Shown one piece after another: positions 1 to 64,000 of a stretch of 64,000 bases of DNA. Each line of letters opens with the position of its first letter. Position 1 is the stretch's first letter. Source of the stretch: Firmicutes bacterium HGW-Firmicutes-9 (GTDB taxonomy: Bacteria > Bacillota > Clostridia > Christensenellales > CAG-138); contig PGZM01000003.1 of NCBI GenBank assembly GCA_002841395.1, forward strand, positions 130,554 through 194,553. Reading direction: 5' to 3'. The translations under genes and the position numbers were made by a program. The notes under the pieces were generated by a model. That model was not told where the DNA came from, made no database searches, and saw only the letters and a list, made by a program, of their open reading frames with translations.

Positions 1-306
1 GATATCCCGATCACCGTGTTTGGAAAACTCGTTGTACTTAGCGCGGCCTTCCAGCGCGGTTGCGCGGCTGACGTCGTGCAGTTCCTCGCGGTCAAACATC
101 GCGGCGAGCGCGATCGCCTGCGGAAAGCTTGTGGCGACGCCCGCGCGGGCGACGCCATGCAGTCCCTCGTTCCACCAGTTGTAGGCAGGAACGCCCAGCC
201 GCTCGATTGCGGGCGCGCCGTAAGCGAGCTGGGACATCTTTTCTTCCAGCGTCATTTGTGCAACGAGCGCACGCGCTTTTGCCAGCGCCGTATCTCTCTG
301 AAACAT
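1..306 (-). CDS. GH3 beta-xylosidase/beta-glucosidase, N-terminal part (runs off the window's left edge)
   Basis: Not in the ORF track. Manual translation from ATG 306 (RBS GGAGGT) gives MFQRDTALAKARALVAQMTLEEKMSQL...IERLGVPAYNWWNEGLHGVARAGVATSFPQAIALAAMFD, the typical GH3 xylosidase N-terminus. Confidence 0.9.
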   Translation of the reverse strand, partial: MFQRDTALAKARALVAQMTLEEKMSQLAYGAPAIERLGVPAYNWWNEGLHGVARAGVATSFPQAIALAAMFDREELHDVSRATALEGRAKYNEFSKHGDRDI

Positions 307-352
307 AGATTACCTCCAGATAAATATAAGTACAAAATTAAGTTGATGGTCG

Positions 353-1468
353 TTAAGTACAAAAACGATTCAGGATTGCGAAATCGATTGCGTTCGATGT
401 TTCGTCTGCGTCACTTAATTTATTGCCGAAACCGGTCGAGAAGCGCAACGTTTCCGCCGATTCCGTTGCCGAAAGACCCATTGCAGTGAGTACGTGAGAG
501 GGGATTCGCTCTCCGGATGCGCAGGCGGCGCGTGCGGAAGCATAGATACCTTTGGCAGATAAGAGAGGCAAAAGCTGCTCGGCAGGTACATCCGGAATCG
601 TGATATTGAGGATGTGCGGAAGCCGCGATGCGCCTGCTCCGTTGACGATTGCGCCGGGATGATGATGCGTCAATAGCTGCTCCAGCCGGTCTCGAACCAG
701 GGAAGACGCAGGCACAGCGGAAAGCTCGACCGCCTTTTGAAACCCGGCAATGGCGGGCAGGTTCTCCGTGCCCGGGCGCAAGCCGCGCTCCTGCGAACCG
801 CCGAAAAACAGCGGAGAAAGGCTTATTTCGTTTCGAACATAGAGAAAACCTACGCCCTTCGGTCCGCCCATCTTGTGCGCGGACGCGGTCAACAGATCGA
901 TTTTGAGCGCGCGCACGTCAAGCGGGATATGACCGTATGCCGCGACCGCGTCGCAATGCAGAGGGATCCGTTTTTCGCGCGTGATGGCGCTGATTTCGTC
1001 GATCGGCTGCAGAACGCCCGTTTCGTTGTTTGCGATTTGCAGGCACACCAGTGCGGTATCCGGCCGGATCATGCGCGCGAGCGCCTCGGCAGAATACCTT
1101 CCATCGGAAGAACAGGGGAGAATCGAAAGAGAAAATCCTTCGCGCGTAAGCGCCTGCGCGGCGGCGAGCACGCTGTGATGCTCCGTGCTGCCGACGATGA
1201 AGTGCTTTTTTTGTCGGCTGGCGCGTAAAACACCGAAAAGTGCGAGATTGTTACCTTCGGTTCCGCCGGAAGTGAAAACGATTTCGTCCGACTCTGAATG
1301 CATGGAAGTAGCGATCGTTTTGCGGCATTCATGGAGCAATTTCTTCGCGGAATAGCCGATGCTATATATAGATGAAGGATTGGCATAAAAGTCGCGAGAA
1401 ACCGCGTCCATAACGTCAAGAACGTCAGGAAAGACAGGAGAGGTTGCCGCATAGTCGAGATAGACCAT
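353..1468 (-). CDS. Cysteine desulfurase (IscS/NifS family, PLP-dependent)
   Basis: YLDYAATSP, FTSGGTEGNN, NNETGVLQP, SAHKMGGPKGVG (PLP Lys), RPGTEN, and catalytic Cys in SARAACASG. Start moved to ATG 1468 behind AAAGGAG. Confidence 0.92.
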   Translation of the reverse strand: MVYLDYAATSPVFPDVLDVMDAVSRDFYANPSSIYSIGYSAKKLLHECRKTIATSMHSESDEIVFTSGGTEGNNLALFGVLRASRQKKHFIVGSTEHHSVLAAAQALTREGFSLSILPCSSDGRYSAEALARMIRPDTALVCLQIANNETGVLQPIDEISAITREKRIPLHCDAVAAYGHIPLDVRALKIDLLTASAHKMGGPKGVGFLYVRNEISLSPLFFGGSQERGLRPGTENLPAIAGFQKAVELSAVPASSLVRDRLEQLLTHHHPGAIVNGAGASRLPHILNITIPDVPAEQLLPLLSAKGIYASARAACASGERIPSHVLTAMGLSATESAETLRFSTGFGNKLSDADETSNAIDFAILNRFCT

Positions 1469-1583
1469 TTGCCGATGTTTCGCTCCTTTTTCGTCCTGTA
1501 GTATCATTTTGCCCCATCGGGCTGCTTAAGTCAATATAAACGCTGAGAAATTAAGCTTAACCAAATTAATTTCAAAATCAATC

Positions 1584-1612
1584 TTGACTTAAACTTAAGC
1601 AGAACCTATAAT
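1584..1612 (+). promoter_or_regulatory. Sigma-A promoter of the sugar ABC operon
   Basis: TTGACT (1584-1589), 17 bp spacer, TATAAT (1607-1612). TTAAGCTTAA and CTTAAACTTAAG boxes lie adjacent or overlap. Confidence 0.75.
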
Positions 1613-1729
1613 GATTATGTCACATCCTTGTACACATCGTGACGAATTCAAGATTCCATTTTATCAGAATCGAATAACTCCCGACGTGTGCATTGTGGCG
1701 CAATTTATAAGGAGGAGTATCAGGAAGCA

Positions 1730-3142
1730 ATGAAAAAGACTATCGCGATCATTCTCTCTCTCGTGCTGGCTCTGTCCACGCTGGCTGCTTGCGCACCCGC
1801 GCCCGCGCCCGCCGCAGAGGAACCCGCTGCAGCGCCTGCCGCTGAAGCAGTAGAAGCCCCCGCCGCAGAAGAACCCATGGCAGAGGGTGACAAGGTCATC
1901 AACATCTACACGTTCACGGACGAAGTTCCGAAGATGCTTGAGAAGTACATCGAAATGCATCCGGATTTCGGCTACACCATCAATGCGACCATCATCGCCA
2001 CCACCGATGGTCTCTACCAGCCCGCTCTCGACCAGGCACTGGCCGCTGGCGGTAAAGATGGCCCCGACATGTACTGCGCAGAATCTGCGTTCGTTCTGAA
2101 GTACACGCAGGGTGACATGAGCAGCTATGCAGCGACCTATGCCGAGCTCGGCATCGATGTCGCGGCAGCGGTTCCGGCAGCTGATATCGCACAGTACACC
2201 GTTGACATCGGCACCCGTCCGAGCGACGGCGCTCTCGTCGGCCTTGGCTATCAGGCAACCGGCGGCGCGTTCATCTATCGCCGTTCGCTGGCGATCGACA
2301 CCTGGGGCACCGACGATCCCGCCGTCATCAAAGACAAGATCGGCCCGGGTTGGGACAAGTTCTTTGCAGCCGCCGCCGATTTGAAGGCGAAGGGCTACGG
2401 CATCGTCTCTGGCGATGGTGATATCTGGCACGCAGTGGAAAACAGCTCCCCGACCGGCTGGATCGTCGACGGCAAGCTGAACATTGACCCCGCTCGTGAA
2501 GCGTTCCTCGATCTGTCCATGCAGCTCAAAGAGAACGGCTACCACAATGACACCCGTGACTGGCAGGAAGCCTGGTTTGCCGACATGGCAGGCACCAGCG
2601 CACAGCCCGCATTCGGCTTCTTCGGACCCGCTTGGCTGATCAACTACGTCATGGCCGGTAACTCCGGCGGTACGGCGCCTGGCGAAGGCACCTACGGCGA
2701 TTGGGCAGTCTGCGAACCGCCGATCGGCTTCTTCTGGGGCGGCACGTGGGTTCTGGCCAGCAAGGATTCCGCTAAGAAGGAAGCCGTTGGCAAACTCATC
2801 GAGTGGATCACCCTTGACACCAGCGAAGAAGGTCTGCAGTACAAGTGGGCGAACGGCACCCTCAACGGCGAAGGCGGCACGAAAGACACCGTTGCTTCCG
2901 GCGTTGTGATGGCGAAGTCCAATGGCGAACTCCCGTTCCTCGGTGGCCAGAACATGTTTGACGTGTTCGTCCCGTCGAACCAGTTTGCAAACGGCAAGAA
3001 CCTGACCCAGTATGACGAGACGATCAACAACCTCTGGCGTGACCAGGTCCGTCAGTACACGGCTGGCAACGTCACCCGTGACGAAGCAATCGCCGCGTTC
3101 AAACAGGCTGTTGTCGATACTCTGGGCATCGAAGCCAACTAA
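1730..3142 (+). CDS. Carbohydrate ABC transporter substrate-binding lipoprotein
   Basis: Start MKKTIAII after AAGGAGG, lipobox LAAC, Ala/Pro/Glu-rich linker, WGGTW motif, and two permease genes downstream. Confidence 0.9.
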   Translation: MKKTIAIILSLVLALSTLAACAPAPAPAAEEPAAAPAAEAVEAPAAEEPMAEGDKVINIYTFTDEVPKMLEKYIEMHPDFGYTINATIIATTDGLYQPALDQALAAGGKDGPDMYCAESAFVLKYTQGDMSSYAATYAELGIDVAAAVPAADIAQYTVDIGTRPSDGALVGLGYQATGGAFIYRRSLAIDTWGTDDPAVIKDKIGPGWDKFFAAAADLKAKGYGIVSGDGDIWHAVENSSPTGWIVDGKLNIDPAREAFLDLSMQLKENGYHNDTRDWQEAWFADMAGTSAQPAFGFFGPAWLINYVMAGNSGGTAPGEGTYGDWAVCEPPIGFFWGGTWVLASKDSAKKEAVGKLIEWITLDTSEEGLQYKWANGTLNGEGGTKDTVASGVVMAKSNGELPFLGGQNMFDVFVPSNQFANGKNLTQYDETINNLWRDQVRQYTAGNVTRDEAIAAFKQAVVDTLGIEAN

Positions 3143-3183
3143 GAGGCAACTGTTTTCACCGAACCAAAATTGGTATATGATGA

Positions 3184-3218
3184 GTGTGGACGGACGGAGT
3201 TCTTCCGTCCGTCCACAC
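3184..3218 (+). other. Perfect 15-bp intercistronic hairpin (mRNA stabiliser or partial terminator)
   Basis: GTGTGGACGGACGGA-gttct-TCCGTCCGTCCACAC, with no U-tract. Confidence 0.6.
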
Positions 3219-3260
3219 CCGCATGAACCGGATCAAATCTCACCATAGGGGGAAGCGGCC

Positions 3261-4247
3261 ATGCCTCTCAAGAAAGAAGGAAAACCCAAGATCAAAGGCG
3301 TTAGCTACGCCAAATACGGCTATCTATTTAGTTTGCCATTCGTTATTGTATTCCTCGTTTTCATGTTATATCCTACGTTGTTCACCGCGGTCATTGGTTT
3401 TACGGATTTTAAAGGTGTTGTGGCAACGTCATTTAAGTTTCTGGAACAGCCGTTTGACAACTTTGCCAGCATTTTTGCGAACAAGACGTTCCGGACTTCT
3501 CTGGTCAATACCATCGTCATTTGGACGATGAACTTCATTCCGCAGATGGGCCTCGCGCTATTACTGACTGCCTGGTTTACCAACCGCAGCCGGAGGATTC
3601 GCGGCCAGGGTGCGTTTAAAGTTCTCTTTTATCTACCGAACATTATCACCGCGGCATCCGTGGCGATCTTATATGGGGTCATCTTTGCATACCCGATTGG
3701 TCCGATCAATGACATTTTGCAGTCGTTACATCTGCTCAAAGCGCCATTTGATTTCTCGACCAGCCCGTGGGCCGCGAAGTTTGTCGTTGCGTTTATTCAA
3801 TTCTGGCAGTGGTATGGATACACGACGATCATCTTGATCTCCGGTGTGTTGGGCATCAACCCCGAACTGTTCGAGGCAGCGGAAATCGACGGCGCATCCC
3901 CGCGTCAAACGTTCTTCCAGATCACGTTGCCGTGTATGCGCACAATCCTGATCTTCACGCTGATTACAAGCCTCATCGGCGGCTTGAACATGTTTGATAT
4001 TCCGAAGCTGTATATCTGGAACGGCGGACCCGCGAATGCGACCATGACCACAAGCGTGTTCATCTATGCGCAGGCGTTCTCCGGCACCTACCTGTACAAT
4101 AAGGCGGCTGCGGCGAGTATGATCATGTTTGTGATCATCGCGATTCTCTCGGCGTTTACCTTCTTCTTAATGCGTGACCGCTCGGAGGCCAGAGCCATTC
4201 GCGCGATGAAGCGCATGGAGAAGCTTAAGAAGGGGGCGGCAGTATGA
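3261..4247 (+). CDS. Carbohydrate ABC transporter permease
   Basis: Several TM segments and EAA loop ELFEAAEIDGAS. Confidence 0.93.
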   Translation: MPLKKEGKPKIKGVSYAKYGYLFSLPFVIVFLVFMLYPTLFTAVIGFTDFKGVVATSFKFLEQPFDNFASIFANKTFRTSLVNTIVIWTMNFIPQMGLALLLTAWFTNRSRRIRGQGAFKVLFYLPNIITAASVAILYGVIFAYPIGPINDILQSLHLLKAPFDFSTSPWAAKFVVAFIQFWQWYGYTTIILISGVLGINPELFEAAEIDGASPRQTFFQITLPCMRTILIFTLITSLIGGLNMFDIPKLYIWNGGPANATMTTSVFIYAQAFSGTYLYNKAAAASMIMFVIIAILSAFTFFLMRDRSEARAIRAMKRMEKLKKGAAV

Positions 4248-5077
4248 AACTCAGACGTAAAGTAAACATTGGAATCTATATCGTTTGCGGGATACTCGCA
4301 ATTCTGAGCATCATGCCATTCTGGATCATGATCGTCAACGCAACGCGCAGCACGGTTCAGATCCAACAGCACGCGGTCTCCCTGATTCCCTCGACGCACA
4401 TTCTGGAAAACTGGAAAGTGCTTACGGGCAAGACGTTCAACCCGTTCACGGGCTTCATAAACTCCGTGATCATCTCAACCGGCGCGACAGCTTGTGCAGT
4501 CTATTTCTCAACGCTGACTGCCTACGCACTGGTTGCTTATGAATGGAAGATGCGCCAGCCGTTCTTCACCGTGATCCTCGCGGTCATGATGATTCCGACG
4601 CAGGTCATCAGTATCGGCTTCTATCAGTTCATGTACCGGATCGGTATGACGAACAACCTTCTGGCGTTGATCCTTCCGGCGATCGCCGCGCCAATGACGG
4701 TGTTCTTCATGCGACAATACATGCTGCCATCGCTCAATCTCGACATTGTGGCTTCGGCGCGCATTGACGGCGCGGGCGAATTCCGCACATTCAACAGCAT
4801 TGTATTGCCGATTATGAAACCCGCAATGGCGACGCAGGCGATCTTCACCTACGTGATCTCGTGGAACGCCCTCTTCATGCCGATGATTCTCTTAACGAAG
4901 AAAGAGAATTACACCATGCCGGTCATGGTCAGCCTTTTGAAAGGCGACATTTACAAGACCGAGTACGGCGCGGTATATCTGGCGCTGACGCTGTCCATTT
5001 TGCCGCTGTTCATCGTGTACTTCCTGCTTTCGAAGTACATCATCGCGGGCGTTGCGCTCGGCTCCGTCAAAGAGTAA
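4244..5077 (+). CDS. Carbohydrate ABC transporter permease
   Basis: EAA-like loop DIVASARIDGAGEFRTF. ATGA overlap with the upstream gene. Confidence 0.93.
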   Translation: MKLRRKVNIGIYIVCGILAILSIMPFWIMIVNATRSTVQIQQHAVSLIPSTHILENWKVLTGKTFNPFTGFINSVIISTGATACAVYFSTLTAYALVAYEWKMRQPFFTVILAVMMIPTQVISIGFYQFMYRIGMTNNLLALILPAIAAPMTVFFMRQYMLPSLNLDIVASARIDGAGEFRTFNSIVLPIMKPAMATQAIFTYVISWNALFMPMILLTKKENYTMPVMVSLLKGDIYKTEYGAVYLALTLSILPLFIVYFLLSKYIIAGVALGSVKE

Positions 5078-5154
5078 AATCAACAATAGAGTTCATTCGG
5101 GGCGCCTGTCCTCTCTTGGGACGGGCGCTTTTCCGATAACAGGAGGCATGTTTC

Positions 5155-5811
5155 ATGAAAGAGAGATTCCGTTGGCTCCGCGCGGGTTTCGTCAACACGC
5201 TGACTTTTCTCGGGGATATCGTGATTCTCAACCTGCTCTTTCTGGTTTGCTCGATTCCGATCGTGACGATCGGCGCCGCTGCAACCGCCTGCTATGCGGG
5301 TGTGAGCAGAACGCTGCAAAAGCGGGAGACAGGGTTCGTCTATAAGGCGTTCTTCGCGGACTTCCGCGCGGCGTTTCGTCAATCCACCGCGGCCTGGCTT
5401 TTGGAGCTTGTGGTGTTTGCGATTCTCGCGGGGGATATTTGGTTTGCGATTGCGTATTCCGAGCCGGACAACAAGTTTTTCCTAATATTCGCGCTCATCG
5501 TAGGCGTTGGCGTGTTGATGGCGTCGCTATGGTTTTATCCGCTGGTTGCGCGCTTTCAAAACACGCTGGGCACACAGCTCAAAAACGCATTTCTGCTTGC
5601 GTTCGCGCAGTTTCCGCGCACGCTGCTTGCGCTTGTAATGTGGGTCGTGACGTTCGCGCTGCCGCTTCTAGTCTACGAAGTGTTTGTCTATCTCGGCTGG
5701 CTTTGGCTGCTGGGCGGGTTTGCATTGCCGATGTATTGGACGGTGAAACTCTTCCGCAAAATACTGCATCTGGAAAAAGCGAAGGAAGACGCGCCTGCGA
5801 TAGAGGATTGA
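5155..5811 (+). CDS. YesL/DUF624 family membrane protein
   Basis: LNLLFLVCSIPIVTIGAA signature. This family commonly accompanies sugar ABC operons. Confidence 0.85.
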   Translation: MKERFRWLRAGFVNTLTFLGDIVILNLLFLVCSIPIVTIGAAATACYAGVSRTLQKRETGFVYKAFFADFRAAFRQSTAAWLLELVVFAILAGDIWFAIAYSEPDNKFFLIFALIVGVGVLMASLWFYPLVARFQNTLGTQLKNAFLLAFAQFPRTLLALVMWVVTFALPLLVYEVFVYLGWLWLLGGFALPMYWTVKLFRKILHLEKAKEDAPAIED

Positions 5812-5850
5812 TGTTCTCTTAAATAAGAACGCGTGAATCGTAGTGAAACA

Positions 5851-5880
5851 AAAAAAGCACCGAATTGTCGGTGCTTTTTG
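5851..5880. terminator. Bidirectional intrinsic terminator
   Basis: AAAAAAGCACCGA-attg-TCGGTGCTTTTTG between convergent genes. Confidence 0.8.
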
Positions 5881-5894
5881 TCTTATAGTGAGTT

Positions 5895-7235
5895 CTACAG
5901 GTTTTCGCCGTTGGTTTCGACGACGGAGCGATACCAGAAAGCGCTGTCCTTGGGTTGACGCTCCAGCGTCTGATAATCGACAAAAAACAGTCCGAAGCGC
6001 TCCTTGTAGCCGTCGGCCCACTCGAAGTTATCGATCAGGCTCCAGTGGAAGTAGCCGCGGATGTCGACGCCGTCTTCGCCCGCGCGCTTGAGCTCGCGCA
6101 GATAGCGCTGCAGAAAATCGATGCGATCCGGGTCGTGCACCTTGCCGTCGAGATATACCTTGTCGTTGCAACTCAGGCCGTTTTCCGTGATGTAAACCGG
6201 CAGCTGATACCGCTCGTAGATGAATTTGGTGCAATAATGCATCATCGTCGGCGTGATCGCCCAGCGCAGCGCTGTAGTCGGAGAACCGCGATAGAAGGGC
6301 ACCTGTTCCGGTCCGTTTTTTCCGGCGCGGACGACATATGCGTTATAGAAGTTTAGCCCGATGAAGTCGATCGGTTGCTGGATGATCGCAAGATCCTCTT
6401 TGGTGATCTCCGGCGAATCGAAAAACGGATGGTCCGGATATCGCCCGAATAGAGCGGGATCGAGGAAAGCATTCTGCGAGAATAGAGTGAAGTTTCCGTA
6501 TGCTCCGAACGAGAACATAGCGGTTCTGGCAGCCTCGATATCCGCTTCGCTCTCACGTTCTGGCACACAACCAAGCCCGCAGGAAGCAAGACCGATCTGC
6601 GCGGAGGGATCGGCTTTTCGCACGGCCTGCACCATCATACCGTGCGCTAGCATCGCGTTGTGCCAGCAGGTAAGCAGGGGAGCGCCGCTCAGCGTTTTTC
6701 CCGGTGCATGCCAGCCGGCCTCGTAACCGAGGCCGATAAAGCACTGCGGCTCGTTGAGCGTGAAATAGTGATAGACGCGTCCGTGAAAGTGTTCGGCGAC
6801 GACGCCGGCGAATTGCGCAAGCAGCCGTGCCGTCTCGCGATTCTGCCAGCCGCCTTCGTCTTCCAGCGCCTGCGGCGTATCCCAGTGAAAGAGGGTTACC
6901 CAGGGTGTGATGCCATTTTGCAGCAGCAGATCGACCACCTTGTCATAATAGGCAAAGCCGCGTTCGTTGAACGTTCTTCCGTCAGGGAAGATGCGCGTCC
7001 AGCTGATGCCGAAACGATAGTGCTTGACGCCCAGAAGCTTGAGCGCTTCGAGATCCTCTTCAAAACGATGATAGCTGTCGCAGGCGATATCGCCCGTGTG
7101 CCCATCAAAGGTTTTCTCTGGCGTATGGGAAAACGTGTCCCACACGCTCGGTCCGCGCCCGTCCTCGCTGGCGGCGCCTTCAATCTGGTAGGCGGCGCTT
7201 GCCGCACCCCAGAGAAAATCGGTTGGAAATGACAT
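5895..7235 (-). CDS. GH1 beta-glucosidase
   Basis: FLWGAASAAYQIEG, TLNEP (acid/base), YITENG (nucleophile), WSLIDNFEW. Confidence 0.95.
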   Translation of the reverse strand: MSFPTDFLWGAASAAYQIEGAASEDGRGPSVWDTFSHTPEKTFDGHTGDIACDSYHRFEEDLEALKLLGVKHYRFGISWTRIFPDGRTFNERGFAYYDKVVDLLLQNGITPWVTLFHWDTPQALEDEGGWQNRETARLLAQFAGVVAEHFHGRVYHYFTLNEPQCFIGLGYEAGWHAPGKTLSGAPLLTCWHNAMLAHGMMVQAVRKADPSAQIGLASCGLGCVPERESEADIEAARTAMFSFGAYGNFTLFSQNAFLDPALFGRYPDHPFFDSPEITKEDLAIIQQPIDFIGLNFYNAYVVRAGKNGPEQVPFYRGSPTTALRWAITPTMMHYCTKFIYERYQLPVYITENGLSCNDKVYLDGKVHDPDRIDFLQRYLRELKRAGEDGVDIRGYFHWSLIDNFEWADGYKERFGLFFVDYQTLERQPKDSAFWYRSVVETNGENL

Positions 7236-7247
7236 ATCGTTCTCCTG

Positions 7248-9683
7248 TTAACCCATGACCACTTTAACGATGCGATCCGTCTTCGTGCTGTCAAGCGGGA
7301 TGATGTTGCCTTCGATTTTCACTCCATCCACGACCAGCGAACAAACGCCTTTGCTGACGCCGTCGGGTTTCTCGACCGTGATGTGATAGCGCACACCGCG
7401 ATACAACCGCTCGCAGGTGAAGTCCTTGATCGAGGAGGGCAGGCAGGGATCGATCGCAAGACCGCTCAATGTCGGACGAATGCCGAGGATGTATTGGCTG
7501 ACGTTGGTAAACGTCCATGCGGCGGTACCTGTGAGCCAGCTGTTCTTGCCTTCGCCGAACGTCGGCGCGTCGCAGCCAGCGACCATCTGACAGTAAACAT
7601 ACGGCTCCGTGCGGCGCGTATCGCTGATCTCTTCCACATAAGCGGGACAGGTGCGCGTATAGACCTCAAACGCGCGGTCGCCATTACCCATCACCGTTTC
7701 AGCGCAGCTGATCCAGGGATTGTTATGGCAGAAGATGCCGGCGTTTTCTTTGTATCCCGGCGGGTAGGAGCTGATTTCGCCCAGCTCGACGTGATAGCGT
7801 GTATAGGCGGGCTGCTGCATCACGATGCCGTGCTTTGTATCTAGGCGTTTTTTGACGCTCGCGAGCGCGCGCGCAGCGAGGCCTTCGGCAACGCCGATAC
7901 CGGCCATGACGCACATACCCTGCGGCTCGATGAAAATTTGACCCTCCTCGCAGAGGCTGCTGCCGACGGGCTTGCCAAACGCATCATAGGCTCTGCGGAA
8001 CCATTCGCCGTCCCAGCCCGCGTTCAGCACCGCGTCATACATCTCCTTGACTTCGCAGCGGGCGCGTTCGGCCTCTGCGTTCAGCCCGAGATAATCGCAG
8101 ATTTGCGCGTATTCTTCGCCGTACTTCACGAACATGCCCGCGATGAAAACGCTCTCTGCAACGGGGCCTTCGCTCGGTCCGAACGTCTGGAAGCTTTCGC
8201 CCGGCTCCGTCGAGAAGCAGTTGAGATTCAGGCAGTCGTTCCAGTCCGCGCGACCGATCAGCGGCAGCGCATGCGGGCCTTTGTGCGTTACGGTGTACTG
8301 AAAACTCCTGCGTAGGTGCTCCATCAACGGTTGGGCAAGCGCGGGATCGTTGTCAAAATCCACCATCTCGTCGAGGATGGAGAAATCACCCGTTTCGCGC
8401 AGATAGGCGGCTGTTCCCGCGATGAGCCAGAGGGGATCGTCGTTGAACCCTGTGCCGACGTCCGCATTGCCGCGCTTGGTCAGCGGCTGATATTGATGAT
8501 ACGCGCTGCCGTCGGGGAACTGCGTCGCCGCGATGTCGAGGATGCGCTCTCTTGCTCTCTCGGGAATCAGGTGGACGAAGCCCAGCAGATCCTGACAGGA
8601 ATCGCGGAAGCCCATGCCGCGGCCAAGACCGCTCTCAAAATAGCTCGCGCTGCGACTCATATTGAACGTGACCATGCACTGGTATTGATTCCAGATATTG
8701 ACCATGCGGTCGAGCTTTTCGTCGCTCGACTGAATCGTAAAGCGGGAAAGCAGCCCTTCCCAATGCGCGGCAAGCTCTGCAAACGCCGCGTCAAACTGCG
8801 CGTCGGTTTCGTACTTGGCAAGCAGCTTGTCAGCGGGCGCTTTGTTGATCACGTTCGGCGCGATGAACTTCTCTTCCACCGGGTTCTCGCAATAGCCGAG
8901 CGTGAAGATATAGCGCTTCGATTCGCCGGGCGCGAGCGTTACGCGGATGTGGTGGCTGCCGATGGGCTGCCAGCCATGCGCGATGCTGTTCTTGCTTTCG
9001 CCGGAGAGTACGACCTCGGGATCGGCGAAGCTTTTGTATGCGCCGCAGAACGCGTTGCGGTCGGTGTCAAAACCATCGACCGGCGTGTTGACCGAAAAGA
9101 CAGCAAAGTGGTTGCGCCGTTCGCGATACTCGCTTTTGTGATAGATACGGCTGCCTTCCACCTCGACTTCGCCGATGGAGTAGTTGCGCTGGAAATTGCT
9201 CATGTCGTCCAGTGCGTTCCAGAGGCAGAATTCGATGGCGGAGAAGAGGTCTATTTTTTTCTCCGCGTCGCTCTCGTTGGTGAGCGTGACGCGCGTGAGT
9301 TCGCAGTTGTCATCCACGGGGACAAACGTCTCCTGCGTGCAGGCGAGGCCGTCTTTTGCGCTCTCCAGTATGGTGTAACCAAGCCCGTGGCGGCAACGAA
9401 ATCGATTAAGTTCCGCACGAACAGGCTGCCAACCGGGGGTCCATACCGACCCCCCGTCATTGACGTAGAAGTAATGTCCGTTGATGTCAATTGGATTTTC
9501 GTTGTAGCGATATCGCGTCAAACGAAGCAGTTTTGCATCTTTATAGAAACAATAACCGCCCGACGTGTTCGAAATGAGACGAAAAAAATCCCGCGAACCA
9601 AGGTAGTTGATCCACGGGAGCGGTGTCTTTGGCGTCGCAATCACATATTCCCGGGCAGTGTCGTTGAAAACCCCGTACTTCAT
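7248..9683 (-). CDS. GH94 glycoside phosphorylase, cellobiose phosphorylase-like
   Basis: 811 aa with [46 protein letters not shown] and WLTGTAAW. Confidence 0.92.
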
Positions 9684-9774
9684 TCAAGAGCCTCCGTATT
9701 GAATTTATCCACTATCGAAAAGATAGCGCGCAGACCGGCGATGCTGCCCGCCCGCGCGCAATTGGATTTCTGAT

Positions 9775-10836
9775 TTATTCGCGCGGTTTGCGGCAGCCGA
9801 CGCTCTTGCGCTCCTTGAGCTGCAGAGAGAGAGCGACTTTCATTAAGCCGGATTCCTGGCTGGTCTGGATGGTGTCGCCCGCTTCGATGCGCGTATGCAG
9901 CAGATCGACCGAGATTCTGCCGAGACGTTCTTTGAACGCGTGCATGGTGGTGATCGGCGGATCGATCATTTCGCAGATCTGCACGTCGTCAAATCCCATC
10001 ACGGAGACGTCTTCCGGCACGCGGTATCCGCTCTCTTTGAGCACGCGGATAAAGGCCGCGGCCAGCATGTCGTTTTCGCAGAAGAACGCTTCGGCCGGTG
10101 TATTGCCCGCGCGCAGCCACGCAAAGATGTCTTCGCGCGCTTTGTCGGGGGAGATGTCCACGTCGATGACCTGCAACGGCGCAAGACCTTCGTCCTTATG
10201 CTCCGTCATGGAAAGATGGATGCCCAGCTCGCGGTCGTCAAAGTTGACGATGCGCTGCTTGGAGCGAAGATAGCCGATCTTCTTGTGTCCGCAGTTGATC
10301 AGATAACTCACCGCGGATTTCACGCCGTATGTGTTATCGTTGCCGACACAGTCGACATACGCCGAGAACAGGAAGTTGTCGATGATGACCAGCGGCACAT
10401 TGCCGTGGGTATAAAACTGTAAAAAAGCGTCGCGCTGCGCAGAGGTGATGTCCGTGCCGAGCATAACCACGCCGCAGGCGTCAGATAAGATTCGCTTCAC
10501 CTGATCTTCCCACGGTTGATCCGCATAGAAGTAGTGCACGAGAATGCGGTAGCCCATCTCTTTTGCGGCGGCTTCCGCTCCGCGCATGACAAAGGTGGAG
10601 AACGTCGTCTGCTCCGCCACGCCGACACCGACGTAGATGACGAAGCTGACGATATTTTTCGCCTGCCGCTCACTCTGACGCGATTTCGGGGTAACATAAC
10701 CAAGCTTCGTAGCCGCAGCGAGCACCTTGGTGCGCGTTTCGGAACTGACGCCGGGTTTTCCGTTAAGTGCCATTGAGACAGCGGCGGTGGAGATGCCAAG
10801 CATGTTGGCGAGGTCGCGAGCTGTTACGTCTGCCAT
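9775..10836 (-). CDS. LacI family transcriptional regulator
   Basis: HTH VTARDLANMLGISTAAVSMALNGKPGVS and C-terminal VPEDVSVMGFDD. Start moved to ATG 10836. Confidence 0.93.
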   Translation of the reverse strand: MADVTARDLANMLGISTAAVSMALNGKPGVSSETRTKVLAAATKLGYVTPKSRQSERQAKNIVSFVIYVGVGVAEQTTFSTFVMRGAEAAAKEMGYRILVHYFYADQPWEDQVKRILSDACGVVMLGTDITSAQRDAFLQFYTHGNVPLVIIDNFLFSAYVDCVGNDNTYGVKSAVSYLINCGHKKIGYLRSKQRIVNFDDRELGIHLSMTEHKDEGLAPLQVIDVDISPDKAREDIFAWLRAGNTPAEAFFCENDMLAAAFIRVLKESGYRVPEDVSVMGFDDVQICEMIDPPITTMHAFKERLGRISVDLLHTRIEAGDTIQTSQESGLMKVALSLQLKERKSVGCRKPRE

Positions 10837-11070
10837 GATGTGTTCCTTATTTTGTACTAAATTAATCATATTATACAAGTTTTAAGTTAAGAAGTAAAGT
10901 TATTTATGTAGGATTCGCATTTTTTACGTATCCATACGGATTGTATCTTGACAAAACCCTAGAATCTAGTATCATATAATTAAGCTAAATTAATCTCCGT
11001 TCTAAACTTAGATAAGTGCAAAAATTTAGTTAATCCCAACATTCAACGTGGACGAAAGGATACAAACACG

Positions 11071-12387
11071 ATGGCTGAAATTTTCTCGGGCATTTCTAAA
11101 ATTAAGTACGAGGGCCCTGCAAGCAAGAACCCGCTTGCGTTTAAGTTCTATGACGCAGACCGCGTCGTCTTTGGTAAACCCATGCGCGAGCACCTGCCCT
11201 TTGCGATGGCCTGGTGGCACAATCTCTGCAACGCCGGCAAAGATATGTTCGGCGATGTAACGGTGGATAAGAGCTTTGGGGCGACCAAAGACACCATGGC
11301 GCACGCCAAGGCGAAGGTCGACGCAGGGTTTGAGTTCATGCAGAAGGTCGGCATCCAGTATTTCTGCTTCCACGATGTAGACCTTGTGCCCGAAGCGGAC
11401 GACATCAACGAAACCAACGCGCGCCTCGACGAGATCACGGACTACATGCTCGAAAAGATGAAGAACACGGGAATCCAGTGCCTCTGGGGTACGGCGAACA
11501 TGTTCTCTAACCCCCGCTTCATGAATGGCGCGGGCAGCTCCAACTCCGCAGAAGTGTTCTGCTTTGCGGCGGCGCAGGTGAAGAAAGCGCTGGAGCTGAC
11601 GGTCAAGCTCGGCGGACGCGGCTACGTCTTCTGGGGCGGCCGTGAAGGCTACGAAACCCTGCTGAACACCGACATGAAGTTTGAGCAGGAAAACATCGCG
11701 CGCCTGATGCGCATGGCGGTCAACTACGGCCGTAGCATCGGCTTCAAGGGCGATTTCTACATCGAGCCCAAGCCCAAAGAACCCATGAAGCACCAGTATG
11801 ACTACGACGCGGCGACTGCCATCGGCTTCCTCCGCGCCAACGGTCTCGACAAAGATTTCAAACTCAACATCGAAGCCAACCACGCAACCCTCGCGGGCCA
11901 TTCCTTCCAGCACGATCTGCGCGTCAGCCGCGTCAACGGCATGCTCGGCAGCATCGACGCAAACCAGGGCGACCTGCTGCTGGGTTGGGATACGGACGAA
12001 TTCCCCTTCGACGTGTACGAAGCCACGATGTGCATGTATGAAGTGCTCAAGTCCGGCGGACTCACGGGCGGCTTCAACTTTGATGCGAAGACCCGCAGAC
12101 CCAGCTACACCTATGATGACATGTTTGAGGCGTTCATCCTCGGTATGGACACCTTCGCGCTCGGCCTGATCAAAGCAGCCGCGCTGATCGAAGACGGACG
12201 CATCGACGAGTTTGTTGCGGATCGTTATGCGAGCTATAAGGAAGGCATCGGCGCGCGCATCGCAAGCGGCGAAGCCACGCTGGAAGAATGCGCAGCCAAT
12301 GCAGCCGCGGCGAAAGCCCCGGCGATGCCTGGCAGCGGCAGACAGGAATATCTGGAGAGCGTTGTCAACAGCGTACTCTTCAGCTAA
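11071..12387 (+). CDS. xylA: Xylose isomerase
   Basis: [46 protein letters not shown]. Confidence 0.97.
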
Positions 12388-12452
12388 GTGTTGTTCCAAC
12401 AAACCAATAGGGCGGCGGTAACGCCGCCCAAATTTTACGTGAGGTGAACAGA

Positions 12453-13928
12453 ATGTATTACATCGGCATCGATCTCGGCACTTCCGCGCTGAAAACCCTG
12501 CTCATGGACAGCGAGGGCGCTGTTCTCAACATCGCCTCCCGCGAGTATCCGCTGGAGTTTCCGCATCCCGGCTGGTCCCAGCAAAAGCCGGAAGACTGGC
12601 AAGCGGCTGTGTTTGCCTGCATCCCCGAACTCACGAAGGACATCGACCGCTCTCAGGTCGCCGGCATCGGCGTCGGCGGCCAGATGCACGGCCTCGTGGT
12701 GCTGGATGAGAAGGACGCGGTGATCCGTCCCGCGATCCTCTGGAACGACGGGCGCACGGCAAAAGAGACCGACTATCTGAACAACGAAATCGGCAAGGAC
12801 AAGCTCTCCGAATGGACGGGCAACATCGCCTTTGCGGGATTCACCGCACCGAAGCTGCTCTGGATGCGCAACAACGAGCCGGAGAACTTCAAGAAGATTG
12901 CGAAGATCATGCTGCCGAAGGATTACATCGCATATCTGCTCACGGGTGTGCACAGCACCGATTTTTCGGATGCGTCGGGCATGCTGCTGCTGGATGTGAA
13001 AAACCGCCGCTGGTCGCAGCCGATGCTGGATATCTGCGGTATTACGGAAGCGCAGATGCCGAAGCTGTTTGAAAGCTACGAAACCGTCGGCACGCTGACG
13101 CCCGCCGTCGCGAAAGCGTTGGGCTTGCCGGAGAAGGTCAAGGTCTGCGCGGGCGCGGGCGATAACGCGGCAGCAGCCATCGGCACCGGAACGGTCGGCG
13201 AAGGCAGATGCAACATCTCCATCGGAACCTCCGGCACGGTGTTCATCAGCAACTGCGCGTTTTCCGTGGACAGCCACAACGCGCTGCACTCCTTTGCGCA
13301 CTCGGACGGCAACTATCACCTGATGGGATGCATGCTCTCCGCGGGCTCCTGCAGCAAGTGGTGGATGGAAGACATCCTCGACAGCAAGGACTACAAAGGG
13401 CTGGAAGCGCCGATCACCGACGACAAGCTCGGCACAAACCACGTCTACTTCCTGCCGTATCTGATGGGCGAGCGTTCGCCGCACAACGATCCCGCTGCGC
13501 GCGGTACGTTTATCGGCATGACGATGGATACCAGCCGCGCCGACATGACGCAGGCGGTGCTCGAAGGCGTCGCGTTCGCGATTCGCGATTCCGTCGAGGT
13601 CGCAAAATCCCTCGGCATCCCGATCGACCGCAGCAAGATGTGTGGCGGGGGAGCGAAGAGCAAGCTCTGGAAGAAGATGTTCGCAAACATCCTAAACATG
13701 GAGATCGACACCATCACCTCCGAAGAAGGCCCTGGCCTCGGCGGCGCGATGCTGGCCGCGGTTGCATGCGGCGAATACGACTCGGTTGAGGAGATCGCGG
13801 AGAAGATGGTGCACGTCAACGCGACCGTCAAGCCCGATCCGGAGATTGCGGCGCGCTATGAGGCGCAGTATCAGAAATTCGTGAAGATCTATCCGGCGGT
13901 GAAGGAAATCTTCCCGCAGATCGGATAA
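12453..13928 (+). CDS. xylB: Xylulokinase
   Basis: YIGIDLGTS, GQMHGLV, AILWNDGR, GAGDNAAAA, LPYLMGERSPH. Lies directly after xylA. Confidence 0.95.
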   Translation: MYYIGIDLGTSALKTLLMDSEGAVLNIASREYPLEFPHPGWSQQKPEDWQAAVFACIPELTKDIDRSQVAGIGVGGQMHGLVVLDEKDAVIRPAILWNDGRTAKETDYLNNEIGKDKLSEWTGNIAFAGFTAPKLLWMRNNEPENFKKIAKIMLPKDYIAYLLTGVHSTDFSDASGMLLLDVKNRRWSQPMLDICGITEAQMPKLFESYETVGTLTPAVAKALGLPEKVKVCAGAGDNAAAAIGTGTVGEGRCNISIGTSGTVFISNCAFSVDSHNALHSFAHSDGNYHLMGCMLSAGSCSKWWMEDILDSKDYKGLEAPITDDKLGTNHVYFLPYLMGERSPHNDPAARGTFIGMTMDTSRADMTQAVLEGVAFAIRDSVEVAKSLGIPIDRSKMCGGGAKSKLWKKMFANILNMEIDTITSEEGPGLGGAMLAAVACGEYDSVEEIAEKMVHVNATVKPDPEIAARYEAQYQKFVKIYPAVKEIFPQIG

Positions 13929-14045
13929 TCTCGTACAAACGCAAAGCGCTGCCCATATCGGGTAGCGCTTTTTTGCATCTTTCGCGTATAATAACGCAAA
14001 GAGCGCAATATCTTACAAGATTCTAAGAACGGTACGAGGTATTCT

Positions 14046-14915
14046 ATGGCAATGAAGCAGGCCACAAAGGGCGAAAAGCGCATCGCGCGGTATGACCCGG
14101 AACTGATGGTGGAAGCGTATCAGTTTCAAAGCGTGATGCAGGCGTTTCCGAACCATTTTCACGAGCACTATGTGATCGGGTTTATTGAACGCGGAAACAG
14201 AAACCTCAAGGTGCGCAAAACCTGCCATTATATTGTGCCGGGCAATCTGCTTCTATTTAATCCGGGCGAGAACCACTCTTGCGAATCGCGCGACGATCAA
14301 CCTCTGGATTATCGCTGCATCAACATTCAGCCGGATGTGATGGCGAGAGCCGCGCAGGAAATCTTCGGCATCGCTTGCCAACCCATGTTTGAGCAGCCGG
14401 TTGTTTATCAAAGCGACCTGATCCCCGAACTACGGGAGCTGCACAGCATGATTTTGCAGGGCGAAAGCGGCGTGCGCAAAGAGGAACGTTTCTACTTTCT
14501 GCTGGAGCAGCTTTTGCGCGAATATGCCGCAACGAGCGGCGCAGAAGAGGCGGAGCCGCTGCGCGCGGAAGTGCAGGCGGTTTGCGATTATATGACCGCG
14601 CATGCAAGCGAGCAGATCTCGCTGGACACGCTGGGCAGGATCGCGGGGCTGAGCAAGTATCACCTGCTGCGCGCCTTCACCAAGGAGACAGGCATCACGC
14701 CCTATAGTTATCTGGAGGCGATTCGCATCAACCGCGCCAAGATGCTGCTGCGCGACGGTACATCACCAACAGACGCCGCTTTGACGGTTGGATTTTCAGA
14801 TCAGAGCCACATGACAAATGCATTCAAGCGCTTCATCGGCCTCACGCCGGGACAATACCGCCGCGTGCTCGCCGAAAACCGCGCAGAAGATAAGGAAGAA
14901 CAAAGCCTCAAATGA
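14046..14915 (+). CDS. AraC family transcriptional regulator
   Basis: Cupin motif HFHEHYVIG and C-terminal double HTH (LSKYHLLRAF...GFSDQSHMT..FKRFIGLTPGQY). Confidence 0.93.
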   Translation: MAMKQATKGEKRIARYDPELMVEAYQFQSVMQAFPNHFHEHYVIGFIERGNRNLKVRKTCHYIVPGNLLLFNPGENHSCESRDDQPLDYRCINIQPDVMARAAQEIFGIACQPMFEQPVVYQSDLIPELRELHSMILQGESGVRKEERFYFLLEQLLREYAATSGAEEAEPLRAEVQAVCDYMTAHASEQISLDTLGRIAGLSKYHLLRAFTKETGITPYSYLEAIRINRAKMLLRDGTSPTDAALTVGFSDQSHMTNAFKRFIGLTPGQYRRVLAENRAEDKEEQSLK

Positions 14916-15337
14916 ATGGATCGGAACAAAAATGCGTCGTCGTGATCGACAACTCCCTGCCGCTAGGGCTGATCGCCAACACCGCGGCAATCCTTGGCAC
15001 TACGCTTGGCGCGCGCCTGCCGCAGATGGTCGGCAGAGACGTTTGCGACGCCACGGGCAACACACACTGCGGCATCAACACCGTACCGACGACGGTGCTG
15101 CAGGCGGGCGAGGAACTGTTAAAAACGATACGCACCAGGCTGTTTGAGCCAGAGTTTTCGGATGTGCTCGCGGTGGATTTCTCGGATGTCGCACAGCGGA
15201 TTCACATCTATGAAGATTATCTCAAAGAGGCGGAAGAAACGCATACGGACGCGTTTCAATACTTCGGCATCGCGCTCTACGGCGACAAAAAGAAGGTCAA
15301 CCGCCTGACGGGCATGCTGCCGCTACTGCGCGCATAG
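14912..15337 (+). CDS. DUF2000 family protein
   Basis: KCVVVIDNSLPLGLIANTAAILG and GIALYGDKKKVNRLTGMLPLLR. Overlaps the AraC stop codon. Confidence 0.8.
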   Translation: MNGSEQKCVVVIDNSLPLGLIANTAAILGTTLGARLPQMVGRDVCDATGNTHCGINTVPTTVLQAGEELLKTIRTRLFEPEFSDVLAVDFSDVAQRIHIYEDYLKEAEETHTDAFQYFGIALYGDKKKVNRLTGMLPLLRA

Positions 15338-15451
15338 GCGCGATGCATTGTCCAGACGCAGCCAAATGTGATACAATACGGAAGCGAGTTTCCGACGCAA
15401 ATTCGAACGGGCAAGCCGCGCTTGTCCGCTTTTTATTCTTGAGGTGAGGCA

Positions 15452-16267
15452 ATGGATACAAGACCCATCGGCGTGTTTGATTCCGGCATGGGCGGGCTGA
15501 CCTGCGTGCGGCAGATGATCCGCCTGCTGCCCGGCGAGGACATCGTCTATTTCGGTGACACGGGGCGCGTGCCATACGGCGGACGCTCGGTAGAGACCAT
15601 CGTGCGCTATGCGCGGCAGGATGTCTCGTTTTTGCGCAGTTTCGACCTCAAGGCGATCGTCATCGCCTGCGGAACCGTGTCTACAACCGCGTTGGACGTG
15701 CTCAAAGGAGAGAATGACCTGCCCATCCTCGGGGTGGTGCAGCCCGCGGCGAAAGCCGCCGTAAAGGCTTCCAAATCGGGCAACATCGGCGTGATCGGCA
15801 CCAAGGCGACCATCCGCAGCGGCGCATATGAGGCGGCGATCCGCGCGCTGCTGCCAGAGGCAACGCTCACCGCAAAGGCCTGCCCGCTGCTCGTGCCGCT
15901 TGTGGAAGACGGCCGGGTGCACCGGAGCGATCTCGTCACAGAGCGCGTGGTGGAGGAGTATCTTGCCCCCGTGAAAGCCGCTGGCGTGGATACGCTCGTG
16001 CTCGGCTGCACGCACTATCCGCTGCTGATGGACGTAATTTCGGACTATATGGGCGCTGGTGTGACGTTGATCGACACGGGCGAAGAAGCGGCGCGCGCAG
16101 CTGCTGCGCTGCTGACGAACGAGGATCAACTCAACGATCCCGCGAGAAACGGCTTACGCCGCTATTATGCGAGCGACAGCGCGGAGGATTTCGCCGCGAC
16201 CGCGAAGCTTTTCCTCGGGAAAGACATCTCCGACCGCGTCGAGCGCGTCGCGATTGAGAACTATTAA
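15452..16267 (+). CDS. murI: Glutamate racemase
   Basis: PIGVFDSGMGGL, DTGRVPYG, IACGT, LGCTHYP (both catalytic Cys present). Confidence 0.96.
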   Translation: MDTRPIGVFDSGMGGLTCVRQMIRLLPGEDIVYFGDTGRVPYGGRSVETIVRYARQDVSFLRSFDLKAIVIACGTVSTTALDVLKGENDLPILGVVQPAAKAAVKASKSGNIGVIGTKATIRSGAYEAAIRALLPEATLTAKACPLLVPLVEDGRVHRSDLVTERVVEEYLAPVKAAGVDTLVLGCTHYPLLMDVISDYMGAGVTLIDTGEEAARAAAALLTNEDQLNDPARNGLRRYYASDSAEDFAATAKLFLGKDISDRVERVAIENY

Positions 16268-16297
16268 TTCTGTGATTATAGATTAGAGATATTAGTA

Positions 16298-16327
16298 AAG
16301 AAGCAGGCAACACCTGCTTCTTTTTTT
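16298..16327 (+). terminator. Intrinsic terminator after murI
   Basis: AAGAAGCAGG-caaca-CCTGCTTCTT followed by a T-run. Confidence 0.85.
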
Positions 16328-16333
16328 GTGCGG

Positions 16334-16459
16334 TTGAAAAAATCGAACAAAGTGTCTATAATAGTTAGGACTACTAACGATTATACGCGTTTCGAGGGCG
16401 GGAGCAATCCCTTTTTCGGAGGCGCAGTATGCTTCCAAATTAGTTAGTACTGCTAACGA
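16334..16459 (+). promoter_or_regulatory. Promoter plus two GTTAG-N5-CTAAC palindromic operator candidates
   Basis: TTGAAA (16334), 17 bp, TATAAT (16357). Palindromes at 16364-16378 and 16443-16457. Confidence 0.6.
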
Positions 16460-16598
16460 ATTGAAGTTTCGTTGATATTCGCGTTGTATGATGCGCAAGA
16501 ATCCGGCGGCACAGCAATTTTTCATGATTTATCCTTCCTTTTGCCGGAGACAGGTTACGCATAGCAATCAACAGCAAAACAGGAGAACGACAAAACAA

Positions 16599-16805
16599 AT
16601 GGCAAAATGGACGATTCAGGCAGAACGCTGCAAAGGCTGCGGTCTTTGTGTGGATGCCTGCCCGAAGCAAATTCTCCGCATCGACCCGGACGTGATCAAC
16701 CACAAAGGCCACTCGCCAGCGCAGATGACAGATGAAACCCGCTGCACCAAGTGCGGATTCTGCGTGCTGATGTGCCCGGACTGCGCGATCACCGTCGAGC
16801 GATAA
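16599..16805 (+). CDS. 2x[4Fe-4S] ferredoxin, delta subunit of 2-oxoacid:ferredoxin oxidoreductase
   Basis: CKGCGLCVDACP and CTKCGFCVLMCP. Start MAKW behind AGGAG. Confidence 0.9.
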   Translation: MAKWTIQAERCKGCGLCVDACPKQILRIDPDVINHKGHSPAQMTDETRCTKCGFCVLMCPDCAITVER

Positions 16806-16815
16806 GGAGGAAACA

Positions 16816-17880
16816 ATGCAAGAAACTATCCTGATGAAGGGCAACGAAGCCCTCGCGGAGGCGGCGATTTTAGCGGGATGCAGACACTATTTCGGTTATC
16901 CCATCACGCCGCAGACGGAGATCGGTGCCTATTTATCCAAGCGCATGCCGGAGGTCGGCGGCGTGTTTTTACAGGCGGAGAGCGAAATCGCGGCGATCCA
17001 CATGGTGTACGGCGCGAGCTGCGCGGGAAAACGCGCGATGACCAGTTCCTCCAGCCCCGGTATCTCGCTCAAAAGCGAGGGGCTATCCTATCTCGCCGGA
17101 AGCGATCTGCCCGCGCTGGTGGTCAATGTGCAGCGCGCGGGTCCGGGCCTCGGCGGCATTCAACCGTCGCAGTCGGACTACATGCAGGCCACGCGCGGCG
17201 GCGGGCACGGCGACTTTCGCAACATCGTGCTGGCGCCCGCAAGTGTGCAGGAGATGGCCAGCCTCACGCAGCGCGGTTTTGACCTCGCGGACGAATACCG
17301 CATGACGGCGATGATCCTCTCCGACGGCACCATCGGTCAGATGATGGAGCAGGTGACGCTGGAAACGCCCGTGCCCAAGCTGGTGGAAAAACCCTGGGCG
17401 CTGACGGGTACCGGCGGAAAGCGCGAGAAGAACATCGTTACCTCGCTGTATCTTTCGCCGAAGGAACTCGAAGAAAAGAATCTTACCCGTTTCGCGCGAT
17501 ACAAGCTCGTAGAAGAGCGTGAGACGGACTATGAGGCGTTTTGCATGGAAGACGCGGAGATTTGCCTGATCGCATACGGCATCTCGGCACGTGTCAGCAG
17601 AAACGCCGTGTCTGCCGCGCGCGCAAAAGGAATCCGCGCTGGGATGATTCGCCCGATCACGCTCTGGCCGTTCCCAAGTGCGGCGTTGAAACAGGCGGCA
17701 AAGACCGTTAAACACTTTTTATCCGTGGAGATGTCCATGGGGCAAATGATGACGGATATCGAGCTTGCGGTGCGCTGCACGCGTCCCGTGACGCTGGTTT
17801 CGCATGTGGGTGGCGTGATTCCCACGCCGGAAGAAGTGCTGCTCGCCATCGAGCGTGCGGCAGAGGAGGCGGCGGTATGA
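16816..17880 (+). CDS. vorB: 2-oxoacid:ferredoxin oxidoreductase alpha subunit (VorB-like, probably branched-chain 2-oxoacids)
   Basis: MKGNEALAEAA, FGYPITPQTE, QAESEIAA, TSSSSPG, QRAGPGLGGIQPSQSDY. Confidence 0.85.
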   Translation: MQETILMKGNEALAEAAILAGCRHYFGYPITPQTEIGAYLSKRMPEVGGVFLQAESEIAAIHMVYGASCAGKRAMTSSSSPGISLKSEGLSYLAGSDLPALVVNVQRAGPGLGGIQPSQSDYMQATRGGGHGDFRNIVLAPASVQEMASLTQRGFDLADEYRMTAMILSDGTIGQMMEQVTLETPVPKLVEKPWALTGTGGKREKNIVTSLYLSPKELEEKNLTRFARYKLVEERETDYEAFCMEDAEICLIAYGISARVSRNAVSAARAKGIRAGMIRPITLWPFPSAALKQAAKTVKHFLSVEMSMGQMMTDIELAVRCTRPVTLVSHVGGVIPTPEEVLLAIERAAEEAAV

Positions 17881-18629
17881 GCAAAACCAACAAGCCGCAC
17901 TCCATGACGGAAACGCACACGCACTATTGCCCGGGCTGCACGCACGGCATCATCCACCGGCTGGTGGGCGATGCCATCGACGCGCTCGGCATCGAAGAAC
18001 GCACGATCGGCGTGGCTCCGGTCGGCTGCTCGGTGCTGGCTTACAACTATTTCAACCTCGATATGACCGTTGCCGCGCACGGGCGTGCGCCCGCAGTCGC
18101 GACGGGGCTGAAGCGCGCAAATCCGGAGAGCATCGTGTTTGCTTATCAGGGTGACGGCGACCTCGCCAGCATCGGCATGGCAGAGGCGGTGCATGCGGCA
18201 GCACGCAACGAAAACATCACCATTATATTCGTCAACAACGCGGTCTACGGTATGACAGGCGGGCAGATGGCGCCAACTTCGCTGCCGGGACAGCTCACGC
18301 AGACGTCGCCAAACGGGCGCGACGTTGATCTGTGCGGTCTGCCGGTTAAGGTTTGCGAAATGCTTTCGCAGCTGGACGGTCCAGCCTATATAGCGCGCGT
18401 TGCCGCGAACTCACCCAAGAATGTGATCGCCGCGAAACGGGCGATTGAGAAGGCGTTTCGCAATCAGGTGGAGGGCAAGGGTTTCTCGCTCGTCGAGGTG
18501 CTGTCCTCCTGCCCGACCAACTGGGGTAAATCGCCGAAAGACGCGCTCAAGTGGATGGACAGCACGATGATTCCGTATTATCCGCTCGGCGTATATAAAG
18601 ACACAAGCAGAAGGGAGATCGATTCGTGA
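17877..18629 (+). CDS. 2-oxoacid:ferredoxin oxidoreductase beta (TPP-binding) subunit
   Basis: HYCPGCTHG, VGCS, GDGDLASIG...NNAVYGMTGGQ, SSCPTNW. Confidence 0.9.
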   Translation: MSKTNKPHSMTETHTHYCPGCTHGIIHRLVGDAIDALGIEERTIGVAPVGCSVLAYNYFNLDMTVAAHGRAPAVATGLKRANPESIVFAYQGDGDLASIGMAEAVHAAARNENITIIFVNNAVYGMTGGQMAPTSLPGQLTQTSPNGRDVDLCGLPVKVCEMLSQLDGPAYIARVAANSPKNVIAAKRAIEKAFRNQVEGKGFSLVEVLSSCPTNWGKSPKDALKWMDSTMIPYYPLGVYKDTSRREIDS

Positions 18630-19231
18630 AAGAGCAAAAGAATACAACGCAACAAGTTCTGATTGCCGGATTCGGCGGACAGGGCGTCCTCTTCCTTGGG
18701 AAACTCATCGCGCACGCAGGTGTGCTGTTGGGGAAAAATGTCACGTGGCTGCCGTCCTACGGGCCGGAAATGCGCGGCGGCACCGCCAACTGCGCGGTCA
18801 TCTTGAGCGATGAACCCATCGGCTCGCCGATCGTGAGCGAACCGGATGTGCTGATCGCGATGAACCTTCCTTCGCTGACGGCATATCAGCCTCGTGTTTG
18901 CGCAGGCGGCGAGATCATCTATGACGCGTCGCTGGTGCACGAATCTCCCGCGCGGGAAGATGTTACCGTCCGCGCGTTGCCCGCAACAAGGCTTGCTACC
19001 GAAGCGGGAATGGATGGGCTTTCCAACATGATTCTGCTGGGCGCATTTTTGAGTGACTGTCTGCATTTGACGCAGGAGCAACTACGGCAAGCGCTGGAGC
19101 ATACCGTGCCCGCGCACAAGGCGCATCTGATCGAGGCAAACCTGCACGCAATCGCGATCGGCAAACACGAGCTGGCGCTGGCGGGGCAGAACGCTACGGT
19201 GCGCACAGAGAGACCGCGCAGAGCGGGATAA
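18626..19231 (+). CDS. 2-oxoacid:ferredoxin oxidoreductase gamma subunit
   Basis: [28 protein letters not shown]. Confidence 0.9.
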
Positions 19232-19239
19232 TCGACTAT

Positions 19240-19278
19240 AACGACGCGTCTGTTTGATAACGGGCGCGTCGTTTTTTT
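19240..19278 (+). terminator. Intrinsic terminator after the oxidoreductase operon
   Basis: AACGACGCGTCTGTT...AACGGGCGCGTCGTT followed by a T-run. Confidence 0.75.
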
Positions 19279-19325
19279 GTGCGTTGAATTTGATGATATT
19301 TCATGGCATGCGTCATAAAAATGGA

Positions 19326-19364
19326 TTGACAAACCGTGTGAATGCTGATATCATTCAGAAAATT
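19326..19364 (+). promoter_or_regulatory. Promoter with an overlapping CodY-like box
   Basis: TTGACA (19326), 17 bp, TATCAT (19349). ATCATTCAGAAAATT (19350-19364) matches the CodY consensus AATTTTCWGAAAATT at 12/15 positions. Confidence 0.6.
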
Positions 19365-19371
19365 TCATAAC

Positions 19372-19657
19372 AAAAGCTGTGACGAAGACGGACGGACAGG
19401 CCGCGTTTAGAGAGCCGGAGAGGGTGGAAACCCGGCGGTGCGCATGTTCAAGATCCCATCCCTTCCGAGCTGAAGACTGGAAAGGCGCGCTGAAAAGCGC
19501 AGCGCCGTGTAGAGCCTTCCGTAGATGCCGCGTCAAGGCATAGGGCTTGTCAGAGCCTGCTGAGCGGCACAGAAATGCGCAATTTGAGTGGTACCGCGGG
19601 GAATGCGATCGAACCGATCACCCGTCTCAAGAGGATATCTTGCGACGGGTTTTTTTG
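19372..19657 (+). ncRNA. T-box riboswitch leader, probably Ile-specific
   Basis: Stem I with GA motif (GCTGTGACGAAG...CTTCCGAGC), AGAGAG and GGTGGAA elements, T-box AATTTGAGTGGTACCGCG (19581-19598), and terminator ACCCGTC...GACGGGT plus T-run. ATC triplets occur in the specifier region. Confidence 0.88.
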
Positions 19658-19733
19658 CACACTTAAATGGAGTATAATAATTTTGTTGAGCCATCATGAT
19701 GGATCAGACAGACGCAGATAAGGAGGCCGGCGC

Positions 19734-20543
19734 GTGAAGATTTCGTGTATTCAGATGAACGTGCGCGCGGGCAATCCGGAGGAGAACTACTCTCGCGCAG
19801 AACAGCTGATTCGAAAGGCTCTAACGCAAAGGCCGGATGTGATCCTGCTGCCGGAACTTTGGAACACGGGGTTTGCGCCGGGGAAGATCGATCCCGCGCT
19901 TGCGGATGACGACGGCACGCACACGAAAGACTTTTGCGCGGGGCTCGCCAAGCAATTCGGCATCAATCTCATCGCGGGCAGCGTGCTGACCAGAAAGAGC
20001 GGAATGCTCTACAACACGGCGTATGTATTCGACCGAACGGGCGATTGCATCGCGGAGTACGACAAGACGCATCTTTTCTCGCCATCCGGCGAAGGCGAAG
20101 CGTATGCAGCGGGCGAACAGATCGTCACGTTTATGCTCGACGGCGTCGACTGTGGCATCATGATTTGCTACGATCTTCGGTTTGCCGAGCTGGCGCGCGC
20201 AATGGCGCTCTCGGGCGCGAAAGTCCTTTTCATCCCCGCCGAGTGGCCGCGTCGGAGGACGGAGCAGATGCGCACGCTCCTGCGCGCCAGAGCCATTGAG
20301 AACCAGCAGTTCGCCGCGCTCTGCAACGGCTGCGGAACGGCATTCGGAACACAGTTCGGCGGCAGCAGCGCAATCGTCGACCCGCTTGGGAATCTGCTCG
20401 CAAAAGCAGGACGCAGAGAGAGAATCATCACAGCGGAGTTGAATTTTGAAGCCCAAGAACGAATTCGAAGAGAACTCCCGATATTTTTAGACCGCAGGCC
20501 GGAACTGTACGGTGCGATCAGCCAGACAGTCGACAGGCAGTAA
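19734..20543 (+). CDS. Carbon-nitrogen hydrolase (nitrilase superfamily, omega-amidase-like)
   Basis: Catalytic triad motifs LLPELW, YDKTHLF, ICYDLRFAE, plus RARAIENQ. Confidence 0.9.
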   Translation: MKISCIQMNVRAGNPEENYSRAEQLIRKALTQRPDVILLPELWNTGFAPGKIDPALADDDGTHTKDFCAGLAKQFGINLIAGSVLTRKSGMLYNTAYVFDRTGDCIAEYDKTHLFSPSGEGEAYAAGEQIVTFMLDGVDCGIMICYDLRFAELARAMALSGAKVLFIPAEWPRRRTEQMRTLLRARAIENQQFAALCNGCGTAFGTQFGGSSAIVDPLGNLLAKAGRRERIITAELNFEAQERIRRELPIFLDRRPELYGAISQTVDRQ

Positions 20544-20573
20544 ATACGATTGAATGAACAGAGGAGACAAGAG

Positions 20574-21653
20574 ATGAGCTACACATTTCCGGTGACCAGA
20601 AACCCGAACCCCAAACCCAAGCCCGATCCCAACGAGCTGGTATTTGGCAAGCAGTTCACTGACCACATGTTCGTCATGGACTATGACGAAGGCCAGGGTT
20701 GGCACGACGGACGCATTGTTCCATACGGCGATATCCTCATTAGTCCGGCGTCGAGCGTGTTTCACTACGCGCAGACGATGTTTGAGGGCATGAAGGCGTA
20801 TAAGACCGCAAGCGGGGACGTATTGCTATTTAGGCCGGAGATGAACGCGCGCCGCGTTAACCGCACCAACGAGCGCATCTGCATGCCGCAGATGGACGAG
20901 GAGCTGTTCGTTTCCGCTGTCAAAGCCACCGTTCACGAGGACAAAGACTGGGTGCCGGATGCGCCGTTTACGTCGCTCTACATCCGCCCGTTCATCATTG
21001 CGGACGATCCCGCGCTGGGCGTCAAGGCCGCGAAGCACTATCGCTTCATGATCATCTTAGCTCCCTCCGGCCCGTACTACGCGGCCAACCGCGGTAAGCT
21101 CTCCACAACGCGCATCTTCGTGGAGAATGAGTACATCCGCGCGGCGCAGGGCGGAACGGGCTATGCCAAGGTCGGCGGCAACTACGCGGGCAGCCTCCGC
21201 GCCTCGCAAAAGGCGCATGAGTGCGACTGCAACGACGTGCTCTGGCTCGACGCGTTCGAGCATAAGTACATCGAGGAGGTCGGCTCCTCAAACGCGTTCT
21301 TCTACATCGGCGACGAGGTGATCACGGCACCGCTCACGGGCACCATCCTGCCCGGCATCACGCGAGACAGCGTGCTGACGCTGCTTCGCGAGTGGGGCAT
21401 CCCCGCCATCGAGCGCAAGCTGTCCATCGATGAGGTGGTCGCGGCGTCGAAGGAAGGCAAGCTCCGTGAAGCGTTTGCAAGCGGCACCGCCGCCGTCATA
21501 TCGCCCATGGGCACGCTCAGATATCTCGGCGAAGAGTACGTGATCAACAACCGCGAGGTCGGCGCGCTGTCGCAGAAGATCTACGACACAATCACGGGCA
21601 TCCAGACCGGAAAAATTCCGGATACCCGCGGCTGGACGCAGCGCGTAGACTAA
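20574..21653 (+). CDS. ilvE: Branched-chain amino acid aminotransferase
   Basis: FGKQFTDHM, HYAQTMFEGMKAY, AKVGGNYA, ILPGITRDS, FASGTAAVISP. Confidence 0.96.
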   Translation: MSYTFPVTRNPNPKPKPDPNELVFGKQFTDHMFVMDYDEGQGWHDGRIVPYGDILISPASSVFHYAQTMFEGMKAYKTASGDVLLFRPEMNARRVNRTNERICMPQMDEELFVSAVKATVHEDKDWVPDAPFTSLYIRPFIIADDPALGVKAAKHYRFMIILAPSGPYYAANRGKLSTTRIFVENEYIRAAQGGTGYAKVGGNYAGSLRASQKAHECDCNDVLWLDAFEHKYIEEVGSSNAFFYIGDEVITAPLTGTILPGITRDSVLTLLREWGIPAIERKLSIDEVVAASKEGKLREAFASGTAAVISPMGTLRYLGEEYVINNREVGALSQKIYDTITGIQTGKIPDTRGWTQRVD

Positions 21654-21737
21654 AGTAGTAACGGATGTAATTTGCCATATACCCGCCATAACAAAATCAC
21701 ATTTGTGTTTTTGCACAGCAGGTCTATAATACACCTT

Positions 21738-21804
21738 GGTTCTGGCACGTTGCCTCGCAGTTTGGTGTGAAATAACACGAACGCGCGGTGAGCGTGCCGG
21801 ATCC
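21738..21804 (+). ncRNA. Putative small hairpin RNA, unidentified
   Basis: Long imperfect stem GGTTCTGGCACGTT...GAGCGTGCCGGATCC starting 7 nt after TATAAT (21725-21730) and followed by ATTTTT. No convincing ORF follows. Confidence 0.4.
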
Positions 21805-22188
21805 ATTTTTATATGTTTTTTACGCTCTTTTATCTTATCTGACACGTGGTTGCTCCACGACATATTTATCTTGCAAAAACATCAAAATATATATGAAAAC
21901 AGGCGCATATTTGGTTGTACCAAAAAAGCAACCACGCTATTTTCGTGCCGAATTATCAACAACGCGATCCGGCTGTGTTCAGATACTACTCGCTAATCGA
22001 GACGGCAGTATCGATTTCTTTCCAACACTCTTGACAGCGCGTTTTTCTGGCGCGATACTAGCGTTGGCGGGCGAAAATTGTGGGGAAAACAGTTCGCCCG
22101 AACGGCTGCGCGGGAGCAAAACCGCCCACCGGAATCATAGAAAAACGGTTTCGCCGCACCGGAAAAAGGCGCATTGGGAAAGGGAGAT

Positions 22189-23172
22189 ATGTTTGCATTT
22201 GCACAAGGCGTGCCCGCGTTGACGGTATGGGGCATTTGGCTTGCGGTATTTGCGGGGCTGTTCGTGTTTAACGAAGTCGCGCGCCGCTGGAAATGGGCCG
22301 GATTCGTCAGCTTCGTGGTGCTGCCCATCACGCTCTCCATCATCTGGTTTACCGCGATGAAGGACAAGATCTACACCGACTGGTTCCATCTGATGAAGGT
22401 GTATTCCGCGACCATCGGCAGCCTCGGCTTCTGGTGTATCCGCCATATTCAGAAGCGGGACAAGCTCACCGGCGAAGTCACATGGCGTCTTGCCGACGTG
22501 AAATGGGCGCTGATCTTCCCGCCGCTGATTCTCGCCGTCAACATCCTCGAGGCGTGCGCGCGCGATATCGAAGTCGGACTTACCTACTGGATGATGAACT
22601 CCGGCGCGATTGAAGGCGAGGTCACGGGCGTGCTCGGCGGTCCCTGGAACTTCATGAACGCCGCGGCCGGCATCCTGAACATCATCACCATTACGGGCTG
22701 GTTCGGCATCGTGATTCGCAGAAAGACCAAGCTCGACGGCAGCCGCGATATGCTCTGGCCGGATATGCTCTGGTTCTGGATCATCGCGTATGACCTCTGG
22801 AACTTCACCTATACCTATAACTGCATCCCGACGCATGCGTTCTATGCGGGTCTTGCGCTGCTGGCGGCGCCGACGCTCTGCGCGTTCACGCTCGGCAAAG
22901 GCGCATGGCTGCAGCACCGCGCGCAGACGCTCGCGATTTGGTGCATGTTTGCCCAGACGTTCCCGCTGTTTCAGGATAGCGGCGTGCAGATGGTCACCAG
23001 CACCTATAACCCGACGATCTACACCATCTTCGGCGCGCTGGCGCTGGCGGTCAACGTCGCGGTGTTCGTGTACATGATCTACAAGGCGGTCAAGACGAAG
23101 CGTAACCCGTACAAGGCGGAGCTTTACACCGACCTGAAGGAATACAAGGCGATCAAGGCGCTGGCGGAATAA
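22189..23172 (+). CDS. DUF5692-like polytopic membrane protein
   Basis: Hydrophobic, Trp-rich protein with WFHLMKVYSA, ILAVNILEA, DMLWPDMLWFWIIAYDLWNF and WLQHRAQTL. Start behind AGGGAG. Confidence 0.7.
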   Translation: MFAFAQGVPALTVWGIWLAVFAGLFVFNEVARRWKWAGFVSFVVLPITLSIIWFTAMKDKIYTDWFHLMKVYSATIGSLGFWCIRHIQKRDKLTGEVTWRLADVKWALIFPPLILAVNILEACARDIEVGLTYWMMNSGAIEGEVTGVLGGPWNFMNAAAGILNIITITGWFGIVIRRKTKLDGSRDMLWPDMLWFWIIAYDLWNFTYTYNCIPTHAFYAGLALLAAPTLCAFTLGKGAWLQHRAQTLAIWCMFAQTFPLFQDSGVQMVTSTYNPTIYTIFGALALAVNVAVFVYMIYKAVKTKRNPYKAELYTDLKEYKAIKALAE

Positions 23173-23197
23173 GAAGCGCAGGCAGGAGGGAAGCCAT

Positions 23198-23656
23198 ATG
23201 GAACTCGAACAGAAAAACAAGAAAGATGTGCGCGTCGTCTATCTCGTGGCGACGGTGATGTTCCTCGCGCTGATCGGGCTTTTCCTGTTTATGGTTTTCT
23301 CCGGTGTGGAGGAGCCCGCGGTCAACATTGCGGACGGGACGATTACGATCGACGTCAAGTACGGCGTGTCGTTTCCTGTGAGTGAGGTGGCGCAGGTGAC
23401 GCTGCTCCCGCAGAGCATGGATGAGATCGGCGTTGGCGAGCGCACGAACGGCTACGGCGGGTTTGATACCACGCGGCTGGGGCATTTTCACTCCGATGCT
23501 CTGGGTGATTATCTGCTGTATGCCAAGATTGATGCAAGCCCGACGATCTGGATTGACCGCGCGGGTAGCGCGGAGGATGTTTACCTGAGCTTTGAGGACA
23601 GCGCAAAGACGGAGGCTGTATTTGCCGAGTTGAGTGCGGTTGTGCCGCAGGGGTAA
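23198..23656 (+). CDS. Membrane-anchored bacterial PH-domain-like protein
   Basis: One N-terminal TM segment, then RTNGYGG...LGHF. Good RBS (GGAGG). Confidence 0.55.
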   Translation: MELEQKNKKDVRVVYLVATVMFLALIGLFLFMVFSGVEEPAVNIADGTITIDVKYGVSFPVSEVAQVTLLPQSMDEIGVGERTNGYGGFDTTRLGHFHSDALGDYLLYAKIDASPTIWIDRAGSAEDVYLSFEDSAKTEAVFAELSAVVPQG

Positions 23657-23690
23657 GCAGGGGAACAGAATATCGCGAAAAATAGCAGAA

Positions 23691-23726
23691 AACAGCCTCT
23701 TCCGAGTGATCGGGAGGGGCTGTTTT
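23691..23726. terminator. Bidirectional terminator at the edge of the AT-rich gene
   Basis: AAACAGCCTCTTCCGA-gtga-TCGGGAGGGGCTGTTTT. Confidence 0.75.
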
Positions 23727-23745
23727 GGAGATAGAAGGAAGATTG

Positions 23746-25665
23746 CTAAAACTTTTTATTCAGTATTTCAAACAACTTCGTAAAATTGCTTAGCGTTTCC
23801 TCCGATAATGTTATTGAAGAGATATTCTTTGCTAAATAGTTTGCAGGCGAATAATGATTGAAATTCTTGTCGGAATTTAGTTTCTTCAACTGATCCATAA
23901 TTGGTTTCGCGGAGTCAATGTTCTTTAAGGCAATGTTTTTAGAAAAAGCTTGATTGTAAAGATTTAAGTAGTCATCAATGGAAAACATATCTTCAACATC
24001 GGCAAATGAGGTGTTTAGAATTTGTTGATAAAAAACAACCTTTTTGTCTTTAATCAGGTTCTGAGTAATTAAACTATCTACTCGTGCTTTCGCTGAAGCA
24101 TCGGTAAAGGTATCAAGTAAACATACGGTATTTAACTCATTGCCTCTTAACAGGGAGATAAAAGTTGCGATTTTATCCGCACCTCCTACTGGGACAATCG
24201 TCACATCATCTCGTAAGCAAGGCTTATCAAGCGCTTTTAAGTGGTTAGAAAGCACGTTTAAGTATACTAAGTCGGCTATGCCTTCTACAAGCAAGTTCTT
24301 CTCAGAAACAAAAAGATTCTGAGCGATAGTATAACCTAAAGCAGCTTGTAATGGGAAAAGTGTGTTTGGGTCTTTCTCCTGTAAACTATCTGATATATGC
24401 GTACCATCTTCTTTTTCCAATACAGTCCTCACTCTGTTCAATCTGCCAGAATCGATCATGAAAGGAGAATGTGTTGTGTAAAGAATCTGATAATCCTTTG
24501 ATAAATCTTCAATAAATTTAAGCAGGTCATCCTGAGCCATTGCGTGTAAGTTGAGACCGGGTTCATCTAGAAGAAGTATATACGTACTCTTCTTATCTTC
24601 TTGTATCTTTTTAAACCAAACCAGAAAAGAGAAGAACCAATTGAAACCTCTGCTTCGATTAGCAAGAGGCAATGAAACCATACTTCTTAGATTAAGAACT
24701 CGTACATCAAGAACGTTATCTACTATTTGCTGGTTGTTATTTGGATCTGTACGCACAACTTTATCAATATCAAATTGTATGCGCAGGTTGTTATTTGTAG
24801 TCCAATATTTAAACAATTCTTCGGAAATAATTGCTTGGGTTGCTTCCAACTCGGCTTTAAAGTCCTCGAATGAAGATGCGTTAATTATATTCTTTGTGTT
24901 GATATCGGATAATTCAAGTAAAGCCCGCGCAGTTTTCTCCGAGTTATCCTTGATATTTCCCTGATTGATTCTGTTAATTGAGATTCTCGAAGTTAAAGCA
25001 TAATAGTCATCATAGTACATGAACTTCGGAATATTAGGTTCAATATGAGTTCGAAAAATATATTCAATGAGCGGGTCGGACCACTTCGAGGGATTTTCAA
25101 AGTATTTCCTAATCTTTTTTAATGCAGCAATATCATCGCTAGATTCCCCTCCTGATGTAAGCGATGCTAAGTAAGCATCGAATTCAGCTGAGCAGGTTAC
25201 CGTTAAGAGCATATCTCTATGCTTTTCATTAAGTATTCCAACGCTCTTTAATACTTTTGAAATAAAAGTTTTATCTAGAAAGATGAAGGGGTTAAATCCA
25301 ATTTTTCTATTATTGTCGTACAAAGCCGTATAAGTGAAATTCGAGCAATTGAATGGAATCATGATATCCGCACTTATTTGATCTTGCAGCGGTTTGCTGA
25401 TTGCATATTCCAACTCAACAGCTTCGGGTATTTCCCCTTTACGATCTACGGATTTTTTCAATTTGCGCGGATAATCATGAGTTAAATTGAACTTATATGT
25501 AGGGTCGTTAGTAAAGTAATTAACTTTTGCCAACGCTTCTAGCAAGCTTGTTTTACCTGACTCGTTCATACCAACTAATACGGTTACATCAGGTTCAATT
25601 TCGAAGGATTGTTCTGACTCAACGCACTTAAACTTGAAAATTGTCGCTTTTATGAGTTTTATCAT
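23746..25665 (-). CDS. OLD-family ATP-dependent nuclease (ABC-type ATPase plus TOPRIM), candidate anti-phage gene
   Basis: Walker A GMNESGKT, signature SRGFNWF, Walker B LLLDEPG, H-loop TTHSPFM, TOPRIM LLVEGIAD, VGGADK and DVEDMF. Markedly AT-rich compared with its flanks. Confidence 0.85.
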   Translation of the reverse strand: MIKLIKATIFKFKCVESEQSFEIEPDVTVLVGMNESGKTSLLEALAKVNYFTNDPTYKFNLTHDYPRKLKKSVDRKGEIPEAVELEYAISKPLQDQISADIMIPFNCSNFTYTALYDNNRKIGFNPFIFLDKTFISKVLKSVGILNEKHRDMLLTVTCSAEFDAYLASLTSGGESSDDIAALKKIRKYFENPSKWSDPLIEYIFRTHIEPNIPKFMYYDDYYALTSRISINRINQGNIKDNSEKTARALLELSDINTKNIINASSFEDFKAELEATQAIISEELFKYWTTNNNLRIQFDIDKVVRTDPNNNQQIVDNVLDVRVLNLRSMVSLPLANRSRGFNWFFSFLVWFKKIQEDKKSTYILLLDEPGLNLHAMAQDDLLKFIEDLSKDYQILYTTHSPFMIDSGRLNRVRTVLEKEDGTHISDSLQEKDPNTLFPLQAALGYTIAQNLFVSEKNLLVEGIADLVYLNVLSNHLKALDKPCLRDDVTIVPVGGADKIATFISLLRGNELNTVCLLDTFTDASAKARVDSLITQNLIKDKKVVFYQQILNTSFADVEDMFSIDDYLNLYNQAFSKNIALKNIDSAKPIMDQLKKLNSDKNFNHYSPANYLAKNISSITLSEETLSNFTKLFEILNKKF

Positions 25666-25809
25666 AATTTCCCCCTACAAGATATTTTCAATATTATACC
25701 ACTGATATTGGTGACTGAAAAGAACAAGAAAATTTTTAAATAGGTGAAACGTTGATAATTGCAGATTTAAAAATAGATTGGATAGTAAGCAAATAAAGTC
25801 AACTGTTTT

Positions 25810-26409
25810 TCAATACCCCAAACTCTCCCCAACCAAAACAACCTCCGTCACCTTCACACTCCTCATCGGCCAAAGCAGCGTCACCACGCCGCAGCAGATG
25901 CGGTCTTTGCTCGCGCAATTATAGCACCTGATCTCCTCGCCAACCGCGCACGGCGTCTTCAACCCCAGCCTGCGCGTGTTCAGCGGCGCCGCGATATTCC
26001 GCGCGCGGTGCATCGCGCGCTCATAATCCTCCGCAATCTTATTCACCCCAACCACAAACACCACCCGCTCGTGGTTATACAGCGTCGCCGCGACGCGGTT
26101 GCCACTGCCGTCGATATTGACGATTTCGCCCGTCTCGGCGAGGCCGTTAACGGAGCTGAGGTAAACCTCTGCGCCTGCCGCGGCCGTACGCGTCGCAAAA
26201 TCGTTCGTGCGCCAGTGCCAATAGACGGTGTTATGCTCCGTCAGCCTTTCGTACAGCCCCATCTGCTCGATGGTCATGCTGCCGCCGATGCCGACGGATT
26301 TGCCGCGGATGCTCTCGTCGAGATAATCTGCCGCCGCTTTTGCCGACTCAAAATAACGCACTTCAAACCCCCCGCGCTTGAGGGAATCCATCGTCCGCTG
26401 AACGTTCAT
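25810..26409 (-). CDS. LUD-domain (LutC/YkgG-like) lactate utilisation protein
   Basis: VGIGGSMT, YLSSVNGL, NIDGSGNRVA, VVGVNKI, and C-terminal Cys cluster CYNC...RIC. Confidence 0.85.
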   Translation of the reverse strand: MNVQRTMDSLKRGGFEVRYFESAKAAADYLDESIRGKSVGIGGSMTIEQMGLYERLTEHNTVYWHWRTNDFATRTAAAGAEVYLSSVNGLAETGEIVNIDGSGNRVAATLYNHERVVFVVGVNKIAEDYERAMHRARNIAAPLNTRRLGLKTPCAVGEEIRCYNCASKDRICCGVVTLLWPMRSVKVTEVVLVGESLGY

Positions 26410-26655
26410 AATTCGTTTCTCCTTTGCTGCTGCACGGCAGGTCTCCCGCCGCGAAAATGAATGAGATCAAACTTTACGGGTATTATACCACGTGCGCACG
26501 GCTTGCGGTTGTTGACAAATGTGCAACCCGCGCCGTCGAATTTAGGTTGACGGGGCGCAAAGCGGTCGTATAATAAAAGTAGAGAGATCCTTCAGCCCAA
26601 TGTATGAACAAGGAGCAGAAGAACGAAGATTGATATGACAGAAGGAGTGAATGAA

Positions 26656-27027
26656 ATGAAGAAGATTGAAACAGACAAAGCCCCGGCGGCCATCGGCCCG
26701 TATTCGCAGGCGATCGTAAGCGGCGGGTTTGTGTTTGTCTCCGGTCAGATTCCGATGGATCCGGCGACAGGGGAAATCGTAGCCTCGGATATTTTTCTGC
26801 AGACCGAACAGGTGATGAAAAATCTCCGCGCCGTACTGGAAGCCGCCGGCAGCGACCTCACCCGCGTGGTGAAGGCGACGTGCTATCTGGCAAGCATGGA
26901 TGACTTTGACGCGTTCAACGTGATCTACAGCCAATATATGGCGAGCCGTCCCGCCCGCGCTTGCATCGCGGCAAAGACGCTGCCCAAGCATGTGCTCTGC
27001 GAAGTGGAAGTCATCGCAGAAGTTTGA
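26656..27027 (+). CDS. RidA/YjgF family enamine-imine deaminase
   Basis: APAAIGPYSQA, FVSGQIP, RPARAC, LPK..CEVE. Confidence 0.93.
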   Translation: MKKIETDKAPAAIGPYSQAIVSGGFVFVSGQIPMDPATGEIVASDIFLQTEQVMKNLRAVLEAAGSDLTRVVKATCYLASMDDFDAFNVIYSQYMASRPARACIAAKTLPKHVLCEVEVIAEV

Positions 27028-27058
27028 TGATCTGATTTTCCGGCGCGTGCCGGAGTAA

Positions 27059-27091
27059 GAAAAAAGCGGGGTCGTACCACCCCGCTTTTTT
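27059..27091 (+). terminator. Intrinsic terminator after the RidA gene
   Basis: AAAAAAGCGGGG...CCCCGCTTTTTT-like stem followed by a T-run. Confidence 0.75.
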
Positions 27092-27402
27092 GCTGCCGAA
27101 AATTCTTGTGGGAAAAGTCCTGCTTTCGAATCGCGTTTCAACTGATATAAGGAAGAAGGAACACTCCTTTGGCAAAAGCCAAAAATGCAATTGAAAGCAA
27201 AAACGAAAACAATCCGCAACCCGAATTTGCGGCAGGAGGGCATGCCCTCTAACTTTGTATTATCATATATTTTGTTCGCCTGCGCAAGAAAAAACGCGAG
27301 AAATCGGGCGTTTTGCGGCGATTTTGCGGATTTGCGGTGCATGAATGAACGTTGAGTACAGAAGAACGCGAGAAAAAACACAGTTGCGCGAAAATAATTC
27401 TG

Positions 27403-27422
27403 TACTTTAGCGCGATAAAGTG
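27403..27422. promoter_or_regulatory. HisR (TrpR/YerC)-type operator palindrome
   Basis: TACTTTA-GCGCGA-TAAAGTG, 80 bp upstream of the yerC-like gene that heads the his operon. Confidence 0.7.
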
Positions 27423-27502
27423 ATAAAATGCGTAGGACGTAAAAATCACAATACCGCGCGAGAGAACATGCGCGGAAAACAAAAACCAAAGGAAGTGCCA
27501 AT

Positions 27503-27802
27503 ATGGGTTTACCGAGAAATAAACAGACGGACGCGCTCTTTTCCTCCATGCTTCTGTTGGAGAACGTAGAGGAGTGCTATCGATATTTTGAGGATCTCTG
27601 CACGATTCAGGAGATTCGCGACCTCGGCCAGCGGCTGGAGATCGCCAAAGCGCTCGACGCGGGCGACACCTACCAGAGCGCGATTGAGAAAACCGGCGTA
27701 AGCACCGCGACCATTGGGCGCGTGAAGCGCTGCCTGCACCACGGCGCGGGCGGCTACCGGCTGATTCTGGATCGCATGAAAACGGAGGAACCGCGCAAAT
27801 GA
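27503..27802 (+). CDS. YerC/YecD TrpR-like repressor (HisR)
   Basis: EECYRYFEDLCTIQEI..LGQRLEIA..L, and TGVSTATIGRVKRCL. First gene of the his operon. Confidence 0.88.
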   Translation: MGLPRNKQTDALFSSMLLLENVEECYRYFEDLCTIQEIRDLGQRLEIAKALDAGDTYQSAIEKTGVSTATIGRVKRCLHHGAGGYRLILDRMKTEEPRK

Positions 27803-28896
27803 AACCCGAAACGATGACCACGCAGGAACGAATCGGATTCGAGCTGCGCGAACTCTACCTAAGCTGCGGCTACCGTCCGTATAAGGTCGGAAAATTCGAA
27901 GAATACGACCTGTACATGCGCAACAAAAAGTTTCTCGCCAGCGAACAGGTGCTCACCTTCAGCGACACCAACGGCAAGCTCAAGGCGCTGAAGCCGGATG
28001 TAACGCTCTCCATCGTGAAAAACGCAAAGGACGACGGGCGCACGCAAAAGCTCTGTTACAGCGAGACCGTCTACCGCGTGCCGCGAAACGCCTACGGCTT
28101 CCGCGAAATCGTGCAGACAGGTTTAGAATGCATCGGCAGAGTGGACGACTACGCGGCAGGCGAGGTGCTGATGCTCGCGGCGCGGAGCCTTGAGAAGATC
28201 AGCCCGCGCTATGTGCTGGATGTGTCGGATGTCGGCGTGCTTTCGGGCGTGCTGGCGGAGGAACCCATCGGCGACGGCGAGTGCGCAAAGCTACTCTCTC
28301 TCGTCGGGGAAAAGAATCTGCACGGGCTAGCTGACGCCTGCGCGGAGATGGGTGTTTCCGCGCTCACGCAGGAGCGGCTAGCGAAACTGGTCACCGCCTG
28401 CGGCCCGCTGCAGGAGACATTGGAACGCGTGGAGTCGCTCGACCTGCCGCAGACGAGCCGCGAAGCGCTCGCAGGGTTGAAACGCATGAGCGATATGCTC
28501 GGCGTTTACGGCGTCGGCAACGTGAACCTCGACTTTTCGGTCGTCAACGATATGGACTATTACAACGGCCTCGTTTTCCGCGGCTTTGTGGAGGGGATTC
28601 CGGCTGGCATCCTCGCGGGCGGGCGGTATGATAACCTCTTGTTGCGTATGGGCAAGCACGGCGAGGCGATCGGCTTTGCGGTCTATCTGGACCAGCTGGA
28701 GCGACTCTCCGGCGCGAAAACCGCGCACGAAGCGGAGGCGCTGGTGCTCTACGACGACACGACAGACCCGCTCGAGATCGTCCGTGCGACGGAAACACTT
28801 CGTGCGCGCGGCTTGAGCTTCCGCGTCCAGCGGGAGGAAGAACCCTGCCCGAACTGCCGCGAGATCGTCCGGCTCACGAAGGAGGCAAACGTATGA
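27799..28896 (+). CDS. hisZ: ATP phosphoribosyltransferase regulatory subunit
   Basis: HisRS-like motifs LKPDVTLSI, QTGLECIG, YYNGLVF, GGRYD. Precedes a short HisG. Confidence 0.9.
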   Translation: MKPETMTTQERIGFELRELYLSCGYRPYKVGKFEEYDLYMRNKKFLASEQVLTFSDTNGKLKALKPDVTLSIVKNAKDDGRTQKLCYSETVYRVPRNAYGFREIVQTGLECIGRVDDYAAGEVLMLAARSLEKISPRYVLDVSDVGVLSGVLAEEPIGDGECAKLLSLVGEKNLHGLADACAEMGVSALTQERLAKLVTACGPLQETLERVESLDLPQTSREALAGLKRMSDMLGVYGVGNVNLDFSVVNDMDYYNGLVFRGFVEGIPAGILAGGRYDNLLLRMGKHGEAIGFAVYLDQLERLSGAKTAHEAEALVLYDDTTDPLEIVRATETLRARGLSFRVQREEEPCPNCREIVRLTKEANV

Positions 28897-29525
28897 AACG
28901 CATCATTAACGTCGCCCTGCCGAAAGGCCGGCTTGGCGAAAAAGCATATGCGCTGTTTGCCCGCGCGGGATATGATTGCCCCGAACTACTGGAAGAAAAC
29001 CGCAAGCTTACGTTTGAAAACGAAGCGGCGGGCGTGCGCTATTTCTGGGTGAAGCCTTCGGATGTGGCGATCTATGTCGAGCGGGGAGCTGCCGACATCG
29101 GCGTGGCGGGCAAGGATATCCTTTCCGAGTACGCACCGGATGTCTACGAGCTGCTGGATCTGAAGATGGGCAAGTGCCGTATGTGTGTCGCAGGGCCGAA
29201 GGATTTTTCGGACGCGCACACGGGCATCCTGCGTGTGGCGACGAAGTTTCCAGCCATCGCGCGCCGCTATTATGCCGCGCAGAGCCGGGAGATCGACGTC
29301 ATCCGCCTCAACGGTTCCATCGAGCTTGCGCCCATTCTGGGGCTCTCGGACGTGATCGTGGACATCGTGGAGACGGGCAAAACCCTCGCGGAGAACGGCC
29401 TTGGCGTGCTGGAAGAGATCGAGCCCGTCAGCGCGCGGCTGATCGCGAACAAGGCGCACTATAAGTTTAAGGGCGAAGAGATCGAAGCCCTGCGCAAGAA
29501 GCTGGAACAGGCGGTGAACGCATGA
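28893..29525 (+). CDS. hisG: ATP phosphoribosyltransferase (short form)
   Basis: VALPKGRL, DIGVAGKD, VATKFP, GSIELAP, DIVETG. Confidence 0.96.
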   Translation: MKRIINVALPKGRLGEKAYALFARAGYDCPELLEENRKLTFENEAAGVRYFWVKPSDVAIYVERGAADIGVAGKDILSEYAPDVYELLDLKMGKCRMCVAGPKDFSDAHTGILRVATKFPAIARRYYAAQSREIDVIRLNGSIELAPILGLSDVIVDIVETGKTLAENGLGVLEEIEPVSARLIANKAHYKFKGEEIEALRKKLEQAVNA

Positions 29526-30802
29526 AGATACTGGATTATAACGAAATCGACAAGAGCACGCTCTTTCTGCGCAGGCTGGAGGACAGCGGCGTAGAGGACG
29601 TTGTGCGCGGGATCATCGCTGACGTCGCCGAAAACGGCGATAGTGCGCTGTTTGCCTACGCAAAAAAGTTTGACCGCGCGGAGCTAGACGCGCTGGAAGT
29701 GACGCAGGCGGAGCTTGACGACGCGCTGCTCTCGATTCCGGCAGAGCTGATCGCCGCGATGCAGACGGCGGCGGAGAACATTCGCGCGTTTCACAGCATG
29801 CAGCTGCGCGAAGGCTTCCGGCTGGAGCGGCCAAACGGCGTCTACATGGGGCAGAAGATCACGCCAATCGAGAAGGTCGGGCTATACATTCCCGGGGGAA
29901 CTGCGAGTTATCCTTCCACCGTGTTCATGAACGCCATTCCCGCAAAGCTCGCGGGTTGTCCGCTCGTGGTGATGGTGTCCCCGCCGAACGCGAACGGACA
30001 GATCGCGGCGACCATCCTCGCCGCGGCGAAGCTCGCGGGCGTGGATCGCGTATTCAAGATGGGCGGCGCGCAGGCGGTTGCCGCGCTCGCTTATGGCACG
30101 GAATCGGTGCCGAAGGTGGACAAGATCGTAGGCCCCGGTAACGCGTACGTAGCCGAAGCGAAGCGACAGGTGTTTGGACGGGTTGCAATCGATATGATCG
30201 CAGGACCCAGCGAAATCCTCGTCGTCGCGGACGAAACGGTGACGCCCTCATTTGTCGCGGCGGATCTATTGAGCCAGGCGGAGCACGACGCGCTTGCCTC
30301 CGCAGTGCTGATTACCAACAGCCGCCAGATTGCTGATGCGGTCAGCGCAGAGGTCGAACGGCAATTGAGCACGCTCCCGCGCGAAACTATCGCGCGCGCT
30401 TCCATCGAGAACCACGGCAAGATCATCGTGACCGACGACCTTCTGTGCGCGATCGATTTGGCGAACGATCTTGCGCCCGAGCATCTGGAACTCTGCGTCA
30501 AGGAACCGGAGCGGTATCTTGCGTATGTGAAGAACGCGGGTTCCGTGTTCCTCGGCAACGACTGCCCGGAATCGCTGGGCGACTATCTCGCGGGGCCGAA
30601 CCACACGCTGCCGACCAGCGGCACCGCGCGGTTTTCCAGCCCGCTGAGCGTAGACGACTTTGTGAAAAAGACGCAGTACACCTATTTTTCGCGGGAGGCG
30701 CTCGCGGAGCTTTCGGACAAGATCGCGGTGTTCGCCCGTGCGGAAGGGCTGGAGGCGCACGCGCGCGCGGCCTTGATCCGCAGCGAGGAGAACAACGTAT
30801 GA
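29522..30802 (+). CDS. hisD: Histidinol dehydrogenase
   Basis: GLYIPGG, GGAQAVAALAYGT, GPGNAYV, DMIAGPSE, QAEHD, APEHL, GPNHTLPT. Confidence 0.97.
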   Translation: MKILDYNEIDKSTLFLRRLEDSGVEDVVRGIIADVAENGDSALFAYAKKFDRAELDALEVTQAELDDALLSIPAELIAAMQTAAENIRAFHSMQLREGFRLERPNGVYMGQKITPIEKVGLYIPGGTASYPSTVFMNAIPAKLAGCPLVVMVSPPNANGQIAATILAAAKLAGVDRVFKMGGAQAVAALAYGTESVPKVDKIVGPGNAYVAEAKRQVFGRVAIDMIAGPSEILVVADETVTPSFVAADLLSQAEHDALASAVLITNSRQIADAVSAEVERQLSTLPRETIARASIENHGKIIVTDDLLCAIDLANDLAPEHLELCVKEPERYLAYVKNAGSVFLGNDCPESLGDYLAGPNHTLPTSGTARFSSPLSVDDFVKKTQYTYFSREALAELSDKIAVFARAEGLEAHARAALIRSEENNV

Positions 30803-31863
30803 GCCGATTTCTCAGTAAAAAATACGCAACCCTGACGCCGTACGTTCCCGGTGAGCAACCGCGGGACATGAAATACGTCAAGCTCAACACGAACGAGTCC
30901 CCGTTTCCGCCTTCTCCGCGCGTAGTCGCGGCGGCGGAGCAAGAGGCAAACCGGCTGAATCTCTATTCCGACCCGGAGTGCACGGAGCTCAAACGCGCGG
31001 CGGCGGAGCTTTACGGTGTAGAGCCGAAACATGTGCTGCCTGTCAACGGTTCGGACGAGATACTCTACTTTGCGTTTCTTGCATACGGGGACGATCAAAA
31101 CCCGTTTGCGTTTGCGGACATCAGCTATGGCTTTTACCCGGTCTATGCGCGGTTTTGCGATGTACCGAGCCGCGAGATTCCGCTCAAGGACGATTTCTCG
31201 CTCGATTATCGGGACTATCTGGGCATTAGAGAGCATATCCTGATCGCAAACCCCAACGCGCCGACGGGAACCACGCTGCCGTTGTGGCAGATCGAGGAGA
31301 TCGTGGGGAGCAATCCCGATCGCGTGGTGATCATCGACGAAGCGTATATCGACTTTGGCGGCGAGAGCTGCGTGCCGTTGATTCACAAATATGATAATCT
31401 ATTGGTGGTACAGACGTTTTCCAAAAGCCGTTCGCTCGCGGGCGCGCGGCTGGGATTCGGGATTGGCAGCGAGCAGCTGATACGTGATCTGAACACGGTG
31501 AAATACTCGATCAATCCGTATAATGTAAACCGCATGACGCAGGCAGCCGGCGTCGCCGCAATCGAAGACGATGACTACTACCGCGCCAACGCGGAGACGA
31601 TCATGACGATTCGCGCAGAGGCGACAGAACAGCTCCAATCGCTTGGCTTTACGGTGTTGCCGTCCTGTGCAAACTTCGTGTTTGCAAAGAGCGGCAGCGT
31701 CAGCGGAGAAGAACTCTATCAAAAACTCAAAGCGCGCGGCGTGCTGGTGCGTCATTTCACAAAAGAGCGCATCAAGGACTACTGCCGCATCACAATCGGC
31801 ACGCGCGAACAGATGCAGACGCTGATGACGAACATTCAATCGATCCTCGCGGAGAAAGGATAA
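30799..31863 (+). CDS. hisC: Histidinol-phosphate aminotransferase
   Basis: YVPGEQP, KLNTNESP, NPNAPTG, DEAYIDF, TFSKSRSLAGARLG. Start at ATG 30799. Confidence 0.95.
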   Translation: MSRFLSKKYATLTPYVPGEQPRDMKYVKLNTNESPFPPSPRVVAAAEQEANRLNLYSDPECTELKRAAAELYGVEPKHVLPVNGSDEILYFAFLAYGDDQNPFAFADISYGFYPVYARFCDVPSREIPLKDDFSLDYRDYLGIREHILIANPNAPTGTTLPLWQIEEIVGSNPDRVVIIDEAYIDFGGESCVPLIHKYDNLLVVQTFSKSRSLAGARLGFGIGSEQLIRDLNTVKYSINPYNVNRMTQAAGVAAIEDDDYYRANAETIMTIRAEATEQLQSLGFTVLPSCANFVFAKSGSVSGEELYQKLKARGVLVRHFTKERIKDYCRITIGTREQMQTLMTNIQSILAEKG

Positions 31864-31870
31864 GATGCAC

Positions 31871-32458
31871 ATGAGAACGGGAAGTTGCACGAGAATGACG
31901 GCGGAGACCGAGATTACGCTCACGCTCGATCTGGATGGAACGGGCAAGAGCGACATCAACAGCGGCGTAGGTTTTCTAGACCACATGCTGACGCTCTTTG
32001 CGCGTCATGCGCGGATCGACCTAAATGCACGCTGCGCAGGCGACAACATGGTAGACGACCACCACAGTGTGGAGGATATCGGCATCGCGCTGGGCGAAGT
32101 GCTCAAAGAAGCGCTCAGCGAGAAGCGCGGCATCAACCGCTATGGCAGCCAACTGCTGCCGATGGACGAATCCCTCGTGCTCTGCGCGGTCGATCTCTCC
32201 GGCAGGGGAACGCTTCGCTTTACCGCGAACATCCCGTCCCAGAAGATCGGCACGTTTGACACGGAACTGGTGGAGGAGTTCTTCTTAGCGTTCAGCCGCA
32301 CGGCGGGCATCACGCTGCACATTCAGCAGCTCGACGGCGAAAACTCGCACCACATCGTGGAGGCGATGTTCAAAGCCTTCGGTCGCGCGCTCAAGCAGGC
32401 GGTCGCCATCGACCCCGCGTATGCGGACGAAATCCCCTCGACAAAAGGCGTGTTATAA
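31871..32458 (+). CDS. hisB: Imidazoleglycerol-phosphate dehydratase
   Basis: FLDHML, DDHHSVED, PMDE, NSHHIVEA, IPSTKG. The start could instead be 31865. Confidence 0.96.
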   Translation: MRTGSCTRMTAETEITLTLDLDGTGKSDINSGVGFLDHMLTLFARHARIDLNARCAGDNMVDDHHSVEDIGIALGEVLKEALSEKRGINRYGSQLLPMDESLVLCAVDLSGRGTLRFTANIPSQKIGTFDTELVEEFFLAFSRTAGITLHIQQLDGENSHHIVEAMFKAFGRALKQAVAIDPAYADEIPSTKGVL

Positions 32459-32460
32459 GT

Positions 32461-33075
32461 ATGATCGCAATCGTAGACTACGGCGTCGGCAACCTGTTTT
32501 CACTGAAAAGCTCGCTTTCGATGATCGGCGCCGATGCAATTATCACCAGAAATGCGGATGACCTCCGCGCGGCGAACAAAATCATTCTGCCCGGCGTCGG
32601 CGCGTTTGAAGACGCGGCTAAAAAGCTCCGTGCAACGGGGTTGGATATGGTCGTAATCGAGCAGGCAAAAGCGGGAAAGCCGCTTTTGGGCATCTGCCTC
32701 GGCATGCAGATGCTGTTTGACCGGAGTTTTGAATACGGCGAGCACCAGGGGCTGGGCCTCATCGCGGGGGACGTGATCGACATGCGCCCGCAGGTGCCCG
32801 CGAATCTGAAGGTGCCGCACATCGGCTGGAACGCGCTGAAGCTGACCAAGCCCGTGCACCCGCTGTTTCGCTACATCAAAGAGGGCGATTGCGTCTACTT
32901 TGTGCATAGCTTCTATGCGGCAAACTGCGAAAAAGCAACCATCGCAACCGCGGAATACGGAACAAGCTTGACCGCGGCGGTTGCAAGCGGAAACGTCGTC
33001 GGCTGCCAGTTCCACCCCGAAAAGAGCGGCAAGGTCGGCCTCAACATCCTCCGCGCGTTTTGCGAACAGACATAA
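32461..33075 (+). CDS. hisH: Imidazole glycerol phosphate synthase, glutaminase subunit
   Basis: DYGVGN, LPGVGAF, GICLGMQ, VPHIGWN, QFHPEKS. Confidence 0.96.
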   Translation: MIAIVDYGVGNLFSLKSSLSMIGADAIITRNADDLRAANKIILPGVGAFEDAAKKLRATGLDMVVIEQAKAGKPLLGICLGMQMLFDRSFEYGEHQGLGLIAGDVIDMRPQVPANLKVPHIGWNALKLTKPVHPLFRYIKEGDCVYFVHSFYAANCEKATIATAEYGTSLTAAVASGNVVGCQFHPEKSGKVGLNILRAFCEQT

Positions 33076-33110
33076 AAAAGATTAAAAGCACAGTTAGGAA
33101 TGAACGATAG

Positions 33111-33827
33111 ATGATCATATTACCGGCAATCGATTTATACGAAAAAAAGGCGGTGCGGCTCTACAAGGGCGAATACAGCAAGATGACCGTTTACAGCGAA
33201 GACCCGCCGAAGCTCGCGCAGGAATTTCGCGAGGCGGGCGCAGAGTGGCTCCACATGGTGGATCTGGAGGGCGCACGCTGCGGCGGCACGCCAAACTTTG
33301 ACATCGCGGCAAAGATCATCCGCACGAGCGGGCTTTCCGTCGAACTCGGCGGCGGCATTCGCGATGAAGAAACGATCTTACGCTATCTCGACGCGGGTGT
33401 GAACCGCGTGATCCTTGGCACGGCAGCCGCGAACAACATTCACTTTGTCGAAGACATGGTCGCGAAATTCGGATCCGCCATCGCGGTCGGCGTCGACCTA
33501 CGGGACGGCATGGTCGCGGTCAAAGGCTGGACGGAGACGACAGGACTGAGCGGCATGGACTACTGTAAAAGCCTCGAGGAGATCGGCGTACAAACTGTGA
33601 TCTGCACGGATATCGCCAGAGACGGCGCGATGGCGGGCGCAAACCGCGCGCTCTACCGCGAACTGATGGAGGCGAGCAAGATGCGATTCATCGCGTCCGG
33701 CGGCGTGAACTCGCTGGAGGACATCTGCGCGCTCAAAGACCTTGGTCTTTATGGCGCAATCGTCGGCAAGGCGTACTACACCGGAGCCGTCAAACTCGCG
33801 GAAGCGATTCGGGAGGCGAACGCATGA
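33111..33827 (+). CDS. hisA: ProFAR isomerase
   Basis: ILPAIDL, HMVDLEGA, GGGIR, TDIARDG, ASGGV. Confidence 0.96.
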   Translation: MIILPAIDLYEKKAVRLYKGEYSKMTVYSEDPPKLAQEFREAGAEWLHMVDLEGARCGGTPNFDIAAKIIRTSGLSVELGGGIRDEETILRYLDAGVNRVILGTAAANNIHFVEDMVAKFGSAIAVGVDLRDGMVAVKGWTETTGLSGMDYCKSLEEIGVQTVICTDIARDGAMAGANRALYRELMEASKMRFIASGGVNSLEDICALKDLGLYGAIVGKAYYTGAVKLAEAIREANA

Positions 33828-34585
33828 TCACAAAGCGCATCATTCCGTGCCTCGACGTCAAGGACGGACGTGTGGTCAAGGGTGTCAACTTTCTGGGGCT
33901 CAACGACGTGTCCGACCCCGTGAAACTTGGGCAGTATTACAGCGACAACGGCGCGGACGAGCTGGTGTTTTACGACATCACTGCGAGTGCGGAAGGACGC
34001 GGACTGTTTACGGACATCCTCACGCGGGTCGCGGAGACGATTTTTATCCCGCTCACCGTCGGCGGCGGCATCAACACGCTGGACGACTTTGACCGCGTGC
34101 TCAAGTGCGGCGCGGACAAGGTCAGCGTCAACAGCGGCGCGATCAGAAATCCCGCGTTGATCGGCGAGGCGGCGAAACGCTACGGCGACCAGTGCGTGGT
34201 GCTCTCGGTGGACGTCAAGCGCGTAAACGGACAGTTTCGCGTGTTTGCCAAGGGTGGCCGGGAGGATACGGGGCTGGATGCGCTCGAGTGGATCAAGCGC
34301 GGCGTGGACAACGGCGCGGGCGAGATCGTATTAAACTCCATCGACACGGACGGCGTCAAACAGGGGTTTGATCTGCCGATGCTTGCTGCCGTGTGCGAAC
34401 TGGTGAGCGTTCCCGTGATCGCGTCCGGCGGCGCGGGCGGCGTGCAGGATTTTGTAACGCTGTTTACAACGCTTCCCAAGGTGGACGCGGGGCTAGCCGC
34501 CTCGATTTTCCACTTTGGCGAGGTGCAGATACCCGGCCTCAAGCAGGCGCTGCATGAGGCGGGCATACCGATGCGGAGGATTTGA
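33824..34585 (+). CDS. hisF: Imidazole glycerol phosphate synthase, cyclase subunit
   Basis: [39 protein letters not shown]. Confidence 0.97.
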
Positions 34586-34587
34586 GA

Positions 34588-35235
34588 ATGTTGAATGTGG
34601 AAGAATTGAAGTATAACGCGGACGGACTGATTCCGGCGATCGTCATCGACACCGAGACCAAACAGGTGCTCATGATGGCGTATATGTCGCAAGAGAGCCT
34701 GCAGGTTTCGATGGAAGAAGGGCGCACCTGTTTTTGGTCGCGCTCACGCAAGGAACTCTGGCGAAAGGGCGAGACGAGCGGAAACGTACAGCAGATCGTC
34801 TCCATCACGGCGGACTGTGACGCGGATACGCTGCTTATCGAGGTGCGAAAGAGCGGACCCGCGTGCCATACGGGCGCGGAAAGCTGCTTCTTTCAGCCGG
34901 TCTACGAAGGCGAAGCGATGCCGGGCTTCCAGTATGAGGATTTGTTTGAGATGCTGCGCGGCAGAAAGGCAAACCCGAAGGAGGGCAGCTACACCACCTA
35001 TCTCTTCGAAAAAGGGCTTGATAAGATCCTTAAAAAAGTCGGTGAAGAGACCACAGAGGTCATTCTCGCCGCAAAAGATCAGGACAAAGCCAACACGGTT
35101 TATGAAATCGGCGATTTGATGTATCATTGTATGGTGCTCATGATTGAGTCCGGCATCGAGCTTAGTGACATTCGCCGCGAGATGGCTTCCCGCCACGTGA
35201 TCGACCACAAGGTCAAGCAGGAGAAAATGGCCTAA
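34588..35235 (+). CDS. hisIE: Bifunctional PR-AMP cyclohydrolase / PR-ATP pyrophosphatase
   Basis: [39 protein letters not shown]. Confidence 0.95.
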
Positions 35236-35267
35236 CGGCGGCGCAGTAACGAAACGGAGAACAATAC

Positions 35268-36089
35268 TTGTTTACACAGAATTTGCATAGCCACTCGACC
35301 TTTGATGACGGGCAGAACACGATAGAAGAGATGGCGCTTGCCGCGCAGGCGGCGGGGCTTACCTCTATCGGCATCAGCGTACATACGCCGATGCCGCACC
35401 CCGCTTGCTGGACGATTGACGCCGCGCGTCTGCCGGATTATTTCGCCGAAGTGCGGCGGGTAAAGGAACGCTTGCGCGGAACGATCGACGTTTTCTGCGG
35501 CGCGGAGTGGGATTTACATTCCGCAATCGCTCCGACAGGGTTTGACTACGTGATCGGCTCCGTGCACCACATCGCGATCGGAAACGACCTGCCCTGTGTC
35601 GATAATACGGCGGAGGAGACCAGACGAATCATCCGGCAGCATTATGAGGGCGACGCGGACTTGATGGCGGAGGCATATTTCCGCCAGTACCTGACGCTGG
35701 CAAAAATAGACGAGGTGAAAATCGTAGGCCACCTGGACTTACTGACCAAGTTTGACGAATCATGTGCGTTTTTCGACGAAGCATCGCCGCGCTATCTTGC
35801 GGCGGCGACCTCCGCGATTGACGCGCTGATTGCGGCGGGAAAAGTATTCGAAATCAACTCCGGTGCGATTTCGCGCGGATACCGCACCACGCCGTATCCT
35901 TCCAAAGCGCTGCTTCGTGTGATTTCAGAGCGCGGCGGAAAGATCACCATCAGTTCGGATGCGCACCGCGTGGAGGACATCATATGCGGGTTTACGGATT
36001 CCGCTGCACTCGCGCGAGATTGCGGGTTCACCGAACTATGGCGGTTCGACGGAAAGGATTTTGTGCCTGAGCCGTTGAACGACATGTAG
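35268..36089 (+). CDS. PHP-family histidinol-phosphatase (HisJ/HisK-type)
   Basis: NLHSHS, DYVIGSVH, GHLDL, EINSG, SSDAH, and position inside the his operon. Confidence 0.85.
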   Translation: MFTQNLHSHSTFDDGQNTIEEMALAAQAAGLTSIGISVHTPMPHPACWTIDAARLPDYFAEVRRVKERLRGTIDVFCGAEWDLHSAIAPTGFDYVIGSVHHIAIGNDLPCVDNTAEETRRIIRQHYEGDADLMAEAYFRQYLTLAKIDEVKIVGHLDLLTKFDESCAFFDEASPRYLAAATSAIDALIAAGKVFEINSGAISRGYRTTPYPSKALLRVISERGGKITISSDAHRVEDIICGFTDSAALARDCGFTELWRFDGKDFVPEPLNDM

Positions 36090-36110
36090 GACATAAAACA
36101 GGAGGCTCAT

Positions 36111-36803
36111 ATGGTCTCGATTGCAAACGCACTCAAAGAGAATCGCTATCCCGGACGCGGGATTTTGTTGGGCAGCATCGGCAGACAGGCCGTGACCGCA
36201 TATTTTCTCACGGGGCGCAGCGAAAACAGCCAGAACCGCATCTTCCGTGAGGATGGTGACACGCTGCTGATCCTGCCGTTTGACGAAAGCAAGATTTCTG
36301 ATCCCAAACTGATCTTCTACACGCCGATTCGCATCTGCAACGGCGCAATCGTGGTCACAAACGGCGACCACACGGAGACCGTCTGCGAAAGCCTGCTGGC
36401 GGGGCACTCGTTTCAGTATGCCATGAGCGCGCGCTGCTACGAGCCGGATGCGCCGAACTATACGCCGCGCATCGCAGGACTCATGCTGTCTACGGGCAGA
36501 TACACGCTCGGCATCGTGAAGAAGATGGTGGATGCGGACGATTGCAGGCGCAAGTATTGGAGCTTTGATGCGAAAGAAGGCGTGGCGCATATGATCCACA
36601 CCTATCAAAACGACGGAGACCCGCTTCCGCCGTTTGAAGGTGAGCCGCGAGAGATTGCGGTCTTTGGCACGGCGGAATCGCTCGCGGAAGAGATTTGGAG
36701 TGCGCTGGACAAGGATAATCGCGTTTCGCTCTATGTCCGCCTGACCGATCTTTCCAATGGCAGATTCACAAGCGTCGTGAAAAACAAAATGCTGGGAGAT
36801 TGA
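36111..36803 (+). CDS. PurO-like IMP cyclohydrolase
   Basis: YPGRGI, YFLTGRSENSQNR, VTNGDHT, EPDAPNYTPRI, IHTY, LPPFEGEP. Confidence 0.8.
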   Translation: MVSIANALKENRYPGRGILLGSIGRQAVTAYFLTGRSENSQNRIFREDGDTLLILPFDESKISDPKLIFYTPIRICNGAIVVTNGDHTETVCESLLAGHSFQYAMSARCYEPDAPNYTPRIAGLMLSTGRYTLGIVKKMVDADDCRRKYWSFDAKEGVAHMIHTYQNDGDPLPPFEGEPREIAVFGTAESLAEEIWSALDKDNRVSLYVRLTDLSNGRFTSVVKNKMLGD

Positions 36804-36823
36804 AACAAATTTGAGCAAGAAAA

Positions 36824-36849
36824 TGAGCCGCCGGATTTCCGGCGGCTCA
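36824..36849. terminator. Hairpin between convergent genes
   Basis: TGAGCCGCCGGA-tt-TCCGGCGGCTCA. Confidence 0.7.
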
Positions 36850-36863
36850 ATATCGTTTTACGG

Positions 36864-37946
36864 TTATTTTGTTTGTACGTCGTCGTAGATGTGGCGAATC
36901 TCCTCTTCGCAATGGAAGAACGCGTCGCACAGTGCCGGGTTGAACTGCGTCCCGCATTCGCGGCGAATCTCCGTCATGCTTACCTCGTGCGTCAGTGCGG
37001 GTTTATACGGGCGGACACTGCGAAGCGCGTCGTAGACGTCGCAAATCGCGACGATCTGCGCAGAGAGCGGGATTTCGTCGCCCTTGAGGCCGACCGGATA
37101 ACCCTTGCCGTCCCAGCGTTCATGGTGGGAGAGGGCGATATCGACCGCCATCTGGAACATCGCGCTTCTGGTTAAGTTTGGGATTGTCTGCAGGAGCGTT
37201 TCTGCGGCATTCGTGGTGTGCTTCTTCACTTCATCAAACTCTTCCCGCGTGAGCTTGCCCGGTTTTAATAGTATGCTGTCGGGTACACCGGCTTTTCCGA
37301 TGTCGTGCAGCAGACATGCTTGCTGCAGCATATGGATGAAATCATAGTCTAGGCTTTGGCTGTATACGCTGTTAAAGGAGAGCACCGTTGCCACCACACG
37401 GCAGGATTCGGACAGGCGCTTGAGATGCATGCTTGCGTTTTCATCCAACGTTTCCGCAAGATGTACCAGCGAGCTGACTGCACTCCAGACAAGGTCTACT
37501 GTCTGCGCGATATTTTTGGTTGCTTCCGCGTCCGCGTTCTCGCGGCATAGCTCCAAATCGCGCTCTGCTTCCCATTGCTCGGTCAGATCGACGGCGGAAC
37601 ACGCTAAAAACTGAACAACGCCGGCATCGTCCGTGACGGGAGCCATATCAATACACATGACCTTGCGGTTGCCTTCGGCATCCACAAGCCATTGTTCGTG
37701 TGTTTCGCGCTGCCTGCTCTCGAATACGCTCCGGATTCGCGTGATCATCACGGAGGCTTCCGGTTGCGGCCAGATCATCTCGACCGGCTGTTTTTCGATC
37801 TCATCGCGCGGTTTGCCAAGAAAAGCCGCGTGCGCCTTATTGACGCGGCCATATGAGCAGTCATACGTCATCTGCCAGACTTGAAACGGCAGATTGTCGA
37901 GCAATGCGTCATATGCGGCTGGCGGAATCTGCAGCGGTTTTGTCAT
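36864..37946 (-). CDS. PAS-domain HD-GYP phosphodiesterase
   Basis: N-terminal PAS-like region, LLHDIGK, HHERWDGKGYP, IVAICDVYDAL, RPYK. Confidence 0.9.
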   Translation of the reverse strand: MTKPLQIPPAAYDALLDNLPFQVWQMTYDCSYGRVNKAHAAFLGKPRDEIEKQPVEMIWPQPEASVMITRIRSVFESRQRETHEQWLVDAEGNRKVMCIDMAPVTDDAGVVQFLACSAVDLTEQWEAERDLELCRENADAEATKNIAQTVDLVWSAVSSLVHLAETLDENASMHLKRLSESCRVVATVLSFNSVYSQSLDYDFIHMLQQACLLHDIGKAGVPDSILLKPGKLTREEFDEVKKHTTNAAETLLQTIPNLTRSAMFQMAVDIALSHHERWDGKGYPVGLKGDEIPLSAQIVAICDVYDALRSVRPYKPALTHEVSMTEIRRECGTQFNPALCDAFFHCEEEIRHIYDDVQTK

Positions 37947-38440
37947 AAATACCACTCCTTATTTGAGCATTGCGGGCATACCATGCAATGATCGTTTCCA
38001 ACACGTTGTAGAATAACAATGTGACGAAGGAAACTCCGGATTTTCTTGCCGTTTCGCGTATCGTCATCTTTAAGCATAATATGTTATTACATGAAAGTCA
38101 ACGAGCGGTTCGCGCGCGTGTGATAATGCTTGAAATGTATACAATTATATGAGAAGATAGATATAACATCGTAATACAAGTGAAATGAATGGAAGTGTGC
38201 ATTCATCACAGTTTATGCAGGTTCAGCGATCTATGATGAGTTATTCAGATGCTTCCGGAGGAAGCGCAAGATTGTGAACGACCGCAACTAGGCTATGATT
38301 AAGAGATCGGAAAATCTCCTGGCGTATTATACCGACGACTTCGTGATGAAAAGAAAAACAGATTGCGAAAGGCCGGGAAGCGCAGCGATATTGTTGCATT
38401 GTAAAAAACCGGGGCATCGAAGGAACTGGAGGGCAAACAG

Positions 38441-40750
38441 ATGGGCAAACTGTTTCAAAATAAGAAATTCCAAAATACGATGTTCTTCTTTGCGACGCTG
38501 ACATCCGTGATCTATTTGATATGGCGTGCGGTGTTTACGCTGCCGCTCAAAGAGGGCATCATCGCGTTGATCTTTGGTATTATGCTGCTGGTGAGCGAGA
38601 TTACCTCGGCGCTGGGTACCTATGAGCTCTATTACCGCAAGAACCGCTCCAACAAGGTGGATCTTTCGCTGCCGGAAATTCCGCACAGCTGGTATCCGGA
38701 TATCGACGTTCTGGTCGCCACCCATAACGAGCCGGTCGAGCTGCTCTTTAAAACCGTGAATGCCCTGACCTACATGGATTATCCGGACAAGAGCAAGGTG
38801 CACATCTATATTGCAGACGACGGAAACCGTCCCGCAATGGCGCAGCTCGCGCAACAGCTGGGCGTGGGCTATTTTGCGCTTGCGAATAATAAGGAAGCCA
38901 AGAGCGGAAACCTCAATAATGCTTTGCGGCAGACGAAATCTCCGCTGGTTGCGACGTTTGACGCGGATATGATCGCGCGCAAAGAGTTTCTGATGCAGAC
39001 CGTGCCGTATTTCTTCCTGCCGCGTGTGCAGCATAAGGACGGCAAATGGATTCTGCGTAAGCAGGAGGAGGTCGATCCCAATTACAAGATCGGCTTTATC
39101 CAGACACCGCAGAGCTTTTATAACCCGGACTTGTTCCAATTCAACCTCTATTCGGAGCAGAACATCCCGAACGAACAGGACTTCTTCTCGCGCGAGATCA
39201 ACGTTATGCGCAACAGCACCAACGCCGTGGCCTACACCGGTAGCAACACGGTAATTGCGCGGCAGGCGCTGGATGAGATCGGCGGGTTCCCGACGGATAC
39301 GATCACAGAGGACTTTGAAACCGGCATCAAGATACAGAGCAAGGGCTATACCGCATATTCCACGGTGCAGCCGCTGGCAAGCGGATTAGCTCCGACGAGC
39401 ATCAAGAGCATGGTCACCCAGCGTGTTCGTTGGGCGCGCGGCGTGATTCAATCCATCCGCAACACGAAACTGATCTCCAACAAGGGCCTTTCCGTAAGCG
39501 CGCGGATCAGCTATCTGCTGTCGTATTCCTATTGGTGGTCATTCGGGCGCAGACTCGTGTTTACCTTCGCGCCGATCATGTTTGCGCTGTTTGACCTGCA
39601 GGTTGTCAACACCACGTTCTGGGGGATTATGGCGATCTGGGGTCCGCAATACATCTTCTACACGCTCGCCGTTCGCAGCCTTTCCAGCGACACGAGAAAC
39701 CAGCGCTGGAATCAGATCATCGATACGATCCTTGCGCCGTTTATGGTGATTCCTGTGTTCCTTGAAACCATCGGCATCAAACAGTTGAAGTTCAAGATCA
39801 CAGACAAGAGCCAGAGCAAGCCCCAGAACAGCAACCTCGTCTACATCATTCCGCAGCTGGTCATGCTCGGCATGTCCATCGCGGGCTTGATCCGCTACCT
39901 CGGCGGCAAATATGGCGTTGCGCTGTTCTACAGCAGCTTCATCGCCTTCTGGCTCATTCTGAACATCACGAACCTGCTGTACGCCGTGTATTTCATGATG
40001 GGTCGCAAAGCGTATCGCTCGAGTGAGCGTTTTGCCGCGGAAATCCCTGTGACACTCAACTACTGCGGAAAGACGTTTTCGGCGGTGACCAAGAACATCT
40101 CCGAAGGCGGATTCCTCTTTGAACTGGAGCATCCGGCATATCTGCCGGACGACGCGCCGCTGGAGTTCACGCTCAAGAGCGAAAAATACAGCGCAACCGT
40201 ACAGGGAAAGATCGTCTACATCAACAGCGCGGGCAACAAGTGGCTCTATCATGTGCAGCTTGTGCCGGGCATGACAGAGCACGACACGCGGGAGTATCTA
40301 CAGCTGGTCTATGACCGCCAGCACTCTTTGCCGAAGTCGATGAATATCTGGGTGACGGCGTTTGACGATCTCGTCAACAACGCAAGCCAGCGTCTGGATC
40401 AGAAGCATTCCGAAATGCGCGCGCTGCCGCGCATCCAACTCAACCGCTTTGTGCGGTTTGAAGAGGGCGTCAGCGGCACGATGATCGACTTCAACTTCAA
40501 GTTTGTGCTCATGCGCGGACTGAGCGAGAGCGCGGATACGCTCACGCTTGTGCCGCGGGCCGGTATCCGCATCGAGCTGGAGAACACGAAGAAAGCCATG
40601 GCGACGCCGGGCGTGATTCTCTACCGTGTGGTCAACTGGGAACAGCTCGCTTCCAGCAAAGCGTTTCAGACGCTGCTGGAGGACTGGATTTTCGAATATC
40701 AGAACGGTACCGCAAAGCCGCGCAGCAAGAAAAAGCGAGCTGCTTTGTAA
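38441..40750 (+). CDS. Processive GT2 synthase, cellulose synthase BcsA-like, with C-terminal PilZ
   Basis: DDG, AKSGNLN, FDAD, QTPQSF, TED, QRVRW, FKITDK, PilZ RSSER...NISEGG, and a second RALPR motif. Confidence 0.88.
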   Translation: MGKLFQNKKFQNTMFFFATLTSVIYLIWRAVFTLPLKEGIIALIFGIMLLVSEITSALGTYELYYRKNRSNKVDLSLPEIPHSWYPDIDVLVATHNEPVELLFKTVNALTYMDYPDKSKVHIYIADDGNRPAMAQLAQQLGVGYFALANNKEAKSGNLNNALRQTKSPLVATFDADMIARKEFLMQTVPYFFLPRVQHKDGKWILRKQEEVDPNYKIGFIQTPQSFYNPDLFQFNLYSEQNIPNEQDFFSREINVMRNSTNAVAYTGSNTVIARQALDEIGGFPTDTITEDFETGIKIQSKGYTAYSTVQPLASGLAPTSIKSMVTQRVRWARGVIQSIRNTKLISNKGLSVSARISYLLSYSYWWSFGRRLVFTFAPIMFALFDLQVVNTTFWGIMAIWGPQYIFYTLAVRSLSSDTRNQRWNQIIDTILAPFMVIPVFLETIGIKQLKFKITDKSQSKPQNSNLVYIIPQLVMLGMSIAGLIRYLGGKYGVALFYSSFIAFWLILNITNLLYAVYFMMGRKAYRSSERFAAEIPVTLNYCGKTFSAVTKNISEGGFLFELEHPAYLPDDAPLEFTLKSEKYSATVQGKIVYINSAGNKWLYHVQLVPGMTEHDTREYLQLVYDRQHSLPKSMNIWVTAFDDLVNNASQRLDQKHSEMRALPRIQLNRFVRFEEGVSGTMIDFNFKFVLMRGLSESADTLTLVPRAGIRIELENTKKAMATPGVILYRVVNWEQLASSKAFQTLLEDWIFEYQNGTAKPRSKKKRAAL

Positions 40751-40878
40751 GAGAGAACAACGTAAACACATGTCCTCCGCGGGATTTCCCGCGGGGGACT
40801 ATGCTATAATGAATCTACCGAATTGACGTATAATAAGCAACACGAGAACATCCTGAAACAGAGGAGTGTGACGACTGC

Positions 40879-42741
40879 ATGGCGATACTATTGACCGTTT
40901 TACGCTTGCTAGCGTTTCTGCTTTCCGCCGTGGGCTATGTCGCCATCGCGCGGGCCTATTGGAAGATCACCGCGCGCGCAAGCTACATCTTCGTTTTTTC
41001 CGCGCAGGCGTTGATCGTGTATTTCGCGGGGCTGATCGGCGTGCTGCCGTATGTTGCCTATGCGCTCTTCGGCGGCGGCATCGTTGCGCTCGTCGCGCTG
41101 ATACTCAACAAAAAGATCGCGCAAGCATTTAACAGAACGTCGCTCAGCGCGATCAATCTCGCGTTCATCGCGGTGTTCGGCGCAATCAGCGCATCGCTGA
41201 TCGAAACCAGATTTGTGCACTACGATAATTTCTCGCACTGGGCGGTCGTGGTGAAATACATGCTCGCGACAAACCGCATCCCCGATGCTGCGAGCGCGAT
41301 CATCGACTTTAAGAGCTATCCGCTGGGCAGCTCTTCGTTTCTCTACTATGTCGGCCGCATCGTCGGTAACGGCGAAGGCGTGATGCTGGTGGGTCAGGGA
41401 ATATTGCTGTTTGCGAGTTTCTATGCCGTGTTCGGCGCGATTCGCGACCAGAAGCGATTCCTTCTTGCCGCGCTGCTCGGGCTCGGCTGCACCGTAATGG
41501 CGATTTTCAACATCAGCATTCGCATCAACAACCTGCTTGTCGACTTCCTGCTGCCAGCCCTGGCGCTTGCCAGCATCGGCATCCTGCTTGTCGAGCGCAA
41601 ACGGTTTTTTACCGCGTGCCTTGCGGTGCTTCCGGTGCTTGGGCTGCTGATTATCGTGAAAAACACCGGCGTAATATTTGCGCTGTTCGGATTTGTGTTT
41701 TTGATTTATCGATCCGTGCAATTCCAGCGCGAGGACGCAAAGCTCCGGCCTTACTTCTGGAGCGCGCTGTTGATCATCGGACTTTCGCTTCTGCCGCTGA
41801 TCCTCTGGAACGTGCATACGTCGCTTGCGTTTCCGACCGACGCTGGCAAGTTCAGCTACGATTTTCAGACGCTCTCGTCTTTTACGATCGATAAAACACC
41901 CGTGCAGATTCAGTATATCGTGCAGCTGTTCCTCTACACGACAACCTCGCTCTCTCAACTGCCGACGCTGGGATTTTTGATCTTCAACGGCGTTGCGCTG
42001 GTGAGCTATTTGGTTGCGCGGTTTGTGTTCCACAAAAAGTGGAAACTGCTGGGCACGCTGCTGCTGCTCGACCTTGCGGTGGTGCTCTATTATGGCGGCA
42101 TTCTTGCGATGTATATCCTCTCGATGCCGATTGACGAGGCGCTTCGCCTCGCGGGGTTCGACCGATATGCTTCGAGCATGATCCTCTTCCTCATTGGCGT
42201 GGTATCTATGCGGTTGACGATGGATGTGGAAAACTCGTTTTACTACCAGCAGGGTGAGCAACGGGATTACCGGGCGTTTAAGAGCCTGACTACGAAAAAC
42301 ATCTACCAAACGGCGACGCTGCTATTATCCCTCGTTGCGGGATTGCTGCTGCTGTCCGAGCTCAACGGCATGAACCATATGCGCGAGGCGTATCAAGAGA
42401 GCCTGCCCGCGCGCGTTTCCGCGGTGACGGGGGACAACTGGCATGCGCCGGACAACGACACGCGATATCTGTTCTATTCCTCGGATGCGGGCGGTGAAGT
42501 GTCGAGCTACGAGCTGCCGTATGTCGGGCGATATTTCCTATTTGCGTCGCAGGTAGATGCCGTCAGCGCGTTTACGGATGATGCGTTTATGGGGCAGATT
42601 CAAACCTATGACAAGTTCGTGATTTTGGAGAGTACGCCCGAAATTCGGGCATATATGCAGGCGCACGCAAACCTGCCCGGCGAGGTCGGCATCTACGACG
42701 TAAGGGAGACGTTCCCCGAAGCCGAGATACCGCAAGCATGA
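40879..42741 (+). CDS. Polytopic membrane protein, possibly GT-C-like glycosyltransferase or glycan modifier
   Basis: 620 aa with many TM segments. First external loop YDNFSHW...YPLG, plus DFLL, IVKNTG and FDRY, and a soluble C-terminal domain. Confidence 0.5.
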   Translation: MAILLTVLRLLAFLLSAVGYVAIARAYWKITARASYIFVFSAQALIVYFAGLIGVLPYVAYALFGGGIVALVALILNKKIAQAFNRTSLSAINLAFIAVFGAISASLIETRFVHYDNFSHWAVVVKYMLATNRIPDAASAIIDFKSYPLGSSSFLYYVGRIVGNGEGVMLVGQGILLFASFYAVFGAIRDQKRFLLAALLGLGCTVMAIFNISIRINNLLVDFLLPALALASIGILLVERKRFFTACLAVLPVLGLLIIVKNTGVIFALFGFVFLIYRSVQFQREDAKLRPYFWSALLIIGLSLLPLILWNVHTSLAFPTDAGKFSYDFQTLSSFTIDKTPVQIQYIVQLFLYTTTSLSQLPTLGFLIFNGVALVSYLVARFVFHKKWKLLGTLLLLDLAVVLYYGGILAMYILSMPIDEALRLAGFDRYASSMILFLIGVVSMRLTMDVENSFYYQQGEQRDYRAFKSLTTKNIYQTATLLLSLVAGLLLLSELNGMNHMREAYQESLPARVSAVTGDNWHAPDNDTRYLFYSSDAGGEVSSYELPYVGRYFLFASQVDAVSAFTDDAFMGQIQTYDKFVILESTPEIRAYMQAHANLPGEVGIYDVRETFPEAEIPQA

Positions 42742-42824
42742 AACGATTTGGAAGACCGCTCTGGATAACAGGGCGGTTTTCTACTGCTCAGAGAATATAT
42801 GATATATATTTTTCGCAAATACTA

Positions 42825-42853
42825 TTGCAATTTTTGCGCGGGCGTGGTAAATT
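42825..42853 (+). promoter_or_regulatory. Promoter of the aro operon
   Basis: TTGCAA (42825-42830), 17 bp, TAAATT (42848-42853), with extended -10 TG. Confidence 0.6.
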
Positions 42854-42894
42854 ATCAACAATCTCGGCGTTGGCCGGACAGAAAGAAGCGTTTT

Positions 42895-42990
42895 ATGACC
42901 CGCATTGCAAACGCAGCAGAATATCGTTACTTTAGCTTTACCGGCTACTTTTACGGTAAGGCTGGTTTCGGTTTGGCGCAGCAAGGGTGA
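42895..42990 (+). CDS. Tyr/Phe-rich attenuator leader peptide (31 aa)
   Basis: MTRIANAAEYRYFSFTGYFYGKAGFGLAQQG, with 4 Tyr and 4 Phe. Purine-rich RBS GAAAGAAG. Lies upstream of a terminator and aroF. Confidence 0.75.
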   Translation: MTRIANAAEYRYFSFTGYFYGKAGFGLAQQG

Positions 42991-43025
42991 TCGGGTAGAA
43001 AAAACGCCGCATACGATCGCATCGC

Positions 43026-43054
43026 ACCGCAGCCAAACAGGCTGCGGTTTTTTT
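43026..43054 (+). terminator. Attenuator terminator of the aro operon
   Basis: ACCGCAGCC-aaaca-GGCTGCGGT plus T-run, 20 nt before the aroF start. Confidence 0.85.
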
Positions 43055-43074
43055 ACAGGCGGAGGGAGAAAATT

Positions 43075-44094
43075 ATGATCGTCATACTCAAACCAAACCC
43101 CAATCCGGATCAACTGGAGAGCCTCAAAAACTGGCTGCTCGGTAAGGGCATCCAGATCCACACCAGCCTCGGCACAACGCAGATGATTCTGGGCCTCGTC
43201 GGGGACACATCCACGCTGGATATCGACCTCATCAGCGCGCTGGATATCGTCGAAGACGTCAAGCGCGTGCAGGAGCCGTATAAAAACGCCAACCGTAAGT
43301 TTCATCCGGAGGACACCGTCATCCCCGTTGGCAACACGCAAATCGGCGGCGGGACGCTGACTATTATGGCGGGACCCTGCTCGGTCGAGAGCGAAGCGCA
43401 GATCGTCGCGGTCGCCAAGGCCGTGAAAGCGAGCGGTGCTACCATGCTCCGCGGTGGCGCGTTCAAGCCGCGCACCTCGCCTTATGCCTTCCAGGGCATG
43501 GGCGCGCAGGGCATCGAACTATTAAAACTCGCCCGCGCGGAGACGGGGCTGCCAATTGTCAGCGAGATCATGGACGCTTCTCAGCTTCCGCTGTTCGACG
43601 ATGTGGATGTGATTCAGGTCGGCGCGCGCAACATGCAGAACTTCAATTTATTGAAGGTGCTCGGCGCGCAGGAAAAACCCGTCATGATCAAGCGCGGACT
43701 CTCCTCGACCTATGAAGAATGGCTCATGAGCGCGGAATACGTCATGGCGAGCGGCAACGAGAAGGTCATTCTCTGCGAGCGCGGCATCCGCACCTTTGAA
43801 ACCTACACGAGAAACACACTTGACCTCGCGGCGGTTCCGGTGCTCCGGCACCTGACGCATCTTCCGGTGATCATCGATCCCAGCCACGCAACGGGCAGAT
43901 ACGCACTTGTTGCGCCGCTCGCGATGGGCGCGGTGGCGACAGGCTGCGACGGACTCTTAATCGAGGTGCACAACGATCCCGCCCATGCAATGAGCGACGG
44001 ACCGCAGTCCCTCAATCCGGAAGCATTCGACAAGCTCAACAGCAGAATTCTCGCACTGCACGCGTTTATGACCAGTGGGGAGGGAAGAGCGTGA
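43075..44094 (+). CDS. aroF: DAHP synthase (type I-beta, with N-terminal regulatory domain)
   Basis: AGPCSVE, RGGAFKPRTSPY, QVGARNMQNF, KRG, CERGIRT, DPSHATG, SDGPQSL. Confidence 0.95.
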   Translation: MIVILKPNPNPDQLESLKNWLLGKGIQIHTSLGTTQMILGLVGDTSTLDIDLISALDIVEDVKRVQEPYKNANRKFHPEDTVIPVGNTQIGGGTLTIMAGPCSVESEAQIVAVAKAVKASGATMLRGGAFKPRTSPYAFQGMGAQGIELLKLARAETGLPIVSEIMDASQLPLFDDVDVIQVGARNMQNFNLLKVLGAQEKPVMIKRGLSSTYEEWLMSAEYVMASGNEKVILCERGIRTFETYTRNTLDLAAVPVLRHLTHLPVIIDPSHATGRYALVAPLAMGAVATGCDGLLIEVHNDPAHAMSDGPQSLNPEAFDKLNSRILALHAFMTSGEGRA

Positions 44095-44927
44095 ACGTCG
44101 GCATCGTCGGCCTCGGCCTCATCGGTGGCTCGATGGCAAAAAGCATCAAGGTGCGCACGGCGAACACCGTCTGGGGCATAGATCTCGATGCGGAGACGAT
44201 GACGCTTTCGCGTCTCAGCGGCGCCATCGACGGCGCGCTGACGGCGGAGAATCTTCCGCTGTGCGATCTGGTGCTCGTCGCGATTCGTCCGGCGGCGGCT
44301 GTCGCCTGGGTGAAGGAACATGCGCCGCTGTTTTCAAAATCAACGATTTTGGTGGATCTTTGCGGCGTCAAGCGCAGCGTTTGCGAGCAGCTTGCGCCGA
44401 TTGCCAAGGAGTACGGCTTTGCCTACATCGGCGGACACCCGATGGCGGGGCGTGAGCGCGGCGGATTTGTCCACTCCAGCGAGGAGCTATTCACGGGCGC
44501 ATCGATGATTCTCACGCCCGATCAGAGCACGGACATGCGCATGCTCGAAACGCTCAAAGCGTTCTTCACAGACATCGGCTTTGCGGGACTGACCTTCTCC
44601 ACGCCGGAGGAGCACGACCGCATCATTGCCTACACGTCTCAGCTTGCGCATCTGGTCTCGAGTGCGTACATCAAATCGCCCGAGGCGCAAAGACGGCGCG
44701 GGTTCTCCGCGGGCAGCTTTCGGGATATGACGCGTGTGGCGCACCTCGACGAGGCGATGTGGACGGAGCTGTTTTTAGACGATGCAGATTATCTTGCCGA
44801 GCAGCTCGATATCTTAATCGACCATCTCAGCGAATACCGCGCGGCGCTCAAGGCGCACGACGCGGAGCAGTTACAGGCGCTGTTGAAAGACGGGCGCGAA
44901 AAGAAAGCCACGGCGGGAGGGAACTAA
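44091..44927 (+). CDS. tyrA: Prephenate dehydrogenase
   Basis: GLGLIGGS, GGHPMAGRE, HDRIIAYTSQLAH, SFRDMTRVA. Confidence 0.92.
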   Translation: MNVGIVGLGLIGGSMAKSIKVRTANTVWGIDLDAETMTLSRLSGAIDGALTAENLPLCDLVLVAIRPAAAVAWVKEHAPLFSKSTILVDLCGVKRSVCEQLAPIAKEYGFAYIGGHPMAGRERGGFVHSSEELFTGASMILTPDQSTDMRMLETLKAFFTDIGFAGLTFSTPEEHDRIIAYTSQLAHLVSSAYIKSPEAQRRRGFSAGSFRDMTRVAHLDEAMWTELFLDDADYLAEQLDILIDHLSEYRAALKAHDAEQLQALLKDGREKKATAGGN

Positions 44928-44930
44928 GAC

Positions 44931-46001
44931 ATGCAGCAACGCGTCATCCCCGTTCGGGTGCGGGAAGGGTACCAGGCCGTGATCGGCGGCGGTCTGCTTC
45001 GTGAAAGCGGGCGGCTGCTGCGCGAAACGCTGGGCGACTGTCGCCTTGCGGTGGTGACGGACAGCAATGTCGCAACCCTGTATCTCAATCCGGTTCTGGC
45101 AAGCCTCACCGAGGCGGGATTTGATGCGTGCTCTTATGCATTCCCAGCGGGTGAAGCGCACAAACGCCTCGACACGCTCTCCGGTATGCTCGAGTTCTTT
45201 GCCGAACAGCATCTGACGCGCAAGGACTGCGTGGTCGCGCTCGGCGGCGGCGTCACAGGCGACATGGCCGGGTTTGCGGCCGGGTGTTACCTGCGCGGCG
45301 TGCGCTTTGCGCAGATTCCGACGACGTTGCTTGCCGCGGTGGATTCCTCCGTCGGCGGTAAGACCGCGGTCGATCTCGTGGCTGGTAAAAATCTTGCGGG
45401 ACTGTTCCATCAACCTTCGATCGTGATTTGCGATACCGACACGTTTGCGACACTCTCGCCGGACGAATTCGCAAACGGCGCGGCGGAGGCGATCAAGACC
45501 GGCATTCTCGACGACGAAACGCTGTTTTCGCTGTTTGAATCGGGCGATGTGCGCGCAAACATCCAGGAAATCGTCGCGCAGTGCGTCGCGTTCAAGGCGA
45601 AAATTGTGGAAGAGGACGAAACCGAGACGGGCATTCGCAAGACGCTCAACCTCGGCCACACCGCCGGTCACGCGATGGAACGCTGCAGCGATTATACGAT
45701 TCCGCACGGGCATGCGGTCGGCGCGGGGCTTGCGATCATCGCGCGCGCTTCCGAGCGGCTTGGCTGGGCAACCGCGCCGATTGCACGGTGCATCGAAGCC
45801 GCGCTCACAAGAAACGGGCTGCCCATCACAACAGAATTTACCCCCGAAGCGCTGGCAGAAGCCGCGCTCTCGGATAAAAAACGCGCGGGAGGAACGATCA
45901 CGATCGTGGTTCCGAGAAGCATCGGCGATTGCGCGCTGATCGATATCCCCGTCGGGCAGCTTGCGGACGTGTTCCGCGCAGGGTTGGAGGCGGACGCATG
46001 A
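44931..46001 (+). CDS. aroB: 3-dehydroquinate synthase
   Basis: GEAHK, ALGGGVTGD, PTTLLAAVDSSVGGKT, LNLGHTAGHA, HGHAV. Confidence 0.96.
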   Translation: MQQRVIPVRVREGYQAVIGGGLLRESGRLLRETLGDCRLAVVTDSNVATLYLNPVLASLTEAGFDACSYAFPAGEAHKRLDTLSGMLEFFAEQHLTRKDCVVALGGGVTGDMAGFAAGCYLRGVRFAQIPTTLLAAVDSSVGGKTAVDLVAGKNLAGLFHQPSIVICDTDTFATLSPDEFANGAAEAIKTGILDDETLFSLFESGDVRANIQEIVAQCVAFKAKIVEEDETETGIRKTLNLGHTAGHAMERCSDYTIPHGHAVGAGLAIIARASERLGWATAPIARCIEAALTRNGLPITTEFTPEALAEAALSDKKRAGGTITIVVPRSIGDCALIDIPVGQLADVFRAGLEADA

Positions 46002-47251
46002 TCGCCCGCATCGCGCCCGCGCAACTTGGCGGAACGGTGGCTGCCATCGCGTCAAAGTCCGACGCGCACCGCCTCTTGATCCTCGCTGCACTCAGCCGCG
46101 GCGAGACAAAGCTTTTGATGGAGAAACGCTCGGAGGATATCGACGCGACGATCTGCTGCCTGCGTGCGTTGGGCGCAACCATCGAGATTTTGCCGGATGG
46201 TGTAGCTGTCCGCGGCATCGAGCGCGTGAATGAAAATCCCCGGCTTGACTGCGGTGAAAGCGGCTCCACGTTTCGATTTATGCTTCCCGTGGCGTGCGCG
46301 CTGTGCGAACAGGCACGCTTCACGGGCTCCGGCAGACTGCCGGAGCGACCCATCGGGGAGCTCATGCGGGTCATGCAGGCGCACGGCGTCGCGTTCTCCG
46401 CGGAGCGATTGCCGTTTGCAACAACGGGCAAGCTCGCGGGCGGCGATTTCGCCCTGCCGGGCAACGTAAGCTCGCAATACCTGACCGGACTGCTGCTCGC
46501 GCTGCCGTTTGCAAAAGGCGACAGCACGATTTCGCTCACCACACGGTTGGAATCCGCGGCGTATGTGGACATAACGCTGTACGCGTTGCAGCGTTTCGGT
46601 ATACAGGTTCGCTTGGAAAATGGTGGCTACACCGTCCCGGGCGGACAAGCGAGCCTCTCACCCGGCGAGCTGCGCGTGGATGGCGACTGGTCGAATGCCG
46701 CGTTTTTCCTCGCGGCAGGCGCGCTGGGCAATCCTATCACGATGACGGGCTTGCGCCTGGATTCGCCACAGGGCGACAAAGCAATGTTGGATGCACTGCG
46801 CAAGTTCGGCGCAAATGTCGAGGCAACGAGTGAAGCGGTGACGGTATCACCCGCGCGGCTCTCGGGATGCACCATCGACGTCAGCGAAACACCCGATCTG
46901 TTGCCGATCCTCGCCGTGCTCGGTGCATGCGCGGAGGTCGAAACGCGACTCGTCAATGCTGCGCGGCTGCGGCTCAAAGAGAGCGACCGACTCGTCTCCG
47001 TTTCCGCGATGCTCCGCGCGCTCGGCGGCACGGTACAAGAGCTGCCGGATGCGCTCGTGATTACGGGCGGGCGGCTCGTCGGCGGCACGGTAGACAGCGT
47101 TCGCGATCATCGTATTGCGATGTCCGCCGCGATTGCCTCGATTCGTTGCGCTGAGGAAGTGACCATTCTCGATGCGGATGCGGCAAGCAAGTCGTATCCT
47201 GCGTTTTATCACGATTTTAACAGGCTGGGAGGGCATGCAGATGTCGTCTGA
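45998..47251 (+). CDS. aroA: EPSP synthase
   Basis: SKSDAHR, CGESGSTFRF, SSQYLTG, LRLKESDR, DHRIAM, KSYP. Confidence 0.96.
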   Translation: MIARIAPAQLGGTVAAIASKSDAHRLLILAALSRGETKLLMEKRSEDIDATICCLRALGATIEILPDGVAVRGIERVNENPRLDCGESGSTFRFMLPVACALCEQARFTGSGRLPERPIGELMRVMQAHGVAFSAERLPFATTGKLAGGDFALPGNVSSQYLTGLLLALPFAKGDSTISLTTRLESAAYVDITLYALQRFGIQVRLENGGYTVPGGQASLSPGELRVDGDWSNAAFFLAAGALGNPITMTGLRLDSPQGDKAMLDALRKFGANVEATSEAVTVSPARLSGCTIDVSETPDLLPILAVLGACAEVETRLVNAARLRLKESDRLVSVSAMLRALGGTVQELPDALVITGGRLVGGTVDSVRDHRIAMSAAIASIRCAEEVTILDADAASKSYPAFYHDFNRLGGHADVV

Positions 47252-48329
47252 ATTCGGAAACACCCTGCGCGTAAGCGTATTTGGCGAGTCTCACGGGCGC
47301 GCCATCGGCGTCACGATGCAGAACCTGCCCGCAGGCGAAGAGATCGATCTCAACGCGCTGGAGGCGTTACTAGACCGGCGTAAGCCGGGCAAAAACGCGC
47401 TGTCCACCGCGCGGCATGAGCCGGATCGGCCTGTGATTCTCTCCGGCTTACTCGAAGGGAAAACGACCGGCAGCCCGCTCTGCGCGATCATCGAAAATCG
47501 CGACGCGCGCTCCCGCGACTATGCGGAACTCGCGGACAAACCCCGGCCCGGACACGCGGACTACACCGCCTATCTCAAGTGGGCAGGGCAGGCGGATATG
47601 CGCGGAGGCGGACACTTTTCTGGTAGGCTGACAGCGCCTCTGTGCATCGCGGGCGGCATCGCAAAACAGATTCTCGCACGCAAGAATATCTTCGTCGGCG
47701 CGCACCTCGCTGCCGTCGCGGGCATCGCGGACGAAGCCTTCCCGCTGCATCCGACGCAGACACAGTTTGACGAGATCGCAGGAAAAGACTTTCCCGTGAT
47801 CGACGACGCAAGGGGCTGCGACATGCAGGAAGCGATTCTAGCCGCGTCTCACGCGGGAGATTCTGTCGGCGGCGTGATCGAATGCGCGGCAATCGGCGTT
47901 CCCGGCGGCATCGGAAACCCGATGTTCGACGGCATCGAAAACAGGCTTTCCGCAGCGATCTTCGGTATCCCCGCCGTGAAGGGGCTGGAGTTTGGCGCAG
48001 GATTTGCGGCAGCCGCCATGCACGGCAGCGAGAACAACGACCCTTATCGCATGGATGATGCGGGAAACATCACCACGACCACGAACCACGCGGGCGGCAT
48101 TCTCGGCGGCATCTCGACGGGACAGCCAATCGTGCTGCGCGTAGCGATGAAGCCCACGCCTTCGATTGCAAAACCGCAGCAGACCGTGAGCCTTTCCAGA
48201 ATGGAAAACGCGGAGCTCATCGTTCATGGAAGACATGATCCCTGCGTCGCGCACCGCGCGGTGCCGGTGGTTGAGGCGGTGACAGCGCTCGTGCTGTTGG
48301 ACTTTTTACTGGAACAAACCAATCTTTAA
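47241..48329 (+). CDS. aroC: Chorismate synthase
   Basis: FGESHG, RPGHAD, RGGGHFSGR, GGILGGIS, KPTPSI, GRHDPC. Confidence 0.96.
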   Translation: MSSEFGNTLRVSVFGESHGRAIGVTMQNLPAGEEIDLNALEALLDRRKPGKNALSTARHEPDRPVILSGLLEGKTTGSPLCAIIENRDARSRDYAELADKPRPGHADYTAYLKWAGQADMRGGGHFSGRLTAPLCIAGGIAKQILARKNIFVGAHLAAVAGIADEAFPLHPTQTQFDEIAGKDFPVIDDARGCDMQEAILAASHAGDSVGGVIECAAIGVPGGIGNPMFDGIENRLSAAIFGIPAVKGLEFGAGFAAAAMHGSENNDPYRMDDAGNITTTTNHAGGILGGISTGQPIVLRVAMKPTPSIAKPQQTVSLSRMENAELIVHGRHDPCVAHRAVPVVEAVTALVLLDFLLEQTNL

Positions 48330-48387
48330 TGAGAACACTTCAGCGGGGCGACGATGTGGTTGCGCGCTGTGATAAGGAGAGGAAGAC

Positions 48388-49527
48388 ATGGAAATCGAAC
48401 AGATTCGCAAACAGGTCGACGTTATCGACAGCCAGCTACTCAAGCTCTTTTTGGAGCGTATGCATCTCGGCGAAGAGATCGCAGCCTATAAGCGGAAGCA
48501 CAACCTGCCCGTGCTGAACAAATCGCGGGAGCGGGAAATCCTCGCGCGCGTGCAGCAGGAGGCGGGCGAGATGGAGCCGTATGCATATCAGCTCTTCACC
48601 ACGCTGATCGAGCTGAACAAAGTGCGCCAGACCGAGCTGTATTCGCCGCCGTCACGCGTGCGAACACAGATCGAAGGTGCGCTGGCAGCGCCGGAAGAGG
48701 TGTTCCCGCGTACGGGCACGATCGCGTGTCAGGGTGTCGAGGGCGCGAACTCTCAGGCGGCCTGCGACAAGATTTTGCCGCGTGGCAACATCATGTATGT
48801 CAAAAGCTTTGAGGCGGTGTTTGACGCGGTGGAATCCGGCCTGTGCCAGTTCGGCGTGCTGCCCATCGAAAACAGCGCGAACGGCTCCGTGCGCACGGTC
48901 TATGATCTGCTGCAGCGCAAGCGTTTCTCCATCGTGCGCGGTACGACGCTGCATATCCGCCATGAACTGCTTGCAAAGCCCGGCACAAAGCTTTCCGACA
49001 TCACGGAGATCTATTCCCACGAACAGGCGATCGGCCAGTGCAGCCGGTATCTTGCGAGCCTGAACGGCAAGGTGAAGGTGATTCCCTGCGCAAACACGGC
49101 GGTTGCGGCGAAGATGGTCGCAGAAGGCATCAACCCGCACGCGGCTGCAATCAGCTCGCATGCTTGCGCGGAACTCTACGGCTTAACCATGCTGCGCGAC
49201 GACATACAGGATAGCGAAAACAACTACACGCGCTTCATCTGCATCGCGAAGAACCCCATCATCTACGCGGGTTCGAACAAGATCAGCCTGATTCTGGACT
49301 GCAAAAACGAGCCGGGTGCGCTGAACAGCATTCTCACGAAGATCTCGGCCTACGGCGTGAACACCAGCAAGATTGAAAGCTGCCCAGTGACTGGGCGCAA
49401 CTTTGAGTTCATCTTCTTCTTTGACCTCGACGCAGGCGTGCGCGAGCAGGGCGTGCTGCCGATGCTGGAGGAGCTGGAGCGCATCAGCGAAAGCTTCACG
49501 TTCCTTGGCAACTATTCCATCATATAA
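48388..49527 (+). CDS. pheA: Bifunctional chorismate mutase / prephenate dehydratase
   Basis: N-terminal CM domain (IRKQVDVID...RE), LPIENS, SHEQAIGQC, NYTRF, and C-terminal ACT domain. Confidence 0.93.
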   Translation: MEIEQIRKQVDVIDSQLLKLFLERMHLGEEIAAYKRKHNLPVLNKSREREILARVQQEAGEMEPYAYQLFTTLIELNKVRQTELYSPPSRVRTQIEGALAAPEEVFPRTGTIACQGVEGANSQAACDKILPRGNIMYVKSFEAVFDAVESGLCQFGVLPIENSANGSVRTVYDLLQRKRFSIVRGTTLHIRHELLAKPGTKLSDITEIYSHEQAIGQCSRYLASLNGKVKVIPCANTAVAAKMVAEGINPHAAAISSHACAELYGLTMLRDDIQDSENNYTRFICIAKNPIIYAGSNKISLILDCKNEPGALNSILTKISAYGVNTSKIESCPVTGRNFEFIFFFDLDAGVREQGVLPMLEELERISESFTFLGNYSII

Positions 49528-49556
49528 TCACTACGATTTAAACGGGTGAAACGAAC

Positions 49557-50798
49557 ATGAAAGAGCGCATATACGGACTTCTCGGGCGGACGTTGAAGCA
49601 CAGTTTTTCTGTGCCGATTCATCGCGCGCTTGGAAACGACGGCTATGCGCTCTTTGAATTGGAGCCGGATGCGCTCGACGTATTTCTTTCGCGGGACGAC
49701 ATCGGCGGGCTGAACGTCACGATCCCCTATAAGCGGGATGTGATGGCGTATTGCGACGTGTTGGACGACACCGCGCGCGAGATCGGCAGCGTGAACACGA
49801 TTGTACGCCGCACGGACGGCAGGCTTGCGTGCTATAACACCGATGCGTACGGGCTGACATACATGGCATCCCGCGCGGGGATTACACTTTCGGGCAAAAA
49901 GGTCGTTATCCTCGGCAGCGGCGGCGCGTCGCTGACCGCACAATACGTTGCAAAGACGGCGGGTGCCGCCGAAACCGTCGTCGTTTCGCGGTCGGGAGAG
50001 AACGATTATCAAAACATCTCCCGCCACGCCGACGCGCAGATTTTGATCAACACGACCCCGGTGGGTATGTATCCGCATACGGGCGAGCTGCCGCTGGATC
50101 CCGCGCAGTTTCCGATGCTGCAAGGCGTGCTGGAGCTGGTCTACAACCCGCGCAGGACCGCGCTTGCGTTTCGCGCGGCGGAGCTGGGCATTCCCTGCGG
50201 CGAGGGATTGGCGATGCTTGTGGCGCAGGCGAAAGCCGCGGAGGAGCTGTTCTTTGGCTGCGCGATTGAGGACGCAGAAAACGAACGCATTCTCAAGCTC
50301 CTGCGGCAGACCACGCAGAACATCGTGCTCATCGGCATGCCGGGCAGCGGGAAGACGACCATCGGCGCGGCGCTTGCCAAACGGACGAACAGAACCGCAG
50401 TCGATCTGGACGAACAGATCGTGAAAGCAGCCGGAATGTCGATCCCGCAGATTTTTGCCACATCTGGCGAAGCCGCGTTCCGCGCAATGGAACGTGAGCA
50501 GGCGCAGAAGTGGGGCAAAGAGAGCGGGCTGATTCTCGTGACCGGCGGCGGCATCGTCAAGGACGAACGAAATTATCAGTCACTCAAGCAAAACGGACGC
50601 ATTTATGAGATCCAGCGTGACCTAGGGCTGTTGCCGCGCGAAGGAAGACCGCTCTCACAAAGCAGCGACCTTGCCGGGATGCAGCGCGAGCGCGCGCCGC
50701 TTTACAAACGCTTCCGTGATGTGGAGTTTGAGAACAGGACAACGCCGGAAGATGCGGCAAACCGCATCTGGCAGGATTTTTGCGACAACGTGGACTGA
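49557..50798 (+). CDS. aroE: Shikimate dehydrogenase - shikimate kinase fusion
   Basis: N-terminal NVTIPYK, SVNT, NTDAYG, GSGGA, NTTPVG. C-terminal IGMPGSGKTT, GEAAFR, TGGG, RPL. Confidence 0.92.
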   Translation: MKERIYGLLGRTLKHSFSVPIHRALGNDGYALFELEPDALDVFLSRDDIGGLNVTIPYKRDVMAYCDVLDDTAREIGSVNTIVRRTDGRLACYNTDAYGLTYMASRAGITLSGKKVVILGSGGASLTAQYVAKTAGAAETVVVSRSGENDYQNISRHADAQILINTTPVGMYPHTGELPLDPAQFPMLQGVLELVYNPRRTALAFRAAELGIPCGEGLAMLVAQAKAAEELFFGCAIEDAENERILKLLRQTTQNIVLIGMPGSGKTTIGAALAKRTNRTAVDLDEQIVKAAGMSIPQIFATSGEAAFRAMEREQAQKWGKESGLILVTGGGIVKDERNYQSLKQNGRIYEIQRDLGLLPREGRPLSQSSDLAGMQRERAPLYKRFRDVEFENRTTPEDAANRIWQDFCDNVD

Positions 50799-50814
50799 AA
50801 CGGGAGGACGGAAC

Positions 50815-51243
50815 ATGAAGATTCTCGTGATTAACGGGCCGAACCTGAATATATTGGGACTTCGCGAGCCGGATATCTACGGTAAACGTACTTATTCTGA
50901 CTTGATTCAAATGATTCGCGAAGAGGCGGATCGGCTTGATGTTACAGTCGAGTTTGTCCAGAGCAACCATGAGGGTGCGCTGGTGGACGCGATACAAGGC
51001 GCGTATCAAACGGCGGACGGCATCGTCATCAACCCCGGAGCGTACACGCACACGAGCGTTGCGCTGCTGGACGCGGTGAAGGCTGTCGGCGTGCCGACGG
51101 TGGAAGTACATATCTCCGACCCCGATACCCGCGAGGAATTCCGCAAGGTGTCCTATATCCGCGCGGCTTGCGTCGCGAGCATCAAAGGCCACGGGCTGGA
51201 GGGATATCTCGAAGCGCTGCGCTTTCTGGCGAACAGAAAGTAA
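50815..51243 (+). CDS. aroQ: Type II 3-dehydroquinate dehydratase
   Basis: INGPNLNILGLREP.IYG, QSNHEG, INPGAYTHTS, EVHIS. Confidence 0.96.
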   Translation: MKILVINGPNLNILGLREPDIYGKRTYSDLIQMIREEADRLDVTVEFVQSNHEGALVDAIQGAYQTADGIVINPGAYTHTSVALLDAVKAVGVPTVEVHISDPDTREEFRKVSYIRAACVASIKGHGLEGYLEALRFLANRK

Positions 51244-51260
51244 ACGCATACTAGCGTTGC

Positions 51261-51299
51261 AAAAAAAAGAGCTTCCGGTTGTTCGCCGGAAGCTCTTTC
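51261..51299. terminator. Bidirectional terminator at the end of the aro operon
   Basis: AAAGAGCTTCCGG...CCGGAAGCTCTTT. Confidence 0.8.
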
Positions 51300-51312
51300 T
51301 GTTTATATGCGT

Positions 51313-52626
51313 TTAGTTCTCCGTATCGTAGCGCATGGGGTCTTTTGCCGTCACACGCTTGACGAGCAGGAGGAACAGCAAGCCCACCACGAGGAAGACG
51401 ATGATCGACCCGATCGCCCAGTACAGGCCATTGTGCTCCGCGGTGACCGCGTCGAAACCATGTTTGAGATACCAGTTGTTCATGCGGAAGGACAGCGTTC
51501 CGAACACAAGCGGGCCGATGAACGTTGACGTGCGCCCCGCGACGGAAAGGAAGCCGTAGAACTCCGCAACCTTGGCGGCGGGTGCGAGCTGACTGACCAT
51601 CGATCGACTGACCGCCTGCGCGCCGGAGAGCGAGAAGCCGGCGAAGAAACCGACCACGAAGAACAGCGCGAGGCTCTTGACGAGAAACAGCGCTACGATG
51701 CAGGCAATCAGCATCACGAGAGAAATCAGGATCGAATCCTTGCTACTGTAGCGATCGGAAATCTTGCCAAAGAGCAGCGCGCCAGCCGAGCCGGAGATCT
51801 GGATGACGATGACGAACAGGATCAGCTGGGTTTGCGTCATGCCAAACAGCGTTGCTCCAATGATCGCCGCAAAATCCATCAGCATCATGATGCCGTCGTT
51901 GTAGATCAAGAACGCAATGGTGTACTTGATGAACTCCTTATAGCTCTTGATCGAGCGGATGGTTTGCGCAAGGCGCTCGAACGCAACACGGATGTTGCCT
52001 TTTTCGGGCTTTTCGCCGGATGCCTCATCGACTTCCTTTACCCAAAGCAGCGTAGGGATCGAGGAGAGCAGATAGAACGCCGCGGTGATGAGAAACGCGA
52101 TCGGAACAAAGAAACCCTTGATCAGCTGAATCGGAATCAGCACGAGGATGAGCGCCGCGATGCCGCCGAGCATACCGATCGCCCAGCCTTTGCCGGAGAC
52201 GGAACCGATGTTTTCCGGCGTGGAGACGGAGGTGAGCAGCGCGTCGTAAAACACCTGCGCGCCGCGGTAACCGATCTCCGCGATAATAAAATAGAGCATA
52301 CCGGTGAATACATCACCCTTACGCACGAAGAACAGCATCGCAGTAAACACGATGGACAACGCGGTGAAGGCCATCAAAAACGCTTTTTTCTTTTTGGAAT
52401 AGTCAGCGATGGTGCCGAGAATGGGGGAGATCACAGCGACAACAACTGCCGCGATGCCGACGGAGATGCCCCAGAGGCGTGTTCCCTCCGCGCCGCCGAC
52501 GACAGAGCCTTTGAAATAGGCGGAGTATACGGCGAGAAGGATTACGGACGCATAGGCAGAGTTGCCGAAGTCATAAAAATACCAGGACCAGCGAGGCCGC
52601 TTATTGGGATCATGTGGCTTTTTCAT
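51313..52626 (-). CDS. MFS transporter (ATG22/UMF1-like)
   Basis: WYFYDFGNSAY, SPILGTIAD, FYDALL, FLIYNDG, AEFYGF. Start behind GGAGGT. Confidence 0.85.
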   Translation of the reverse strand: MKKPHDPNKRPRWSWYFYDFGNSAYASVILLAVYSAYFKGSVVGGAEGTRLWGISVGIAAVVVAVISPILGTIADYSKKKKAFLMAFTALSIVFTAMLFFVRKGDVFTGMLYFIIAEIGYRGAQVFYDALLTSVSTPENIGSVSGKGWAIGMLGGIAALILVLIPIQLIKGFFVPIAFLITAAFYLLSSIPTLLWVKEVDEASGEKPEKGNIRVAFERLAQTIRSIKSYKEFIKYTIAFLIYNDGIMMLMDFAAIIGATLFGMTQTQLILFVIVIQISGSAGALLFGKISDRYSSKDSILISLVMLIACIVALFLVKSLALFFVVGFFAGFSLSGAQAVSRSMVSQLAPAAKVAEFYGFLSVAGRTSTFIGPLVFGTLSFRMNNWYLKHGFDAVTAEHNGLYWAIGSIIVFLVVGLLFLLLVKRVTAKDPMRYDTEN

Positions 52627-52968
52627 CAACATTACCTCCAACACTACAATATGAATGGCGTTGGGATGCGGGAGGATTCCATCCCGGATGATAGGAAATG
52701 CCTCTATGTCGTCTCCCGATGGGATCATTGCGGAGCGCGGGAAGAAATTCGCCCCTATGGATGCAAGGACTATGTAAACTCCCCTGATTATCCACATTGT
52801 ACTCCTGCGCAGGAAAGCCGGCAATGTGGAAAACGCGAAAAAGACTCGAAACACCGGCACATCAGGGTTATTTTACGGACGAAACGGAAAAAGGCGGTGA
52901 GAAAGTAAAATCCCCCGCGAAATTGCGGGGGAATGTGAGTCGTACTGATTTCGTTTTGCGTAATGCGA

Positions 52969-53280
52969 TTAGATACCGGAGCCGTTGTCCTTAGAGCCAA
53001 AGGCGTTGTTGACCGCGTCCTTGACGTCCTCCGCCGCATTCTTCGCGCGCTGGGTAAACTCCGGCGCTTTCTGCTGGATCGAAGCGGAAGCCTCCTGATA
53101 GACCTCGACGGCTGCTTTCTTCACTTCTTCAAAGTAATCCTTGGCGTCGACCTTGCCGTCGCCGTTGACATCCTGAATGCCGTCGGGATTGTTCTCCTTC
53201 ACCTGATCGGCCACCTTCACTGCGGCGACGGTTGCGCCGACGGTTACGCCGATGCCCAAAAGACGTTTTATAAAACCCAT
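52969..53280 (-). CDS. Small membrane-anchored protein with a DxDxDG-type Ca-binding loop
   Basis: Start MGFIKRLLG behind AAGGAGG, hydrophobic N-terminus, DVNGDGKVDAKD, helical tail. A hairpin follows at about 52910-52932. Confidence 0.7.
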   Translation of the reverse strand: MGFIKRLLGIGVTVGATVAAVKVADQVKENNPDGIQDVNGDGKVDAKDYFEEVKKAAVEVYQEASASIQQKAPEFTQRAKNAAEDVKDAVNNAFGSKDNGSGI

Positions 53281-53425
53281 AGCGGTAACCTCCTTGTTTT
53301 CTACAATTATAGTAGATTGCGTGTGCGCTGACAATAGCGTGCCTGTGACGCAACTGTTACCTGTGTATGAAAAAACGGAACCTGACAAAAGCCAGATTCC
53401 GTTTGATTGCTTGGATGATATTCGA

Positions 53426-54565
53426 TTACTTGCCGAACAGCGCGAGCAGAACGCCTGCCGCAACCGCGGAACCGATAACGCCTGCGACGTTCGGGCCGAT
53501 GGCGTGCATGAGCAGGAAGTTCTTCGGGTTGGCCTTCTGGCCTTCCAGATGGGACACGCGCGCCGCCATCGGAACGGCGGAAACGCCTGCGGAACCGATC
53601 AGCGGGTTGACTTTACCACCGGAGAGCGCGTACATCAGCTTGCCGAGCAACAGTCCGCCGACGGTGCTGAACATGAACGCAACGAGGCCGAGGCCGATGA
53701 TCATCAGCGTTTCGGCACGCAGGAACGTGGTCGCGGATGCAGTCGCACCGACGGTTACGCCGAGGAAGATGGTCACGATGTTGATCAGCGCGTTTTGCGC
53801 GGTATCGGAGAGACGCTCCACAACGCCGCACTCACGGAAGAGGTTGCCGAGCATCAGCATGCCGATGAGCGGTGCGACGGACGGGAGCAGCAGGATGCAC
53901 AGGATCGAAACGATGATCGGGAAGCAAACCTTCTCAAGTTTGGAAACCGGGCGCAGCTGCACCATGATGGTTTCGCGCTCTTTCTTCGTGGTGAGCATGC
54001 GCATGATCGGCGGCTGAATGATCGGGATCAGCGCCATGTAGGAATACGCTGCGATGGCGATTGCGGGAAGCAGATCCGGCGCAAGACGCGTGGTGAGGTA
54101 GATGGCCGTCGGGCCGTCCGCACCGCCGATGATGCCGATGGAGGCAGCTTCCGCCGGGGTGAACCCGAGCGCATTGGAGATGACAAACGCAACCGCGATG
54201 CCGAACTGTGCGCCGGCGCCAAGGAAGAGGCTGCTGGGGTTCGCGATCAAGGGACCGAAGTCCGTCATCGCGCCGATGCCGAGGAAGATCAGCGACGGGT
54301 AGATGCCGAGCTTAACGCCCTTGTAGAGGTAATACAGCAGACCGCCGACTTCACCTTCGGATTCGGGGCCGGACATCAAGCCCGTGAGGGGCAGGTTTGC
54401 CAGCAGCATGCCGAACGCGATCGGAAGAAGGAGCAGCGGCTCGAATTTCTTGACGATTGCAAGATAGATCAAGACCAAAGACACCGCGATCATGACTGCC
54501 TGCTGCCAGGTCAGTGCGCTGAAGCCGGACGATGCCAAGAGATTGGATAATGCTTCTGTTAACAT
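53426..54565 (-). CDS. oadB: Na+-translocating decarboxylase beta subunit
   Basis: [57 protein letters not shown]. Confidence 0.95.
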
Positions 54566-54596
54566 GATGTTCTCCTTTGCTTAACTAGTTGTGTGA

Positions 54597-54746
54597 TTAG
54601 CGAGCGGCTTTTTTGATTTTCGCCGCGTTTTCTGCCGTCTCGACGATCAAAGAGAACAGCACCACAAACAGGTACAAAGCAAAGAGCGCGAGAAAGACGA
54701 TAGAGATGATAAACAGAGCAACCAAAAGGCTTTCAACAAAAGACAC
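54597..54746 (-). CDS. Small single-TM protein, OadG-like gamma subunit (49 aa)
   Basis: Not in the ORF track. GTG start behind AAGGGGG gives MSFVESLLVALFIISIVFLALFALYLFVVLFSLIVETAENAAKIKKAAR. Directly upstream of oadB. Confidence 0.7.
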   Translation of the reverse strand: MSFVESLLVALFIISIVFLALFALYLFVVLFSLIVETAENAAKIKKAAR

Positions 54747-55232
54747 AGAATAACCCCCTTACAGTTACCAAGCCGATGCAACCCGCACCGGCCCATGCAG
54801 AATAGTATATGATTCCGGATTCGAGCCATCGTTTTGCGTATTTTCTCATCATCGTTGATGGACTTTACGCGTTGCCGAAATACTCCGAATTTACCGTAAA
54901 GAGTATATCAAATGCGATAGATTGTCAATCGTTTCTCACGGAAAAGTTCGATTGTTTTCATTGCCGTACGGAATCTTCTGCGCAGGGCCAGCACACAGGC
55001 GCATTCTTTTCGGGAACCGCGTGATATACTATAGAAAAACTGATTTGTGAGCGCAATGATGTTTCGAAATCAACTTTCGCGCCTGACGCCGGCGCTTCTA
55101 AAGATGGTGGAAACGGGCGCAAACAATCGAACCGCGCTGATCTCGATCATGGATCATAAGCGCGATGGTACAAATCGGTATCCGTCCGCGCGGCATGCGC
55201 TGGAAAACCTGAGGGAAAGAAGGACAGAAACG

Positions 55233-55793
55233 ATGCCAAAGCAACGAAAGATACTCTATTCGCGAGACAGCGCGTGCATTCAGCCGCTTCGGCAATTGAT
55301 GGAGGAGCAGGCCCATCGCGTGCTTGTCGCTTGGGCACTCGACTGCGCTGCGCGTCCGCTTGCTTTTTTTGAAGAGCGCATTCCGGCCGAACTGCGCCCG
55401 CGCGAGGCGACAATCGTGAGCCGCATGTGGGCGGAGGGCGAGATCAAGATGCCGCTGGCACGACGCGCGATTCTACAGGCGCACGCGGCGGCAGGCGAGG
55501 CGGGCAAGCGGGATGCGATCGCGGAAGCAGCCGCAAGAGCCGTCGGGCACGCTTGCGCCACCGTTCACACGGAAACGCACGCGCTCGGACTCGTTTTCTA
55601 TTGGCTTACCGCGGTCGTGCGGCAGTGCGCGCCGGAAGAGCGAGAAACGCGCGAGAGCGAAGATCTGATTTGGTTTATGGAACGACTTCTCTACTGGCGG
55701 GATCACATCGAAGACTGGAATGCACCGTGGGCGAATTTTTTACTACGCGAGGCTCCGAACAAAGAGAAGCTTTTGCACGAACGAAAAGGATAA
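55233..55793 (+). CDS. Imm5-like (putative immunity) protein
   Basis: WALDCA..L..FE, RPREA, W.EGEIK, AHAAA, AARAVGHACATVH..HA. Confidence 0.65.
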   Translation: MPKQRKILYSRDSACIQPLRQLMEEQAHRVLVAWALDCAARPLAFFEERIPAELRPREATIVSRMWAEGEIKMPLARRAILQAHAAAGEAGKRDAIAEAAARAVGHACATVHTETHALGLVFYWLTAVVRQCAPEERETRESEDLIWFMERLLYWRDHIEDWNAPWANFLLREAPNKEKLLHERKG

Positions 55794-55860
55794 CACACGC
55801 AAACACAACAGCCCGCCAAATGGCGGGCTGTTTTTCGCGAGTAAATTGATTCGAAGAACT

Positions 55861-57093
55861 CTATTCTGCGGTTCTCGACGATAGATAATACAGCGGAATG
55901 GCAAGCACCTGCGCGCTGACGGAGACCGCGATCATCACCGGAATGCTCACATCGTACAGCGCGCCAAGCAGCCAACTGCCGAGGAACCAGAACACGCCGA
56001 AGACAAACTCAAAGATGCCGTAGCCTGTCGCTCTGCTCGCCTTGGGGACAATGCCCGCGACAGCCGCCTTTAGGATCGTCTCCTGCGCGCCCATGCCGAT
56101 GCCCCACATGGCGATGCCGACGAGCAACGCCGCGTTACCGGATGTGCCGAACACGAGCAGCGCAAACGGCGCGGAGAGCGCGGTGGATAGAATCAGCGCG
56201 CGCATGCCTTTTTTATCGTACATCAAACCGAAGATCATCGCGGCTGCGGCGTCGATGAGCATCGCGCCCGCGTAAAGCAACGGCAGCGTACCACTGTTGA
56301 CAAACGACGTTGCCTCCGATAGACCCGATGACAGCGCGGCGTGCGTGCGTGAAACGTGCATCAGGATCAATGAGTAGTCGATAAAGCCGAACGCAAATAG
56401 GCTGATGCCGCCGAGATATAATAGAAACTTCCGGTTGATGCGAAACGGCACGAGCTGCTTGGGTTCCGGTTCAAAGTGCTCCGGATTGGGAAACTTCCGC
56501 TTGGTCACGAACAGCATCAGAATGGTTGCGGCGGCGGGAATGATCAAAAGCCCGAGCGAGAAGGCATACCGCTCCTGTAAGCTGCCGCTCTGTTTGAACA
56601 ACAGGGTTACATACAGCATCACGGGGCCTAGGAACGCGCCTAGCTGATCGATCAACTCCGCGATTGCAAAGCTCTTGCCGACGCCTTCCTGTGTTGCGGC
56701 AAACGACATCAGCGTGCTCTTGGCGGGTTTCTTGATCGCCTTTCCGATGCGCTCGATCACGATCAGCGAACTTGCAAAGATCCAACCGTGTTCGCCCGAA
56801 AGCGCGAGCGCGGGAACCGCCAGTACGTCGATGACGTAACCTACGATGGTGATGAGCCAGTAGCGCTTGGTCTTGTCCGCAAAGCGCCCGAAGAGCAGCC
56901 GCAGGGAATAGCCCGCGAGTTCTCCGAGGCCGGAGACAAAACCGATGGTTGCGGCGGAAGCGCCGAGCAGGCTCAGGTAAGCGCCGCGAATGCTCGCAGC
57001 ACCTTCATGCGTCATATCAGAAAGCAGGCTAACGATGCTGAACAGCAGGATGAATGTCATCGCCGGGGTAAGCGCGTTGAACTTCTTTTTCAT
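55861..57093 (-). CDS. MFS transporter
   Basis: About 12 TM segments, SLLSDMTHEG, GRFADKT, ERIGKAIKKPA, DQLGAFLGP. Confidence 0.88.
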   Translation of the reverse strand: MKKKFNALTPAMTFILLFSIVSLLSDMTHEGAASIRGAYLSLLGASAATIGFVSGLGELAGYSLRLLFGRFADKTKRYWLITIVGYVIDVLAVPALALSGEHGWIFASSLIVIERIGKAIKKPAKSTLMSFAATQEGVGKSFAIAELIDQLGAFLGPVMLYVTLLFKQSGSLQERYAFSLGLLIIPAAATILMLFVTKRKFPNPEHFEPEPKQLVPFRINRKFLLYLGGISLFAFGFIDYSLILMHVSRTHAALSSGLSEATSFVNSGTLPLLYAGAMLIDAAAAMIFGLMYDKKGMRALILSTALSAPFALLVFGTSGNAALLVGIAMWGIGMGAQETILKAAVAGIVPKASRATGYGIFEFVFGVFWFLGSWLLGALYDVSIPVMIAVSVSAQVLAIPLYYLSSRTAE

Positions 57094-57227
57094 GATGGTT
57101 CCGTTTCTACGAGTGTAATGATTGCAGGTTCCATTTTATCCCGAAGGACGACATGCGTCAACGAACGGTGTCTATCATGAAGACAAATGCAACGTGTAGG
57201 AAGTTCCTAACGGTACCGTGCCGATGA

Positions 57228-57800
57228 TTATAGTTTCGGGAATGGCTGGTTAATAGTCTTCTGCTTTGGCTTGAAGTTGATAAAGCTTGCGGCAAAGAGC
57301 AGATAACCGATCAGCAGGTTGGTGACGAGTCCGCTCACGACCTCTGGCTCGTTCAGAAAATACGGAACATATGCGAACGACTGCGCGATCGTGACCCCTT
57401 CAGACTCGTGGAAGGCACGATAGATCGAGACCGCGATGCCGAGATATTCGGCTACGAGCGGCATCAGGAACGCAATGGCTGCGGCAAGGAACTTGCCAAG
57501 CTTGTTGATCCCGCCTGCCAGCTTCATGTAGCCAAAGATTGCGCCACGCACCATCAGAAAGCCGCAGATACCCGCGATATAGCCGAGTTGACCGATGATC
57601 ACCCAGAGGATGACGCCGGGGATGCTGCCTAGAAGCGCGCCGATCAAGCCGGAGACGATGGAGATATCGCGTTTTTCGGCAGTGAGATTGCTCAAGATCG
57701 CCTCGCTCGACGGTTGCGCGGGAGCCGGATCATACTGCATGGCTGCTGCCTGCGCGTCCGCCTCGACGACGGGAACGACGGGGGATGCTGGTTCATTCAT
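57228..57800 (-). CDS. Hypothetical membrane protein
   Basis: GLIGALLGSIPGVILWVII...GYIAGI, about four hydrophobic segments, RBS AGAGG. Confidence 0.7.
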   Translation of the reverse strand: MNEPASPVVPVVEADAQAAAMQYDPAPAQPSSEAILSNLTAEKRDISIVSGLIGALLGSIPGVILWVIIGQLGYIAGICGFLMVRGAIFGYMKLAGGINKLGKFLAAAIAFLMPLVAEYLGIAVSIYRAFHESEGVTIAQSFAYVPYFLNEPEVVSGLVTNLLIGYLLFAASFINFKPKQKTINQPFPKL

Positions 57801-58111
57801 GGACTTGCATTCCTCTCTTTGCGTATGCGATGGTAAAAACCACGCAAATCACGCACTGTTATAGTGTATTGAAGATATCATAACGGGTAGACGCGATAGT
57901 TTCAAGCAAAATACTGTCTCGTGTTTATATGTTTCTTGCGCGGGTATTCTGATATTCCAGAGTAAATTGTGATATTGTCGCAAAAAATGCCCGCTGCGTG
58001 ACGCTGTCGCTTGACAATACAGACGATTGTGCTACGTTGTATTTATAACAATTGATTGCTCCCGTCACGGAGCGAAGCACAAACAACATCAGAAAGTTGA
58101 GGGTATGATAG

Positions 58112-59434
<1,323 letters not shown>

Positions 59435-59447
59435 CACACAACGCAAA

Positions 59448-59482
59448 CAAAAAGCCTCCGAACCGCTCGGTTCGGAGGCTTT
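59448..59482. terminator. Bidirectional terminator after eno
   Basis: AAAGCCTCCGAACC-gctc-GGTTCGGAGGCTTT. Confidence 0.8.
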
Positions 59483-59494
59483 GTCTTTGTTGCG

Positions 59495-60145
59495 TTAATC
59501 GAGTGTGATGCCGATGATTGGGAGAACGTCCAGCGGCGTCGGGGGATAGAAGTCCGCGGGAATCGTGGGATCGGTCGTGCCCCAGACCGCGAGTGCACCT
59601 TTTGCGCCAGCCGCGTGCGCGCACTGCATATCATACGGTGCGTCGCCAAGAAAGAGAATCTCGCTCGGCAAGATGCCGAAGTGTTCGGCGGCAAAAAGCA
59701 GCGAGTCCGCCGCGGGTTTTGGGTTCGCGACGTCGTCCGCGCAGACCGCGAGGTCGACAAAGTCGATCAATCCGTATTTGTGGAAGTGGTCTTCGTACAG
59801 CTCGCGTCCTTGCGAGGTAGCGACACCGAGCGGTAATCCCGCCTGCTTGATGGCTGAAAGCAGCGTTTCGATGCCGTCAAACGGCTTGTTCGCGTTTGCA
59901 ACAAGCGCGTAATAATCGCTCCATGTTTGCAGCGTGTGCTTCCAGTCCGGCAAATCGAACAGATCTGCCAGCGCGTAACCGGGCAGGCCGAGCATCTTTC
60001 TAAGATACTCCGGCGGATGATGACCACCGCCGGTATCAAACACGGCGCGATCCAGCGTTTCAATCAGGTTCGGTGCGGAGTCGATCAGACACGCGTCGAT
60101 ATCAAACATGATGGCTTTGAAGTTGTAACGATTCATTTTACTCAT
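59495..60145 (-). CDS. HAD-superfamily phosphatase (Gph/PpaX-like)
   Basis: FDIDACLIDS, GVATS, KPAAD, FLGDAPYD, AVWG. Confidence 0.88.
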   Translation of the reverse strand: MSKMNRYNFKAIMFDIDACLIDSAPNLIETLDRAVFDTGGGHHPPEYLRKMLGLPGYALADLFDLPDWKHTLQTWSDYYALVANANKPFDGIETLLSAIKQAGLPLGVATSQGRELYEDHFHKYGLIDFVDLAVCADDVANPKPAADSLLFAAEHFGILPSEILFLGDAPYDMQCAHAAGAKGALAVWGTTDPTIPADFYPPTPLDVLPIIGITLD

Positions 60146-60216
60146 ACAATCGTGTAGTCTATCAGGTTGCTACGATAGAAGCAAGCAAAGAACGCGCTTT
60201 GTTTGCTCATATACAG

Positions 60217-62526
60217 TTATACGTTCGATTCATTCCAGAACGCGGATACTTTTTCCGCGAGCTCTTCTTTTTTGCGTACCCGCTCGACCTTCCAGTGCGG
60301 CGGCAGTAGCGCGCGATAGTCCGCGAGTGAATAACGCGTGTCGATCAGCAGCAGCGCGCCGCGGTCTGTCTCCGTACGGATGATGCGCCCGGCCGCCTGC
60401 AAGACCTTGCTCATACCCGGGTACTGGTAGGCATAGCGAAACCCACTTTGATACGTCTCTTCAAATGCGTCGCGCAGCACATCCCGCTCGAGGCACACCT
60501 GCGGCAGACCTACGCCGACCACGACCGCGCCACAGAGCCGCTCGGCGGGCAGGTCGATCCCCTCGGCAAACACGCCGCCCATCACGGCAAGCCCAAGCGT
60601 GATGCCTTCGCAGTCCGGTTGGAACTGCGCGAGAAACTCCGCGCGCGCTTCGTCGTCCATCTTTGGCGACTGCTCGAGAAACGAGATGTCGGGCAGCAGC
60701 TCGCGAAGAAGTGCAGAAAGCTTGGCGAGATAGGAATGCGACGGCGCAAACACGAGATAATTGCCCCGATTGCGCGCGAGAACGAACGCGTGGATGGATT
60801 CCGCGACGGCTTGCAGCGTCGTCTCCCGCGCGGCAAAATGCGTATCCAGCGGCAGATGAAACACTGCGAGATTTTCCTGCGGAAACGGCGACGGCAGCGC
60901 GAGAAACGGCGTCTCGGCCTTCACACCACTCAGATCGCGATAAAACACAAACGGCGATAACGTCGCGGAAAACAGGATCTCGCTGCGACACTTTTTGTAA
61001 ATCTCCGCGAGCTTGCCCGCGGCATCGGTGCAATAGAGCGTGACCGTGCGCGTGGTCTTGCCACCCTGATAGAGCGTGCGATACTGCGCGTCGTACAAAT
61101 CCAGCACAAATCGAAACGACGATAGATCGAAGCTTAGCTGACGTGCCAGCGCGCGGTCGGCGGGGATGCTCTCCGCGTTGAGCTGATCCAGCGCGCCTTC
61201 CACCGCACGCGTGAGCGATTCCGGCGGTTCAACTGCGGCAAGCGGCGGTTCGATCGCCTCAAACAGCGCGGAAATCTCCGTTTCCAGCCGCTTAAGCGCG
61301 CGGTAGAGCGGCGTTTTGCGCAACAGCTTGGGCACGCTGCGGCGTGTTTCCGTGACACTTGCGAGCGAGAGCGCAGCGGAATACATGCTTCTCGCGCGGT
61401 CGGGCAGGTTGTGCGCCTCGTCCACGAGCAGAACGAATCCATTGCGCCCTGCGGTGAAGAATCGCTGCAGTCGCACGCGAGGGTCGAACGCGTAGTTATA
61501 ATCGCAGATGATCAGATCACACGTAAGTGAAAGATCGAGCGAAAGTTCAAACGGGCATAGAAAGTGCTTTGCCGCGTAGGCGCGGATCAGCTCCTGAGTG
61601 AACACGCCGTCGAGTTTATTCATCTCGGAGAGCGCGTCGCCGAGATGGTCATAATACCCCTCCGCGCGTGGACAATCGCCCTCGCGGCAGATCGGATGAT
61701 CATAAACGCACGCTTTTTCCTTGGCGGTGATGACCACGGCGCGCAGATGCTTGGCGTGGATGAGCTTTGCCGCGTTGACGGCCGCCTCCTGCTGCGTCGT
61801 GCGCGCGGTGAGGTAAAAAATCTTTGCCGCGTGCCCGTCCGCGAGTGCTTTCAGCGCGGGGAAGAGCACCGCCATGGTCTTGCCCGTGCCCGTCGGCGCC
61901 TGCGCAAGCAGGGCGGACTTTTCGCGGATGGCGTAATAAACCTGCGCGGCGAGCTCATGCTGTCCCTCGCGGAACGCGGGATAGGGGAACGCCATCTGCC
62001 GCACGTCTTCCCGCAGGGCGCGCTCGTGGACGTATTCCGTCTCGAGCAGCGCAAGATAGCGCTCGGTGAGGAGCGCGTAAAACGCCGCGAGGGATTCGCG
62101 CGAATACGGTTCGGTGAACGTCGTGATCTCGCCAGTGTCGAGGTGGAAGTACGTTAGGCTGACTTCGATTTGGTCGAGCTGCGCGGTCTCGCAGAAGAGA
62201 TAGGCATAGCATTTTGCCTGCGCCCAATGTTGCGGATCGCCGGGTGCGAGCCGTTCGCCGTCGAGATACGTCGTCTTGATCTCTTCCACGCGGGACTCGC
62301 CATAGAGGCGGTCGATTCTGCCGTACACCGTTAGCTCGATGTGCTTGGAGCTGACTGTGCCGGAGACGGAGACCTCGTTTTTTGCGCCTTCTGCCGCGAC
62401 CGCCTGCAATGCCTGATGACCGCGGATGCCGTCCAGCAGGCGCGCGGAAGAAGCCGACGCGGAGAGACTTCCGGACAGCATGACGGTCTCAACAAGGGTT
62501 CGCACTGCGACTCTGCGCTTCTCCAA
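60217..62526 (-). CDS. DinG/Rad3-like Fe-S DNA helicase with N-terminal PD-(D/E)XK nuclease-like domain
   Basis: GRID...EEIKT...AQAKCY, APTGTGKT, four Fe-S Cys, LVDEAHNL, FSATL, EGID, QAAGRIIR. TTG start behind AAGGAG. Confidence 0.9.
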   Translation of the reverse strand: MEKRRVAVRTLVETVMLSGSLSASASSARLLDGIRGHQALQAVAAEGAKNEVSVSGTVSSKHIELTVYGRIDRLYGESRVEEIKTTYLDGERLAPGDPQHWAQAKCYAYLFCETAQLDQIEVSLTYFHLDTGEITTFTEPYSRESLAAFYALLTERYLALLETEYVHERALREDVRQMAFPYPAFREGQHELAAQVYYAIREKSALLAQAPTGTGKTMAVLFPALKALADGHAAKIFYLTARTTQQEAAVNAAKLIHAKHLRAVVITAKEKACVYDHPICREGDCPRAEGYYDHLGDALSEMNKLDGVFTQELIRAYAAKHFLCPFELSLDLSLTCDLIICDYNYAFDPRVRLQRFFTAGRNGFVLLVDEAHNLPDRARSMYSAALSLASVTETRRSVPKLLRKTPLYRALKRLETEISALFEAIEPPLAAVEPPESLTRAVEGALDQLNAESIPADRALARQLSFDLSSFRFVLDLYDAQYRTLYQGGKTTRTVTLYCTDAAGKLAEIYKKCRSEILFSATLSPFVFYRDLSGVKAETPFLALPSPFPQENLAVFHLPLDTHFAARETTLQAVAESIHAFVLARNRGNYLVFAPSHSYLAKLSALLRELLPDISFLEQSPKMDDEARAEFLAQFQPDCEGITLGLAVMGGVFAEGIDLPAERLCGAVVVGVGLPQVCLERDVLRDAFEETYQSGFRYAYQYPGMSKVLQAAGRIIRTETDRGALLLIDTRYSLADYRALLPPHWKVERVRKKEELAEKVSAFWNESNV

Positions 62527-62701
62527 GTTATCTCCTTGATCAGTACAATTGTTTGCTTTCGATATTATATCACAGCAAAAGGGAGAATACAGCCGCGATT
62601 TTGATTTGCTTGAGCTGACAGTAACCCCTTTGTTTTGCGTGATACACAAGTTGGTAATACGGTTACTTTGGTTGGCATGTGCTTCGCAAGAGCGGGCAGC
62701 A

Positions 62702-62743
62702 ATGCATCAACAAGCCCGCCTTTCGGCGGGCTTGTTGATGCAT
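62702..62743. terminator. Long perfect inverted repeat
   Basis: ATGCATCAACAAGCCCGCC-tttc-GGCGGGCTTGTTGATGCAT, just past the stop codon of the small membrane gene. Confidence 0.7.
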
Positions 62744-62753
62744 GATTAGTTGC

Positions 62754-63029
62754 TTAGAATATCGCGCGGATCACAAAGCCGAAGGCGACGGCGAACACGA
62801 CGCAGAGTGTATAGAACAGCCAGACGTGCGTCTTTGCCCAGCGCATGCGCATCGTGAAGAACGCGAGCAGCAGGAACAATCCCAACAAAATCAGCGGCAG
62901 AAACTGTTGCACGGAGATGTTGCATAGCATAAACGTGCTCAACAGCAGACCGGCAAGTGCGCAGCCGAGCGCGATTGCGGCGGCAGGCGCGAATAGTCCC
63001 GCGCGGTAACTCTTCTCCTTATGCTCCAA
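62754..63029 (-). CDS. Small hypothetical membrane protein
   Basis: 91 aa with three hydrophobic segments. Overlaps the upstream hydrolase stop. Confidence 0.65.
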   Translation of the reverse strand: MEHKEKSYRAGLFAPAAAIALGCALAGLLLSTFMLCNISVQQFLPLILLGLFLLLAFFTMRMRWAKTHVWLFYTLCVVFAVAFGFVIRAIF

Positions 63030-64000
63030 GGTCGATCACCTCCGCGATGTATTGTGAAACGTTCAACAGAACGCCGGTTGACTTCCAGTAATCATTGTGC
63101 CCAAGGCCTTGCAACCGCATAAAAGCACATCCTGCGGGATACGCGTTTGAGAGGCGTTCTGACGAGGCAAAGGGAACCATCTCATCGTCAACGGAGGAGA
63201 AGATGATCGGCTTGACGGAGACCGACTCTGCAAAGCGGACGGACTCCATCTTAAACGCGACCAGCGCGCGCAGCGGCCCGTAGAAGATGGGAACCATGGT
63301 GTTATACAGATCGTATCCGTCCGCATACGGCGCAAAAAGAACCAGTCCGGCGGGCGTTCTGTTGGCGGCGACGTAGTTTGCAACACCGGTGCCCATGCTA
63401 AAACCGAACAATATGATACGGCTTGCGTCTACGTCCTCGCGGGAAATCATCGCGTCATACACATCCAACCCCATCTGCTGCAGGGAAGCCTCGCTGGGGC
63501 TGCCGCTGGAAAGTCCATAACCGGGATAGTCCAGAAACGCAAAGTTGCAGCCCGCAAACGCACTGATGTCGCCGCTCTCGACGAGATAGAGCATCCGCTT
63601 TGCCGCGACTTCGCCGTTTCCGCCGAAGTAGAGCACCAACGGCGCTTTACCTTCCGCTTGATGGATCATCCAGCCGGAGACGACGCGATCTTCGGTTTCA
63701 ATCGTCAGCTGCTCCACGTTCGGGTAGGCTGCAAGCGCACTTGCCGACGCCTCGTCGTTACGCGCATAAAAGAGCTGTTTCGGCGCGATCATATAAATCG
63801 TCACGCTCAACAGCAGCACGAGGCTGACAAGCGCCGCAAGAATGCGCGCTGTAAGTTTAATCCCGCGCGTTGCATTGCGCGTTACCAAAAAAATCATCCA
63901 GTTCAACAGCATGAGAAGCACGGTTGCGATCAGGATCGCTAGTCCGATGCTTTGCGCGCTTTCGCTGGGCAAAAACCACGTGAGCAGCGCTATGACGCTC
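63019..64000 (-). CDS. Membrane-anchored alpha/beta hydrolase (5' end lies beyond the window)
   Basis: LYFGGNGE, DYPGYGLS, nucleophile GFSMG, DEMVP, GHND. The frame stays open to the window edge. Confidence 0.88.
   Translation of the reverse strand, partial: SVIALLTWFLPSESAQSIGLAILIATVLLMLLNWMIFLVTRNATRGIKLTARILAALVSLVLLLSVTIYMIAPKQLFYARNDEASASALAAYPNVEQLTIETEDRVVSGWMIHQAEGKAPLVLYFGGNGEVAAKRMLYLVESGDISAFAGCNFAFLDYPGYGLSSGSPSEASLQQMGLDVYDAMISREDVDASRIILFGFSMGTGVANYVAANRTPAGLVLFAPYADGYDLYNTMVPIFYGPLRALVAFKMESVRFAESVSVKPIIFSSVDDEMVPFASSERLSNAYPAGCAFMRLQGLGHNDYWKSTGVLLNVSQYIAEVIDLGA

Follow-up and report, generated by a model that had tools for sequence, protein, structure and literature searches.

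Introduction

In Clostridia, leader attenuators encoding Phe-Tyr-Phe (F-Y-F) before aroF were predicted by Stav et al. in 2019 (PMC6429828). As far as that description goes, the motif, uORF-13, has 336 examples in Firmicutes including Clostridiales, about half of them before aroF and the next commonest group before tyrA. It comprises a short ORF, which encodes F-Y-F within the loop of a hairpin (P1), and a terminator behind, and was proposed to be an 'aromatic amino acid attenuator' (PMC6429828). In the same outline uORF-12 is an F-Y-rich uORF attenuator candidate of Firmicutes that is sometimes found before shikimate genes (PMC6429828). In Corynebacterium glutamicum the aroR leader carries Phe-Tyr-Phe before an aroF operon and is an experimentally studied case of ribosome-mediated attenuation; in the part of the account used here it responded to Phe, not Tyr (PMC11802643). 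It was called structurally distinct from uORF-12 and uORF-13 in the section of PMC6429828 that treats them. Acholeplasma uORFC-13-1, as presented by Brewer et al. 2021 (PMC8632094), consists of a uORF and a terminator found exclusively before aroF, for which attenuation was proposed. In excerpt, PMC9413887 reports His-leader attenuators predicted in Firmicutes including Eubacteriales. Our search of the literature, with subscription papers and bioRxiv supplements outside its reach, found no report in which a clostridial Tyr/Phe leader had been tested by experiment.

Here we analyse a Tyr/Phe-rich leader before aroF within a stretch of 64,000 nucleotides from a clostridial genome (the window). 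An initial annotation of this DNA had proposed that the leader is a ribosome-read attenuator and that the arrangement might be undescribed. The second point does not hold, since the prediction of Stav et al., as given in PMC6429828, covers F-Y-F leader attenuators before aroF in Clostridia. Compared by description, the window leader in all likelihood belongs to uORF-13 or to a close sister family.

Results

A Tyr/Phe-rich leader precedes an eight-gene operon

Downstream of the leader, profile matches (NCBIfam/Pfam) give the gene order aroF-tyrA-aroB-aroA-aroC-pheA-aroEK-aroQ, and these domain matches confirm the eight shikimate-Phe-Tyr genes named in the initial annotation.

43075..44094, + strand: aroF, DAHP synthase with an N-terminal ferredoxin-like regulatory domain (NF006421, TIGR01361, PF18152, PF00793)
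44091..44927, + strand: tyrA, prephenate dehydrogenase (PF02153, PF20463; NCBIfam matches under cut-off)
44931..46001, + strand: aroB, dehydroquinate synthase (TIGR01357)
45998..47251, + strand: aroA, EPSP synthase (TIGR01356)
47241..48329, + strand: aroC, chorismate synthase (TIGR00033)
48388..49527, + strand: pheA, chorismate mutase-prephenate dehydratase-ACT (PF01817, PF00800, PF01842)
49557..50798, + strand: aroE-aroK fusion, shikimate dehydrogenase plus shikimate kinase (NCBIfam matches to each half, under whole-protein cut-offs)
50815..51243, + strand: aroQ, type II dehydroquinase (TIGR01088)
51266..51298, + strand: terminator-like hairpin at the operon end (fold scan)

Neighbouring genes overlap or sit at most 58 nt apart, and because of this tight spacing the eight genes are probably co-transcribed. 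Both tyrA and pheA lie inside the operon, trp genes are absent from it, and tyrA directly follows aroF in 29/29 loci of the genus. The upstream neighbours (38441-42741) encode a cellulose-synthase-like glycosyltransferase and then a 620-aa membrane protein, the latter with no family match in NCBIfam or Pfam; this gene pair ends in its own hairpin near 42755-42785.

The leader region contains the following elements.

42825..42853, + strand: predicted sigma-A-type promoter with extended -10 (TTGCAA, 17 nt, TG-n-TAAATT; sequence and 29/29 genus loci)
42864..42877, + strand: small 5'-UTR hairpin (fold; relatives' sequences)
42895..42990, + strand: leader ORF, 31 codons, with seven Tyr/Phe control codons within codons 10-20 and no Trp (ORF list; 29/29 genus loci)
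42916..42925, + strand: segment 1 (codons 8-11), predicted to be able to pair with the antiterminator arm (RNAalifold consensus)
42934..42963, + strand: hairpin P1, whose loop holds codons 18-20, Y-F-Y in the window (fold; covariation)
42971..42979, + strand: segment 2, predicted antiterminator 5' arm, codons 26-28 (fold; covariation in the wider set)
42987..43020, + strand: predicted inner helix, 42987-42993 with 43014-43020, spanning the stop codon (fold)
43026..43054, + strand: intrinsic terminator, a 9-bp stem (43026-43048) plus U-run, its 5' arm and loop being segment 3 (stem; conservation)

The ORF first described, with seven Tyr/Phe among residues 10-20, was read directly from the sequence: these residues are Y10, Y12, F13, F15, Y18, F19 and Y20, and one more Phe stands at codon 25. 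Given that Tyr and Phe codons together make up 5.5% of the operon, 7/11 has a probability of about 4e-7 per 11-codon frame, and this level is reached by only 7 of 28,862 short ATG-initiated ORFs genome-wide. The ribosome-binding site is weak (AGAAAGAAG). A longer, 63-codon version beginning at 42799 was rejected, as that start lies upstream of the promoter. The peptide has no family match in NCBIfam or Pfam; an exact look-up returned it solely as an unnamed entry and in one cluster with an unrelated 419-aa protein, which was judged a clustering artefact.

The promoter matches the consensus at 8/12 positions. A consensus promoter scanner run over the window did not list this site and instead marked 43052-43079, across the aroF start; despite this miss, the promoter of the initial annotation is borne out by the same pattern and fixed spacing in 29/29 genus loci. 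Just 5' of the -35 box (about 42795-42813) stands an AT-rich near-palindrome with a T-run behind it; it can be made out in the 29 genus loci and is a candidate UP element or operator. The window has a single copy of the GC hairpin at 42864-42877; in some relatives (L002, L003, L005, L006, L010, L011) two to four variants of it stand in tandem and stretch the 5' UTR from 41 to 140 nt. RNA contigs of relatives (4 of 14 runs listed, each with a small share) cover the leader and aroF in part; such contigs show neither transcript ends nor levels.

The leader ORF is conserved as a coding sequence within the genus

A same-genus search covered 36 genomes, 31 of which had an aroF match; 28 matches were examined together with the window's own locus, giving 29 loci, and three partial matches were left out. 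The Tyr/Phe-rich ORF is kept in every one of the 29. Its ATG lies exactly nine codons ahead of the first Tyr of the Tyr-Phe cluster (29/29), and each leader has seven or eight Tyr/Phe in codons 10-20, no Trp and a length of 31-35 codons (29/29). Codons 18-20 are drawn only from TAT, TAC, TTT and TTC, with Tyr and Phe interchanging: they read YYF in 13 loci, FYF in 11 and YFY in 5, the window belonging to the last. In frame, pN/pS was 0.28 for codons 10-20 and 0.36 for codons 8-28 versus 1.11 for codons 2-7, ratios that are confounded by RNA structure; the shifted frames gave 0.40-3.4 and carry stops in 25/26 and 26/26 distinct leaders.

These data bear on the alternative of an RNA switch, T-box-like or TRAP-like, that binds a protein or a tRNA and whose conserved U-rich sequence yields the ORF as a by-product. 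The genome has 13 T-boxes and the leader's ribosome-binding site is weak, as such a switch would allow; against it stand the invariant start codon at its fixed distance and the stops in both other frames. Nor was a matching RNA family found. At gathering scores no Rfam family over the whole window covers the leader, and a search of 42700-43150 at E up to 10 returned no T-box (RF00230), while the same search mode picks up the T-box at 19370-19632; the only matches in the leader, snoR77 and atpB (E 1.9-2.9), were put down to chance. We regard an RNA switch of this kind as highly unlikely, and the distant leaders described below speak against it as well.

The NusG-type pause motif TTNTTT, taken from the portion of PMC9226507 consulted, is absent from the window leader and present in 15/29 genus leaders, and so gives no support.

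Tyr/Phe-rich leaders precede aroF beyond the genus

A wider set was assembled from 20 aroF loci, taken from 29 matches that 21 genomes outside the family but within the order had given, and 80 named loci (the best 80 of 598), and was reduced to 96 by removing three loci with less than 400 nt upstream and one duplicate. One further locus among the 29 matches was read separately. An ORF of 10-45 codons with at least six Tyr/Phe in 11 was found at 65/96 of these loci, a figure that includes the best-80-of-598 sample. At this threshold the reverse strand gave 3, and 20 dinucleotide shuffles gave a mean of 1.65 and a maximum of 6; with at least seven required, the counts were 45 loci versus 1 on the reverse strand and 0.35 in shuffles. 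Among the 65, at least L035 resembles an AT-rich ORF that arose by chance, and 9 of them hold a Trp. The distant leaders commonly show the in-frame codon bias, many with clear ribosome-binding sites, and share little sequence, which argues further against an ORF arising as a by-product of conserved RNA.

All 65 hold both amino acids (258 Tyr, 319 Phe). This count weighs against a real attenuator that in practice reads a single amino acid, Phe as in C. glutamicum aroR or Tyr, with the mixed codons partly fixed by RNA structure. That reading draws on aroR itself, which despite its Phe-Tyr-Phe was unaffected by Tyr availability in the results seen in PMC11802643. It also draws on F13 and F15, which are invariant TTT in the genus, F15 falling within the P1 arm. 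Y10 and Y12, on the other hand, stay Tyr while their third base varies. We consider sensing of one amino acid unlikely and infer that both Tyr and Phe are sensed.

A second peptide-based alternative is a TnaC-like arrest peptide that senses a free aromatic amino acid, excess of which would stall the ribosome near codons 25-31 and cause termination. Segment 2 would indeed be masked by a ribosome stalled at codon 25 or beyond, and G21, K22, G26, L27 and A28, all outside the cluster, are invariant across the genus leaders. K22, G26 and L27, however, each use a single codon (AAG, GGT and TTG in 26/26 distinct leaders), as the RNA arms predict and unlike protein selection. In the wider set, moreover, the peptides vary freely save for their Tyr/Phe richness, and some stop right after the cluster. 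An arrest peptide is thus very improbable, and a leader decoded through its Tyr and Phe codons remains our preferred reading.

The records that carry such leaders include Oscillospiraceae, Lachnospiraceae, Acetobacterium, Vulcanibacillus, Kiritimatiellae and Treponemataceae, and the named relatives are mostly Clostridia. Tyr/Phe leaders before aroF were seen in L089, L091, L111, L078 and L118, whose records are titled Verrucomicrobia, Kiritimatiellae, Treponemataceae, Acetobacterium and Vulcanibacillus; transfer of the leader with the gene, or misbinning, is possible for these.

A covariance model run on genomes drawn from the whole class, irrespective of aroF, matched 26 of 150 scored genomes, the window's own included, which is a floor because only 18 candidates per genome were scored. 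The 25 matches in other genomes lie directly before aroF in 21 cases, before a pheA-like gene in one and before an unrelated ORF in one; for two no downstream gene was recovered. The match before the unrelated ORF (L151) has a Tyr-rich short ORF with 5 Tyr/Phe in 11, and the ORF behind it, of 486+ aa, is unrelated to the operon genes. Spacers of about 100-200 nt between terminator and aroF, with room for a second control, occur in L021, L062, L092, L111 and L155. Over the own genome the RNA model matched the aroF leader locus and no other. A separate scan of that genome for other leader-peptide attenuators passed 6 of 650 terminator-like sites through a strict short-ORF filter; besides the aroF leader, the same scan gave one Tyr/Phe-rich 43-aa ORF on C5, which was set aside because it probably encodes a small membrane protein and the gene behind it is unrelated.

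The leader RNA is predicted to form exclusive antiterminator and terminator structures

The terminator placed before aroF at 43026-43054 was recovered with its 9-bp stem and U-run. Its stem is paired in 28/28 genus leaders, 9/9 pairs show two-sided change in the wider alignment, and a terminator of -10 kcal/mol or better is present in 64/68 leaders tested. When the transcript was folded without the terminator 3' arm, GTTTGGC (42971-42977) paired with GCCAAAC (43032-43038). Both pairings claimed in the initial annotation, this one and that of 42987-42993 with 43014-43020, appear in this fold, before the 3' arm exists. The inner helix (42987-43020) is not part of the genus consensus structure, which was built with RNAalifold on 28/29 loci, L021 being omitted for its longer spacer.

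The antiterminator core hardly varies among the genus leaders: apart from two breaks, the changes are all from U-A to U-G, and no two-sided changes were found there. In the wider alignment, A2, which joins 17 genus leaders with 28 more picked by eye for likeness and whose kin are non-independent, 8/10 antiterminator pairs show two-sided changes (21 cells; 0/500 shuffles as high). An alignment-free test paired the stretch freed by a stalled ribosome with the terminator arm and gave a mean of -13.4 kcal/mol for own pairs versus -9.7 kcal/mol across species (0/10,000 permutations). Relatedness and base composition inflate both the covariation and the duplex tests. The window's own duplex does not beat its shuffles (p=0.115), whereas 26/64 leaders do beat theirs; support for the window antiterminator is comparative. 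The claim that antiterminator and terminator are mutually exclusive is supported by the folds together with covariation in the wider family, not within the genus.

Two further helices, hairpin P1 and a long-range helix formed by codons 8-11, were both missed in the initial annotation. P1 shows two-sided change at 3/10 pairs in the genus and 4/8 in the wider alignment, so that among relatives P1 covaries already in the genus and the antiterminator with the terminator only across the wider family. Taken together, the two genus-consensus helices have 24 cells with two-sided change (0/500 shuffles as high). The long-range helix between segments 1 and 2 is paired in 94.6% of cells with no two-sided changes, and an A-G mismatch weakens it in 10/28 genus leaders, the window among them. 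Judged from these pairings the segment 1 helix is a candidate anti-antiterminator (protector), and P1 may be modelled as a candidate pause or timing hairpin.

Predicted folds suggest a kinetic decision that the ribosome would set

These elements suggest a switch of the following form. When charged tRNA-Tyr or tRNA-Phe is scarce, the ribosome would stall on codons 10-20, and segment 2 (42971-42979), left uncovered, could pair with the 5' arm and loop of the terminator; the antiterminator would then form first and polymerase would read on into the eight genes. When Tyr and Phe are both in good supply, the ribosome would pass codon 24 and cover segment 2, the terminator would form, and transcription would stop near 43054. 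P1 may set the timing as a pause hairpin, and pairing of codons 8-11 with segment 2 could act as anti-antiterminator once the ribosome has left.

Twenty-seven distinct leaders were folded as transcripts extending up to the emergence of segment 3, with 28 nt masked for the ribosome. The antiterminator formed in 26/27 leaders with codons 10-18 in the A-site, in 24/27 with codon 19 and in 21/27 with codon 20. It was blocked with codons 25 to 32 in the A-site, a zero that follows from the mask itself. The earlier proposal that a ribosome at the stop codon masks the antiterminator therefore stands as regards the masking of segment 2 but needs revision as to position, since masking is predicted from codon 25 on and not at the stop codon alone. 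Some observations speak against the simple scheme. With the ribosome on the stop codon, 4/9 of the longer leaders (34-35 codons) still fold the antiterminator. F25 sits where a stall would favour termination; codon 25 is Phe in 18/26 distinct genus leaders. With no ribosome, the antiterminator folds at the decision point in 17/27 leaders (in the window at 86%), so the off state would require the leader to be translated in time despite its weak ribosome-binding site.

On full-length RNA the five states compared all favoured the terminator, by 7-9 kcal/mol. Because it wins on the finished RNA in every state tested, the decision must be kinetic. This is typical of textbook attenuators. The same stability would suit a terminator acting as a constitutive leaky damper, with a peptide that has no regulatory role, but it would leave the conserved control codons, and the covariation that links segment 2 to the terminator loop, without an evident purpose, and we find this reading hardly credible.

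Taken together, conservation, codon swaps and covariation support a ribosome-read attenuator with exclusive antiterminator and terminator, as first proposed, and on this sequence evidence the leader is very probably a Tyr/Phe transcription attenuator heading the whole shikimate-Phe-Tyr operon.

T-boxes and terminator spacing in the genome

Among the 13 T-boxes of the genome, trpE and pheS each lie behind one. The attenuator logic fits this genome, since trpE and pheS are behind T-boxes, the leader has no Trp codons, and the Tyr and Phe branches are both in the operon. The T-box noted earlier at 19.4 kb is real (19370-19632; 48.9 bits, E=8.6e-10), although under the Rfam gathering score; it precedes a carbon-nitrogen hydrolase family gene and ilvE. 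Another T-box (G000:C8:181831-182135, - strand; locus L157) precedes a gene of the tryptophanase/tyrosine phenol-lyase family (NF009709), an enzyme normally degradative that, behind a starvation-type switch, is perhaps run in the synthetic direction.

Ribosome-read attenuation needs a ribosome near RNA polymerase, and a working clostridial example would thus bear on the generality of runaway transcription in Bacillota. In B. subtilis, according to the parts of PMC7858274 and PMC9226507 used here, polymerase outpaces the ribosome. Terminators lying only a few nucleotides after stop codons serve as a proxy for this in the sections seen of PMC7858274, and in the corresponding account of PMC9226507 pausing of the polymerase helps a uORF attenuator of B. 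subtilis to work. In the window's genome, 54/481 terminators after likely genes (11%) begin no more than 12 nt behind the stop codon; the median distance is 21 nt, and the counts jump sharply at 13-19 nt. The script was run on this genome alone, and a cruder pass of the count gave 20/292. On this count the genome looks coupled because its terminators avoid the first 12 nt after stops, unlike the B. subtilis proxy, and the organism may be one without Bacillus-type runaway transcription.

Discussion

The leader explains how Phe and Tyr synthesis is probably controlled, in the absence of T-boxes, in many Clostridia from the gut and the environment, and the analysis supplies a concrete switch model for a family predicted in 2019. 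The mechanism is textbook and the arrangement already in print, and the surprise is modest; what is new is the covariation-backed antiterminator, the full switch layout and a hint of coupling in the lineage. It is quite possible, though we put this tentatively, that a bivalent Tyr-plus-Phe ribosome sensor is the standard shikimate-Phe-Tyr control in many Clostridia, working because coupling is kept, unlike in B. subtilis. If so, the leader would be a ready reporter of coupling in Clostridia, and its off state would be set by the ribosome and not by a protector hairpin.

Like uORF-13 as outlined in PMC6429828, the window leader is a short ORF with P1 and a terminator before aroF/tyrA in Clostridia. 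It differs from that outline in its P1 loop, which reads Y-F-Y in the window (F-Y-F in 11/29 and Y-Y-F in 13/29 genus loci), and in a second Tyr/Phe run ahead of P1. As described in the portion of PMC6429828 available to us, uORF-13 comprises P1 and the terminator only, whereas an antiterminator is modelled for the window. In that same description uORF-12 lies mostly before transporters, its peptide is encoded just before P1 and its structure is more complex. The aroR leader, in what was seen of PMC11802643, belongs to Actinobacteria and has three control codons where the window leader has seven. For uORFC-13-1, the extract of PMC8632094 gives 24 examples with a U-run coding for at least one Phe, as a prediction only. 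The predicted His leaders of Firmicutes, in the passages taken from PMC9413887, have His codons, precede his operons and occur in few lineages.

The layout resembles that of E. coli trpL and pheL, as summarised in the relevant part of PMC11802643, in its control codons and in an antiterminator and terminator that share one segment. Unlike in trpL and pheL, the window's first hairpin does not overlap the antiterminator arm, and protection would come from the long-range helix or the ribosome. Multivalent thrL and ilvL attenuators have the same layout of control codons and an antiterminator and terminator sharing a segment. What sets the window leader apart from trpL, pheL, thrL and ilvL is that its one sensor heads a common pathway together with both of its branches.
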